DNA from: Lepidodermella squamata
Taxonomy: Eukaryota > Animalia > Gastrotricha
Assembly: GCA_047495785.1 (NCBI GenBank)
Contig: JBLDXI010000019.1
Location: forward strand, 186,001 to 250,000
Reading direction: 5' to 3'
DNA length: 64,000 bases
Position numbers and translations under genes: made by a program. This document shows positions 1 through 64,000 of the stretch, piece by piece; position 1 is the stretch's first letter; each line of letters opens with the position of its first letter. The notes below the pieces were generated by a model. The model was not told the origin of the DNA. It saw nothing but the letters and a program-made list of their open reading frames with translations, and searched no databases.

Positions 1-3000
1 ACATTATCTATTATTACCCAAGTTGTATCAGAATCATAAGGCGACCCCGGTGGGTCGCGGGGGTTGCGACTCTATGTTTGAGAAGCGCCTGTGTAATACT
101 AGCCCTGATTCATGAACCCTAAACAATTTCATACCATTTCGTTTTCATTAGACTGCTATAGCGCCGCTTCCTGCGGATGGAACTACGCCAGTATCAGTTT
201 GCTTCTCCAACGTTACTGCAAAAGGAGCCAAGAATATAATATCAAGCGGCGATGTCAAACCTCGTTTCGTGGCTCACAACTTGGATTTAGGTATGTTGGG
301 ACTTTCAATAAAACGCAAAAATCATGGCTTTTTTGTAGCAAGTTTCAGATTAGGAAAATACAACTTCTGGCAATTGACTGCAGGCACAGCCAGCGCGAAA
401 CCGCCAACGAAACCTCCATCTTGCCCGGGTTCAAATAGTGAGATTTTTTGGCCTCATTACGTTATAGTCAAGTTGGAAATTATTTCTTTCGATTTCAGTT
501 ACAAGATATTATACCCCAGAGCCGGATAGAAATTCAATCTCCCTTTCGGGCATCACTGCACTCTATCGTTATGAGACGTCTTTTGATAGTCTAGACCGTT
601 TGATAATGATCGGGCCGAAGGCATTTTTTCCTTCTCAAGTTGAACGCAAGGAATATGGATATCAGATGAATAGCCCGCTGAATGACTCTGTTGTTGGCCG
701 AGTCGAAGTCGGAGTGAGCCGTTTGAAGAGTTTTTGAGATGCAGCTGAATAATTAATTATTCCTTCCAGATACTTATTTTCAAGAATTGGCGAATCGAAA
801 GTGACTTGTTCTTCGTATATAACGCAAATTCGACTTACCCTGGCTGGTTCGCTTTTATGCTGGCTACGATTTACCCGATTTATTGTGAGCTTAGGCCCAG
901 TTACTGACATGATAAATTCATCTCGAATTTTCACCAGCCGTTAGCGCGAACAGTGATAAGTCAGTAACTTACTCCAACCTCTTTGATGGCGGATTCTCAC
1001 TTTGGCAAGAATTAAAACCAAATGGGAAGTTATATGTGAGGAGGGCTAGTGATGGAACTCTGCCAGACCCATCGACTCCCTCTTTTACGGGTTGCAGCAG
1101 TCTGTTTACGACTTCGGGCATATTGATGGTTCGATTCACTGCCCAAACCATCGATGATTACTTGACTGTGAGATGAACATCCTAAATTTGTTCATTAAAA
1201 TTGAAATTTCGCGCGATAGGTATCAATGACACCGATTGTTGGAAACTGCCTCATGACAGCATCTACTTGTTTCAGTAATTTATATATGCCAGGTTTACGC
1301 ACGACAGCTGAAACAAGTCAGGCAACCTTTCGCTTTGCAGGAGCGATTGGGACTGCCGGTATGTATGCTCCATTTACCCCCCTCTAACTCAATCTTTGTT
1401 TGAAATATTAGGCTACTCGTTTGTGAAGGATATGTTCAACTGGGGCCTGACTTATCCGTTGACTTCTTCGACTGAGTCTTCCTCATCAACTACCACCACT
1501 ACAACTACTGCTGCTCCTACAGTCTCGACTACTACATCAACTGAGGACCCAAGTACATCACCAACAACATTAACAGATGATATTAGTACCACCAGTTCAG
1601 CTGCCCCCACGACTACTACGACATCAAGCTCGTCGACAAGCACTACTTCAACTACAAGAACAGTTACCAAGTCAGATTCATCAAACTCAACTTCTGGATC
1701 GATAACCAAGCCATCTGCTAACACGACCTCAACGACCTCTACGACCCCGAAAACCTCAACTGTTGCATCGACTTCAACCACAAATTTCGGATCTACTTCA
1801 GCAAGAGAATCGACCACAACTACGATGTCGAGCTCATCATCTGCTACAACGCAATCACAAGCTGTAGTTACTTCAGCTATTATTCAATCAGCTTCCAGTT
1901 CTACACAGATACCTGGTACAACAACTGTCATCCAAACGACAGCAAGCGCTGGCGCATTGCTACTATCCATCGAAAATCTGAGTTCAATATCGGCTGATAA
2001 GCTGAGTGAAGGGGATCGATATCTCACCTATTTGATTCCTCCAGCTAGCGGGCTATCGAGCGCAGCATGGTCGGCTTGTTCCGCATCTTGCAGCTCGGGA
2101 GTGAAATGGCGACTGAAAGCTGACGGATCAAAAGAGTACCAACAATGCGACAACCCGACGCGTTGTCCAAGTTCAAGCGATGAACAACAGAAAGGCGTCG
2201 ATTTGCTTCTCAAACCTGTACCGAAAATCGATGAATACCTCAAGATTCGTCGATCGATCAAGAGTAACGTGGCAAAAAAGCTTAACTCAGTCTGTAGTGC
2301 AAACTACACGAAATGCTGCCCTGGTTACACTATTAATCAAGCACCTAACATAGACTATTGTAAAGCTGATGATATCATCGATTCGAACTATGCAAACACG
2401 TCGAAAAAAGAAAATGGGTGCTGCTTTCGCATAACATTCAGCATAAGCACCACGGCGACCAAGAAATTTTGCGAAGCAGGAGGGTCATTGAGTGCGCAAC
2501 GGCGTAGAAGGGCGGCAAGTGATCAATCCTCGATCCGGCAAACGGATTTTCAATCAGCAATAAGTGATGCAGATTTCCAGTCGACGATGCTCGCTGAAAT
2601 TGGTGGTGCATTTCAGTTCTCAACGTGTTTGCCCACCGTCAATACGTGCAGCAGTGAAGACACTGCACCTATCGTCAGTAAGGGTAGTAGCAGCAGCTCA
2701 ACCTCAGAGGTTAATTCGAACCCAAACTTGGGGGCTATAATTGGCGGGGTAGTTGGTGGTGTAGCTGCCATAGTGATCATTGGCGTTATCTCTTACTTCT
2801 TGTGCAAGAAAAATGCTGCCAAGAATGACGTGGAACCCATTCCTATCATGGATCCGCGAAGGCTGTCTACACCTGTCGGCGCGACATTAGGAAACTGGGA
2901 CGAAACGAATCCCTACTTTGACAAAACTTTCTCTGCTGCTATGAGAAATGATTCGGCGGCGCAAATGGGCCCAAAAAGCGCTCAGTCGATGTCCGCAGCT

Positions 3001-3069
3001 GGACAGCATGAGTTGCCGCCTATAACTTCTGAAATTGACCCTGATGGCCAGACCTTCCAGTCAAGTTAA
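1..3069 (+). CDS. 3' part of a multi-exon type I membrane protein with Ser/Thr mucin stalk, TSP1-like segment, TM helix and NPxF-containing tail (5' end outside window)
   Basis: Short GT-AG introns (~91/93-151, 291-338, ~438-498, 714-768, ~884-937, ~1168-1219, 1359-1411) join exons in frame into ORF 1396..3069. Protein has a T/S-rich stalk, WSACSASCSSG (TSP1-like), RRRR, TM GAIIGGVVGGVAAIVIIGVISYFLC and tail TNPYFD. Confidence 0.75.
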
Positions 3070-4563
3070 CTGATGAAGTTCAAATGAGCCGATGAAACAT
3101 TTCGTGACTACCGAATATCATACACTCTGATACGCCCAATAATATTACTGAAATAATTCTTATTAATTATGTAATTATGTCAATTATGGAGAAAAAGGCC
3201 AAACCGATTGCCTACTTCATCACCCTGAATGCTTTGTTACCCGGAGATCGAATTTGTAAGAACTGTAAGAATTGAATCTCAGAACTCTGCCCGTGGAAAA
3301 TATCGACAGGGCTTTGCAACAAATGCTCACTCGACCTCTGAACAATGATAATAGGCCATGATAATGTCTATCAACTAACCGACGGAAAGCTAATAGAGTT
3401 TTGTGATTTGTGAATACCTTTTTAACATTGGTTCAATCTGTTGAAATTAAACTTGGATCCCGGTAACCCATTGCCCTGTGAAGGTTGCATAATTTTCATA
3501 GCAGATACGCCAGGTACGTCTAAACTCAGAAAATCAGCATGGAAATTAACGCTCTTGCAGCATTCAGGCAAAATAATAACTCAAGTAGTTGTCGTCCGCG
3601 GTTAACTCTTTTCGAGAAACGAAAAGAGCTTTACCACATGTGGCGACTGAAATGCCTAACACCTAACATGAAGACTCACGGGCTGCGTTAGCTGCGTAGT
3701 AGCTGCGGCCACACTCCAGCATCAATTTAGGAGAGATTAGAGACGAGACAGCTCAACTTCCGAATGCTGAACAAGGGGTCAACATACCTACACGACTCAC
3801 AGTGGCATCAAAAAATTTATTGGTCTTGCCCCAGCATCGCCAGACGTTGCAATGAAGCGTCGGCGCTTTGTCTATCTCGGACCCGATCACTTACCGAAGT
3901 CTGGGACAATAGACAAATTCGCCTTCCCGGAAATGAGGCCCAATAAGCCATTTTATTGTTCAAGTTTAGGAATGTTTTGGAATCAATGATATTCAGCAAT
4001 CTGTGTTAGCCAGCCGATATCGGTTTGCGATTCGAGATTGGCCAATATGAAATCTAAACAGCTTTATACTGCAGAAATCGTCTTAGCTTCAATATCAGCC
4101 TCATTAGGGTTCATCTACTTCAGGATAGGACGGGTGATTGCATTCAACAGTTACTATGCGATTCTTGCGGTGAGAGGCAAAAACCCGAAAGAAATCGGGG
4201 GCGTGCCATGTAACATGTTGATCGTAAATAAAGTTGCGAAAAGCGAAAATGTTGATTGCCCATTTTGGCATTAATAAGCTTTTTTCCTAAATGCAATTCG
4301 ATGGGCAGCAGCCATAATAATATACTTTATATGTAAACACACGCGTCCGTTTTTCCATTGCCCATTACAGGATGCACGAAATTTACTGTGTAGAGCGAAA
4401 AAATCGATAGCCCTTATGGGAATATATATGCAAACTAACAGCCGCCTACATGTAGTAGAAGTATAAGCCTATTTCTCACATTTTTATACTATGCAGGGGT
4501 TTTATTTCTAGTCAGTTTCTCATTCTGATGATAGGGGAATCGTAATTTATAAGGGACATTACG

Positions 4564-5139
4564 ATGGCAGCGCCTGTGCCGATGTATGCAGTTCAAAACC
4601 CGGCACCCTACCCCCAGCAACAGCCGCCCGTAGCCCCTGGTTATCAAGTCACAACCTATCAACCAACGCCGATCGCAATCGCTGTTAATCACGAAAATGA
4701 CGCAGAAACCGCAGCTGTTGACCACTGCCGAACCGCTGCCATCGCACTGTCTTCAATCTCAATGTTATGCTGTGTGTCAAATTGGATATGCGCTTACCCA
4801 GCAATGATTTTGACTATGGCTCCCAAATGGAAGTCAGCCGAGTGGTCTAACAGTAGGGCGAAATGTTTTTACACAATTGCAGTCATCCTAGCAACAATTG
4901 CGCTGTTAGTGCCGATCGCCTACTCAATATTCGAAGGTGCGAGTGTCTACCGGAAGCTGGCGGAAGTTTTTTGGATGTTGGTAACGCCTTATCAAGAAAA
5001 GTTGACGCCAGTCCTCGCGGAAAATCAATCGCCCACCAGCACGCCGAAATCATCAGAGTTGAAGAACAATGCGCTAATGTTAGGTGCTAGCCACTTTTTG
5101 CAATTTTTATTAATTCTCCTGCCATATCTCACTCGATGA
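4564..5139 (+). CDS. CD225/dispanin (IFITM-like) membrane protein, paralogue 1, with extended GPI-signal-like C-terminus
   Basis: Pro/Tyr-rich N-terminus, Cys-rich hydrophobic segment SMLCCVSNWICAYPAMILTMAPKW, then RAKCFYTIAVILA TM; shares this motif with six ORFs at 31-38.7 kb; AATAAA at ~5184. Confidence 0.6.
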   Translation: MAAPVPMYAVQNPAPYPQQQPPVAPGYQVTTYQPTPIAIAVNHENDAETAAVDHCRTAAIALSSISMLCCVSNWICAYPAMILTMAPKWKSAEWSNSRAKCFYTIAVILATIALLVPIAYSIFEGASVYRKLAEVFWMLVTPYQEKLTPVLAENQSPTSTPKSSELKNNALMLGASHFLQFLLILLPYLTR

Positions 5140-5617
5140 CCGTTTCATTATTCAGTGCAATCGCTGGCTTTTAGATGTGGAAAAATAAATTGTTGAGTGC
5201 TCGCTTCTTGTTTGACTAAACTGTTTGACGTTATCGAGTGACAATTTATCCTGAAGTCAAGGTGTTAGAACCTGATGCAACAGCAGATGAGTTGAAAGCG
5301 TGAAAACCTTCGGGAAAAAATGAAACAAAAGGTGAGAAAGTAAATACGACTCGAGGTACCTGAATCATTCGATTTCACTGTAAGTAACAGGCGATTTTTT
5401 CCAGAGTTGCTAAGGACTAGCAATTTCACATAGAAAGAAGAATGCCTTTTAAACTGTTATTTCAATTTTGAGAAAGAACTCTGGTTCATTATTAGGAGAG
5501 TTACAGCATTTGGTTATCTTGTTTATGTAATAGTTTTTGATCAAGGTGTCTTGCCAATAATTGCAAGGTAACATTATCCAAAAACACCGAACATCGGTTG
5601 AAAACCGCCTTTATTAG

Positions 5618-8600
5618 ATGATCTGGCACAACTTGTGTGCCGCTCTGTTACTGGCGGTCATGATCCGCCAGTCGAACGCTATGTCTTACTGCCCACCTGA
5701 TTGGGTAGAAAACAATCATGCCTGTGTAAGTTGGATTTTTTCAAAGAAAATTATGAAGGTGAGCCGGGTTTTTCAAACAGCACTACTACAATCCGACCGC
5801 ATTGTCATTCGACGACGCTGATGCTGCTTGCAGTGCCATGATCCCAGGCGCCCGTCTTTCGGCCCCCCGTGACGCTAGCGAGTACAACTTTCTTGCCACC
5901 CTGCGCATCCAAACGTGAGGATTTGTCACATCTGCGCCTTAACTGTTTATCTTGGATTTCATTAGAACTGTGCCGACTTGGCTAGGGAGCAAGTTTCAAA
6001 GCGGAGGTTACAAGAGCATTGCAGGCTCAGACTATCCTTACGTGCTGCCCTGGGCAACAAACTTCCCATCCAGCATCGCCGGTAACTGTGCAGCCATACA
6101 ACAAGGGAGTTGGCAATGGATGAGCGCAAACTGCTCAATGGCCTACCCCAGTGTCTGCATGTTTTGTAAGTTCACTCCTGATTAGATACGATTAAAGGTA
6201 AACATGTGATTCTAGACACCCACATGCCCTCAATCACCCCTGAGGTGTTTGTAACCTTCAACCGCTTGCACGGCGCATTGGACTGGTCAACCTTGAGGAC
6301 CAACACCGCTCAAGACGGCCAGGTCTACAACGCCACCCTAACCGATGGTCCTACAAACGCCCCAGAATCGGCATTACAACTGTCACCAAACTTGAACAGC
6401 TACGTCGCCTTTGCCGATCCGAGCTATAACGATCAGATCAACTACAACAAGGGCGACTTCTTCTTCATGTTCTACATAAACCTGCCGACAGGTGCATCTG
6501 GGCCTATCATTCAATACGCTTGGAATACAACCTTTTTCGGGTTCAACATCTTCGCATTCGCGAATGGGTCGCTTCTTGTAGACCTCGTCGAGTCGAAACC
6601 ATCCGGACCAGCTCCAAGCAGCAAATTCCGAGTGCTTGTTCCGCCGACTTGCGTCCCTCGCGGCCAATGGACCTTTGTCACTGTCAACTACTTCTACACA
6701 TCAGCTGACGGTTTCGTCTTTGTCTGGAGCGGGGCGACCAACTCAACACCATGCGTCCAAGCAGCCGTCGGAAAAGTGAACGTTGAAATGTCGAAAGGTT
6801 TCTATGTCGGCCATCGAGATGGAGTAGCGGGCGATCCAACTCGGCCTGATCTCTACCTCGACGCGAAAATCGCTTGCTTAGTCTCTGGCACGTTCGCGCC
6901 GGTTCCGATCTTCTTTATCGGCGAGACTTCGTTATGGTGCCAACAGGCTCTGCAAGAAACCTTCATCGATCGCACGGTTGCTAGACGACAGGGTGTGAAA
7001 TTCGCTCGAGAACAGAATCTTATCGGATACTGGCCTATGAACAGCTACTATCGTGAACGCGAAGCAGCCGGCCGAATCTTCTCAAGCTTTTTGTCGAACG
7101 AAACTTTCGGATACGGCCCGCTGAATCAAACCAATGGTGAGTTCTGTTCTTTTTCAGCATTCAGCTTTCATCTTCGCGTTGTTTAAAGGGTCCCTGATCT
7201 TTGATGGAGTAACTTCGTACCTGTCATTGAACGATAACCCGAATCAAGATTCTCTTCGGGCGTCAATGAGCTTCGTCCGAAAAAGCTTCTCAGTCTCGAC
7301 TTACGTTCTGGTTCGTGGCAATGGGGGTCCACTCGTTAGCTTTAACCGTGATACAGCTAACATAAGTCAGGTAAGTATGCAACCTGACATAGTTGATCTC
7401 GTCATAAATGTTCCACCAGGTTACAAATATTAGAATAAATGGAACTTCCGTTCGAGTAATCCTACCCGGATATGGTGGTCTAGCGGTGTGGAAGGACATC
7501 GTTTTCTCAAGCTGTCTGACTGCTGAGAAATGGCAATTTCTCACTGTTGTTTTCGACTATCCAAACGGCGTGTTGAGTGTTTTCGTTGATGGAACACTCT
7601 GTGGAACGTCAGTAACAACTGGACAGGCTGACATCGAGGCGATGGAAAATATCTGGGTTGGACGCGTTGGTTCGGATTATTTCCGTGGGAAGATGAGCTG
7701 CTTCAGTCTCCACTCCGCGGTCCTGGCAGCTTCTGATATCAACAACTTGATTGCTAACTGCAAGGACGTAATCGCGAGTGGACAGCTTTACAGTAAGTTT
7801 AAAGTGTTGAGTCTTAAAATCATTCAAAACATTTGTTTTACAGAGGGACTTCTATACAAGCCACAACATTTGCGGTTGTTCCTTCCCATGGGCCGTGCCT
7901 ACGGTCTTCAAGATATCTCAGGTCGTAACATGCACGGAACCACTCGGGGCCGTCTCTCCACCTCGACTGGGCCACTCGGCCACCCCTTCTCCGCCACTAA
8001 ATTCAATAACGAGCCGTATTCTGGCATTGACATTCAAGCCACAGTTCGCGAAAATACTCATGCGATCTCAACTAATGACAGTGTCACCTATATGGGTTAC
8101 ATGTACATCTTCCCGAGGAGCGATGGATCACTCGCCAACGATTTCCAAGTCATTTTCGAACATTTCGAAAACGCCGGTCGCGGAGTGGCTTTCCTCATGT
8201 CAACCCCATGGCGGTTGTACTTCACAATGCAGGCCAAAAGCAGAGTCAACACAGCTGGTTTGTCGCCGATAGGAGTTGCCAATGCTACAAACAGCATGGC
8301 CAGATGGCGTTGGTTCGTATTCCGCTACAGCAAGGTAACACGGCGATTGACCATCAGAATTGACGATCGAGTGATTACCGACATGACGATTGGCTGGTTT
8401 TACATGAACACCTTCAGCCCGATGACAATAGGCTACCGGTGGGACGATACGGTCCGCCAGACTGGCCGCATGGCTTGTTTCATGATGTACGACACAGATT
8501 TGCGGGATCATGAGATCAACAAAGTCAGAGACTCTTGCCACGCTGCGATTTACCAAGCTCACGGACAGGTCGCTGATCCTAAACAGTGCCGATACACCAC

Positions 8601-11600
8601 AGCTGGCTGGGAGTATGTCGGCAATATTTCTTGGACGATCGGCGGCCGTAGATGTGCACCATGGACCAGCCAAAACGTCTATACGTCGAATGACCTGTTT
8701 TCTGACGGCAGTGTCGCGGCGGCCGGAAGCAATTGCCGGAACCCTGAGTTTAACCAAACAGCTCGAGCGTCACCCTGGTGCTACACCCAGGACCCCAACA
8801 CCCCATGGGAGTACTGCGCTGTGCCGATTTGCCCGCAATCTGACACAAACTGGCCATTCCATGAGCCAGAAAACCTGCTAGGCTTCTGGCCTTTGTCGCG
8901 AGTATTCGGAGGGGCTGATGTCAGTGGGGCTGACGCACATGTCGGTATGGGAGCTGATACCGGGTTCGTAGCGGGTCCGTCAGCTAATGGCAAGGCAACT
9001 TGGGTCGCAATTGCGAGAAACGCCTGGGGCGGTCATTTCTGGGCACAGCATAGCAGCCAGAGCAACTTTGCCGACCATCTTGACCTTGGAAATCGCGCGA
9101 CCACCTTCGCTTCGGGGTACTCGTACTCAATTTTCGCCCAGTATACACAGTCATACACCGGTTGCGGGGCTCTCTGGTCTTGGGAGACAAATAACGGTGA
9201 AGGTGGTGCAATTGGTCTTCAGTTCAGGTTCAGAACCAGTGGATTTTTCGAAATCTCTGTTACCCCGTTGAACGGTTTGTCAACAACCTTGTCCTGTTCC
9301 GGTCTTAACAACGCCCAGTGGTACCTTCTCACCCTGGTCTACAATCGCAATTTGAGGCAACTCATAATCTACCGCGACAACATTGCCTGCTCAACTTGGT
9401 CTTGGGTAAACTCCCCTCTTTTCAACGACGGTATCAGCACCAAGTCTGGCTCCTTCAAAATCGGCCGTGCAGCTACGTATGTCGGCTCAAATGTCAACGT
9501 GGCCTGTGCCTCGATCTACACCATACCTCTCAACGCAAATGACGCGATGGTCATTCGCCAAAAATGCGTCGAGTTACTGGCTGGGAACTACAACAATTTC
9601 CTATTAGAACCGCCAAAACCCATTGCGTTATGGCCGATGTCCGCCCATACTGGGGGTCTAAATACCCGAGGCTTGAACCACGCTCGATTCGCGATGTTGG
9701 AACCTGTTACAGGGTCGAATGGCGTTCCGTTCAGCGCCATGTCTTTCCCCGGCAATAACATGCAGTACTTTTGGGCGTTCCAAGACTATATTCAAAACTT
9801 GGACGTCTGCTCCCAAACTCGGTCATTCACCTTCTCGACCTATTCCAATGTCCGCGCCACTGGTATTGCCCTTGCCTTCCATACAAAGTCGTCAAGCCAA
9901 ATGGACGATAACAATCTTCTGGGCCGTGGTAACCAGTTGTCGATCGGCAGTACTGTAAATGATCTTCAATTCAGCATGAATGACGGGTCCAACTCATTCC
10001 CGGCAGCAAGGGCTGGGGCTCTTAATACAAACTGGGCCCACGTAGCAGTCTCTTACGACTACCCATCAGACAATTTCATCATGTTCGTGAATGGGACTTC
10101 GGTCTACAACCAGGTTGGGGTTCGAGCGATTACTTGCCAAACCTCTGGATCGCTGTCAATCGGTCGAGCTGCTATCTATCCAATCAGTTTAACCCTGACG
10201 GAGCCGAAACCATTCACCGGATCAATGCACTGCACCCAGTTGTACTCTAAAGGTCTACTGAATGAAGGATCTATTCAACGCTCGACTAAATACTGCTCCC
10301 ATCCGGACTTTATCGGATGTTACCCGAGTGGGCAGGCCGGTTCGACCGATTTCACGTTCAACCCTGGCAGTTGGTCGGCTGATTCGTTGACAATCACTAC
10401 CTGCCGTAGCTTGTGTGGTGATGCTGGCTTTCAGTATTCAGGCCTGAGAAACGGCAACATCTGCCTTTGCGGGAAAACCTTCGGTAGTGACGGGCCTGAA
10501 GTTCCGGAGCGATGCAACACCCCCTGCACTGGGAAATCTGGCGATGTTTGCGGCGGCTCGAATGCATTCAGCGTCTACCGTTCAACGAACATTCGAGTAA
10601 CGAAATCGCCGATGATTACGATTGCCGATTACGCTGGATGCCCCGTGGGATGGACATTGCGTAATCACCTCTGCTATCGCGTTTTTACCAATCGAGTCGA
10701 TCAGAACACGGCGGTGAGCTCGTGTGACTCTTACGGCGCTCAGTTGGCGTCCATTGCGGATTTCAATGAGAACGGCTTTCTCGCTGATATTGCGCCCAGT
10801 TCAATGTAAGTTGATCATCCTTGTATCAAGTATAATTGAAACTATTCAAAACCAGTCTGGCGGGTGACTACATCTGTCTCGGTATCAACGCGACTGTAGC
10901 CGGGCAGTACAAAGCCAGCAATATGGACGGCACCGCGAGCTTTTTCGGCAACTGGGCAAGTGGTCAGCCGGCCTACAATAACTACTGGGGCTGCATGTTG
11001 ATGAGCAACCGCCTCTGGTACGCACAGAACCCGCTCAGCCAACTGTACTACGCTTGCAAGAAACCCGCCGGTCCTTTCGAAGATTTCGTCTCCAACACGA
11101 AATGCATGCCGGGATGGCGCCGTTATAACGGGAAATGCTACCTGTTCTTCCGCGAACTCGTCAACTACCAAACAGCAAAAACCAGGTGCAACAACTACGT
11201 CCCACGGGCTGAGATTGTCAAAATCACCTCGCCGACTGAATACGACTTTTTGTTGAACATCACCGATCTGCAACGCCCCTTCTGGCTAGGCGCGACTTAT
11301 CGAGTGAACTCTAGGCGATTCGCATGGGATGTTGACAATTCGACTGTTGGTAGTGACGGATTCACGCAATGGGCTGGTGATGAAATTTTCGAAACCTCAA
11401 CCCGAGGCTGTGTCTATGCCGATTCAAGATCTCGCTACGACTGGAGAACCGCTGAATGTGACATGGCCAAACGATACGCCTACGTCTGCCAATATTCCCT
11501 GGCTAATTCAACGGTTGGGACGATTGGCTTCACATCAGGCCGAATCATCAATTCTCAACTGACTGCGGTTGGCGTTAATAATTCTATCCCGAGATTCGCC

Positions 11601-14600
11601 CGACTGAATGCTGATTCTGCGTGGTGTTACGACGGGGCCAAAGTTCCAACTGTGAGTTTGATTGTCGACCTGCGTGAGAATTACGTTCTCAACGAGATTT
11701 GGATGGAAGGCAGCCCCGAAGCTGCGGAATGGGTGACTGAAATCACCCTTGAATATTCAAGTGATTTCGGGGTGACCTGGAAGCTCTACTCATACAAAAC
11801 GGCGATTTTCAACAACGGAAGCAGTAATATAAGTTTAGGGCCATTTGCCACTGCCAAATCGACAATTCAGGCTAATTCGGATGCAGCTACGACAGTTCGC
11901 CATACATTTGAGTCGCCGATCACGGCAAATAAACTGCGAATTACCCCGACTAAGTTCAGCGGGCGGCCTTGTTTGCAACTTGAGTTTATCGGTTACATTC
12001 AAAGCGGCAAGTTCCGCAAGCTCGATCTTGCTTACAAACCAATTCGCTTTGAATTCGGCCGTATCGCTGGAACTTTCGTCCGATATACCGCCAGCTTGTT
12101 CCTGAACACAGCTAAAACTCGGCCGATTCAATTTGGGCTGACTGAACGCGTGACTGGACGGGACTATCTCTATCTCCCGCGAGTAGCTGGTTGGCAGAAA
12201 CTGGTCTTTGCCGGCATGGATGCTGAGGGGAATTCGCATGAGTTGGCGTATACGATGGTGACTGGCACGAGGGTTACAGCCATCCGCCTTAACATGTGCC
12301 CGATCGCGATTTTGTACGGGTCCTACGCTGTTTGTGAGGCTCGCGTCGTTGGCGGCACTGAGTTCGACGTCACAACTGATTACGGCTTTGACGATTACGG
12401 ACCAAGGCGACAAACATGTATGCTTCCACTTTCGTTATTAGATTCATAGTTAACATTTCTTAATGATTTATGTACCTAGCTGTCAGAGTTGAAGTTGGCA
12501 CCACGACCCCTCCAACTACAACAACCTCGACCGATAGCGCGAATTTCGTCTTTCTAATGCCGAATCAAGTCACGAAGACCAACATGACTGTCTACGCCAT
12601 CGAAGCTGAAATCGCGACTGCAGGCTGGGTTACAGTTCAGCTGTACCGCCCTTTCTGCGCCGCTGGGTCATACTTCTGCGCTGTTTGCCATTGCTGTTTG
12701 TCGACTAATACTACTGTCCAAACGCTGCCTTGTAGCATGCAGCGAGCTTTCGATTCTTACCAATGCGCGGCAACAACAACTAAGTCAACGTATGAATCCT
12801 GCGGCACGAAAGATTCCGATAGTAAAATGGATAGGACAGGCTACTTCACTGGTGTCAATCCTAAAATCGACTATCAGTTTGTTACTGAGTGGCGGAAGTA
12901 TTTTGCTGGTACCGGCATGCAAATCGTCTACCTCGAAGATTCAGAGGTCATGGAGATCACCATGGGCTTTGTTATCGCTTACTACAGATCTTCAACTGAT
13001 GGTGGTCGTGTTCAGCTCTATCAGAGCAATGCAATCAAAGAGTTCTCGTTTATGGATTCAACCATCGGATTTTCAAGCAGATCATCTTCGAGCTTTGTTG
13101 TCACCAAATCCACTGCATCGGTAATAATTTTTCAACGTTTTTCAAATTTATTCGAAAATTGCGTTTTCAGTCCACTTCGATTATGCACATGGTGAAATTG
13201 ATCGGTCAAAGCTCAGTTGGCATCGGTTTCGGTCGCAAATGGGGCGATAATAGCGGCGAAGGTCAACAAAATGTGCTCATCACGGTCAATGATCGCTTGT
13301 ACCCCGATAATATTCTAACTTTCTCCTATGCCATCGAAGTCCAATATGCTTGTCTCGGGTTTAAAACGGTTTTCCCAAGCGTTGGTATGTATCGAAATTT
13401 GGCAATGACTCAATTCTAAAAATTATAATTTTTCAGCTGATGGTGCCACGCGAGTTCCGTTCACCATTCCTCCCCATAATGGCTCTCGGTGCCAGTATTC
13501 TCTCGATTTCGGTGACGATTCAGCCCCCTACGTGTTCGATTACACAACCCGAAATAAAACAATTTTCCACGTCTACCGCCTGTTTGGATCCTACAATGTC
13601 ACTCTAACTTCGTGGAACTTGGTGTTCTCGCAGAGTGTTTATGACACAATCACAATCGTGTTCCCGATCTCGAAAATGTCGACTTATATGGCGAACCAGC
13701 CTGTCACGGAATTCGGATCTTGGACCTCAGCCGTTGTCACATATGCTCAAGGTATTTACACAACATAAACGTTCTCGAGATACTTGCAATTTCTATCATT
13801 TTCAAGCTTCAAGTACCAGCACAATCTTTAATTTGGATGCAAATGGGACATCTGGAGCCACCTTAACCCGATCATTCGCGCCATGTCCATCTGGCTGGTC
13901 TCAGGGCGCCTCATCGCTTGGAATCGATGCTTGCTATAGGTACTTCACGAGCACTCAACTGCAGTATGACAGAGCTGAATCTTACTGCGCATCACTTGGT
14001 GGATCTCTGGTTTACCCTGTCACTACAGCTGAATGGGATTTCTTGAAAACTGTCATGACAAGTAATTTCTTCACTAATCAGATTAGGATGTATCAGTGGA
14101 TTGGTTTAATTAGGTTCTGGAGGTCCAACTGATCGAGGACCATGGACAGGCTACTCGCAGCTGAAAGATAACTTCAAATTCTGGGTACCACAAGAAGAGA
14201 AACGAGCTCCGGCTACTCCATTTTGGCAAGAGACTTCCGGTCTCCATCCATTGGCGAATGGTGGGACTTGCTTGTTTTACGACTTCGCTTCTCGCAGGAT
14301 CCAAAATGACAATTGCACAGCTACAAGGCCATTCTTGTGCAAGCGCGAGGCGTCAAGTGAATTTTCCAGTCTTAAGGTGTATTTTTACTTCAATTATTGT
14401 TTTTCTTAGTTTCTTCGTTCTGTGGCTCCCCGGCCTGGCTCTATGATCCTATATCAAACCGCTGCTACAGGGTGTTCACTCCGACCGCAACCTACGTAAC
14501 TGCCGCTACCACCTGTCGTCAATTCGGCGGTCAGCTAGCTGTAGTCGAAAGCCAAACCACTTTCGACTTTGTTTCGAAAACATTGAAAAAGACGAACCCA

Positions 14601-17600
14601 GTCCTTTCGTACTTTATCGGTATGTGGCGTCCGGATGGAAATGACTGGAAACTGTACGATGGTTGGACCAACTATGCTCCGACTTTTACTAACTACGTCG
14701 GCGGAACTCCTCCAGCTATCAACATGGGCGATAACTGCGTAGTCATGGCTGGGTCGACTGGACTGCAGCGAGCGGTCGCTTGTTCGGACATGAATCCTTA
14801 CATCTGCGAGAAACCGATCTACGGCGGGAAGGCGACGAAATACACTGTTCGAACGGCATCACGGCGATACGTTGCCCCGTACAAGGCCGATCCAACTTGC
14901 GCGCTAGGTTGGCTTCTGAATACACTGACCTCGACTTGCTTCAAGCTGATCACTATCGGCCCTAAATCATGGGCAAATGCTGAAAATGACTGCTTTACTC
15001 GCTTTGGCGCACATCTGGCTTCTGTCAACACCGCTGACGATCAAAAGTTCTTCACAGCAAACGTTACAGCGTTAGTATCACTTTTTAAACAGTTTGAACA
15101 ATTTATAATTGGGATTTCATTTTTTGAAAATTAGGTCAGCTGGTAGCGATGTTTGGATCGGTCTATCCGAGGTCGGAACTGCTAACAATTGGCTATGGCG
15201 GGACAATAGCGATACAGCGAATGGCGCTAAACCTTGGGCAGCTAATCAACCTATTTCAAATCAGCTCGGCTTCGTATTCTACCAGGCTAACACTCAGTTT
15301 TGGTACGAAGGAGTTGGGACTGAACTGAAATCCTACGCCTGCTCAAAGCCGGCTCTCAACGGCATTGACTCGTGGGCTGGCACTTGCCCATCAGGTTACA
15401 CAGAGTTCAGCGGCCGGTGTTTCAAATTTGCGGCTACAAGTCTTAGCCAAACTGCTGCTAGTACGAACTGCATGAACGAAGGTGGCGGCCTAGTCACCAT
15501 ACGATCTGACGAAGATTTCGCATTTGTCCGCGCTATGGTACCACCAACTGTGTAAGTTATCGAATTCGATTTGATGGTGTATATAAACAGTTTATTTTTT
15601 CAGTAACCAAGTTTATACTGGTCTGCAATACCTGACGAGTAAGACTTGGAACTGGACGAATGACGTGAGGGACTACAACCCGGGTTACGTCCACGCCGCA
15701 ATGTGGGCTCCGAATAAACCAGCAGCTTCAACCGGTTGCGCCGTCCTGTCACGACCTGATAAACTATTCGCAATTCCTGTAGCTTGTACCACGACAGCTC
15801 CTTATATCTGCGAACAACCTGCTGCAGTTTGCCCGCCACAGTGGAGCATCTGGGCCGGGGCGTGCTACCGCGTTTTCAACACTCCACTACACGTTCAGCC
15901 CGGGACGGACTACGACACTTCGAAAATGGCGTGTCAAATCGAAGACTCTCTTCCGGTTTCACCTGTGAACCAAGCCGAGCTTCAGTATGTTATCAACCTA
16001 TCCGGTGCTGGCAAGCGATTCGCTTTCGGACACAGACGACTGGCGACCTCAGCTGGTTTCATCGATATGTGGGGCAGGCCGAGTGTTTTCAAAGGACAAA
16101 GTAGCCCGCCTACTTCTGGGGCCTCCTATGCCTTCTACACTGGCAGTGGTACAAGTATCAGCTACACATCAGATCTATGGCCCGAAACCACGGTTTGCCA
16201 AAGTCCAAGTAATTTTTAAACATTGCTCGTTCGTCGTTGTTCTATTCATTTTTTAAATTTCCAGCTAAGCTCACACCAGATATTTGCATGAGGCAGTGCT
16301 CTGCGTTGACTGACTTCAAATGCAACACCTTCCAATACGACGGTCAATCGTGCACGTTCATGAGCCATGTTGCCTCAGATGAATGGTTTGGTCTTCGTGA
16401 AAGCAATGGAACCATTGATACTTACTCGGTATGATCCAAGTTTTTATGGTGAAATTTACCCATTTTGTTATCTGTAAGGTTCGGCGTGATTTGTGTGTCG
16501 ATAATGTGATGAGTGAGATGAGAATGGCGTACAGTGTTCAGGGTGGGTTGACCTATGACTTCCGTGATAATGTAACCATGGATTCGCCGAGCGGGTTCAT
16601 CCCAACTGACGATGCCGATTATCTGAGTGTCGAGTTCTACAACTTGATTTGGTTATCCGCCATCAAGATTGCGAAACGCGCCGATGCTAATGAATACATC
16701 AAAACTTTCATTGTCTCCTACACCTTCGACAGCAGTGTTTGGTATAACTATCAAAGCTCGCCTGGGGTTGATGTCATCTTCCAGGGAAATACCGTAGATG
16801 ATCTGGTTATCTCAATCAGCTTTGACCGGCCAATTCTCATGAAGGCCGTAACCATCATCCCTAAAACATGGCAAAATAAAGCAAGCTTCAGGATGGATGT
16901 CGTCGGATGCCATGGTTTGTTTTAAATTTATTTGCACGCTTGATAATGTCTCCCCGAAAAAATTAGCTGCGATGTTCGTGGATTACGGTGACTACGTCTA
17001 TCCAGCTTCTGGAACCTATGCAGTCCAAGCTACAGGCTACAGCCCGAGAAACAATGTGACAGCTAGAAGCGTCGATACTGCCGTTCAAACTCGGCTTAAC
17101 AGTGTTGCGATCCCGAAGCTTCCTTCTCTAGGTTTCGGCGAAGTGGCCATTATCCCTTTCACCTACACCGAGGCGGCTGCGTTCTGTTGGCCTAAACCTA
17201 ATGTCACCTTCAACGGAACAATGCTTCGTAACGCATCAGTTATCGTTTCCAAGAAGACTGGTCAAAGTAAGGCTATTAGAAATTCACAAAATCAGATTCA
17301 ATAGCTCAATTTTCCAGTGTATGTCGGCTTGGCTGAGTATGGCCGTGTCGGCAGCTATCCCGCTCGACTTTCATTGGACAACTTGCTGTCTGACCCTGTA
17401 GAAACTAATACTGTTCTTTGGGTCGACTATCCGGTTCAGAACTTGCGAATTTCGACCAATGCATCTGAAATGAGAGGCGTGTTACCGAATCAAACAGTTG
17501 CAGTTTCCGTGACATTGGTAAGTTTATCGGATTATTTCGATTAGGATTCATTGATGCTTTTATTTAGTCAAACTGCACGCGTTGTAATATCTCAATATCT

Positions 17601-20600
17601 TACGGTGCGGCCGATGCGAGTCCAACATCGTATTTTAACTCGGTTAGTCTTTGTTAACAGAGTCAAACAGTGGCAATGCATTTAATGTTGTCTACAGTAC
17701 GATATAATTGTCGGGGATACTCCGCTTGCTGATGTTCCCGCGGTAGTGTAAGTTGTTCTGGAAGTGAGCAAATATAGATCTTAAAGCTCTTGGTCGTTTT
17801 TGCAGTTTTCCGAGTGTAGGAGGCTACTTCATTACCGCAACAGGCACCAACTACCTGCCATATGTGAAGACCTTCGTCTATGATATCTACGTTCAGAATC
17901 CACCATGCAAAAAATGCTTTAGCTACGGCGTTTCCCCACCCACAGCTTTGCCATACTACGGCTCAGCATCAGTCCTGTTCAGCTTCTACTTCACGGGACC
18001 TGTCTCCCAATGGCCGAGCAATGCTTCGATGTACGTTGACTTCATGGATGGAACCAATGCCACCATGGCATTCGACAACTCCAAGATTCCGTAATTAACC
18101 GTCTGAGTGAAGTAGATCTAGTAATAAAGAAAATATTCTTCATTTAGACCTGCATCTAAGACTCCAAGCGTTACTAACCTGCTTGTCGGAACTATTTCAC
18201 ATGCCTACAAGCAGTGGGGCACCTACACGGCTTTCATGCAAGTTTTCAATCGAGTTGGAGCCGTTAATGGCAGCGCTACTGCTGTGATCGATGAAGATAT
18301 TCTTGGGATCGTCATCAGCGCGGATAAGTACTTCATCGTGCCTGGTCAAAGTGTGACATTCAACGTAACTTGGATCTGGGGTACTCGCTTCGACTGGCAA
18401 ATTGTTATCCCCTACCCTGATGGCACTATCAAACGATCACCTTCATTCAACTGGACTGTCAATACATGGACTTGGACTGCAGAATCAGTCGGGGGTTATT
18501 ACCCAGCTGTTAGCGGAACGAGTAACGTAACTAAAGGCAGATCAAGCATTATAGCTCAGCCTGTTGCTGTTCAATACCCTGTTGATCCGTTGAGTTATAA
18601 GTTGACTGTCACTCCTGAGAAGAATAAGCTTGAATTCACGGGGCCTGATGACAACATTGGTCATGCGGATACTTACTTCATCCTTTGGCAAAACAGCGCT
18701 CTCACTCCTCCAACAGATCCAAGCTACATGGTCTATGTAAGATCTGTCTTAAGAATATTATCAGAACAACCATTTTAAAATTTTCAGTACGGAGACGATA
18801 CTAAGAACGACAATGATTTGAAGCTAGTCTGTGATCCAAATATCGCGAGTATTGTAGATGGTTTGAGATTTTTACGTTGAATTATCCGCAGCTAAAGTAA
18901 ATCTCCAGGTCCGTGGTTCGCTTGCTTGAAATTCTCGCATTCGTATGCGGCTGCTCTGCGTTTCGAGCCCTCAGTGCAAATCTTCAATCTTGCTAGCCGG
19001 GGCACTTTCAGCGCCGCTTTTACAGTATACGTCTCAATCTACAACCTGCGAATTGCAGTTCAATACGCTGAAAATGAGACAAATGCTAATTGGGTTTCCG
19101 GATTCCCTCGAATTGATCCGGCTAAAGGACCGCTGTCTTACTCACAGTTGTTTTTCCCGGTCGGCAAGCCTCTTCGAATCATCGGCCAGGCTAAGTTGGG
19201 CGAGGGTCATCGTTACTGCTTCTCAACTAACATCGAAGGTCCTTTGAACGATTGCAACGGGGCGTGGTCTCCAACTCCAAATTTCGTGGTCAAAAAATTC
19301 GAGTATGGTGATTTTTGCTTTTAACCCATTATCTACTTGTGTTTCGGCTTAGTTACGACACGCCTTGTGGCGCCCGCATGGAGGAGCAGACCGGCCAACA
19401 TTGTGGTATGGAACTGAAAGTCGTCACGTCCTCGCCCATCGAGACGGCAACAGCCACGCTAACTGTATTCTTGCAACACACTGCTGTGAATCTGAGAATG
19501 ACTGAATACGGCCCAGAAACGGAGAACAAAACCTTCCCGCTTTTCGTCGAATTCGACAGATTTGGGACCGACTCTTGGTGAGAAATAAACAACATTTCAA
19601 GGAGTGATATTTCTATCGTTTTTCTCAGCATTGAGCTGGATTATGGTTCAGACTACATGGAGACTGGCTACACTCGAGTTCAGTTGTATGGTTCGGAATA
19701 TATGTGCCAGAACTTTGTAAGTGCCTGAATAGTATCTTTCGCGATGACTTTAACATTATGTAAATGTAATTGCATTAGTATAACCAAGATACCATGAAGT
19801 CACTGAAACCAATTTCCGGCGCCCTCATCGCTGCTAAAAAGATCCCAGTGCCTCCAATCTACTATAAAAAGGGGCTTTACCCTGTAAAAGTCCGTGTCCG
19901 CAATTTCATCGAATCGCAAGACTGGCAAACTAACAGGAACTTGCAAGTCACAGTTACTGTCACAAAAGGACCTTGCACCTATCCAAGGCTCTACGTGACG
20001 ACTGAGATGACGCAGAGTTTCAAGAAGGACGACCTTACTATACCGGCTCAGGTGTTCTTCAACTGCACATCATCGACACAAGTCAATTTGAACTGGACCA
20101 TGCTTTACCGACCGACAGCTACTGCAGCTTGGGCCGATGTAACTAAACGCTATCTGTCTCTCGACACGAGGATTCAATACTTTGATGGCGTGGTTGGCAT
20201 GACATCGCCGTTCGACAAAAGTTTGACTTTCCTTGGCACGACCTTACCTTACGGCTTTTACAAGTTCATTATGGATGGTGAGAAATTGTTGCAAATAGTT
20301 TGCTATGATTCATATAAATATTTTTCAAGCTAATATGCCTGAGGAAATCGGTCTGAACAACACCTTATCGTACACCGTTGAAGTTATCAAGTCGGACTTG
20401 GTTGTCGGAATACTCCCACCAGGTGGACGCCAAGATTTGGTCTTCAGACAACCTGCCAAGCTGAATGCCTATACTAAGGCTTACGATCCAGACATCGGTG
20501 ACGAAAAAGGGTCGAAAGATGGCATCAAAGTGTACTACTTCTGCAAGCGAGATTGTGACGGTAGCTGGCCAACCTTCACATCGTTCCAGCAGGTTCAAGA

Positions 20601-23600
20601 TTTCATCAATAATCCAAACACTTTCGAAAGCAAATATCCGGACTTTAAATGGGGCAAATGCACGACTACCGATCCGGATTTGTTGAGAGACAGCTACGAC
20701 GTCAATGGTTGCTTTGCTGGCGCACTTCACAAATACCGGCCAAATGAAGATCCTGCTCCTTCATGGGGATTTCCATCTCTCAATCCTACGAGTTTCACTC
20801 GAAAGATTCCGAAGAATTTGTGTGGAGAAAACGCTACAGGCGACTGCACTATTGAGCTGTCAAATCTCTCGCAGAAGGATTTCACTTTAACCATAGACAC
20901 GAGTTATCAATTTGAGAACCAGACTTACAATTTGCTGGCGATTGTCACTAAGGACGACCGATTCAAGACCGTTCGGCAGGCATACCGTTTAGAACGTGGC
21001 GCTGCTCCTCAAGTTTTGGTTCAGACCGTGTCGAACTGCGTCTATCCTCACAAGGACGTTTTCAAATTCAATCCAACATCAAGAGGATCTTTCCATGGAT
21101 TGGTCGGGGATCGCATCATCGGGCGTACTTACTACTTCAATTGGCAGTTAATCAAAGTCCCGAAAAATCGAACGATAAACGATTTGATGGAAAATCTGGA
21201 CGACTCTGTCAAGCTCTATGCCATGCCTTATCCAACCAAACCAAATGATAAAACACTCAGCTGGGTGAATAAAACCAGCACTGGTCGAACGGTCGATGAT
21301 CTCTCGTTCAACTCTGACGCTTTCGGATCGTCCGAGTACGGAAATTACTACATCGTTTACGTCGCGGTGACAAGAGCTGGCAATCCCCGTCAAGGAATTT
21401 CTTCTCAGCCATTCTACATCAATACCCCGCCTAACATTGTGAACGTAACTTGCGCCTCGAATTTTGCCCAGGGCTACGCAATGAATACAGTCTTCACGTT
21501 CCTATGCAAGGGTTTCCAGTCAATCAATGGACCCCTGACCAAATTCGTCTTCTCTATGCAAGCTTGCAGCTACTGCCCATTTGTAGTGCTCACCCCAACC
21601 CTGGGCGCGCCAAGCTTGATGTCTGGTATCAAGCTACCACCTGGTGTTCCTGAAGAGAACTACATGGTTACTATTTTCATCGATGCGATCGATGCCTTCG
21701 ATTCGTTATCTCGAGCTAAATTTCAGATCAGAGTGCAGCCTAAGACTAATCTGACTGAATGCATGGATAAAGCTGCAGGATATGGTCGATCCATCTCTCT
21801 GTACAAGCCTGAAGACGTTTGTCAAAACATGTATTCCTTCGCTGGAATCTTGAATGAAGTTGTATTGGACCCGATTTACAAACCAAACGCCACGGCATAC
21901 GCTTTGATGGATAAAGACCAAAAGTTGGCGGAAGATAAGAAAGTCAACACTGACACTGATCGGTATATGAAGGAGCTCCAGATCCTCAAAAACATTCGCT
22001 GGAACATGACTCAATGGCTGGTCGACGCAGTTACGACAAAAACAGGTATCAAACGCGACGGGAATTCAGTCAAAGTATGTTGCAGTGCTACGGCGAATGC
22101 GATGAGTGTCGCTGAACAATGTTCGGAGAATCGAACAGCTTCGAATGCTTTGGCTGTTACTGATAAATTGACTGACATTTTGCGAGATCTGTCCAGACTT
22201 TCGACTCGAGATGTCGATCAAATTGAAGCAGCTACTTCTGCTTGCATCGGGGCTGTTGGCAAGGTTTCTGAATCATTGGAAGATAACCTCAGTAAAATCA
22301 AAGAAAAGGCTAAGATACAACAGGATAAGTTGAAAGCCCTTGGGCTTGACAGGGATGATGATAAGAAACGGAAGAAACGAGATGCCGACGAAGCTGATCC
22401 ATACGGAACCATGGAACATGCTCAGAAGCGGACGGCGTGGTTCAACTCAGTCAATGATAAGCTCGACACAATAGTTATGGGTGGAAAAGTCATCGCAGAA
22501 GCTTCATCGACTGTTTGCAGTCTGGGAGCAGCTTCTAATTTGCAGCGCAGATTTATCGGCGCCCTGAATAATGCCGTAATTCCAACAGGAAGTCCCGATG
22601 ACTGTGGCTCTTTCCACATTACGGATGCATATGAAATGCTGAAGGAGGCAGATCCAATGTATGGACAACCTGGTTCTGAAAAAGATCGGAAATCGCGCCT
22701 CGAATTTGTTGATGTGCAGCTTAAATCGAACCAGGCGTCCGGAAATCCTTACAAATACGATAACAGCTCCGATGATCTGAACAGCGCTGTTCAAGGATTG
22801 ATTTTCCTCAACTCATCAGGCTACGAAATTCCTGTCCATGACCTTCCGTTCGAGCTTGAAGTCATTGTCGAATCGAAGAATCCTTCGTCACCTGAGGATT
22901 CAGCTTTGAAGACTTTGAGTGCTCCGTCACCTCGAGCAATGAAGTCCATGCTCATGAATGCATCATCTCTGTCAGCTATGTTCATCTCGGTCGAGCGGTG
23001 GAATCTCCCGAATGTTTGTAACATGACGGGAATTTCGCAGAACGAAGTTGGTCTGAACATGACATGCACTGGTGGTAATTACACGACTCTGTTGTATGAC
23101 TTCCAAAACGTAACCATCCCATCTCTCAACATCACCGACGAGGAAGTTGTTTTCTTTGTCTACGGCAAATTCAACGAAACTCCAACTGAGTTCAACTACG
23201 ACCTATCGTGTACCTTGCCTCTATATTCATTCGAAGAGGATTACAAAGAAGCGACTGGGTTGGATTGGCCAAGTGACGAAATGCCAGTTGAGGGGACGAC
23301 GCCGACTGTTTACAATGTGACCTCGCCCAGGCCGCAAACAACTACGGCGGGTTTCTACACTACAACAATGCGACCTACGACTACAACTGCAGCTCCGATT
23401 ACGACGACAACTCAAGCGCCAACTACAACAACTCCGTCAACTAAGAATGCGCCGAGCTGCTCTAGCCTTCAGTATGTTAATGTCACGTGTTGCAATGGAA
23501 GTGTCGCCATTGACGGGTCATGCCGGGGCAAATACATTTTCCCAACAACCCCTGCCCCAACTGTTGTACCAGTTGCTCAAAAGGTGAAGAAAAACTGTAC

Positions 23601-26600
23601 TGTTCCATCTAAGCCAGATCGAAACACCTGTTTCTTCGACCATCGTGTTGTAAATATCACCGATGGGTCGAGGTTGATCAAATTCGGTGTAAGAGCAGTA
23701 CCAAGATCACAAGTTCGGGCATACTTGAACAAGTTAGTAAGTGAAAAGGGGAAAAACTTGTCGCCAACAGACGCATTTAACATGACATCAGCATCACTCG
23801 TGGCCAACTTTTCTGTCCGGGTTGGATACAAGTACGCCAGTTTCCAGTCAAGCTGCAAATTTTTCAACAAAACCACCCAGCAGTGGTCCAGCTATGGTTG
23901 CAGAGTTGGTCGCCTGAGCACTCCCGGCGGAAATCCTAGCCTGACTCAGTGTTTCTGTAACCACTTGACCAGTTTCTCATCCGGGTTCGACGTACCCATG
24001 AATACCTTCGACCCGAAAGACTCAGCTTTCTCGAAACTCGATCAAAATCCGATTTGCTTCGCATTTGGCATTTGCATAGTTTGCCTCTACTTCACTGTCC
24101 TTATCTGGGCAAGGAAACGAGACCGAGAGGATGAAATGAAGTGGGGAACAACTCCGTTGGCCGATAATGACCCAAGAGACAAGTACGCATATGAATTGAC
24201 TGTATGGACAGGAACTCGAGCTGGAGCTGGAACAACGGCCAGGGTTTCATTCATGCTTCGAGGTGATGAGGGAGAAACGCCAGTTCACATGCTTGAAGAT
24301 GAGGAAAGACAGGTCTTGCAACGCGGGAGCATCGACTCTTTCCTACTTCTGACCCCAAGATCACTCGGCCGTCTGGTGCAACTTCGAATCTGGCACGATA
24401 ACTCTGGCAGAAAACCGAACTGGTACTTCTCGCGAATGCAAGTCCATGATCTGCAGAGAAACCGCCAGTTCTATTTCTTGAACGACCGCTGGCTCGCGAT
24501 CGACGAGGATGACGGCATGATCGAACGCATTGTCAACGTTGCTGGGAAGAAAGAACTCACCGCTTTTGAGCATTTGTTCATCACGGGCACTCAGCGTAAA
24601 TTGACTGATGGCCATATTTGGATTTCAGTCTTCTCTCGGCCTCCCCTGTCGAAATTCACCCGCTGCCAGCGTGTCACCTGCTGCCTCACCATCCTCTACT
24701 GCACCATGTTGGCAAATATCATGTTTTTCGGAATAGATAGAGACCAACCTGGAGCCGTAAAAGTTGAACTGGGACCTATAAGTCTAACGTTAACCAAAGT
24801 GTTCATCAGTGTCGTCTCGGCTCTCGTAGTCATGCCTATGAATTTGCTGATCGCCCAGCTATTCCGACTGAGTCGGCATAAGCCAACGAAAAATGAAATG
24901 AAAATGGAAGCCCTGCGTGCTAAGGCAGCTAAATTCGCTTTAGAAGAACAGAAAGCAGCTCTTGCAGCTGGAAAATCTGCTGCGCCACGTAAATTTACAA
25001 ACAATTTCCTTACAAAATGAATCCACTCAATTTTATTCCCATAGATCAAGTTGGAGTCACGACTGTCTCTGAAGACGTTGTGGAGAAGGGCGGGAAGCTT
25101 TCAAAGAAAGAACTGAAAAAGGCCGAGAAGTTGAAGAAGCAGCAGAAGAAACAGAAGAAGCCGTTCAAGTTACCATGGTGGTGCATCATCGTTGCGTACT
25201 GCCTCGCAGCTGCCACAGTTGGTGTTTGCTTCTGGGCTATTGTCGAATACGGTGGTGCCATGGGACCAGAGAAAGCCCAGCAATGGGTTGCTGCGATGGC
25301 TCTGTCTCTCGTGACCGACATTCTCTTCATGCAACCATTGAAAATCATCGGCCTTGCTATGTTCTACGCCCTGATCATCAAGAGCCCGACGAAGGATGAA
25401 GACATCGCCGAAAAAGCTGCCTTGAAGGATGACGAAGTTTTCGTACATCAAGCTCCGACTGAAAAGGAGATGGTGGAGAGAAGGAAGATGAAGGGTGAAG
25501 ACAAGCGGGACTATGTCTTCTTGCCGCCAGATCCTGAAGAGCTGAAACTTGCGAGAGAAGTCCGTCTCAAAGAGAAGCAGATGTGGAAGATCATGCGAGA
25601 AATCGCCTTCTACGTCATGTTCCTCTACCTGTTGATGATGGTCTCATTCGCAACTCAGGATGATTGGTCGATGGTTCTACAGAAGCAAATGCGGAGCGTT
25701 TACTTTGACGGGTCATTGGCTTCAGCACCTTACAATGAGTCTGACCCGGATGCTGTGAAAGCTTACAGGCCTGATCTTGACCCGCATGAGGAGGCTTTCA
25801 TGAACATTGCGGACGCTCCGAACGTTTACACGTATCTTGAAAGAACTTTGATTCCATCTCTACTCGACGGGTCATGGTACAACGGCGATTTCGACCAGGC
25901 GTCTGATATTTTCACCAATGACCAGAATACTTACCTGGTCGGGTCTGTGCGGATCCGGCAGGTTCGAACCAGGTCTGATGCTTGCCGCATCCCGATGAAA
26001 GCTCGCGGCTTCTACACCGAGAAATGCAAGTCGGCCTACTCCATTTTGGACGAAGAAAATCGCAACTTCACCGCTGGCTGGGAACTGGCACCCGTTAGCA
26101 ATAAGACCCGGGACAAGAGCGGGAAATTCATAACTGAGGGTGATCCGAATGGCTTCGCTTACCGCTCTGTAATTGACGATAGAGGCTTCCCTGCAACTGG
26201 TATTTTGACTACTTACAACGGTGGTGGCTACATTGTTAACCTTGGGCGAGATATCGCGGGGGCTCTGGCTAAGATTGAGTTCCTGAAAGCTAGCAGGTGG
26301 ATCGACGCCCAAACCAGGGCTATTTTCATTGAATTCAACGTGTACTGCCCCAACCGAAACATCTGGGCTATCTCACAGACCATCGTCGAATTCTTCGAGG
26401 GAGGTTCAGCCATTCTGTATCCCTACTTCTACGTGACAAAAGTCGACGGCTACTTCGGTCCATTCGCTTTGGTACTTCTTGGATTCGAAATTGTCACGTT
26501 CATCATTGTGGTCGTTCTTTTCGTCCGAGAAGTCAAACTTGCGTTGAAGTACAAGAAAGCCTATTGGATGGATGGTTGGGCTGTACTTGAGTTCACCCAT

Positions 26601-27425
26601 TTACTGTCGTGTATCATCATGGGGGTCATGTTTATCCTACGTTGGGGAATGTCGCGAGTTTTCATCGGCCAGAAGTACAAGAAGCAATCGAAAGAGAACT
26701 ACTTGAACTTCACGCTCTTCGTCACCTACGACATGTTGGTTCAGGTCTTCATGGGTTTCGTTCTTTTCGTCGCTTTCCTGAGAATGATTCGTCTGCTAAG
26801 ATTCAACCGCCGCCTCGTTCTCATGATTGATACTCTGGCGCATGTCAAGGGGATGATGCTGTCATTCTTTGTCGTTTTCTTCGTTGCCTATCTAGCATTT
26901 GCGCAAATGGGCTACATAGCTTTCGGCACGAAGAACGCTGGCTATTCGACCTTCATCACCGCTCTTGAGTCACTCTTCGGTATGATCCTCGGCGCTTACG
27001 ACTACGACGGCCTGAAATCAGCGAATCGTTTCGTCGGCCCGCTGTTCTTCATGATGTACACGCTATCCATCAACATCTTCTTGGTCAATGGCTTCGTCGC
27101 TATTCTTATGGTCTCGTACGAAGAAGTTCGAAACGACGCGGCTCGTCTCGGTAACGACCACGAAATCATGCAGTTCATCATGCAGAAGTTCAAGGCGATG
27201 ATCGGCCTGGCACAGGCTCGACCCACCTCACTGTCGATTGATAAACGCTTCGCCTACATCGATGCTGCTCTGCATGAGGATGAGGTTGATAAGTTCACGT
27301 CTCGCATGGATGAATTGATGACAAAACTGGACAAGCATCTCGAGAAGACTAAGACGCAGTTCTCAACCATGTTCGACCAACAATTCCTGTCACGCCAAGC
27401 GCGCGAGATTTACATTACGGACTAA
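5618..27425 (+). CDS. Giant polycystin-1-like (PKD1/REJ family) receptor-channel, multi-exon, roughly 6,500 aa
   Basis: Signal peptide at 5618. C-type lectin (~5690-6165), ~5 LamG/ConA-like domains (~6215-10300), Kringle (NCRNP...PWCYTQDPNTPWEYC, ~8585-8830), WSC (~10310-10580), further C-lectins (~10640-11490, ~13880-16200), FA58C x2 (~11520-11990, ~16480-16912), PKD-like repeats (YSLDFGDD), REJ, GPS (CFCNHLTSF, ~23950-23975), PLAT (IWHDNSG), then multi-TM channel region to TAA 27425. Consecutive ORFs are joined by short in-phase GT-AG introns at every junction I checked. Confidence 0.93.
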
Positions 27426-27594
27426 ATTTCACATGACAAAAAGTAGATAAAGACTTTTCCTGTTATGACGCGTAATCAAGCCATTTTTTTCGACGTGACT
27501 TAACGTCTATTGTGATATCATCGACGCTTAATGAATCGCTGGCAATCAAACGTGCGTTTTGTTTTCAAAATTGTGTCAAAAATACAGGTTTCAG

Positions 27595-29281
27595 CTATCC
27601 GGAAATCGTCGTCGTATAGTTTGCTTGGAGAACGGACAATGTTAACGAGACATTGCCTTCGTCTCCATCAAGCTCGCCTCGCTTTTCGCCTGCAGTGTAG
27701 TCGATCAATATTAGGAAATAGGTCAACAAAGCGCCGAATAGCTGGAAAATTCGAGACAAATCTCAGGGTGATGAATTTCATTAAAATTAAATTACCGCCA
27801 TAATGCTTTCATTTCGCAGGTGTAAAATGTCGAGAAAGGTAAGGGAGATAGGCTCATCATTGCACTGACCCAGTAAAATCATGAGCTGAAATAACAAAAT
27901 TAAAGGATAATTCATGACCTAAATAATTGCGAACCTGAATGCCTGAATTTCTGTCATTGTGATCGAAAAGGCTCGGCGTTGGGATTCGGTACAGCGCTTC
28001 TGTCATCTCTTTAGCCGATTTACTCAGATAGGCAGAGCTAAATATATGGCAGAACAAGAACACCGAGCAAATTAAAACCCAAGATGCCCAAATCAAACGC
28101 AGCAGAATGTCATTTTCACCCCATGCCATTTGATAGATGTTAACTAAGACACCGAAAAATCCGAAACTGACTGACGCGCCGATGATAGGCCGAGCTGTTT
28201 CGTCAATTTTCTTCACGCTAACCTTGAGAAAGCTGTGAATTTTACGAATCGCTTCGATGTCTATCGGGTGATTTGTATTGATGCAGCTCAACTTTGTTGG
28301 CCGAGTGCATACTTTGACTTCACCATTTTCATTGCCATTTTGCTGAGGGCCATCAGGCTTTTCTTTCTCACTTTCCGTGCGTTCTGCAGCTACTTTAGCC
28401 ATGTTAATGTAGGTCGACCTCACGCTACCGCCACGCTTGTAATATTCGGCGATAAATCGCTTGACTAACCGAAACCGCCCGCCGTATTCGATTGTGATGC
28501 AGCAAATAAGCGCACTTGTGAACACTGACGCTGTATCAGAGACAAACGAAAGGAAGCAAACTATCCCAACCCCGACGTAGTACCAATTGTGGTGATTTTC
28601 GTGAAGTAGCTGATAAAACGGTGCGATGCTAGTTCCAAACGAGTCCTCTTTGATTATCGCCAAAACTGTGATGAATGTATTGTTGAAAAATACGTAAAAC
28701 CAGCAGAAAATGTGGATGCCTGAGAAAAATAATAAAATAATCCTCCTTAATATAATTCGAAATTTTCGCAACTAACTGCACACAACTCGAGATCGCCATT
28801 TCGTGCAAATTGTCGTAGTTTTCACAAAGTATTCTATCGGAGAATCGTCGTCTTTCTTATAGCCAATAGACAGGCTGTTGCAGTTCAGTTTCTGCAAAAT
28901 CGCGAACCACTTATTACCCCGCCAATTGGTGACTACGAAACTTGTCCGAAGAACGGCGCACATTGTGTAATAGCCGATAATCATTGTAGCGTAGCTAATA
29001 GTCGCAAGTTTGTGGGAAGGAAGGTAGTACCAGAGTGACACAACTCTTACGACATTACACCAGCCGAAAAAGCAGAGAATTATTGGGTAGATGTGGTGTT
29101 TCAATGACTTAGCAGGTTTGTCTCTAATCAACACCAGATTTTTGTCTGAAGATTCCGAGCTGGTCGAGTCGATCGATAGACGCGAGAGTTCGTATCGGCA
29201 CCATTCCAAATCCGAAGTCGGGTAAAGACCGCAGATTTGAAGCGAGCGTAGTAGAGGGGCGAATGTGTCTCGAAAATTCAT
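27595..29281 (-). CDS. Gustatory-receptor-like (GRL / 7TM ion channel superfamily) protein
   Basis: N-terminal FAPLLRSLQICGLYP. Introns 28720-28776, 27886-27933 and 27742-27795 (last two phase 0, near the C-terminus). Last exon gives LFGALLTYFLILIDY, matching the TM7 TYhhhhhQF-type signature; stop TAG at 27595. Confidence 0.85.
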
Positions 29282-31092
29282 ATGTTATCGTTTTAGATCA
29301 ACATCGAGAATGGCTGAGGGCGTTAAGCGAACGAATAAAAAAATCAATTTTTCACAATCCAAGGCTTTTTAAGTGCTATCGATCTGTTGCTACCGTGTTT
29401 TATTGCACATCTGATGGTTGTCTTTGAAGTCACGAGGGAGCAATGACGTGGGTAGAAAATTCGTTCACAAAAATTGCATTTGATCATCATTGAAACAAAA
29501 CAACCTGTTCACTGGATCGGAATAGGCCCCGGCTTTCAATCAAAAATCTGATAATTAAAAACCCAAAATTTAAAAAATCGAACTACAATCTCGTCCCAAA
29601 ATAAATCACAATTAAGACAGAGCTGATTGACTGACAATAATAAAATTTCTAAATTGAGATGAATTTATGGTCTCATTTCCGTGGACTATTTTTCACCGCT
29701 AAAATCGCGCATCATTTTGCCGCGGTCCTCGAATGCAAAAAATACGTTATTTCAGCTGCTGAAATGTCATATCACGACGGTAATGTACTGATGAAGATTG
29801 AAATTATAAGGTGTAAAAACTCGCAATTACAGAACATAAAGGCTTGAAGTTATACCTGCCATAATACGATACCTACTTTTCGTGCTTGGGCCATTTCCAA
29901 ATTATCATCAACTTCAGGTTTTGCGGTTAACCGGAATTATCGGCTGTCGTGGCGTAGTGGCGAGCTATTTAGCAGCTGCTTGTTGTATTTGTCCAGTCGT
30001 CACACAAATCACGAATTCTACCGAGTTCTACCTTATCAATTTCTGTTTTTATGACCGAGAGATAGGGTTCTTTTTCTGCTGGTAACCTTGGCCATTATGC
30101 GGTTGAAATATTTTTCATTATAGGTGACAACGACACACTCAAATTTCAATATATTTTACTGAACTATTTTATTTTACTAAATATTGGCACAAATTCACCT
30201 GTGTGTAAATGCGATCTTACGCAGTGTGCAATTAAATTTCTTAAACGAGGCTTTATTTGCATTGGAAGGTACTTGGAGCTTGGTGCTACGGTAAATTCAC
30301 ATACTACCTATGTTATGTATGAAAAAAAAACTTTATTTCAACCAGAAAATGAGAGAAACTGGGTAACACTTCCAAGCATTGAAATATCCCAAATACTTGG
30401 TTCACTTCCATTACACTATATTAGGCCAAGTTCTTGGAGAGACAGTTTTCTAGGTTATAACTTGAAATTTATTATGTATTTCGATTCTCAATGACAGATC
30501 GGTTCGGGATTCGTTTCATTTACTTGAGCCCCAAGTTTTAGCCTAATATTTTATATATAGCTATACCTATATAGGAGACACAAGAGCCCTTCTTATGACA
30601 CATTGTTGCAGAGACAAGCTACAACTCTGCTGAGTCATAGATAGATGTTTGCATTATTGACTCGATATACTCTCTTGTTATTCAACCTGCTGGAAGTGGC
30701 TCAATTCTGCGCTTTACATCTTGTAAAAACCTGCTGGCGGGACCACTAACGTCATAACGCGCTGAGATCCGAGCGCGTTATTTCATGCTTGTAAGCCGCG
30801 TGCGACCCATTCGAGAACAAAAGAAAGATGAAAATAAAGCAGTGGCACTTCATCATCTATAGTGATTAATAATACCTCAGATAATTACTAGTTTTCCACT
30901 ATAGTTTTTTCCCCGTTTTGTAAGCACGCAGGTATATATGTTCTGCTGACACGTGTTTTAGCACCAGATTTAAATCTTAAAAACAAGCTGGTCATTAGGT
31001 TTAGCATACGAATTATTCTATCTATTCACGCAATCACTAATGCGATTTTTCTTGTGATATTATAAATATTTAGATTAATTACAAAAGTCAAA

Positions 31093-31482
31093 ATGAAACC
31101 TACCCAGCAGCAGCCTGGTACGAATGTCCCTCTCATCGAACCGGCCGCTTACAACCCGACTCAACACGCTGTTATCACACTTGGGGAGGCTGAATCAGCG
31201 CATTTGGAACGGCCTCGAACTATCGCTATAATTCTCGTCAATATTTCGCTGATTTTTTGCGCCTGCAGTTGGCTGTGCGCTCTCCCGGCCGTTATTTTGA
31301 CCATGTTGCCGAAATGGAACTCTCGCGACTGGCCAGCGCGACGCTCGCGTAGCTTCTACATTGCTTCAATAGTCCTCGCCGGAATTGCTATCATTTTCGG
31401 AATTATTTACATCTCGATCAACTGGAGCGCGTTTGTCACAGCGGTTCGTAACGCTTCCGGATCGCTGAACATGGACAATTAA
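31093..31482 (+). CDS. CD225/IFITM-like paralogue 2
   Basis: ISLIFCACSWLCALPAVILTMLPKWNSRDWPARRSRSFYIASIVL family motif; single exon. Confidence 0.65.
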   Translation: MKPTQQQPGTNVPLIEPAAYNPTQHAVITLGEAESAHLERPRTIAIILVNISLIFCACSWLCALPAVILTMLPKWNSRDWPARRSRSFYIASIVLAGIAIIFGIIYISINWSAFVTAVRNASGSLNMDN

Positions 31483-31916
31483 ATTACATATAATTTTACA
31501 AAATTATTTTCTTGTTGCTATTGTCTTCGTATTAGGTGAACTTTCGAAATCCTGCCATTGGTTTATGCCTTCTATATAATTTCGGGTACGAATTTACCAA
31601 ATTTAGCATGTTTTGTCGCCGGGAAAGAAAAAATAAAGTCGTGTTTGAGTGATTACTGTCTTATTTTTCATTACGAGATGCGCGTAAAGAATGTAAATAT
31701 TACCGGGTTTTGCGTGGTGGCAGTAAACAACCAGCTTGTTTTTGTTTATTTGCTTACTTTTAAACTTGATCCGCATCGTGGTAGTTTTACTAATTTCCCG
31801 CAATTTGTAACAAAAAATGGTTGAAAAATCAGGAATAGCTTCCATGATCACGAAATAGTAATAATATCAGCTGTAAGTTAATTTTTTTAATGATCTCAAT
31901 ATTTCCCAGCAATTCG

Positions 31917-33284
31917 ATGGAAGAATCGGTAACTACGGTCGACGTCGGAGATGGGATCTCAAGCCTACCACCTGCGAAGTTTCAGGAAACTCCGAAGCCC
32001 AAACTGTCGAGACTTGAAGCTATCGCGTTTCGAATGGCCACTCCTCTTGGAAAATTCAGATTCATGCAACTGGTAACAAATAGAAAAAATAAACACCATT
32101 GAAATTAAAATTTAAAATTAAAATTTATATTATGACTATGTTAACAAGTGATAAGTAGGGTTTGGCGTATATTCTGTATTTTCCAGCAGCTGGCAAAAAG
32201 TATATTGACTTGAAGAGAGGCGATTCTTAGATTCCTATAGATGGTCCTACCAAGTTTTTTTTAATGAGTTTGAATTTTTTTAATTTAGACCTTTAGAAGG
32301 CTCCCATCCACCTTAAATTCAGGAGGCTCCAAAGACCCCAAAGAGTCGCCATGAAGGCTTATCGATTCAGGTTTATTTGTATTAGGCACTAGCTTAAATC
32401 CAGCAAATTTTTTGAAAATCTAGTAAGTTTCCCCACCTTAGATTACCCCAAACAATCTCGAATGCTCATAAGAAAAGAACATCAGAATTTATTGCGCGAC
32501 GAATAATTATTTTAATTGATGCAATAAAAAACTAATTTTTTAAGCGCGCATTTCCGAACTGGTAATTTTCACCCGTACACTTTGAAGCTCACTTTCGCAG
32601 GAACCCTGATGGCTATGTGCGGTATCGCCCGACTCCTTGTTATCTTGAAAGCGGCATCAAAATCTCACGATGTCAAAGATTTCTTCAAACTCCACTTTTC
32701 ACTTGTTTCACGGTCAAATAGAATAAATATACTTCAATTCCGTTTAAATTTAAATATGAAAATATTGTCAAATTGAATCTTGAAATTTTAGAATATAGCC
32801 ATGACAACTGTTGCCCTGGCAGTTGGCATGCTTATTTTGGATGGAACCTTCAACGGCATTATGCTCTGGGGCTGGATGATATCCTGCCCATTCTACACCA
32901 CATTTTCCTGCTGTGTCTTTTTCACGAACCGAAAGGACAAAGCTGGACTGAAACCTTGCACAGTAAAATCATTTTCATAAATCCAACTTGTTCGGAACAA
33001 TATTTTATCCTCCAGGAAGTTATGGTAGCTCTCGGTTATTTGGTCAAGATTGGACTGGTATACGGGGTTTGGTTTTACTCCAACACGTTTTACAGCGAAA
33101 TGGTTCTATTCGAGCACATTTTATACGCGTTTTCCGTAAGACGATCGCCCTGGACTATAGCGCCAACTTGAATTAAATTATTCAATTTATCCAGGCCCTG
33201 TGTTTCCTTCTCGCAACGACGTATTTCATTCTCGGCATCAGCTCAGCGGTTTGTTTCAAACGAATGACAACGCCTTCCCGGTGA
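31917..33284 (+). CDS. Small multi-exon ~4-TM membrane protein of unknown family
   Basis: Exons ~31917-32072, a 17-nt exon ~32545-32561, ~32601-32712, ~32792-32962, ~33016-33135 and ~33195-33284 join in frame via GT-AG introns, giving four hydrophobic segments. Confidence 0.6.
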
Positions 33285-33650
33285 TTATTCATCCATTGTT
33301 ATCGAATAAAAAAACAAGCTCAAGTAGCCATCGTAGGATCGTTGAATGGGACATGAATGAATAACGCAACACAGTATTTTAATTGAATCTCTGCCGGGCG
33401 AAAAAATCCAGGAGGTCACTCGAAAAAAATCGCAGCTAATACTTGAGATACAATTAGCAGTAAGGAAAAAATTACCGCGACAATGAGCGTGGCAATTTTA
33501 TTGAGTACTCGATCGATTTAACGATAATATATACCGCCGTGTTAGAATGCACGCAAATCTGTCATTTTTACGCGCAATGATTTCTCACATGAGCTACGCC
33601 GAGGCGTCGAGTCTTGCCAGGGCAATTAACTGAAGCAGACCTTGCACAGA

Positions 33651-34121
33651 ATGGCTACGTTGAACTACGATTTATACTCGTATTTCACTCCCCACGACCA
33701 TCCTTTCCTTGACCAAACGCTCAGCGGCCAGCCGGCCCGCGATGACGCCGAGTCGTGTCGGATCGAAATCGAGGACGAGGAGGAGGTGATGAAACAGCTG
33801 GCGGTACTAGAAAAGCAACGCCGAGCCGCTATTGCGACTTCCTTAGTCTCCCTCATCTGTGGTCCTTTCAGCTGGCCGTTGTCTTGCCCGGCGCTTCTGC
33901 TAACAATGCTGCCTAAATACGGCTCTCCTGATTGGCCGATGGCGCGGTTGAAACGGTTCTACGGCCTCGCTATATGCCTCGCCTCAATTGTGATAGCCGT
34001 TGGATTTTTGTTATTTCTCGCGTTCTTCTACGACATTGTCCGGTTGATATTCACCGAATTTGTGTTACACTCAACAAGCGAACAGCAAACTCGAATGCGG
34101 TTGAGTAGAGGCGGTTTTTAA
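33651..34121 (+). CDS. CD225/IFITM-like paralogue 3
   Basis: RRAAIATSLVSLICGPFSWPLSCPALLLTMLPKYGSPDWPMARLKRFYGLAI motif; ATG at 33651. Confidence 0.65.
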   Translation: MATLNYDLYSYFTPHDHPFLDQTLSGQPARDDAESCRIEIEDEEEVMKQLAVLEKQRRAAIATSLVSLICGPFSWPLSCPALLLTMLPKYGSPDWPMARLKRFYGLAICLASIVIAVGFLLFLAFFYDIVRLIFTEFVLHSTSEQQTRMRLSRGGF

Positions 34122-35908
34122 TAAAATTATTAGTTTTTTCCCCTCTCTTATTATTACGATGACGAGTACCATCGATCTGTTTTCTACTATACAGTACAGC
34201 GATAATGATGAAGCAGTGAGTCGGCAAGTGAAGAAATGGCTGCTGCTCATCCTATAAAGCATTATATCGTTGGATAAATATGACTTGGCGCTTTGTTTCC
34301 GGAATATAGCAGCAGTAAGTATCACATCACTCGCCACGGCAGCGGCTGTTCAAATATATCGCGTTTATACTATATGTTTTCGACCGCGCGGCCAAGAATA
34401 TATGAGGCGTTCGTGGTTCGCCTCTGCTCATCGTGGCGAGCGCGTGTGTTTGCCAAACAATAAGCCGACCGACCATCGCAGACGCAGAATTTTTTCGCGC
34501 ACACATTTTTATTACCGGCGCACGTGCTGCTTCCTAAATAGTAGCCTGATGATGATGGGTAAAACACAGGTTATAGCCGCGGCAAATCCGACTCAGCTGC
34601 TCGTAATAAACGGTGTCTTATCGCCTTGCAAGCTGCGGCTAATTCATATATTAAATAAATCCAAGTCTATACTAAACTATACGCACAACTCCCTTAAAGT
34701 TTATAAATTATGTAACAAGTTTTACCGTAATCAGGTATTATCTATATACGTAGCATGCCTTTGTTTAGTCTGAGACCAAAAAATGCCTCCATTGGCGTAA
34801 TAAGCATAGTGAAGTTTGGGGGTGTCGTCGCTATATTCTAGCGAAATCGGTCGAAAAATCGTCAATTTTTACCGATTATTTCTGGTACAAAATCCTCTCA
34901 CATATACTTTAGTGCCAAGCCACGTGTAAAAGAGCAGGGTTTGTATAAAATTCAAGTAGATTCGAGTGAATATTCAGTGTCAAAAAAAGCGAGCTTGATA
35001 ACTGGAGATATCAGCTCTGTTTGATATCGCGCAATGCATTCTCTATCGCTGTAGGACATTTTAGCTAATCTGAGGCCTTATACATGCTTTGACATTTAGT
35101 TCGACTCTATCGAGCCATGACACGGGATTTTACGAGGAGGTCTCTGTATTTCATCGCCTCATGCAAAATTCATGCGATTAGATTTGACCAAGAGGTAGCC
35201 ACACTGCCACCTTAAAAATGTCCCATTATACAATAATATAAGGAGGATCATTTTCCTCAATATAGGCCCGACTATAGGGCCAAAAATAAAAGCCGACGAG
35301 ATAGCTCTTGGATTCGATAATTAACCACCTTCGTTAATTAATGGCAATAATATTTAATTAATATTTAATTTTTGGAATTTCAGCGCGAATTTTCTATCGC
35401 AATGTTTCGATTTATCGATTAACTTTCTGACTCCTGGATTAGCCTCTTGAAGCCAAAGTCGCGATTCATAAATTATTTTTCTCTAATTGACAAGCTCATT
35501 GCGTTATTTTATATTCCTTGATATATATAATTAACCTGCTTCAGAAAATTTCTTTATAGCATTATACTTTGAGAATTATCGATTAACGGGATATTCGGAA
35601 TTTTGTGAATCACCCTCTTCTGATCCACTTAAGATTTTCTGCTGCTGTAAATTGGGTTATCTGAGCAAAAATCTTAAAAATGCTGCACGACTTTAAGTTC
35701 TATTTACAGAATTCACTAAGAATAAGCGGAACTGCTCCATATTTTTGATGAGTCCTAAATGAGAAGGCCTATAATAACGATCCGCGGTCAATGAGAGTTC
35801 CAATTTAAAATGAGCGCGAATATTGTCCTCTTAAATATTTTTTTTTCATGATTATTTTCACCATGTGCGCAGTCTCATGTAAATATTTCACCATTTTCTA
35901 TATAGGTA

Positions 35909-36361
35909 ATGACCCGGCTGGAAAGCACCCAGCCGGTTTTACTGACGCAAAATTCAGACCACGTGACCTATACAATCGCAATTGCTACAGATGACCCGGA
36001 AACGCTTGATTTGGAGCGCCATCGAACAGCCGCCATCGTTGTCAGCCTCGTGTCGGTCGTGTTCTGCGGATGCGGCTCGCTATGCACGTTCCCCGCCCTC
36101 GCCCTCACAATGGTGCCTAAATGGAAGACGCACGACTGGCCGCCGAGCCGCGCGAAAAACTTTTACATCGCCGCAATAGCCCTGGGATCTATCGCGATAA
36201 CGCTCGGCGTCATCTACATTTCCCTAAATTTCGCTGCCATTGTTCAAGTGCTGACCATGGTTATATCGATAACAACTATCGACTATTCTAAGGACTCGAC
36301 TGATATGTCGCTCAACATGACTTCCAACTCGAACAGCTCGTCACCGTTTGATGGCAGTTGA
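35909..36361 (+). CDS. CD225/IFITM-like paralogue 4
   Basis: HRTAAIVVSLVSVVFCGCGSLCTFPALALTMVPKWKTHDWPPSRAKNFYIAAI motif. Confidence 0.65.
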   Translation: MTRLESTQPVLLTQNSDHVTYTIAIATDDPETLDLERHRTAAIVVSLVSVVFCGCGSLCTFPALALTMVPKWKTHDWPPSRAKNFYIAAIALGSIAITLGVIYISLNFAAIVQVLTMVISITTIDYSKDSTDMSLNMTSNSNSSSPFDGS

Positions 36362-36581
36362 GAGAGCAAAACGGCGCGTATTTTTCTTGCTAATGAATAG
36401 GTTTTTTTCCACGCATCATATGAATTTTTTTCATGAAGATGAGAACAGAACGCAATAATAAAAGAAATATGCCCGTTGAGAGCAGCTTTTGAATACTTCA
36501 TTCAATATCGCCTGGCTAGTCCACGATTATTTCATTCCGGTGCATTGCACTCTGGTTTTATTTTAATTAAATAAGATAATT

Positions 36582-36992
36582 ATGCATGAGCCGCGGTCTG
36601 ATGACGCGCTGGTTCCGTTGACCATGCCGTCGGCAGCCTGTTCGGTACTGGTCATCACTGACCGGGAAACCGAACAGCTCGAACGGCACCGAATTGCCGC
36701 AATTGTCAACAGCTTGATGGCGACACTGTTCTGCCCTTGCACTTTTCTATGCACGATACCTGCCCTTGCCCTGACGATGGTTCCGCAGTGGAAGTCGCCG
36801 AAATGGCCGGCGTCTAAGGCGAAAAAGTTCTACATAGCAGCGATTGTTCTATCAGTGGCTTCAATAACCCTCGGCATGTCGTATCTAGCGGCGAATTACA
36901 CGTCAGTCGTGTTGATTCTCACGGTTTTGGGCCGAGCTATTTCCAAGGTTAACCTGGGACGAAGCCCAAATGACAGCACCCAAGACGATTGA
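36582..36992 (+). CDS. CD225/IFITM-like paralogue 5
   Basis: HRIAAIVNSLMATLFCPCTFLCTIPALALTMVPQWKSPKWPASKAKKFYIAAI motif. Confidence 0.65.
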   Translation: MHEPRSDDALVPLTMPSAACSVLVITDRETEQLERHRIAAIVNSLMATLFCPCTFLCTIPALALTMVPQWKSPKWPASKAKKFYIAAIVLSVASITLGMSYLAANYTSVVLILTVLGRAISKVNLGRSPNDSTQDD

Positions 36993-37269
36993 AATGTCCT
37001 GAATTTTTCACGTCAAATAAAAAATATAAGCATTGTCGCCATTCATGTTTTTATATAGCGGCGAAAAAAGCATTTGTGTTTATTTGCTAAGAAACCACTT
37101 TCTTTAGGTAGGTATGCTTACCTTGCCGCGTCATTTTTTCTAGATGATGACTTTTCATCAAGTATTTACACGATGCTTAACATCGCATGCCTGCTCGTCA
37201 AGATTATTCCCGCAAAAACCGTGTTTTATTCGCTACTAATAGACCATCTTTCAGCTTTCAGCTCTAGAA

Positions 37270-37656
37270 ATGACCGATGAAAATCGCCTATCCTTGGTTA
37301 AATCTGAGGACAGTACTAAAACCAGTATTGTCGTCGTTATGTGCAACGAAGATTGCGACGTTCAACTGAGCCGGCATCGAACAGCAGCAGTGGTTACAAG
37401 CCTTATTTCAATCATTTTTTGCTGGTGTTGCTGCGTTTTTACAGTACCTGCGATAATTGTTACAGTTTTGCCGAAGTGGAGAACTCGCGATTGGCCGGCT
37501 CATCGAGCGATCAAACACTACCGAGTCGCCGTTATTTTGTCATCGCTGGCTTTCATTTGCGGCGCAGTTTATTTCTCGCTGAATTTAACCCGATTTTGGG
37601 ACGCGTTCACCGGTGCTGTTATTATTGTTCTAGGCTCATTTGGCTATGAGACTTAA
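37270..37656 (+). CDS. CD225/IFITM-like paralogue 6
   Basis: HRTAAVVTSLISIIFCWCCCVFTVPAIIVTVLPKWRTRDWPAHRAIKHYRVAV motif. Confidence 0.65.
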   Translation: MTDENRLSLVKSEDSTKTSIVVVMCNEDCDVQLSRHRTAAVVTSLISIIFCWCCCVFTVPAIIVTVLPKWRTRDWPAHRAIKHYRVAVILSSLAFICGAVYFSLNLTRFWDAFTGAVIIVLGSFGYET

Positions 37657-38095
37657 TTTCCGAAAAATACACAAAACGCCTTTCATCATATGAATAATAA
37701 AAATCGGCTGATTAACTTAATTGGAATGCGATCGATTCGCTGAGTCATCGAAATCGATGCTTGAATCATTATTATTATTTGTTGCTTGTGTTTCCTATAT
37801 TGCGGCTATTTCTTTTTATGAATGCGCACACACGCTAATAATAATTTTTTTTCTACCTCTAAAAACGCATCACTCACACACACACACACAAACAGCAGTG
37901 GCAATGGCTCGCGACACACACAAACACACCTCACTACTATTGATTTTTTCTCCAACCGCGTGCCTCACGTATTTGACGAGCCGTAATGCGTAGCTCAAGC
38001 AAATACATCACATTGTGAATTTTATATGGATTGCATTCTTAATAATTATTATTTCTTTTAAGGCGGCATTTTTATTCTTTACATATATAAGAAAA

Positions 38096-38668
38096 ATGGC
38101 TAGCGTTGTGAGGTACGACGACATGCGGAAGCAGTTTGCTGACAGCAACAGATCAGTTATTCGGCATCAAAATTTTAACAGCCTGGACGGCCGGCCGCCA
38201 ATCTTGCCTAGTCGCCCGATAGAGCCGAGTCAACCTAACAATTTCATGATCAAAAGCCCGTCGTATCACTACGATGACGGCGGCCGAGCGCCTTTGGTCA
38301 CCCGACAGCCTGTGGTAAGCGATGTTGCTAGAATTCGGATCGACGACGACGACCCGCGTGATGTAGTCGACGCGGAGGGCCATCGAATTGCTGCGATAAC
38401 ACTGAGTATATGCTCTGCTTGCTTTTGCGGGTTTTGCTTTTGCTGCGTCTGCCCGGCTCTTGTGCTAACAATGTTGCCGAAATGGGGCAAACCCGGCTCG
38501 GCGAAACGAGCGACAATGTATTATCGAATTGCCATACTTCTTGCGGCTATGGCTGTGATCTCAGGCACGATTTACGTGTCAGTCTGCAATAGAGACATGA
38601 TCGAACTGATCAAATTTGCCATTGTTACTGTTTTCAAAACGTTTAGAATTGGAATACAATTCACATGA
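38096..38668 (+). CDS. CD225/IFITM-like paralogue 7 (long Pro-rich N-terminus)
   Basis: HRIAAITLSICSACFCGFCFCCVCPALVLTMLPKWGKPGSAKRATMYYRIAI motif; first ATG at 38096. Confidence 0.65.
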   Translation: MASVVRYDDMRKQFADSNRSVIRHQNFNSLDGRPPILPSRPIEPSQPNNFMIKSPSYHYDDGGRAPLVTRQPVVSDVARIRIDDDDPRDVVDAEGHRIAAITLSICSACFCGFCFCCVCPALVLTMLPKWGKPGSAKRATMYYRIAILLAAMAVISGTIYVSVCNRDMIELIKFAIVTVFKTFRIGIQFT

Positions 38669-38699
38669 GTTTGTTTATTGGTTTTTTTTAATAAAAAAT

Positions 38700-40689
38700 T
38701 CAGTCGACTCGACATCCGCCGTAAATTTCCCAATCGCCATTTTCTAAGCAGAAAACAACCCCTCGATCAATGACTGAATAGCCAGAATCGCAAGTGATAA
38801 AGCCGATTGAACCAGGTGATGGATTCTTTCCAATAATTATACGGCCGTGGCTTATTACTGGCAGGGAATCACAACCTATAAATAAATATGCAATATCATA
38901 CACCGTGTCCCAAAAGTTGCGCAATTCTTTTTTAATCCGGAAAATTTTTGTACGAAATTGAACTAATTTTTAAATTAATTCTACCGATTTTTATGCATGA
39001 TTTAACCGAATAATAAAAAATTTACCAGGGAAATCCCGGGAAACCCCGATTATAACTAGTTCGGTAATTTTCGGTATTTTACCCGGTTGGACGGAATTTC
39101 TCCGGACTTTTTTAATCCCATTAATAAGTGACATACTTGATTACTATTCCCGTAATTTTTTGAATTTTTCCAAATTCTTTCTGGCCAGAGATGTGACTTC
39201 GCCTCTCATTTTAGAGTTTCTGAACCCTTTTCCGTGTATTTTCTTTGCTTGCTTTACATCATATGGGACTCGCTGTGTTAAGGGAAAATTGAAAAATCGC
39301 GGTCGATATCTTGCCTGAGTTAAATAGCGGCGAGTTCACAATCCCGAAAATTATCGCAATTATCACGCAAAAAATTGGCAGAAAAGATGGCCACGATATC
39401 GCGCGTCCTGATTTCGCTTGTTTTCCCTGGAATAATCAATAATTAAACAATATTTATTTCGCGTAAACACTTCATTTTCTCACCTCTATAATTTCGACTC
39501 TTTTAGCAAGAGACCGCAATTCATTTCGAATTTGATCCTCAGTTGTCGTAGCATTTCGTTTCAATCCTTCGAATAAATCCATCGTTTCCTGTCTCAAATG
39601 AACAAAATCCGACGCGAGGGCTTTGCTTTGAGCTGCGATGTTGTCCCACTTCCGATTTTCGAGCTTCATCGCATGCTTCTTAACATAGGACTGAATAGCC
39701 TCAGACTGAGCGACTTGCTTCACGGTGAATCGCTTCTCAGCATCAGCAACGAGCATTTTATTCTCAATCAAGTCCAATAGAGGCTGGCTATATCGCTGAT
39801 GTGGGATAGGAAAGCGATAGGCTTGGGTTGAATAGTTAGGAAAATACTAGCCTCAAAAGATTACGAACAATTACGAAAAAGCATGAAAAATTACCGGTAA
39901 TGAAAGGGCGACTAATTCAAAGGCAACAACTCCGAAAGACCATGTCTCTGATTTGAAAGTGTAAGGCTCACCGCGAAGAACCTCAGGAGCCATATGGGTA
40001 TAAGTCCCTATCGGAGAATCGCCCTTCCTTACTACTGTTGAGCTAAAATTTCAGAAAAATAAACTATTGAATCAAACAATTTGAGATGTTCACCTTTCAA
40101 CAGGCTTTGCGATGCTGAAGTCGCCAATTTTAATCGTGCTGTGTTTAAAATCGTTCGAGCCATTTTTCACCAGCAACAAATTGACCGGTTTCAAATCGCG
40201 ATGCATGACATTTCGGTCGTGTAGCCAGCCAAGCGCGACAGCGATTTGCGCTAGCCAATAGCAAATCAAGTCTTCAGGAAACGGCAACCCGGCCTGCTTG
40301 TCGATAGCCGTCTTCAAATTACCGCCATCGCAGTACTCCATGACTATGTAGAACAAGTGGTCCTCGGTGAAAGCGGCCGAGACCCTGACAACATTTTCGT
40401 GGTCTAATTTTTGCATCAATTCAGCCTCGCGGTAGACCATTCGCTCGAAAATTTCAGCGTCTTCATGGGTATGGGCGGTTAGCCGGGCGAGGTCGACCTG
40501 TTTGATGGCGAAAAGCCGGCCTGTTCCTCGCTCGAACCCGATGTTGACCAGGCCGAAACCGCCTCGCCCCAGCTCGCGGCCGATTTGAAACGATTTTACG
40601 CTTGGTAGCGCTTTGAAAACTTGTTCATCGAACGAGCCCGTGGTAGCATTTAGTTCATGCTGGGAAGCTTTTTTGCGGAACAACTCCAT
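38700..40689 (-). CDS. NEK-like Ser/Thr kinase with coiled coil, TM helix and probable C-terminal sushi/CCP domain
   Basis: GRGGFG, AIK, HRDLKPVN, DFS, and GTYTHMAPE..KSETWSFG across GT-AG introns. GAG|gtgaga donor (~39483) splices in phase to an exon encoding WPSFLPIFCVIIAIIFGIV. AG|GCAAG donor at 39314 is in phase with the sushi exon acceptor at 38876 (CDSLPVISHG...CDSGY...CLENGDW...C). The kinase call is firm; the sushi link is inferred. Confidence 0.75.
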
Positions 40690-40860
40690 CCTCGACTTTG
40701 TTTTATCTGGTCTATGGCCTAGACATGTTTGCGTCTAGCTGCTATGCTTGTGATAAGAGACTTTCTGATAAAGTTGCATCGCCTATCTCGCAGTAAATAT
40801 TGGTGTTACAAGCGTGAGTGGCGCCTTCTGTGTAGAAACAAAAAATGGATGTGCCAAGTG

Positions 40861-41486
40861 CACACCCTAAATTTAGGGTTCCAGCGCCGTTTAAGCGGTC
40901 AGTTTACGAATTATACTTCATCCTATAGAGCCGATATCGATTTCAAGTATCGATTTTACAAAGGGTCTTCCTTTTACCGGGACCAAATTTTCGGTGAGCG
41001 GAACCAAATATGCTGTAGCGGATCCAAATTTTGGAATTTTCTAGTGGCCTGAAATCACTTTTCAGATATTTCCTGCGGGTGAAGATTGACCACAACAATT
41101 CGAAAAAAATCACCAGTAAATTCAGCGCAAAATTCTCCACAAGGCAGAGTGTTCAAATCAGAAATCATGCTTCGCCTAAAATTCGTAGAATTATTCAAAA
41201 AGTGACACTTGGCATATTTCGATTTTGGTTCGGCAAAATGCAAATTTGGTTCCGCTACAAAATATTCTGTTTTACAAATCATTGATTTTCCCGATATCAG
41301 TCGGCTTGGAACCCAACATCGATACTTTTTCTACGTAGCTTTGGGCAACATGTTGCTAAAAGGAGCCCTAGGATCAGGGAGGGCATCAGTATCGATCAAA
41401 AACCGAAAATGCCGAAATCGCAAAGAATCTGAAAATTTTAGTGCCAGGACGCTTACATTTCTTGCTGGAACCTCACTTTTAGTGGA
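40861..41486. mobile_element. Putative non-autonomous DNA element (MITE-like) with degenerate terminal and internal inverted repeats
   Basis: Left CACCCTAAATTTAGGGTTCCAGC vs reverse complement of right end CCACTAAAAGTGAGGTTCCAGC. Internal inverted motifs GCGGAACCAAAT/TAGCGGATCCAAATTT (~41000-41032) vs AAATTTGGTTCCGCTA (~41242-41257). No convincing coding capacity. Confidence 0.45.
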
Positions 41487-42199
41487 AATATTCGGGCCCA
41501 TGAAAAATCCCTGAAACGCATAGAAATGATAGCCAACATTTTTCTACCGTCATCCCGCTCTATGGTCTACTGGTGTCATCTCTGACGTCAGATGTTCCGC
41601 ATCGAGCCGCTTTTCGCGTGACTCTTCTGCTTGCGTTTTCCGTTTTCCGTTGATTTCGGCCATATTGCGTTGGTATCGCGAGTAAAGGTGTCTAGTGACA
41701 TTTCTTCGAAAATCGTTTTATGATAGTTTCTGACTAATATTGATACACCCGATCGAATGGCGACCTCCGTTATTAGAAATTTGCTTCGGAAACCTCTTTT
41801 CTATCAAAGGTGCCAAGAGCTAATTTTATCCGAATGACAAAATGTTTACATCAAAATGATTGTATTAGCCTTCTGAATCGTAATTTCATTGCGAAATCTT
41901 AAAATGCGGATAGAATTCAAAGAAAACTTCGAGAAGAGAGGAGACAGAAAAATAGAGGGTGGTCTCGGAGTTTAGCGCATTTCAAGTAATCCATTTGATA
42001 AAAAAATAATATAATCTTGCACACAGGTTTAGTGGGAGAAAGAATCAGAAATAATGGGATTCAGGATTATGTGCGCTAAAGCTGGAGAGAGAAGACGACA
42101 GGTGACAAGTCATTCAGCCTGTCCGATACTGATAATTCAGCATAAGTGATAGGTGGCTGAACTCGTTAGCATAAGCTGAATAAGTAAAGCCAGACGACG

Positions 42200-43478
42200 T
42201 CAAAAGACCATCAGGCGCGATATTTGAATTGTTGAAGTGCCCTCCTTTTCGATGCTAACGTAGCGCCCACTCAATGGAGGTGTACAATGGAAAGTCAGTG
42301 CTTGTCCCTGGACCAAAGCCATACGGTTTCCATCGAGCCAAAAGTCGCAAACAGGATTTAATCGAAGATTGCTACTCGTTGACATTCCGACTCGAATCGT
42401 GAGTTGGCAGCTACCAGGGTTGGAATCGACTAGCCAAGAGCCACTTTGTTGTGAGACCACAACAACCTTGGCAACTGAATAGGAAACGCCGAGATCTATC
42501 TGAAGCCAGCCAGTGATCAAGGCGGCGCCAAATGTGTTTGGGCCTGGTGAGGTGAGATTTGACAGAGATGCAGCTGGAATCGATGAGATGTTACTAGTCA
42601 CGAGCTTATATTGAGCGAAATCCGTGCCATTGTCGTAGTAGGCTCCCATTTGGCAAATCTCGATCGTAGAACCGATACTAGCTCCAACAATAGTGAGATA
42701 CCTACCGGTAATTGGCCCATTCTCACATATGAGCTGAACTCGCCTCCCATGCGGAATCATGCTTAATTTGGAACACTGCGCTTGAGAATCCGCGTCAGCT
42801 GCTGTAGCGGGGCTTGTTGATCCTAAACGAACGGAAACATTACCCACAGGGTGCTGATTGATCTGAGCGTAGGCGCTGGGTGACACGGGAGCCGAGCAAC
42901 CTTTAAAACCGAATCTGCCGTATGGGGCTACATTGAAGTCATCGATAACTAGTCGAACAGCCTTTGTCAGGTAAGGATACGGGCTCAAATAGGAAATGAA
43001 AGGATTTGGATTGGTTGAGGCCGATGGACCATCAAAAATCCGGAGCCTAGAACCATTGTGAGGCCAAACATAGCCAGTCCAGTTGATACCGTCCAAACTA
43101 CCTAAGAGATGGTATTTTGTGATCCATGAAATTGTGTCAACGCTGCATTGAACTGCAACAGCCGACAACACTTTCATCACTGTAAATGTGACTTGATAGC
43201 GTTTGTGTTCTGCAGTAATGTAGCTTAACCATGCTATACGCACATAAAGAAATAAATTTTCTTAATTTGACGAATTTTGCCTCGAAACCAGTATCAAAAT
43301 GACCGCCTTGATGAGATGAGCGAGAATATGTATAACTTGTGGCATTTTGACAGTTCAATGCAAAGTTAAAAGAGTTGAAACGAGTTTTTAGCCGAAGTAC
43401 TCCTATCATTATTAGTAGTATGTAGTATGCGCATATACAAATAATGGCCTCTTTCGCAAGCGCCAATTTCGCGCTCAT
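42200..43478 (-). CDS. Discoidin (FA58C) plus F-type-lectin-like galactose-binding domain protein
   Basis: Hydrophobic N-terminus; 55-bp intron 43234-43288 joins in frame to AWLSY..AVAVQ..WITKYHLLGSLDGINW (FA58C); then ITGRYLTI, WLQIDLG and LSGRYVSI F-lectin-like motifs. Confidence 0.7.
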
Positions 43479-43905
43479 TGTTTATTTATTGAGATTTTTG
43501 CTTTCACGTAATTCTTCTGTTTTTACCTTCCAAAGTAATTTTGTTTCTTGCAAACCAGGACGTCTCCTATGACCAAAAGCAATGTTCATGATGTTTCAAT
43601 TACTCAAAAGGCCGATCACCATTATTGCTGAAGTTACTCCATTTCTTTTTGGCTTCGCTTCTTTTCGAGCTGTTCAATTAAGAGGTATTTCGGAGCGGCA
43701 AAAAGTGCTATTTTTTTAGCTCAAAACACTTGATTTATTAATTCTTCGTTATGATCATCATCACGAATAAATAAAAGCAACAATCGTTAACACGATAACA
43801 GTTGTTTTTTGTGGCACAAAGGAGCTAAAATAAGATAATAGAAAAAGAGGTTCACACCACGAAAAAATCATATAATGTTATAAACAATGTGGGTAAAATG
43901 AACGT

Positions 43906-46573
43906 TTAAAGCCTGTCAACAAGCGGCTCTTCGTCTGCCATATCTTCATCATCAGCGGTCCATTCGTTATCTTTATATTTTTCTTGAATCAAGGCTAGTC
44001 GATTTTCATAAGCCTGCCGCTTTTCGGCTGAAGAAATGTCACATGGCAACGCCTTGATGTACTCGAGCATTCTAGGTGGAGTGACACCATCAGCAATCCA
44101 CGACAGCAAATCCATCTTTTTATCGAACGTAAGGTTTCGTGGTCCAGTGTATGCGGGTTCCGGTTGGGCTGTGATAATTAAAAATTACCTTTCTACTTTA
44201 AGATAAGACTAAGGCTAAAATTACCATTGTTATAAGCAAAGGGACCTTCATTTTTCTTAGGTGTAAGATGCACATCGAAGCGAATCTTCTCGTCTTCATC
44301 GGAATCAATCAGTAATCGCTGAGCTCGGGTGAGAGCGCCCGGGTTGTTGCCATCAGTCGCAATATTGACATAGCTTTTGCGGGCCCAAAGTTCATGCTGT
44401 CCTATGTTTATCTTGAATCGATAAAATTGGTACTCGGTTACGCGAAATTTGCTGCTGTTTTGCAAAGTCGTCCAATAATTTGGCTTCCTGCGAAAGTCTT
44501 TGAAGTCCTCCCAAGTGCGTTCAACGACGCGGAACATTTCCTTTTCGGTTCCCTGTCGCCGAGCACTTTTAATAATTTGCCGCCATTCAAGTGGATCGGT
44601 AACTGAACCATATCTTCGGCGCGATCTCTCAATTAAAAAATGAGAATTATCAACATTCATCTATTGAAAACAGCTAAAAAACGCGAGTCACGCATAAATT
44701 TGATCAAATTTACCTGAGTGTGACCTGGAGCAGAAAAAAGCGTCAGAGCCTCAAAATTTAAAAAAAATCATCGCCACTTACCAGGAACTAGAAACATCCA
44801 ATCAATAAATTTCAGCCGTGCTTGGCCAGCCCTAACACGCCGGCTATTGACCTCTCTCAACAAGTGGTAAATTGCGTTAGGGATGAAGCTGAAAATGAAA
44901 AAAAGCCGCGAGTTTATTGATCTAAAAAAAATTATTTTTCATTTAAATTCATTACCGATTTTTCCCAGCTCCAACTGTCGAATCTGAGACGATAGTCAAT
45001 TCTTCAATATCGTTGTCGAGATGATTCAAGACGTAGTGGTTGAGAATCGATCCAATTTCGGCCGCGCCCAATGACCCTGAAACGGAAAAAGCGGACTAGG
45101 GGTGATTTTGCATGAATAATATATTTTTTCAACTCACCGTTAAACTCTTCAAACACATAATTGTAGGTTGTCCGTTCAGTGAGGTCGAAAATCGTAAAAT
45201 TGGTCGTTATGAGCTTTCGCTTGTAGGGAAAAGCGCAGCAGGGTGTGCGTAATTTGGATTGTGCGTCAACCTTGAACAAAGCGGCAACAAGGCTATCTTT
45301 TCAAAAATTGCATTTCGGCCGATTTTACCTCGATGACGGCGCTTTTTCGCCCAAAAAAATCTGCTTGTCGCGACATTTCGGCTCTTTCGCGACGCAAACG
45401 CCGAAAAGCGCGGCTAGCGTCCTTCTCATCCAAGTGCTGTTGGTGCTTGGCACGGTTCTGATTTTTCTGAGCCTCTGTCATGAAATTCCAACGAGCACAT
45501 ACCTGTAATTAAAATGACAGTTGACAGCTTGCTAATAATATCTATTTTGCCTTGTGCTCACTTTGCACCTGTCATTTCGTGGTTCTTGGAATGAGACTGA
45601 CCTTTATAATAATAATATCAAGCTAAGAACACAACAAAGAGATATCAGTTACGTAAAATATACCTGAAATGGGTGCGGAAAAGTTGACGGAAAGAGACAT
45701 AGCTGCATCGCCGGATGCCAAGCAGAGGTTCAGATTTAATATAGGAAACCCAATCGCGGTAAAGGCTTCCGATTGTGATGCTCGTAGACACATAAAAGCG
45801 CTTAGAATACTTTCTTCGGTAATGGCTTAATTTGCTGAAATGTCAGAAAACAAAATCGACTTATTGACCCATTTTACACCAGAGGTTATCAAAATTTACG
45901 CTTTCAAACGAGGTTTCACAAAATTGATAACAGAATTTCTCGTCAACTCGTTCAAGGTATTTCTGCCCCCTTCTTTCTTCGCACGCCGAAAATCCGGATA
46001 AACAGTCAACTGGTCGGGACTAAGCTTGTTCTCCAAAGTATAAGACACAAAGCGATTCGTAACATCCAAGGCAGACTCGAAAAACCTGCGACAAACAGTA
46101 ATCCGCTGAATTTTTGCCGCTTTCCCTCGGAATTTCTCCGTAGCATAAATTGCGGGTAGTGTGTAGGTAATTCGACTTCGAAACTTGACAAAATCCTTTG
46201 AGACAAATCTCCCAACAAACTGACGTTGGTCAAAGATGGACCCAGTCGACCTAAACTGTTGACTCAGTTCTGCTATTTTCATGTCCGTGTATTTTTCCCA
46301 ACATCGCTTTTCTTTGCAGCAGTTCAACAGCCGCTTGCCCTCGCGTTTCCGAACAACAGATAACTTTCGTTTCTTTCGCAGCACGCCAGTATCACGGTCT
46401 TTAACAACAATTTCCCTCCTCACGTACGATTCTCCAGAATTTCTCATCCGCTTCTCCTCATCGACCCAAGCTGTTTTTACTCGCCGAATCGGTTTCTTCA
46501 ATTTATCATTGGGGAACACTGGAATTTCCATATCGGCGACATTAGTCGCAGCCGATGTTGATGGAAGGCTCAT
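43906..46573 (-). CDS. Intact 10-exon DDD transposase, Sola-type
   Basis: Spliced product: RNSGESY, VCRRFFESALDV, SHYRRK, PRNDRCKVC, VIEVDAQSKLRTP..PYKRKL..NFTIFD, EIGSIL, IVSDSTVGAGKNR, FLVPGHTQMNVDNSHFLIE, Y..PRNLTFDKKMDL. Nine GT-AG introns all in phase. Superfamily assignment is from motif recall, not a search. Confidence 0.8.
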
Positions 46574-46703
46574 AATAATCAGTTAAATCGCCAATATTTT
46601 AATGATTTTGCTACAGCATTTGAAATAACCAAGATGTATCATTAAATGAATCGAATGATCAAGAAATATTATGCAGATATGAGCAGAATAATTTTAAAAA
46701 ATT

Positions 46704-47054
46704 CTACAAGCTATCTTCAGGTAGCTCGATTGTGTCAATTATACGCCCGTCAAGTCGGTATATGTGCAGCCGTTCCAAACCTCGCCGACTTCGGCTAATT
46801 ACATTTTGGAGCCAGCGTATCACCTTCTGGAACTTGAATCCCAGAATAGCGACACCAACAATGGCGATGACCGATAGGACAACTGAAACTATAATCAAAA
46901 CGTCAGTTTTCGGCGTATCGCTAGCGTGCGTGGTGGAAGTAGTAATGGAGGTGCCTGTCGTAGAAGTCGTGTCGCAGAATACACAACTGCTGGCACTCAA
47001 TTCAAGGCGGCATTTTATTACAGCATCCTCGCTAAACGGGACACAATCGGCCAT
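46704..47054 (-). CDS. Small type III single-pass membrane protein A (4-Cys N-terminus, Thr stalk, TM)
   Basis: MADCVPF..KCRLEL..CVFC, Thr-rich stalk, 20+ aa hydrophobic helix, basic tail; has a decayed paralogue at ~48790-49006. Confidence 0.65.
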   Translation of the reverse strand: MADCVPFSEDAVIKCRLELSASSCVFCDTTSTTGTSITTSTTHASDTPKTDVLIIVSVVLSVIAIVGVAILGFKFQKVIRWLQNVISRSRRGLERLHIYRLDGRIIDTIELPEDSL

Positions 47055-47253
47055 AATAATAATTTTTTAATTTCTAAAAGGAAACAGGCAGGAATTTTAT
47101 CGATAGATCATTTAATACCGAATGAAATAATAAAATTAACATTATATACTGCGGCAAATAACATGGCAAGTAATATGGCAAGATTATAATATTATGGCAA
47201 TACTTTATTATATGGCAAGATACAAGATACAAAGTAATAAACTAAGAATAATA

Positions 47254-47592
47254 TTATGCCGTAACTTCGGCATTCCCCTCGGCATTCCCCTCGGCCTCTT
47301 CGTTAGAGGCGAACAAGCAAAGCGGAAGGCTTTGCTCAAGCCGAGAATAACGCCTTCGACGGCGAATATATACGACAGAAATGATAACAACGATAACAAT
47401 GATAACAATGATAATGATCCCCGCTGAGATCAGACCAATTTCCAGCTTAGACAATCCCGTCTCAGCTGGAGAAGGCGGCAAGGGGTTTGAGGTTGTAACC
47501 GAGCTCGTTGTTGATGGCGGACATATGTTGCAGTCGACATGCAACAATCGACATCGCTCATAGGCTTCAGCGGACGGTGGAATGCAAGTCAT
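47254..47592 (-). CDS. Small type III single-pass membrane protein B (4-Cys N-terminus, stalk, TM, RRRRR, YxxL)
   Basis: RCRL..DC..CP, GLS..IGLI TM, RRRRRY, LCLFASNE and terminal VTA are all conserved in the paralogue at 49219-~49515. Confidence 0.7.
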   Translation of the reverse strand: MTCIPPSAEAYERCRLLHVDCNICPPSTTSSVTTSNPLPPSPAETGLSKLEIGLISAGIIIIVIIVIVVIISVVYIRRRRRYSRLEQSLPLCLFASNEEAEGNAEGNAEVTA

Positions 47593-48789
47593 TTAATAAA
47601 AATTGAACACTAAAATTTAATAAATGCAATTATTTAACACAAATTTGATTCGATTCGATAAATTTAAATATGCAAGCAATTTCAATTTTTCGTAAATCAC
47701 GATCACTCAGTCCATTCGATTTTCTAGTCCCTCGCATTCTCCAAGTGCACACTTTTCGGCCCTTACATTTTTCTATATAAGCTATTTTTCTATAAATTCT
47801 TAAGCTCCAAATTGAGCTGGGTTCCGTCCGCTATTTCAATCTTTGAGAAGTGTATGTGTATTCACGGCCGTTGTTCTCGCATGTTATAAATCAACTGCGC
47901 GAACTTATTCCATTTTCAAAAATGCGGAAACAATTCTACCATCAAAATTGCATACAAAAGCATATCCAGACCTGTGATGCTTGTCACATGGAATCGATTT
48001 TTCGTTTAGAGAATCGAAACCTTGGCAAACTCCTGGCAAGCTGAACTACTGAACTTCTCGTAGCCGGACGAAAAGGACGAAGCTGACGCGTAATATGCAG
48101 ACGCGTTTTGGACGAAGCTACTGACTGGACTACTAAAAATTCCGAAGTCCGGCCGAAGTCAGGACTTGGAATAGTCTGGCCTGGTTCTCCACATGACAGT
48201 TGTCATGAAACGCGACAGTTGTCGAAGCAGTTGAGGAATTCAAGCGGGGCTTTATAAGCGCAAAGAAAAGACGTTTTCTCCACATCAGCCGCTAATGTTT
48301 TCGCGCATCACTGGCCCCGGTGAAGAAATCTGAAAATTGGGCACAAATCCTGTAGTATATCGGATTGCGGAAATGTCTCCGATTGGCCATGGAAATTCCG
48401 TTTATCTAACACATCGAGTACATCTGAGTTTCTGAATTCGATTATACCGACTAATTTTTTTTTCTTTTCCAACACAATGAGGAAGACTAAATCAGACTAA
48501 TACTGATACAAAAACCAAGCTCGCCTTTTACGGCATGTGTGACTATCAGTCAGACTTGAACAGGAACTCTCTTCTTGATTCGATGAAGCGTGGTGATTGA
48601 ACCCAAGCTCGCATTTTACGCTCTCTGTGCGATTTTCAATTTGACTAGTAGAACAGGAACTCCCAGGAGTTGAATGATTTCGATAAAAACGAGAGAGAGA
48701 GATTTCATCTCTGTTGACTCAGGTAACCAAAGTTTACAATTGCAGGGGAAGTAGCAGTGGAAGTTGAAACGACAAAAACGACCAATAGA

Positions 48790-49006
48790 TTTTTCGTCAG
48801 TTTTCGGCGTATCGGCAGCGGGTGTGGTGGGTGTTGTGGTAGAAACCAGGCTAGAAGTCAGGCTAGGCGAGGTTACTGCGCCGGACGTGGTGGAAACACC
48901 AGGCTCTGTGATGGGAGTCGCCCCATTGCAGAAATTATCACAGTTGTCTCACAATTCAAGGCGGCATTTTACCAGGTCGTCAAAACTAAATGACACGCAA
49001 GGCATT
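48790..49006 (-). pseudogene. Pseudogene copy A' of small membrane protein A
   Basis: Minus strand MPCVSFSFDDLVKCRLEL*DNCDNFC...ADTPKTD matches A (KCRLEL, DTPKTD) but has an in-frame TGA and loses the TM. Confidence 0.7.
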
Positions 49007-49218
49007 TGAGAATGTAATACGAGATTGAATGTAATATCTAAAAAAACGAAAATAATTCAATTATTTATGGTTTAATAATATTTATAATAATATTTCAATA
49101 ATATATATCATTTTTTGCACGAATTAAGGAACAATTCTTCGAAAAATTATTGTTAAGTTACAGGCAAGTAACAGGCAAGGCCATAAAAAACTAGGTAAAA
49201 ACAAAGCCGATGTTTTGA

Positions 49219-49515
49219 TCAGGCTGTTACAGCATTCTCATCGGCAGCGCCTTGTTCGTTCGACGCGAACAAGCACAATTGAATTGTAGATTGATGATGT
49301 TGATCGATAGGGGCATAACGACGCCTGCGCCGACAAATGACGATTACAGCCCCTGTCGCGGCCACGACTGCTAACAAAAGCACTACCCCCCCGCATATTA
49401 GACCAATCAACATCGGGGTTGAAAGGCCAGGCGGCACATTGTTGGCTGGCGACGTTGTCGGGTTAAAGGCGGGGCATAGACCCGAACAATCGAGATTGAA
49501 TAAACGGCAACGTCG
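49219..49515 (-). pseudogene. Copy B' of small membrane protein B, 5'-truncated at the retroelement junction
   Basis: Homology to B stops just upstream of RCRL, where GC-rich retroelement sequence begins; no ATG-initiated N-terminus equivalent to MTCIPP. Confidence 0.6.
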
Positions 49516-52500
49516 CTGGCTGGCAGATATGAAGAGGCTCCACGAAACCCCGCCAGGCGACCAGCTCACCCCCGCTCCGGCTAAGTCCGACCAAGAAGCG
49601 CAGATACTATGCGGGAAATTCTTGGTTTCTGCAAAGCACTGCTCCTACAAACTTGCATTTCGGGCTATGGGGCGCCGGTCGGAAAGAGATGATGCTACCA
49701 TGAAAGAGGTCGCCAAGCCGTTCAGCCTGAATGATGCCGCTTGTACGGAGGTTTTTCGTCCCCGCATTGCAGCTGCGGCCCACCGGGCTTTCACTGAACT
49801 CCAGCAGCTGCATGACGATGCGGATGTCTACAAAGCTATGACTGAATTTGAGGACTTCCGGAATGCCTTGAAGCTTGTCGCTAGACCGGACGACGTGGTC
49901 CTGCGTGCTTACACTTGGCTACATGACAAAAAGGGCGCCGCTAAATGGCCGATGTCTGGAATCCACTTTGCAGCTGGGCACTGGCCCACCAGCGCGAGAC
50001 CTGATTTACCTGGCTTGTCGCCGGAGGAGATCTTCGGCCTCGACCTCGGTCTGCCAATTGGGCAGTTCCGTGCTGCCAAACCGACGGCAGAGTCCGAGAT
50101 CCTCCAGCTGTTCGTCGAGCATGTTGACCGCGTTATCCACGACGCCTCACTTATGAAGGCGGCTGATGCTGCAGCTCTCCATGACACTATGGAATCAACG
50201 TTGGAGCTCTCTCGCGACTTGTCACCTGGTCAGAACCCGCGTACTGCACAAACCGCGCAGGACTATCCCGCGCCTGGCACTGGCTCTACTGCGCCGGCCC
50301 CTCCGCACCCCCCGCCTGGTCAACAACAGCAGGTCACGCTTGGCCACCCCGGACAGGATTTGACCGTACCGGGGATCGGCCCTGCTGCACCGGCACAGCC
50401 TACCCAGCGACCCCGCGCTCAGCCCGACAAGACTGCAGCCACCCCGCCGGCTCCCTTGCGTACCTTCGCGTTCACTCCACTGAAGAACGTCACGGCACCG
50501 CCACCAACAGGCAACGGCAAAGGTAGGTCTACTCTCACTTGGACTGACCTCGTTCAATATCACACCCATAGTGGTAACACTTCTGTCGTGAATAGTCTTA
50601 GCTACTTACTATCCACCCCTAACAGCTACTGGGCTTGGGAAGTCGTGCCTTACATGGCGCCGCCTGACGGCAGAAACACTATAGTCTGTATTCGGCTAAA
50701 GACTGAATTACTGTGTGGGTGTAGCGATACGCCCTTTGCAAACACACACTCGGCCTTGACACGCCACCTCGCAGACCGCCACCCCGGTCACTTGTGGGAG
50801 TTGGAATTCTCGTTTGATAACATATGGGCCGCGTTCTATCCTGGGGAGCTGATACCCAGCTTCTACCAAGAGCGTGACGCCGCAGCGGGGGTTAACTTCA
50901 ACCTTTCGGCTAAAAATCAGCGGCTTCTACGCCAATTCGGGATCATTGATCTGACTGACTCCGTCAGACCATCGCTACTGCGATTACTAGGAAAAGGCCT
51001 TAAGTTTGTCCCTCGAGTGAGGGCCGAACAACTACGCCGGTATCACCAACTACTTGGTTTTGCGGCGACCAATGGTGTCCATGTTTCCCAGCGCTTGCGT
51101 CGCATCGCCTTCTCCCGTATATCCGCACTGGGCAGGGAAACCCCACCACCCCGCCTTCCGCGGGGCGTGGTGCTCACAAGGAGTGACAAAAGCAATATTC
51201 TCATAGTAGACAGCGCCGCTCGGTACGCAGCCATTGGCGAGGACTTCCTTAGCGACCGGAACATGTGGCAGCCCGTCAGTGACGACGGTTACGACTCTTT
51301 CGTTTCCGACCTACAAGACCTATGTAGTGAGTTGTACCGGACTAACAGCTGGTTCCGCCTTCACCATGAACAGGTGGTTCCGGCTATCACTAACCCTCGA
51401 CTTAAATGCATGTACTTCAACTACAAAACCCACAAGCCGCTGAATGCCCATGGCTGGCCAAAGGTGAGGCCTATCACAGATGGCCTTAAGACTTACACCT
51501 CCGGCCTCGACCGTGTACTGAGCTTGCTGATTGGTGGCACCCGCTTTCGGCAGGGTGAACACCACTTGCGCAACCTAATAGCGAACCGTACTCCAATATG
51601 GAATAACCTAAATACCGTTGCAAAGGATACCATCCAGTTTATTGCACGTCTCAGGTCTGTTCACCTACGTGACCCCGACCGCGAGACCTTCTTGATGTCG
51701 GCTGACATAAACGACATGTATAATCAGGTTCCGCTTGATGAGGCCGTCGTGGCGGTCCGATGGTACCTTGATGAGTTTCACAGGCTACCAGGGGAAGCTA
51801 TTCTCCCAGTGAGCCAACTGACTGAACTCGTCCTGAGGCACAATACAGTGTCCTTCAACGGGAAATTCTATAAACAAATACGCGGTCTCGCTATGGGGGG
51901 TAATATATCCCCGCCAGTCGCCATCTGCTGGCTCTACTACAAGGAGCGCTGGCTTTCCCTTGGCACTGGGGCATTGTTCACAACGCGGTTTCTTGATGAC
52001 ATTTTCTCCATCTCCCACATGCGCGAGGGTCTACAGCACTACCTGGATTCCTATGAGAGTAGTCACCCCAACATACGGATCACGGCTGACATTGCCGTCG
52101 ACTCCCAACACTACTTGGACGTGGCGGTTCGCCGTTCCGGCGACAGGTTTCTCACTGCACTGCATGTTAAACCCACTGATAACCTCGCGCTACTCCATGG
52201 CGATTCAAACCACCCGGTGCACGTTTTCACGGGCATTATGCGCGGACAGATACTGCGGTTTCTGCGGATCTGTCAGACACACCAGGCCTTCATGACGGCC
52301 TGCCTGCAGCTCGGCCTGCGCTTACGTCAGCGGGGCTACAGCTGGCAGGAGTTTGTTGTGGCACTGCGTCAAGTGTGCAGGGAGCGGAGCGCTCTTGCAT
52401 GGCCTTTCACGAGACCACGCCGCCCATACAGGCCCCTCCGGGACACATGCGTGGTCACCTTTAGCAGGACATTACTTCCAATCCTGCGACACATCGGGCA

Positions 52501-52573
52501 GCGAATACCCCTCACGTACAGACTGGATAGGACCATAAGCCAGCGTTACAGACGCTCGAATTTCCGACTATAA
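49515..52573 (+). CDS. PLE polyprotein: helical N-terminal domain, Pro-rich linker, zinc-finger-like module, reverse transcriptase
   Basis: Continuous ORF to TAA 52573; CGC..TRHLADRH module precedes the RT motifs; the true start is uncertain. Confidence 0.85.
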
Positions 52574-52754
52574 CCACTTGTTTTACTTTCAGGTGGGACT
52601 GCTGGACGCCAGTAGTGGCCAACCCGTTTGTGGTGGACGTGTGCGACACGACAGACTATTAAACTACTAATGGCTCATCTCTGTTTTTATGAAACATTTT
52701 GTGGAGTTGAATAAAACTGATATCGCTCGTTACTGCCTCTTGCCACGTTGACAG

Positions 52755-53227
52755 GTAGAGTCACCCTGCCTTTGGGCAGAAGCGCAGTTCGCTGTTCCAA
52801 CAGAGAATGGGAACTTCCGGAATCGGGTGTTCCCAGCCAGTTTGCCGGCTTCCCCCGGCCAGTCGACCCCGAGTCCGAGGGCGGCCGTGCTACCGGTCAA
52901 CACAGCTGGTGGCTGACCATCTGGTCCGAAAAGCGGAGGGTTCCCTTTTTCCGCCTCGAGCCAGAAAAGCTCATCTGCGGTTTCCGTCAATGCAGTTTTA
53001 CTGCTCGACGGATCTACGGCATCTACCTACACTATGTGGCCAAGCATCGCAAGGCTTGTTGCGTACTGCGCAATTTCTGGAACATTATTGTACAACAGAC
53101 GTGGCGGAAGAAGTCTCAGAACACCCCAGATACAGTCTCCTGGCCGGAATGCTGGTGCGCCGTCATCTATGGCTACGAAGCAAAGCGCCTAGCCCGACGG
53201 GGTGACCCGGACAATTCTAGCGACTGA
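52755..53227 (+). CDS. PLE accessory exon encoding a C2H2 zinc finger
   Basis: CGFRQC..YLHYVAKH; no ATG in frame; acceptor GACAG at 52754; AATAAA at 53271. Confidence 0.55.
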
Positions 53228-53585
53228 ACACTAACTGTGCTTGCATCAACTGGGTGCTCTGGCGTTTGTTAATAAAACATTGTTAGCGACATAGTACCCT
53301 TCGATGAGTGGCACCCACTTTTTATTTCGACGACACTACTCCGCACCCTATGGAGGCACTGACGCTCCTCCAGGACACGGGCCCCATGATGGCAGGTCAC
53401 TTACCCAACGACCGTTTGTCACTCCGAGGCACTGCCTAGCTGGCCTTAGCGGCCATACGGCCCGCGGCACTGTCTGCAGGCTACCTTTCGGGCCCCACTA
53501 GCCCGCAAGATGGACGCCATCACCATGGGAACGTCCAGCAATAGGGAGTGCGCGGATGCGTGCGCGGACTGGGCGCACACCACTG

Positions 53586-53626
53586 CCTATAAAAGTACCT
53601 GGCAGGCTCCTTGGGAGCTCAGTCTG
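53586..53626 (+). promoter_or_regulatory. TATA + initiator core promoter in the 3' region of the PLE (pseudo-LTR-like)
   Basis: TATAAAA at 53588-53594 and TCAGT Inr at 53619-53623, canonical ~30 bp spacing; GGCTCC-TTG-GGAGC hairpin between them. Confidence 0.55.
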
Positions 53627-54228
53627 CTTTTTTCAACTTGAAGGAAAGCAGCTTTAAGGGCATCGGGACCACAGGTCTCTAGATGGGTCCACTGGGCCCT
53701 AGCCCTTGGGAATAATTTTCCCCAAAAAAAACGGGCCGTAGCACTGGAACCTTGACGTGGTGGTACCGCTTGACTTGGTGGCTGCCCCAGCAAACTTTGT
53801 GGGATACTCCGAGCCATCAGTTGCCTAATACCAGTGCATCTACCGGTTAGACTACCGGTTTGGGAAAACTTACTGACTCCCATTGTATCCTGCCACGCTA
53901 CCTAGTAATGCGTGGTGTGCTACCCCAGCCCTCACTACCGGTGCCAGATGTCTGTGTGCTTGTCGTATAGGGCTCAGATGAGATTGCTTGTAGCGGGAAC
54001 ACCCACTACACCCAGTACGGGTTCTCCGGACTGGCTCCCCAAAAAAGACCCGAGCGACCCGAGCGCGACCCGAGTCCGATTTAGACGACTTGCACTGTAG
54101 TTGTTTTCGGTTTTATAGGTAACGCAAGAACATTGAGAAAGTCCAAAGATTGCATGCAAAAAATATTGCGGGACCTTCATCATAATGGCATTATAAATCA
54201 TATTCATGTGAGATTATAATAATGTTCG

Positions 54229-55733
54229 TCATTGCACAACATCATTTGCCTGGGCGGACGGCTGGGCTTCCTGTCTAACTACATATAAATTAACTCCGGT
54301 TAGAAATGCCATAAATTGACGAAGATGGGTTATCCTAGCAACTACGGTTGCCATATTAGCGGTAGCAAAATTGCGCAAGGCAGTTAGCTGTTCAGCGGTA
54401 TATTGTATACTTTGATACTCAAATTCTGCTTCAGAAATATAAGGAAAAGCAATGAGTCTGGTAGGCGGCGTATCTATTCTGCCTTCTCCTGCAAGACCTA
54501 CAGCTACCACGCTGGGAACTTGTTCAGTCTCTACAGCTGTAGGGGCTTTAGATTTGGGGCTAGCGCCAACTGTCGCATCGTCAAGACCATTCCCAACTAC
54601 GGCAACTCCAGGGCCAGTCTCCACGGATTTTTTTCCAGTTATTAGGGCTAGGCTCATATAAATTGTATTCTTTAAGCTGGAATAAACTAAAAAGGTAAAA
54701 CTTGGCACGAAAAATAACGCTGTATGTTGTGGCTTGAATGAGGTTCCGTAATATATTAAAAAAAAGCCCGTTATGATCAAAACAACGTTTATCGCCATTT
54801 TCGGCCTACTCGAGACCAAAGGACCGTTTATCCAAGAAATAACAAACGCAGAGCAAGAACACAAAAATATTAAGGCGTATAAAATATTATGTGCATTATC
54901 AATCGTATAATTTAGGTATTCAAAAGAGGCATATGATCCAGCGATAAATGACAGCAACACATAGGCAACAGGCCTTTTAGTATTGTACAATTGTGATATA
55001 AAATAAAACGCAGCAGCTATCCCCGCTAAACTTCCGCTCATCGAACAAAAACTATAATAAGCTAGATTCGTTTCAGTTAGCCATTTCGATGCTACAACCA
55101 TTAGAACACCTGTTAGCGTGACAATGAAATTATTAAAATCAAAATAACTTTCAGCCAATTGCAGATCGACAGTCGAATTCAAGGGGCATATAGCAATGCT
55201 GTAGTAATCAAAGGCCGACACAAGCGCCGTCTCGAAGGCATCTTTATCGTCCTCGTCTGATGCATCAAATAAGCTTGGTAGAAATAGTGACATAATCTGA
55301 AGAATGCCGGGCGAACGACGGTTTGCAGTTACTGCACAGCATCTAGCAGCGAGCTTTTCAGAGCAATCGTTGCCAGTATAAATCTCCAATTTAGCCACAT
55401 CTTGTATTGATGCTGGTATTATTCGGTACTGGCATAAAGTTTTTCATTAAATATCCAAAAGGCAAACCAAAACCTTACCTTGTTTATCCAAAATAAATAA
55501 TTAAGTTGCCATAATTCCGACTTAGTTAAGCACACTTGAGAAGGGATCGGCGGCGAATAGTCTGAAAAGGAAATCTGGTATGCCCCATCCTCAACGAGGG
55601 CCCACGGCGGAACACTAATTTCTTCGAAATTTTCGCAGTTGTTGGTTGTTAAACAGAATGCCTCAGATAGAATTGCTGAGCTCCAAATTATCGTTAGAAC
55701 ATTAAACTCTGCGTGAAATTTGCGGTATGCCAT
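54229..55733 (-). CDS. Divergent NEMP/TMEM194-like nuclear envelope membrane protein (2 exons)
   Basis: Signal-like N-terminus; intron ~55430-55478 joins in frame. FDF..F....G, YYS, GPL...R and YISEAEFEYQSIQYTAEQLTALRNF..VVARI....FMAFLTG parallel the NEMP TM domain and conserved C-terminal region (LLTEEEY..Q...T.KAL.ELR.FC..VSRI..P.RFA.F..G). Confidence 0.75.
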
Positions 55734-56106
55734 ACGATAAATAAAACTGACTAAAATGTGAGAGAAATTTAGAAAATTAAACATTTATTTCTTAGTTGTG
55801 GGTAGCTATAATTATCAAATAATAGATCACACTTGTATTTTATTATAATTGACAGTGAATTTACATTCTTAGAAGGCGTGCAAAAAGGAAAAATGAAGAT
55901 GATAACCACAAAATAATAATTAATTGGCTAGATTCGCGCACAAGAGTTAAAGGACTACTAATAAAACGCAATATTTTGCAATATCAAATATCAATATCAA
56001 TTATCAATAAAAAGCCAGAGGCGGAGATTTCCTTAGGTTACCTACAACATGCTAGAGTTCCTTGCTAAAGAGTTCCTTGTTGCTGGTTAAAGTAGCAAGA
56101 TCTATA

Positions 56107-57781
56107 CTATCGAAATGGCCGAAAGCGATTGATCAAAGGCTGAATAATACTTGAACGACTTTCTTCGCTCTTAGATGACGATTCATTGTTGCCCACGTCA
56201 CGTTTTTCTTCGGCAATGACACGACTGCTTTCGCTATGGACGATTCTTCTTCCAGATCGCAAGACAGACGAAGATGGATCGGAGGCTAGTCTGCTACTTG
56301 TTTCAGTAGTTTTCAAATTAACTATGGGCTCAATTTTATTAGTAGCAATAACCTCACGGTCTGAATCGTTTGTCACACCACCACCACCACCATCTTCTCT
56401 ATTCATGTATTTCTCAATCATGCGCGCAACAGCCAAAAAAGATAAGATGTAAATGAGAGATAAATACCACATCAGAGGTCGGTTAAGATATAGCTCGCTC
56501 ACATATAAATAACGCAGCGATAGAGCGACAAATTGGGTTACTATGACCGTGTCATAAATCTTTATCTCGGTTGCATAGCTTGTTACAACTAATTCCAAGG
56601 CACCGCAGACCGCCAGTAGCATTAGTTGCATTAGTAGCCTGTTTCGCATAGAATCTGATCCCGAGTAGTAATATTGGTATAATAGATACAAAGCTACCAC
56701 GATGTAGAAATAGCACTGATAGGCTGAAAAATTCGGACTTCTGATGATAAAAATTGAAATCTAAGACAATTAAAGTCAAAATTATGATCATCGTTTGCCA
56801 GAAACGTACCTGAGCTAAAACTTCCCGGACCAGGGTGGATTTTTTCGCAAAATATTCAAGCGTGGATTGAATAGGGGTATAAGCCAGAGAAATGGCCCTG
56901 ACTAAACTTGGTATCCAGTTTGTGAACATTTCTCTCACCGGAACGGAAACACTGAGATCCCATAGCGTTTGAGTAAGCCACACCTTCGAATAGCTACGCA
57001 GCATGCAGCTTGTGTCCTCAGCGAAGTCGATAAAGTAAGCTATGGATATCTGAGAATAAATCAAATGAGCAAACTGCTCTGGAAAAATGCTTATTACATA
57101 CCAATCCAGGGAGTAAGTTTCCAGTATTCTTCTCGTCAAAGGCCTTTTAATAGAAATTCATCAAATTGAAAGATTAAGCAATTAAATAACCTTCATACAA
57201 GCCAAAATATCAGCTCCCTCTTTGCAGGCAGTTTCATAAGAGGGATTGATACATACAAGAATCCGGAAAGTGTAGGATTTCTAACAATAAAATTCACTTG
57301 AGTTAACTCATGTTCACTAAAATAATTTGCTCACCAAATCATCTGCAGTGAGAGGAAATGTTTTTTTGACAACCTCCTTCATATCTTTGATGATCTGAGT
57401 CATGAAAACGAACCCAATGATGTTTAAGTCAGGTTAAAGGGCTCACCTTATCTCCACAGTCTCGTTTATCTTTGCCCGTTTTTACAGCCATAAGTTTTCC
57501 AAGATAGTAATGCCCCTCTTTAGAGAAAAACATGTTTTTTAGCGATCAATGTTCGAAAATGAATCCAAATACTTACCCCAAATGTAAGCTACTGTCTCAC
57601 ACTCGGTATTTACTGGCCCGGTAAAAAACCCATCCGTCACATTTTCCCAGTCGATATCTGGCGCATCAGCAAGAGGGTTCTCCAAAACAGGAGATAGTTT
57701 CACCGTGCGTTTTTCAATTTTTCCATCGACATGAGCATAGATGGCGATAATTGTTATCAGATAATATGTCGTAGCATTCAT
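56107..57781 (-). CDS. Multi-exon signal-peptide-bearing multi-TM protein of unknown family
   Basis: Signal peptide MNATTYYLITIIAIYAHVDG; ~7 exons joined in phase by GT-AG introns (e.g. CAG|gtacgt...cttag|ATT at ~56810-56761); ~4 hydrophobic helices, then a Ser-rich tail. Confidence 0.6.
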
Positions 57782-58236
57782 TTTGCAACAAGGAGTCGAA
57801 AAAATGAACGCAAGACGAAGCGCGCCAAAAGTGGATGATTGACAAAGGAAGCTTTTGTTCTGTCAAGGCCCTTATTAGAGAATAAAAATCTGGTAAAATG
57901 TAATTTTACATTCATAACTTGAAAGATTTTGATATTCATTTTGAAAGAGAAATTATAAACTTCAAGATTAAAAAGCTTCTAAAAATGAATTGATCCCTCG
58001 ACAAGCTCACCATCTCAGCTTTCGATTTCGTGCTGCTAGCAAGTGGAATGACTTACCGCCATCGATAAGATCTTCCGAAAACCCGAAGATCCTCAGAGAT
58101 GAACTCCTGAAAGTATTAGTGAAAGCAGAATACGTGGACGATTTCGTCTACACAAAGAAGAGGTAACTCGCCACCTTACCTCGACGCGCCCATCTGCGTC
58201 CGTTGGATGGAAGACCGCCTTAGTGCGAATCCAACG

Positions 58237-58500
58237 TACATACATACATACATACATACATGATGGGTCGAAGTTCAACTACTGCGACGCCGTCATCGAT
58301 CAAGGTTGCAAGACCCAGCTGGATCGTCTTCAACACGCGCAAAACGAAGCCGTTCGTGCCGTTCTCGACGTCAGTCCTGATGAAGTTCTCCTGCGATTGC
58401 GATGGGTGAATGTGCCAGGCAAACGACTGGTCCACCCGGCTAAAACCATGTGGACGTGCAGCAGGGATCCTGAGACCCCGAGGCACGAGGCACCCTCGTC
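58237..58500 (+). mobile_element. Decayed 3' fragment of a CR1/L2-group LINE preceded by a (TACA)n microsatellite
   Basis: NYCDAV..LDRLQHAQNEAVRAV..LRWVNV..MW resembles the post-RT region of the LINE at 61.7-63.3 kb (NYGD..DKLQSSQDRAIKII..LGWLTV..MW). Confidence 0.6.
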
Positions 58501-58859
58501 GCTAGTCAAGCCGATGATAATACACTTTATTTTCTTATAGTTCTGGAAGTATAGTAGTGTCTTATAGTTCCGGCGTTAAATAATACTCTATTTTTGGCTC
58601 CGTGGAATTACCTCATGTAAATATTCTCTACTTTTGTAAATCATTCTCCAAATAAGTCTTCTGGTAGCTTTCTTGCTACGACGGCGTTTGTAGGCTTCGC
58701 TGAGTGAGTGGAAAAGCCACTGATTATAGGCTGTTGTGGCGCCCTCCAACTTTCCTGATTTTTTTGCTGATTTTTTTGCTAATGCTTTTTGCGCACGGCT
58801 TCTTTGCGCCTGTCACATCTTCTTAGTTTCTAGGGATGATTAATACTACTTAAATCGAA

Positions 58860-59665
58860 ATGCATGTAATCCAAGTAAAATTTGCTGCTGGTGCTTCAAT
58901 TCTAGCTGCTAAGAAGTATATACAAGATAATTATCCAGAACTTCAATTCACCTATTCCAGAAAACTTGGTGGGAATCAGGACATGTGATATATTCGATTA
59001 ATTATAATAAGTCTTTTTCAGGTTCTGGAAGACGTTCTTTTTATTTTCGCTGTAGGGGGTATGGGAGGTTCTTAGCCGAAACAACGAGTGAGAAGTGTCG
59101 ATCTACGGCCTTATTGACGATTTATGATAACGGAGAAATGATATTCCAACGCTCTGCTAATAGCCATCCAACTCATCCATTACCATACCAAATCTCTCGA
59201 ATGTCAGTTGGCAGTAAGGCGTTTATAGAAGAAAACTTCAGGCTAAAAACAGCTTCGAAAATACACGAAGAGTTGTCAGCCATGAATGAAAACAACCCGT
59301 TCTTAACGACTCCAAGCCTTGATCGGATTCAGGATTTCATAAGGCAGCTGCTACATCGAGACCTAGGCTCCTTCAATAGGCGCCGTCCAGCGTCATCAAA
59401 CGTTCTTCAAAATTTCACCAAACGGTCATGTCGGCATTTTCCTGTATCTATCTCAAAAAAGTTGAAATATCAATGGCCTTGCGGAGCCTGTCTCTCAGAT
59501 CTTAGCCACCCTAATTCGCGAAAAGAACAATTGTCTATTGAGTGCTCTTGTTGCCATATGTATTTTCACAAAACTTGTTCATTGCTGACCAATCGCGAGT
59601 TCTCGCAATTTCAGTCAATCGTAAAGCTGAAGTGGTTTTGCTGTTATTGTAACTCGAAAACTTGA
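58860..59665 (+). CDS. MULE-derived WRKY/FLYWCH-type zinc finger + helical domain + PHD finger protein, no DDE domain
   Basis: Intron 58969-59021 in phase; YFRC...KC...HPTH (CCHH), ASKIHEEL..PSLDRIQDFIR, and C-terminal C4HC3 CGAC..ECSCCHMYFHKTC..WFCCYC. Confidence 0.6.
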
Positions 59666-60535
59666 TTATTATTTTGCTCTACCTAAACGTTAGATTTATG
59701 CGCTGTTCCAGAGCATTCATTATTATAATATTTTAGAACAATAATTACAGTGTTGAAATTATATAGTTATGTTATGTTAAAATTATAGTGTTGATGAAGT
59801 GTTGAGGAGTTGAGAATAAATTCACTGTTTGCAGCTAGAAAGGTTCATTTTCTTGTTCGATAATGATGGGATGACTCAGACGGCTCCGTGGGAGAACTTA
59901 TTTTTCGATTTGAATTTGATGTTCGCATTGCCAAAATGAATAGAACGATCAGTGCCAATATTTGAAAGATGGCACACTTTAGTGAACCGATCGACAGCTC
60001 ATGTTAAGAACTTGACTTGAACAATCGCGCGGGTCATTTTCATGAGGAAAATTCGACTTCCCCGCGCATATATGGCATGTTATTGCGGCATATATGGTAC
60101 ATCCTGTGGCAGCAAAGTCGCCGATTCTCGAATGAAAAACAATGAAAAGATCAATTATCAAATTACCAAATCGTACTATTTATTGACTAAATATTATTCA
60201 TATTCCAAATATTTGACTAAATATTCAATTTGAGCAATTTGATGTAAGGTATGAGCCAAAACAGTGTCAAGCAATAACAGGAGTAGTAAGAGTACTCTAA
60301 CAACAACTAACTCGTAACTCGTAACAGCAAGAGTTTTGATTCGAAGCAGTAACAAAAATACGAGCAAGAGTCAAAAAGATGAAAAAATATCAAATTAGGG
60401 CAGGCACGACGAAAAAGGCACGAAGGAAAAGGCAGCCACGAAGACGAAGGAAGAAGATGAAAAAGTTGTATAACAGGCGTAAGAGTTATAATCGTTGCGA
60501 AACAACTAGGCGACATATTATGATATTATTCATTT

Positions 60536-60681
60536 GAGACGTGGCAAGCGATTTCGGCCCTATCTCTATCTTCACAGGCATTTGAAAAGGCAACAGCTGA
60601 CGCATAATCATTATTGCGCAACACCCAATTTTCAAATGACTGCGAAGATAGAGATAGGGCCGAAATCGCTTGCCACGTCTC
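60536..60681. mobile_element. 146-bp MITE, Sola-like (GAG...CTC termini, ATTT TSD)
   Basis: ~53-bp TIRs with 2 mismatches (GAGACGTGGCAAGCGATTTCGGCCCTATCTCTATCTTC...); ATTT at 60532-60535 and 60682-60685. Confidence 0.85.
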
Positions 60682-61104
60682 ATTTGAGCAGTTATATTTT
60701 GTAGTATTTATTTATCCGCATCACGGTAAGTAAGAGTCGAAACCGGTCAAAAACAATAGTTTTTCAGGCGCGAGTATCAAATGATCAAGAGTTAAAACCA
60801 TCGAAAAATAAGAAATAATAAGCAAACGCAGCGTTTTTTAACGCTGAAGAATGCGAAGAATGCTGAAGATTTATTAACGCAGCGAGTAAGAAGAAAAATA
60901 AGAAATAAGAAGAAGATGATCGTTCAAAAAATCGAAAATCTACAATCAAAAATAAGATTGAGGAGCAAATCAATTTTTGAAACTGAGCAGCATGCTCAAC
61001 TTTATGAATGTCGCAGCAATTTAATTGACAAATCTAATGGTTCTGTGACTGAAGAGCACGCGATCTGAGAGCAAAGATCAAACCAATCTAATTGCCCTCT
61101 GCGC

Positions 61105-61148
61105 AAGGTGGTTTAACTGTCACAGTGTTTTGACAGTTAAACCACCTT
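61105..61148. repeat. Perfect 18-bp inverted repeat (hairpin / minimal MITE)
   Basis: AAGGTGGTTTAACTGTCA ... TGACAGTTAAACCACCTT with an 8-nt spacer. Confidence 0.8.
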
Positions 61149-61268
61149 ACGCAGAAGCACGCCGGGCTACAACGCCGGTTATTTTTGCGGCAGCCGCACT
61201 GGGCTAAACAGCCGGTTTTGCAGTAGCAACGAACGGCTGTAGCGTCCTGCATGTTTTTCTGGTCGGTC

Positions 61269-61496
61269 GGAGCAGTCGAACCAGCCGGAGCAGTCGAACC
61301 AGCCGGAGCCGGAGCAGTCGAACCAGCCGGAGCAGTCGAACCAGCCGGAGCAGTCGAACCAGCCGGAGCCGGAGCAGTCGAACCAGCCGGAGCCGGAGCA
61401 GTCGAACCAGCCGGAGCCGGAGCAGTCGAACCAGCCGGAGCCGTCGAACCAGCCGGAGCAGTCGAACCAGTCGAAGCAGTCGAACCAGCCGGAGCA
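61269..61496. repeat. GC-rich minisatellite with 18/24-bp units
   Basis: About 11 units of GGAGCAGTCGAACCAGCC, some with an extra GGAGCC. Confidence 0.9.
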
Positions 61497-61619
61497 TGAT
61501 CAGACTCTGAACCTGACGAGTCGGGTCGCCATTCCGGTAAAGATGAAGTTGAAGATGATGAAGATGAAGATGGTGGCAGCGCAGCATTAGTAGGGTCTAT
61601 AAAACCAATTCAGACTTTA

Positions 61620-63549
61620 AAACAAAATTAACAAGTATAACAACCGCAACGTCTGGACGCAGCTATCAAGAGATGAGTCATTGCAAAAGGCCACCAATTT
61701 TAATCTGTTCTTCTCACAAGCAGGAAAAATCGTGGCCGAAAGTCTCGGAGGCTGTCTGAACTTCGCAAGACGTAAACGAAGCTCAACGCCGTTTACGTTT
61801 CGACCTGTCTCGGTCACCGATGTCGAAAAAGCGATCGACAAACTGAGTTACAAGGCTACGACCGGGTTCGACGGCATTCCCGAGTGCATCGTGAAGATGG
61901 CAAAGCCTTCAATTGCTCGACATCTCACAGCGCTCTTCAACTTGGCCATTCGAGATGGTGTCTTCATCAGTGATTGGAAAACGGCTATTGTCACACCGCT
62001 GCATAAATCCGGATCAAAGGCTGAGGTTGGGAATTTTAGGCCGATTTCGATCACTTCACCGCTAGCTCGTACGTTCGAGCGTTGCCTGGCAACACAGCTG
62101 AAAGATCATTTGCGAGCGATCAAATTCTTAACACCGGCACAACACGGATTTCGTCAATACCATTCGACTGACACCTGCGTGGCATCGTTCACCGAACGCT
62201 GGCGACATCTACTTGACAAAGGAAACGTGGTTGGAGCCGTGTCGATCGACTTATCCAAAGCCTTCGACACGCTCCACCACGATGGGATTATCGAATCTCT
62301 CCGATCCGCTGGTGTAACGGAAAAGTCAATTCGCCTATTGATAAACTACTTGAGCAATCGCCGCCAAACCACGAAAATCAACGGCGAAGCATCCCCGTTC
62401 GAGTCAATTGATTGCGGTGTGCCACAAGGATCGGTCCTTGGGCCACTCATGTTTACAATTTATGTAAACGACCTGCCTTTGATTTTAAGGAGATGCGGTA
62501 TAGCACAATACGCCGACGACATTACAATTTTTTACGGATCGAAGAACATCAACGAACTCCACTCAGTTCTGCAACTGGAACTTGACAGGGTATGCGCATG
62601 GCTAAAACAGAACAGCCTCGCAGTAAATGGGAAAAAATCGCAATTCATGCTTCTCAAACCACACCTCTCGACAGCGCCCGATTTCAAGGTCACAATCGGA
62701 GGAGTTGCGATAAAGCCGTCAGAAATCATGGATACCCTTGGTTTCAAAATTGACAACAAGCTACAATTCGATGAGCACGTCGAGATGGCCAAAGGCAAAG
62801 CCCGAAAAGGCCTGTTTGCTCTCAAACAAGCTGTCAACGCTGGAATCGATCGCAAAACTGCTGTTATGATGACAAATGGCCTCGTCGTCAGCCATCTGAA
62901 TTATGGCGACCTCACCCTCGGACAGGCCTCAAAATCGACTCGCGACAAACTGCAATCGTCGCAGGATCGAGCTATCAAAATCATATACGGCGCTCATCCA
63001 TTGGCGGATCCGGCCCCGCTGCGGCATCGACTTGGGTGGCTAACAGTCGGCCAGAAGCATGCGATGCACCTATGTACATTCATGTGGAAGAGCCTGAACA
63101 ATATGGCGCCGGATGAATTCACGTCGATGTTTAAGCTGAACGATCGCAGCCACGGCTACAGCTGCCGTAATTTCGAACCCATGTTAAAACCGACCTACAC
63201 ATCCGAGCGAGGCCAACTAAGCATGTCGTACCGTGGCCCGCACTTGTGGAATCAAATGCCTTCGAGCGTTCACGAAGCGGAGTCAGCAAAGGCGTGTCGC
63301 CAAGCAGCTTATCTACACTACTACAACATTAATGCCGCTCTGCTCTGATTGTTGAATATTCATATATTTTCATATTTTTCATGTTATGTTGATCATTGCA
63401 TTGATTTCGATAGTGATCCCGATCAGTCTACTATTTATGCTATTTCGATTTTCAATTTTGTTGTTGTCTTTACTTTTCTATTGATCACTTGTCTGAGCTG
63501 TCCTCTTCTGGGCGTTATGGCTCTTTAAATAAATAAATAAATAAATAAC
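61620..63549 (+). mobile_element. 5'-truncated CR1/L2-group (L2/Crack/Daphne-like) LINE with intact RT and (TAAA)n tail
   Basis: ORF 61681..63348: KATTGFDGI, NFRPIS, QHGFR, DLSKAFD, GVPQGSVLGP, YADD; no APE domain; (TAAA)n at ~63526-63548. Confidence 0.9.
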
Positions 63550-63678
63550 AAATCGTTGATACCGTTGTTTCCAGTGAGCGAGCGAGCCGTTGGGGTAGAG
63601 AACAAATTTGTATCGACCGAAACCTCCTCTCCTGTAAAAATATATAAATTATAAAAACAGGGTGTAAAATATTGTTAA

Positions 63679-64000
63679 CTAACCAGGCGTTAGATGGAAA
63701 TTGGGCGGATGTAACTGAGCATGTAACTGAGCCAGCCGCTGCTGCTCAGCGGTAATCGCATTTTCGATGGCATGTAGAAGGCCCATCGCCTCGGCAACTT
63801 GCGCCTCTGCAGCAGCGACCCGTGCTTCGGCAGCCGCAGCTCGCGCATTGGCAACCTCCGCACGGGCCTCTGCCGCGCGAGCGTAATGTACAGCTTCATG
63901 CGTAGCCGCCTCTTGGCGGGCACGCTGTTCTTCCGCCATGTGAAAGAGCCGCATGGCATTAGCGGCGCGGAGTTCAGCGGCATTCGCATCGGCATCGCAG
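63679..64000 (-). CDS. 3' end of an Ala/Glu/Arg-rich coiled-coil ORF (continues past window edge)
   Basis: Frame stays open to the window end (DADANAAELRAANAMRLFH...AEARAEVANARAAAAEAR); GC-rich. Confidence 0.4.
   Translation of the reverse strand, partial: CDADANAAELRAANAMRLFHMAEEQRARQEAATHEAVHYARAAEARAEVANARAAAAEARVAAAEAQVAEAMGLLHAIENAITAEQQRLAQLHAQLHPPNFHLTPG

What the first reader, a model, noticed from the sequence alone, without database searches (positions are those of the whole stretch)
50522..53276. Endonuclease-less Penelope-like element wired for three alternatively spliced products from one donor
Seen: a strong donor AAAG|GTAGGT at 50522/50523 (phase 1) sits exactly at the end of the Pro-rich N-terminal region. 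Two acceptors lie downstream of the RT stop, TTTTACTTTCAG|GT (52592) and GTTGACAG|GT (52754), each followed by its own AATAAA (52710, 53271). Splicing to 52754 is in frame with the ATG-less C2H2 ORF; splicing to 52592 adds GGTAGRQ-stop. Established: canonical PLEs encode RT plus GIY-YIG in one ORF; EN-less PLEs (Athena, Coprina) are mostly telomere-associated. Inference: this element makes (i) N-term+ZnF+RT, (ii) N-term only and (iii) N-term+alternative ZnF, a gag/pol-like expression scheme I do not recognise from described PLEs.
Basis: partly seen in the sequence, partly recalled or inferred. Interest (0 to 1): 0.85.

Follow-up and report, generated by a model that had tools for sequence, protein, structure and literature searches.

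The report
Retroelement reverse transcriptase nested inside ORF1
A jumping gene that lacks a DNA-cutting enzyme carries its reverse transcriptase inside an optional intron of its other gene, so one start probably gives a reverse-transcriptase fusion, a zinc-finger protein and perhaps a short form; five distant relatives share the layout, but no RNA data could be checked.

Summary
All sites described are present. The element is an endonuclease-less Penelope-like retroelement. The donor at 50523 and acceptor at 52592 rank 2/231 and 1/236 under a host-trained matrix. Acceptor 52754 scores weakly, but it is the first AG of a Met-free zinc-finger ORF conserved downstream of RT in five lineages whose RTs are 33-38% identical. 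All six have a phase-1 donor at the same boundary; in five the first AG is in frame. In outgroup elements this finger is the C-terminus of one uninterrupted ORF1, so product (iii) probably rebuilds ORF1 around the RT. Product (ii) is less secure. Correction: the first 59 codons of the 1078-aa ORF are antisense host gene. This copy (about 49513-54240) interrupts a host gene and is probably 5'-truncated and promoterless. Host spliced-leader trans-splicing is a live rival. This scan already noted the two-product layout three times on other DNA of this genome; ORF1 restoration and the two wirings of the short form are my additions.

The parts
49513..54240 (+). Whole insertion (GC-rich element to about 54090, then 150 AT-rich bases of unknown origin); no target-site duplication; probably 5'-truncated inside ORF1
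   Evidence: Rejoining 49512/54241 or 49513/54242 gives the best match to an intact host paralog; GC profile
49529..50522 (+). Shared N-terminal exon: first element-derived ATG, predicted-globular part, then Pro/Gln/Ala-rich linker (331 codons); frame is open back to the junction
   Evidence: no Pfam hit; not alignable to relatives' N-termini
50523..50528 (+). Phase-1 splice donor GTAGGT, read through in the RT product
   Evidence: Rank 2 of 231; phase-1 GT at the same boundary in 5 of 5 relatives
50523..52573 (+). RT exon: N-terminal zinc finger, DK motif, PLE-type RT core and thumb, no endonuclease
50714..50782 (+). First zinc finger (C-x-C...H-x4-H) at the head of the RT exon
   Evidence: Both His conserved in six lineages; weak profile match to the second finger (hhalign E 8e-5, probability 61%)
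51989..52000 (+). Catalytic FLDD motif
52581..52615 (+). Acceptor A1 (AG at 52591-52592) and 7-codon tail ending in TAG
   Evidence: Rank 1 of 236; counterpart in L002 only
52710..52715 (+). Proximal poly(A) signal, inside the intron that leads to A2
   Evidence: AATAAA within 200 nt of the RT stop in 4 of 5 relatives
52716..52754 (+). Branch-point-like CTGAT and acceptor A2 (AG at 52753-52754)
   Evidence: weak matrix score
52755..53227 (+). Met-free zinc-finger exon (WW...PF...C-x4-C-x12-H-x4-H; finger at 52976-53047)
   Evidence: Homologous ORF after RT in 5 relatives (E 5e-17 to 0.11); AlphaFold mean pLDDT 81.6 for 52841-53140; homologous to ORF1 C-termini of outgroups
53271..53276 (+). 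Distal poly(A) signal with U-rich downstream tract
53588..53594 (+). TATA box in the 3' non-coding region, probably the promoter for a downstream tandem copy
   Evidence: TATA followed by a hammerhead motif at the same place in L001
49222..49512 (-). 3' part of the interrupted host gene (small Ser/Thr-rich single-pass membrane protein); its antisense strand supplies the first 59 codons of the 1078-aa ORF
   Evidence: 40% identity over 106 aa to paralog 47592-47257, E 4e-9
54241..54272 (-). 5' part of the same interrupted host exon

Best explanation
This is one copy of a clade of endonuclease-less Penelope-like retroelements whose RT lies inside an optional intron of ORF1. One pre-mRNA is processed in competing ways (all inferred from DNA). 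If the donor is read through and the RNA is cleaved at the proximal poly(A) site, the product is N-term+finger+RT (1014 aa from ATG 49529). If the donor is spliced to 52754, removing 2.2 kb that include the RT and the proximal poly(A) site, the product is N-term+linker+finger (488 aa), equivalent to the ORF1 protein that outgroup elements encode in one piece and probably the nucleic-acid-binding partner of the RT. Splicing to 52592 gives a 338-aa finger-less form (less sure, about 0.5). An unspliced RNA that passes both poly(A) sites must be the template for copying. The splice-versus-polyadenylate choice would set the ORF1:RT ratio in place of a frameshift or read-through. This particular copy inserted without target duplication into a host gene and probably lacks a promoter.
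For: Shown: phase-1 donor at the N-term/RT boundary in 6 of 6 lineages. In four of them it lies in the last two codons of the N-terminal ORF (chance 5-11% each). Three of those four have a phase-1 acceptor 63-128 nt later that restores the RT head. Zinc-finger ORF conserved after RT in 6 of 6; first AG in frame in 5 of 6 (P about 0.047); no Met at all in the window, and none before the conserved WW motif in L003. Profile of this exon hits the ORF1 C-termini of L006 and L007 (20.0 and 23.5 bits; best of 200 shuffles 11.7 and 5.4), and the reverse profile hits 5 of 6 exons above all shuffles. L008 and L012 also end ORF1 in a similar finger. The six form a clade (SH-aLRT 99) inside an endonuclease-free clade (100).
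Against: A2 has a poor matrix score. L003's first AG is out of frame (an in-frame one lies 53 nt further) and L005 has no in-frame RT acceptor, though that contig is frameshifted. L008's finger is not above shuffles with the exon profile. N-termini are too diverged to align, so 'same protein as ORF1' rests on architecture plus the finger. A 2.2-kb intron is unusual where host introns in this window are 45-62 nt. The branching order among the endonuclease-less subclades is unresolved, so ancestry is not polarised.
Confidence: 0.68

Rival explanations
1. Operon-style expression: the downstream zinc-finger ORF is cut from a polycistronic RNA at the proximal poly(A) site and receives a spliced leader at 52754, starting from a leader AUG or a near-cognate codon. 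The donor at 50523 is only the scar of a lost short intron.
For: Stop, AATAAA, short gap, AG, ORF is the classic operon layout. Earlier scan notes report spliced-leader trans-splicing in this genome (not tested by me). Relatives have TAG acceptors just before the ORF1 ATG, and L010 has TAG|ATG at its RT. Flatworm leaders end in AUG (own knowledge). In L001 and L004 the RT exon itself begins with GT, so intron loss would leave such a donor-like junction.
Against: The acceptors are phase 1, matching the cis donor, whereas a leader ending in AUG needs phase 0. The window's ORF has no Met. Outgroups fuse the finger to the N-terminal domain. A1 in the window and L002 needs a working donor.
Confidence: 0.17
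2. Only two proteins are made. A1 is not a terminal-exon acceptor: it is a recursive (ratchet) site CAG|GT that helps remove the long intron in two steps, or part of the U-rich poly(A) context.
For: A1 is followed directly by GTGGGA, which would regenerate a donor; host introns are tiny. Stops just after donors are expected in AT-rich introns. This rival concerns product (ii) only and is compatible with (i) and (iii).
Against: In L002 the same acceptor is followed by AT, not GT, and gives a 16-codon tail before AATAAA. A1 occurs in both read-through lineages and no comparably strong AG occurs in the four intron lineages. L001 and L003 use non-consensus GTTGA/GTTAA donors that encode a stop at once.
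Confidence: 0.35
3. The splice signals are chance; the element is an ordinary two-ORF endonuclease-less element and the downstream ORF is a silent relic.
For: A2 scores poorly; there is no RNA support; absence of Met in 157 codons has P about 0.125 by itself.
Against: The ORF is open and homologous in six lineages at 33-38% RT identity, folds confidently, and has its own AATAAA in five; donor phase is the same in all six.
Confidence: 0.06

Closest known systems
Athena elements and Terminons (bdelloid rotifer endonuclease-less PLEs)
   Same: RT without GIY-YIG, a separate N-terminal ORF1, conserved introns, ORF1 that can be separated from RT by a frameshift, reverse-complement telomeric repeats and hammerheads (PMC8557442, Fig. 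1 legend and Introduction; PMC6431247). Relatives here have CCCTAA tracts and hammerhead motifs.
   Different: I found no description of an RT nested in an ORF1 intron with a downstream zinc-finger terminal exon. The two primary papers (PMC5850863, PMC1890498) were not held, so this comparison is incomplete. Clade membership was not tested against labelled Athena sequences.
Coprina elements
   Same: Endonuclease-less PLE, mostly at chromosome ends; read-through members also have one long N-term+RT ORF.
   Different: Described as one ORF, sometimes two (PMC13159263); no spliced zinc-finger exon reported in what I read.
Ty1/Copia subgenomic gag RNA (EVD)
   Same: Alternative splicing coupled to premature polyadenylation sets the ratio of structural to catalytic protein (PMC5580714).
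   Different: LTR retrotransposon; the short RNA ends early and no exon beyond RT is used. It resembles product (ii), not (iii).
Retroviral env splicing and the IgM secreted/membrane switch (own knowledge)
   Same: One 5' donor, catalytic ORF removed as an intron (env); an intronic poly(A) site competing with splicing to a distal exon while the N-terminus is shared (IgM).
   Different: env does not share gag's N-terminal domain; IgM is a host gene. These are analogies of mechanism only.
Chlamys-3_cRei and Penelope (EN+ PLEs)
   Same: PLEs keep introns through retrotransposition; an alternative 5' intron is documented by long reads in Chlamys-3 (PMC8557442).
   Different: Those introns are in the 5' UTR or trim the N-terminus, and the elements carry an endonuclease.

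Membership tests
Penelope-like elements | RT of the PLE type (DK motif, PLE core motifs, thumb) | tested here: met
   Best 150 phmmer hits are PLE-type RTs; 81 of the 158 proteins fetched carry a GIY-YIG domain; motifs
Penelope-like elements | pLTR or tandem arrangement with the promoter in the 3' region | tested here: inconclusive
   No terminal repeat in this copy; TATA at 53588; L001 and L008 contigs close on themselves
[quoted passage not shown] | GIY-YIG endonuclease fused to RT | tested here: not met
   A profile from 48 PLE endonucleases finds nothing in six frames of the window or in clade loci; positive control L009 scores 45 bits
EN- PLEs (Athena/Coprina type) | No endonuclease | tested here: met
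   none of the 19 clade proteins has one
EN- PLEs (Athena/Coprina type) | Reverse-complement telomeric repeats and hammerhead ribozyme | tested here: inconclusive
   Absent in this truncated copy. CCCTAA tracts in L001, L003, L005, L007, L010; hammerhead cores with stems in L001, L004 and the end of L002, not detected by Rfam
EN- PLEs (Athena/Coprina type) | Location at chromosome ends | tested here: not met
   This copy is inside a host gene and the window has no telomeric tract; L005 and L007 run into CCCTAA arrays
Athena clade or Coprina clade proper | Monophyly with named Athena or Coprina RTs | not testable with these tools
   No labelled reference sequences could be fetched; the tree shows only an endonuclease-free clade
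Alternative terminal-exon gene | Observed splice junctions and poly(A) ends | not testable with these tools

The most novel reading that the evidence does not exclude
A whole clade of endonuclease-less, mostly telomeric retroelements has its RT inside an intron of ORF1 after duplicating a zinc-finger exon. It uses a splice-versus-polyadenylate switch to make three proteins with one N-terminus. The short form is kept through two different wirings (stop at the donor of a short retained intron, or a dedicated acceptor after the RT stop), which would show selection on all three products.
Probability: 0.4. Interest if true: 0.78.

Novelty: new variant of a known kind. Interest (0 to 1): 0.62.

Why it matters
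How endonuclease-less Penelope-like elements, the closest mobile relatives of telomerase, express and balance ORF1 and RT is poorly known. A nested gene would be an unusual answer: the catalytic gene is an intron of the structural gene, and the copied RNA has to escape both splicing and two poly(A) sites. It gives exact junctions that one RT-PCR or a long-read library can test. It also warns annotators that ORF finders miss the finger exon's link to ORF1 and, at this locus, add 59 host-derived codons. The score is tempered because RNA proof is lacking, splice-controlled gag/pol ratios are known in Copia, and introns linking ORF1 and RT are known in PLEs.

Tried and rejected
Word-indexed protein searches were blank or missed the close relatives; these blanks carry no weight. 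DNA scans of metagenome and viral contigs gave no clade member. The ESM Atlas gave only scores under 0.9. Single-sequence AlphaFold of the finger exon failed (pLDDT 40). Fold searches of the good model gave no significant match: best were C2H2 fingers of ARS2/Serrate, SF3A2 and tramtrack at E > 0.1, and VIA Z at most 4.1. Rfam found no ribozyme in the window or loci. A hidden GIY-YIG was rejected. A 1078-aa element ORF starting at 49337 was rejected: host DNA. A target-site duplication was rejected. A circularly permuted complete unit with a 47-nt 5'-UTR intron (donor 54208, AG at 49526) was considered but not supported: the frame is open to the junction and the AT-rich leader seen in relatives is missing.

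Full report
Observation. Local translation confirms that the donor at 50522/50523 is phase 1, that joining to 52592 adds GGTAGRQ-stop, and that joining to 52754 continues into the 157-codon zinc-finger frame, which has no methionine. I built splice matrices from 22 hand-picked introns of the host PKD-like gene in this window (45-62 nt long; the first seven verified by frame). The donor ranks 2 of 231 GT and A1 ranks 1 of 236 AG inside the element. A2 ranks only 152, but it is the first AG after its frame opens, follows 46 AG-free bases and has a branch-point-like CTGAT at -38. The element has two AATAAA, one after each stop.

Boundaries, a correction. The minus strand of 49222-49512 encodes the 3' part of a small membrane-protein gene, 40% identical to an intact paralog at 47592-47257. 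Its 5' part resumes at 54241, and the best in-frame rejoining is at 49512/54241 or 49513/54242. The insertion is therefore about 49513-54240, antisense to the host gene, with no target duplication. The first 59 codons of the 1078-aa ORF are host sequence. The frame is open up to the junction, and the AT-rich leader and basic N-terminus seen in relatives are missing, so this copy is probably 5'-truncated inside ORF1 and has no promoter of its own. Earlier notes call the host probably the gastrotrich Lepidodermella squamata. I did not test this. The window's composition and the scan's piece count fit the published 122-Mb, 157-contig, 43% GC assembly (PMC11660948).

What it is. The RT is of the Penelope type and ends without an endonuclease. 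A full phmmer scan gave five close relatives at 33-38% identity, then a drop. A GIY-YIG profile finds nothing in six frames of the window or of the clade loci. In the tree the window element and these five form a clade (SH-aLRT 99) inside an endonuclease-free clade (100); the order of subclades is open. Relatives show CCCTAA tracts and hammerhead cores, the marks of telomere-attaching PLEs (PMC8557442). This copy has neither. The JGI sample id of L001 occurs in a paper on Sphagnum metagenomes; the hosts of the relatives are unknown.

Comparative test of the splice model. All five relatives (L001-L005) have the order N-terminal ORF, RT, downstream ORF on one strand. The downstream ORF is homologous to the window's (E 5e-17, 9e-14, 1e-7, 0.003, 0.11). 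All six have a phase-1 GT at the N-term/RT boundary. The window and L002 read through it into RT. L001, L003, L004 and L005 have a stop within two codons. In L001, L003 and L004 a phase-1 AG 63, 128 and 71 nt later restores the conserved RT head, at the position where the window reads through. L005 has no in-frame RT acceptor but is a frameshifted sequence. The first AG of the finger frame is phase 1 in five of six (P about 0.047 with element-specific background); in L003 a pyrimidine-rich in-frame AG lies 53 nt further. AATAAA follows the RT stop in five of six and the finger stop in five of six. A strong acceptor just after the RT stop with a short tail exists in both read-through lineages (7 and 16 codons); the four others have no comparable site.

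What product (iii) is. In the next tier of relatives (L006, L007, L008, L012) ORF1 is one frame: N-terminal domain, low-complexity linker, then a finger with the same W...C...C...H...H pattern. RT follows in an overlapping frame or after an in-frame stop. The profile of the downstream exon scores L006 and L007 ORF1 C-termini above all 200 shuffles; profile-profile E is 2e-6, probability 89%. L008 does not pass this test. So splicing from the donor to A2 would build the protein that outgroups encode in one piece. The finger at the head of the RT exon is a weaker match to the same family (E 8e-5), suggesting exon duplication (inference). L010 and L011 have the RT-head finger but no downstream finger exon. 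AlphaFold with ten sequences gives a confident helix, beta-beta-alpha finger, helix domain (pLDDT 81.6); structural matches are non-significant C2H2 fingers. Nucleic-acid binding is inferred from the fold class only.

How it most likely works. Shown: sites, phases, homologies, absence of endonuclease. Inferred: a promoter in the 3' region of an upstream tandem copy (TATA at 53588; TATA then hammerhead in L001) drives one pre-mRNA. Cleavage at the proximal site without splicing gives the RT fusion. Splicing to A2 removes RT and the proximal site and gives ORF1p. Splicing to A1, or retention of the short intron in the other lineages, gives a finger-less form. Unspliced read-through RNA is the template, consistent with intron retention by PLEs (PMC8557442; PMC3846280). 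I put (i)+(iii) by cis-splicing at about 0.68 and (ii) at about 0.5.

Rivals. Earlier notes report spliced-leader trans-splicing in this genome, and the layout around A2 looks like an operon junction. This is the main rival (0.17). It does not explain the phase-1 match, the lack of Met, the ORF1 fusion in outgroups or A1. A1 may be a recursive site in this lineage (0.35, affects product ii only). Chance is unlikely (0.06).

Comparison and novelty. It works like Copia's splice-and-terminate control of gag versus pol (PMC5580714) and like an alternative-terminal-exon switch. By membership it is an endonuclease-less PLE; assignment to Athena or Coprina was not testable. Known PLE architectures include conserved introns and a frameshift between ORF1 and RT. 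In the literature searches aimed at this I found no report of an RT nested in an ORF1 intron, but the two primary Athena papers were unavailable. This scan had already noted the two-product layout on three other pieces of this genome (s1-379631, s1-407445, s1-387796); those are unchecked AI notes and not independent proof. Verdict: new variant of a known kind, interest 0.62.

Limits. Spliced models were searched exon by exon; the joined search was left out.

Noticed in passing
window 7408-27425 (+): Very large PKD1-like gene (laminin-G-like, WSC, kringle, C-type lectin, F5/8, REJ, GPS, PLAT, polycystin channel) with 45-62-nt introns; used only to train splice matrices.
   Followed up: partly
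window 46600-49512 (-) and 54241-54272 (-): Tandem duplication, spacing about 1.9 kb, of two small Ser/Thr-rich single-pass membrane protein genes; the retroelement interrupts the second copy of one.
   Followed up: partly
window 49505-49516 and 54234-54245: Similar words CAACGTC and CAACATC at the two junctions, without a true duplication; may reflect microhomology-primed insertion at a break.
   Followed up: partly
window 54090-54240: 150 AT-rich bases at the 3' end of the insertion, with an acceptor-like TTTTATAG|GT at 54118 and the top-scoring donor of the insert at 54208; origin unknown.
   Followed up: partly
window 53622-53651: Strong hairpin about 30 nt after the TATA box; no ribozyme match.
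   Followed up: partly
window 54229-55398 (-): 389-codon frame with a NEMP-family hit (E 2.5e-13) directly beside the insertion.
   Followed up: no
window 61681-63348 (+): Second, unrelated RT ORF (RVT_1 E 5e-34) preceded by an 18-bp coding-like tandem repeat at 61268-61496.
   Followed up: no
L001:1530 and L004:2244: The RT exon begins with GT, so removing the short intron regenerates a donor; the read-through donor of the window and L002 may derive from such an intron loss.
   Followed up: partly
L008:2743-2745; L006:2174-2325; L007:509-585: Outgroup elements link ORF1 and RT by an in-frame stop (L008) or overlapping frames (L006, L007): three candidate translational couplings in one small clade.
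   Followed up: no
L004:1871-1927: Extra 57-nt phase-1 intron inside the N-terminal ORF.
   Followed up: no
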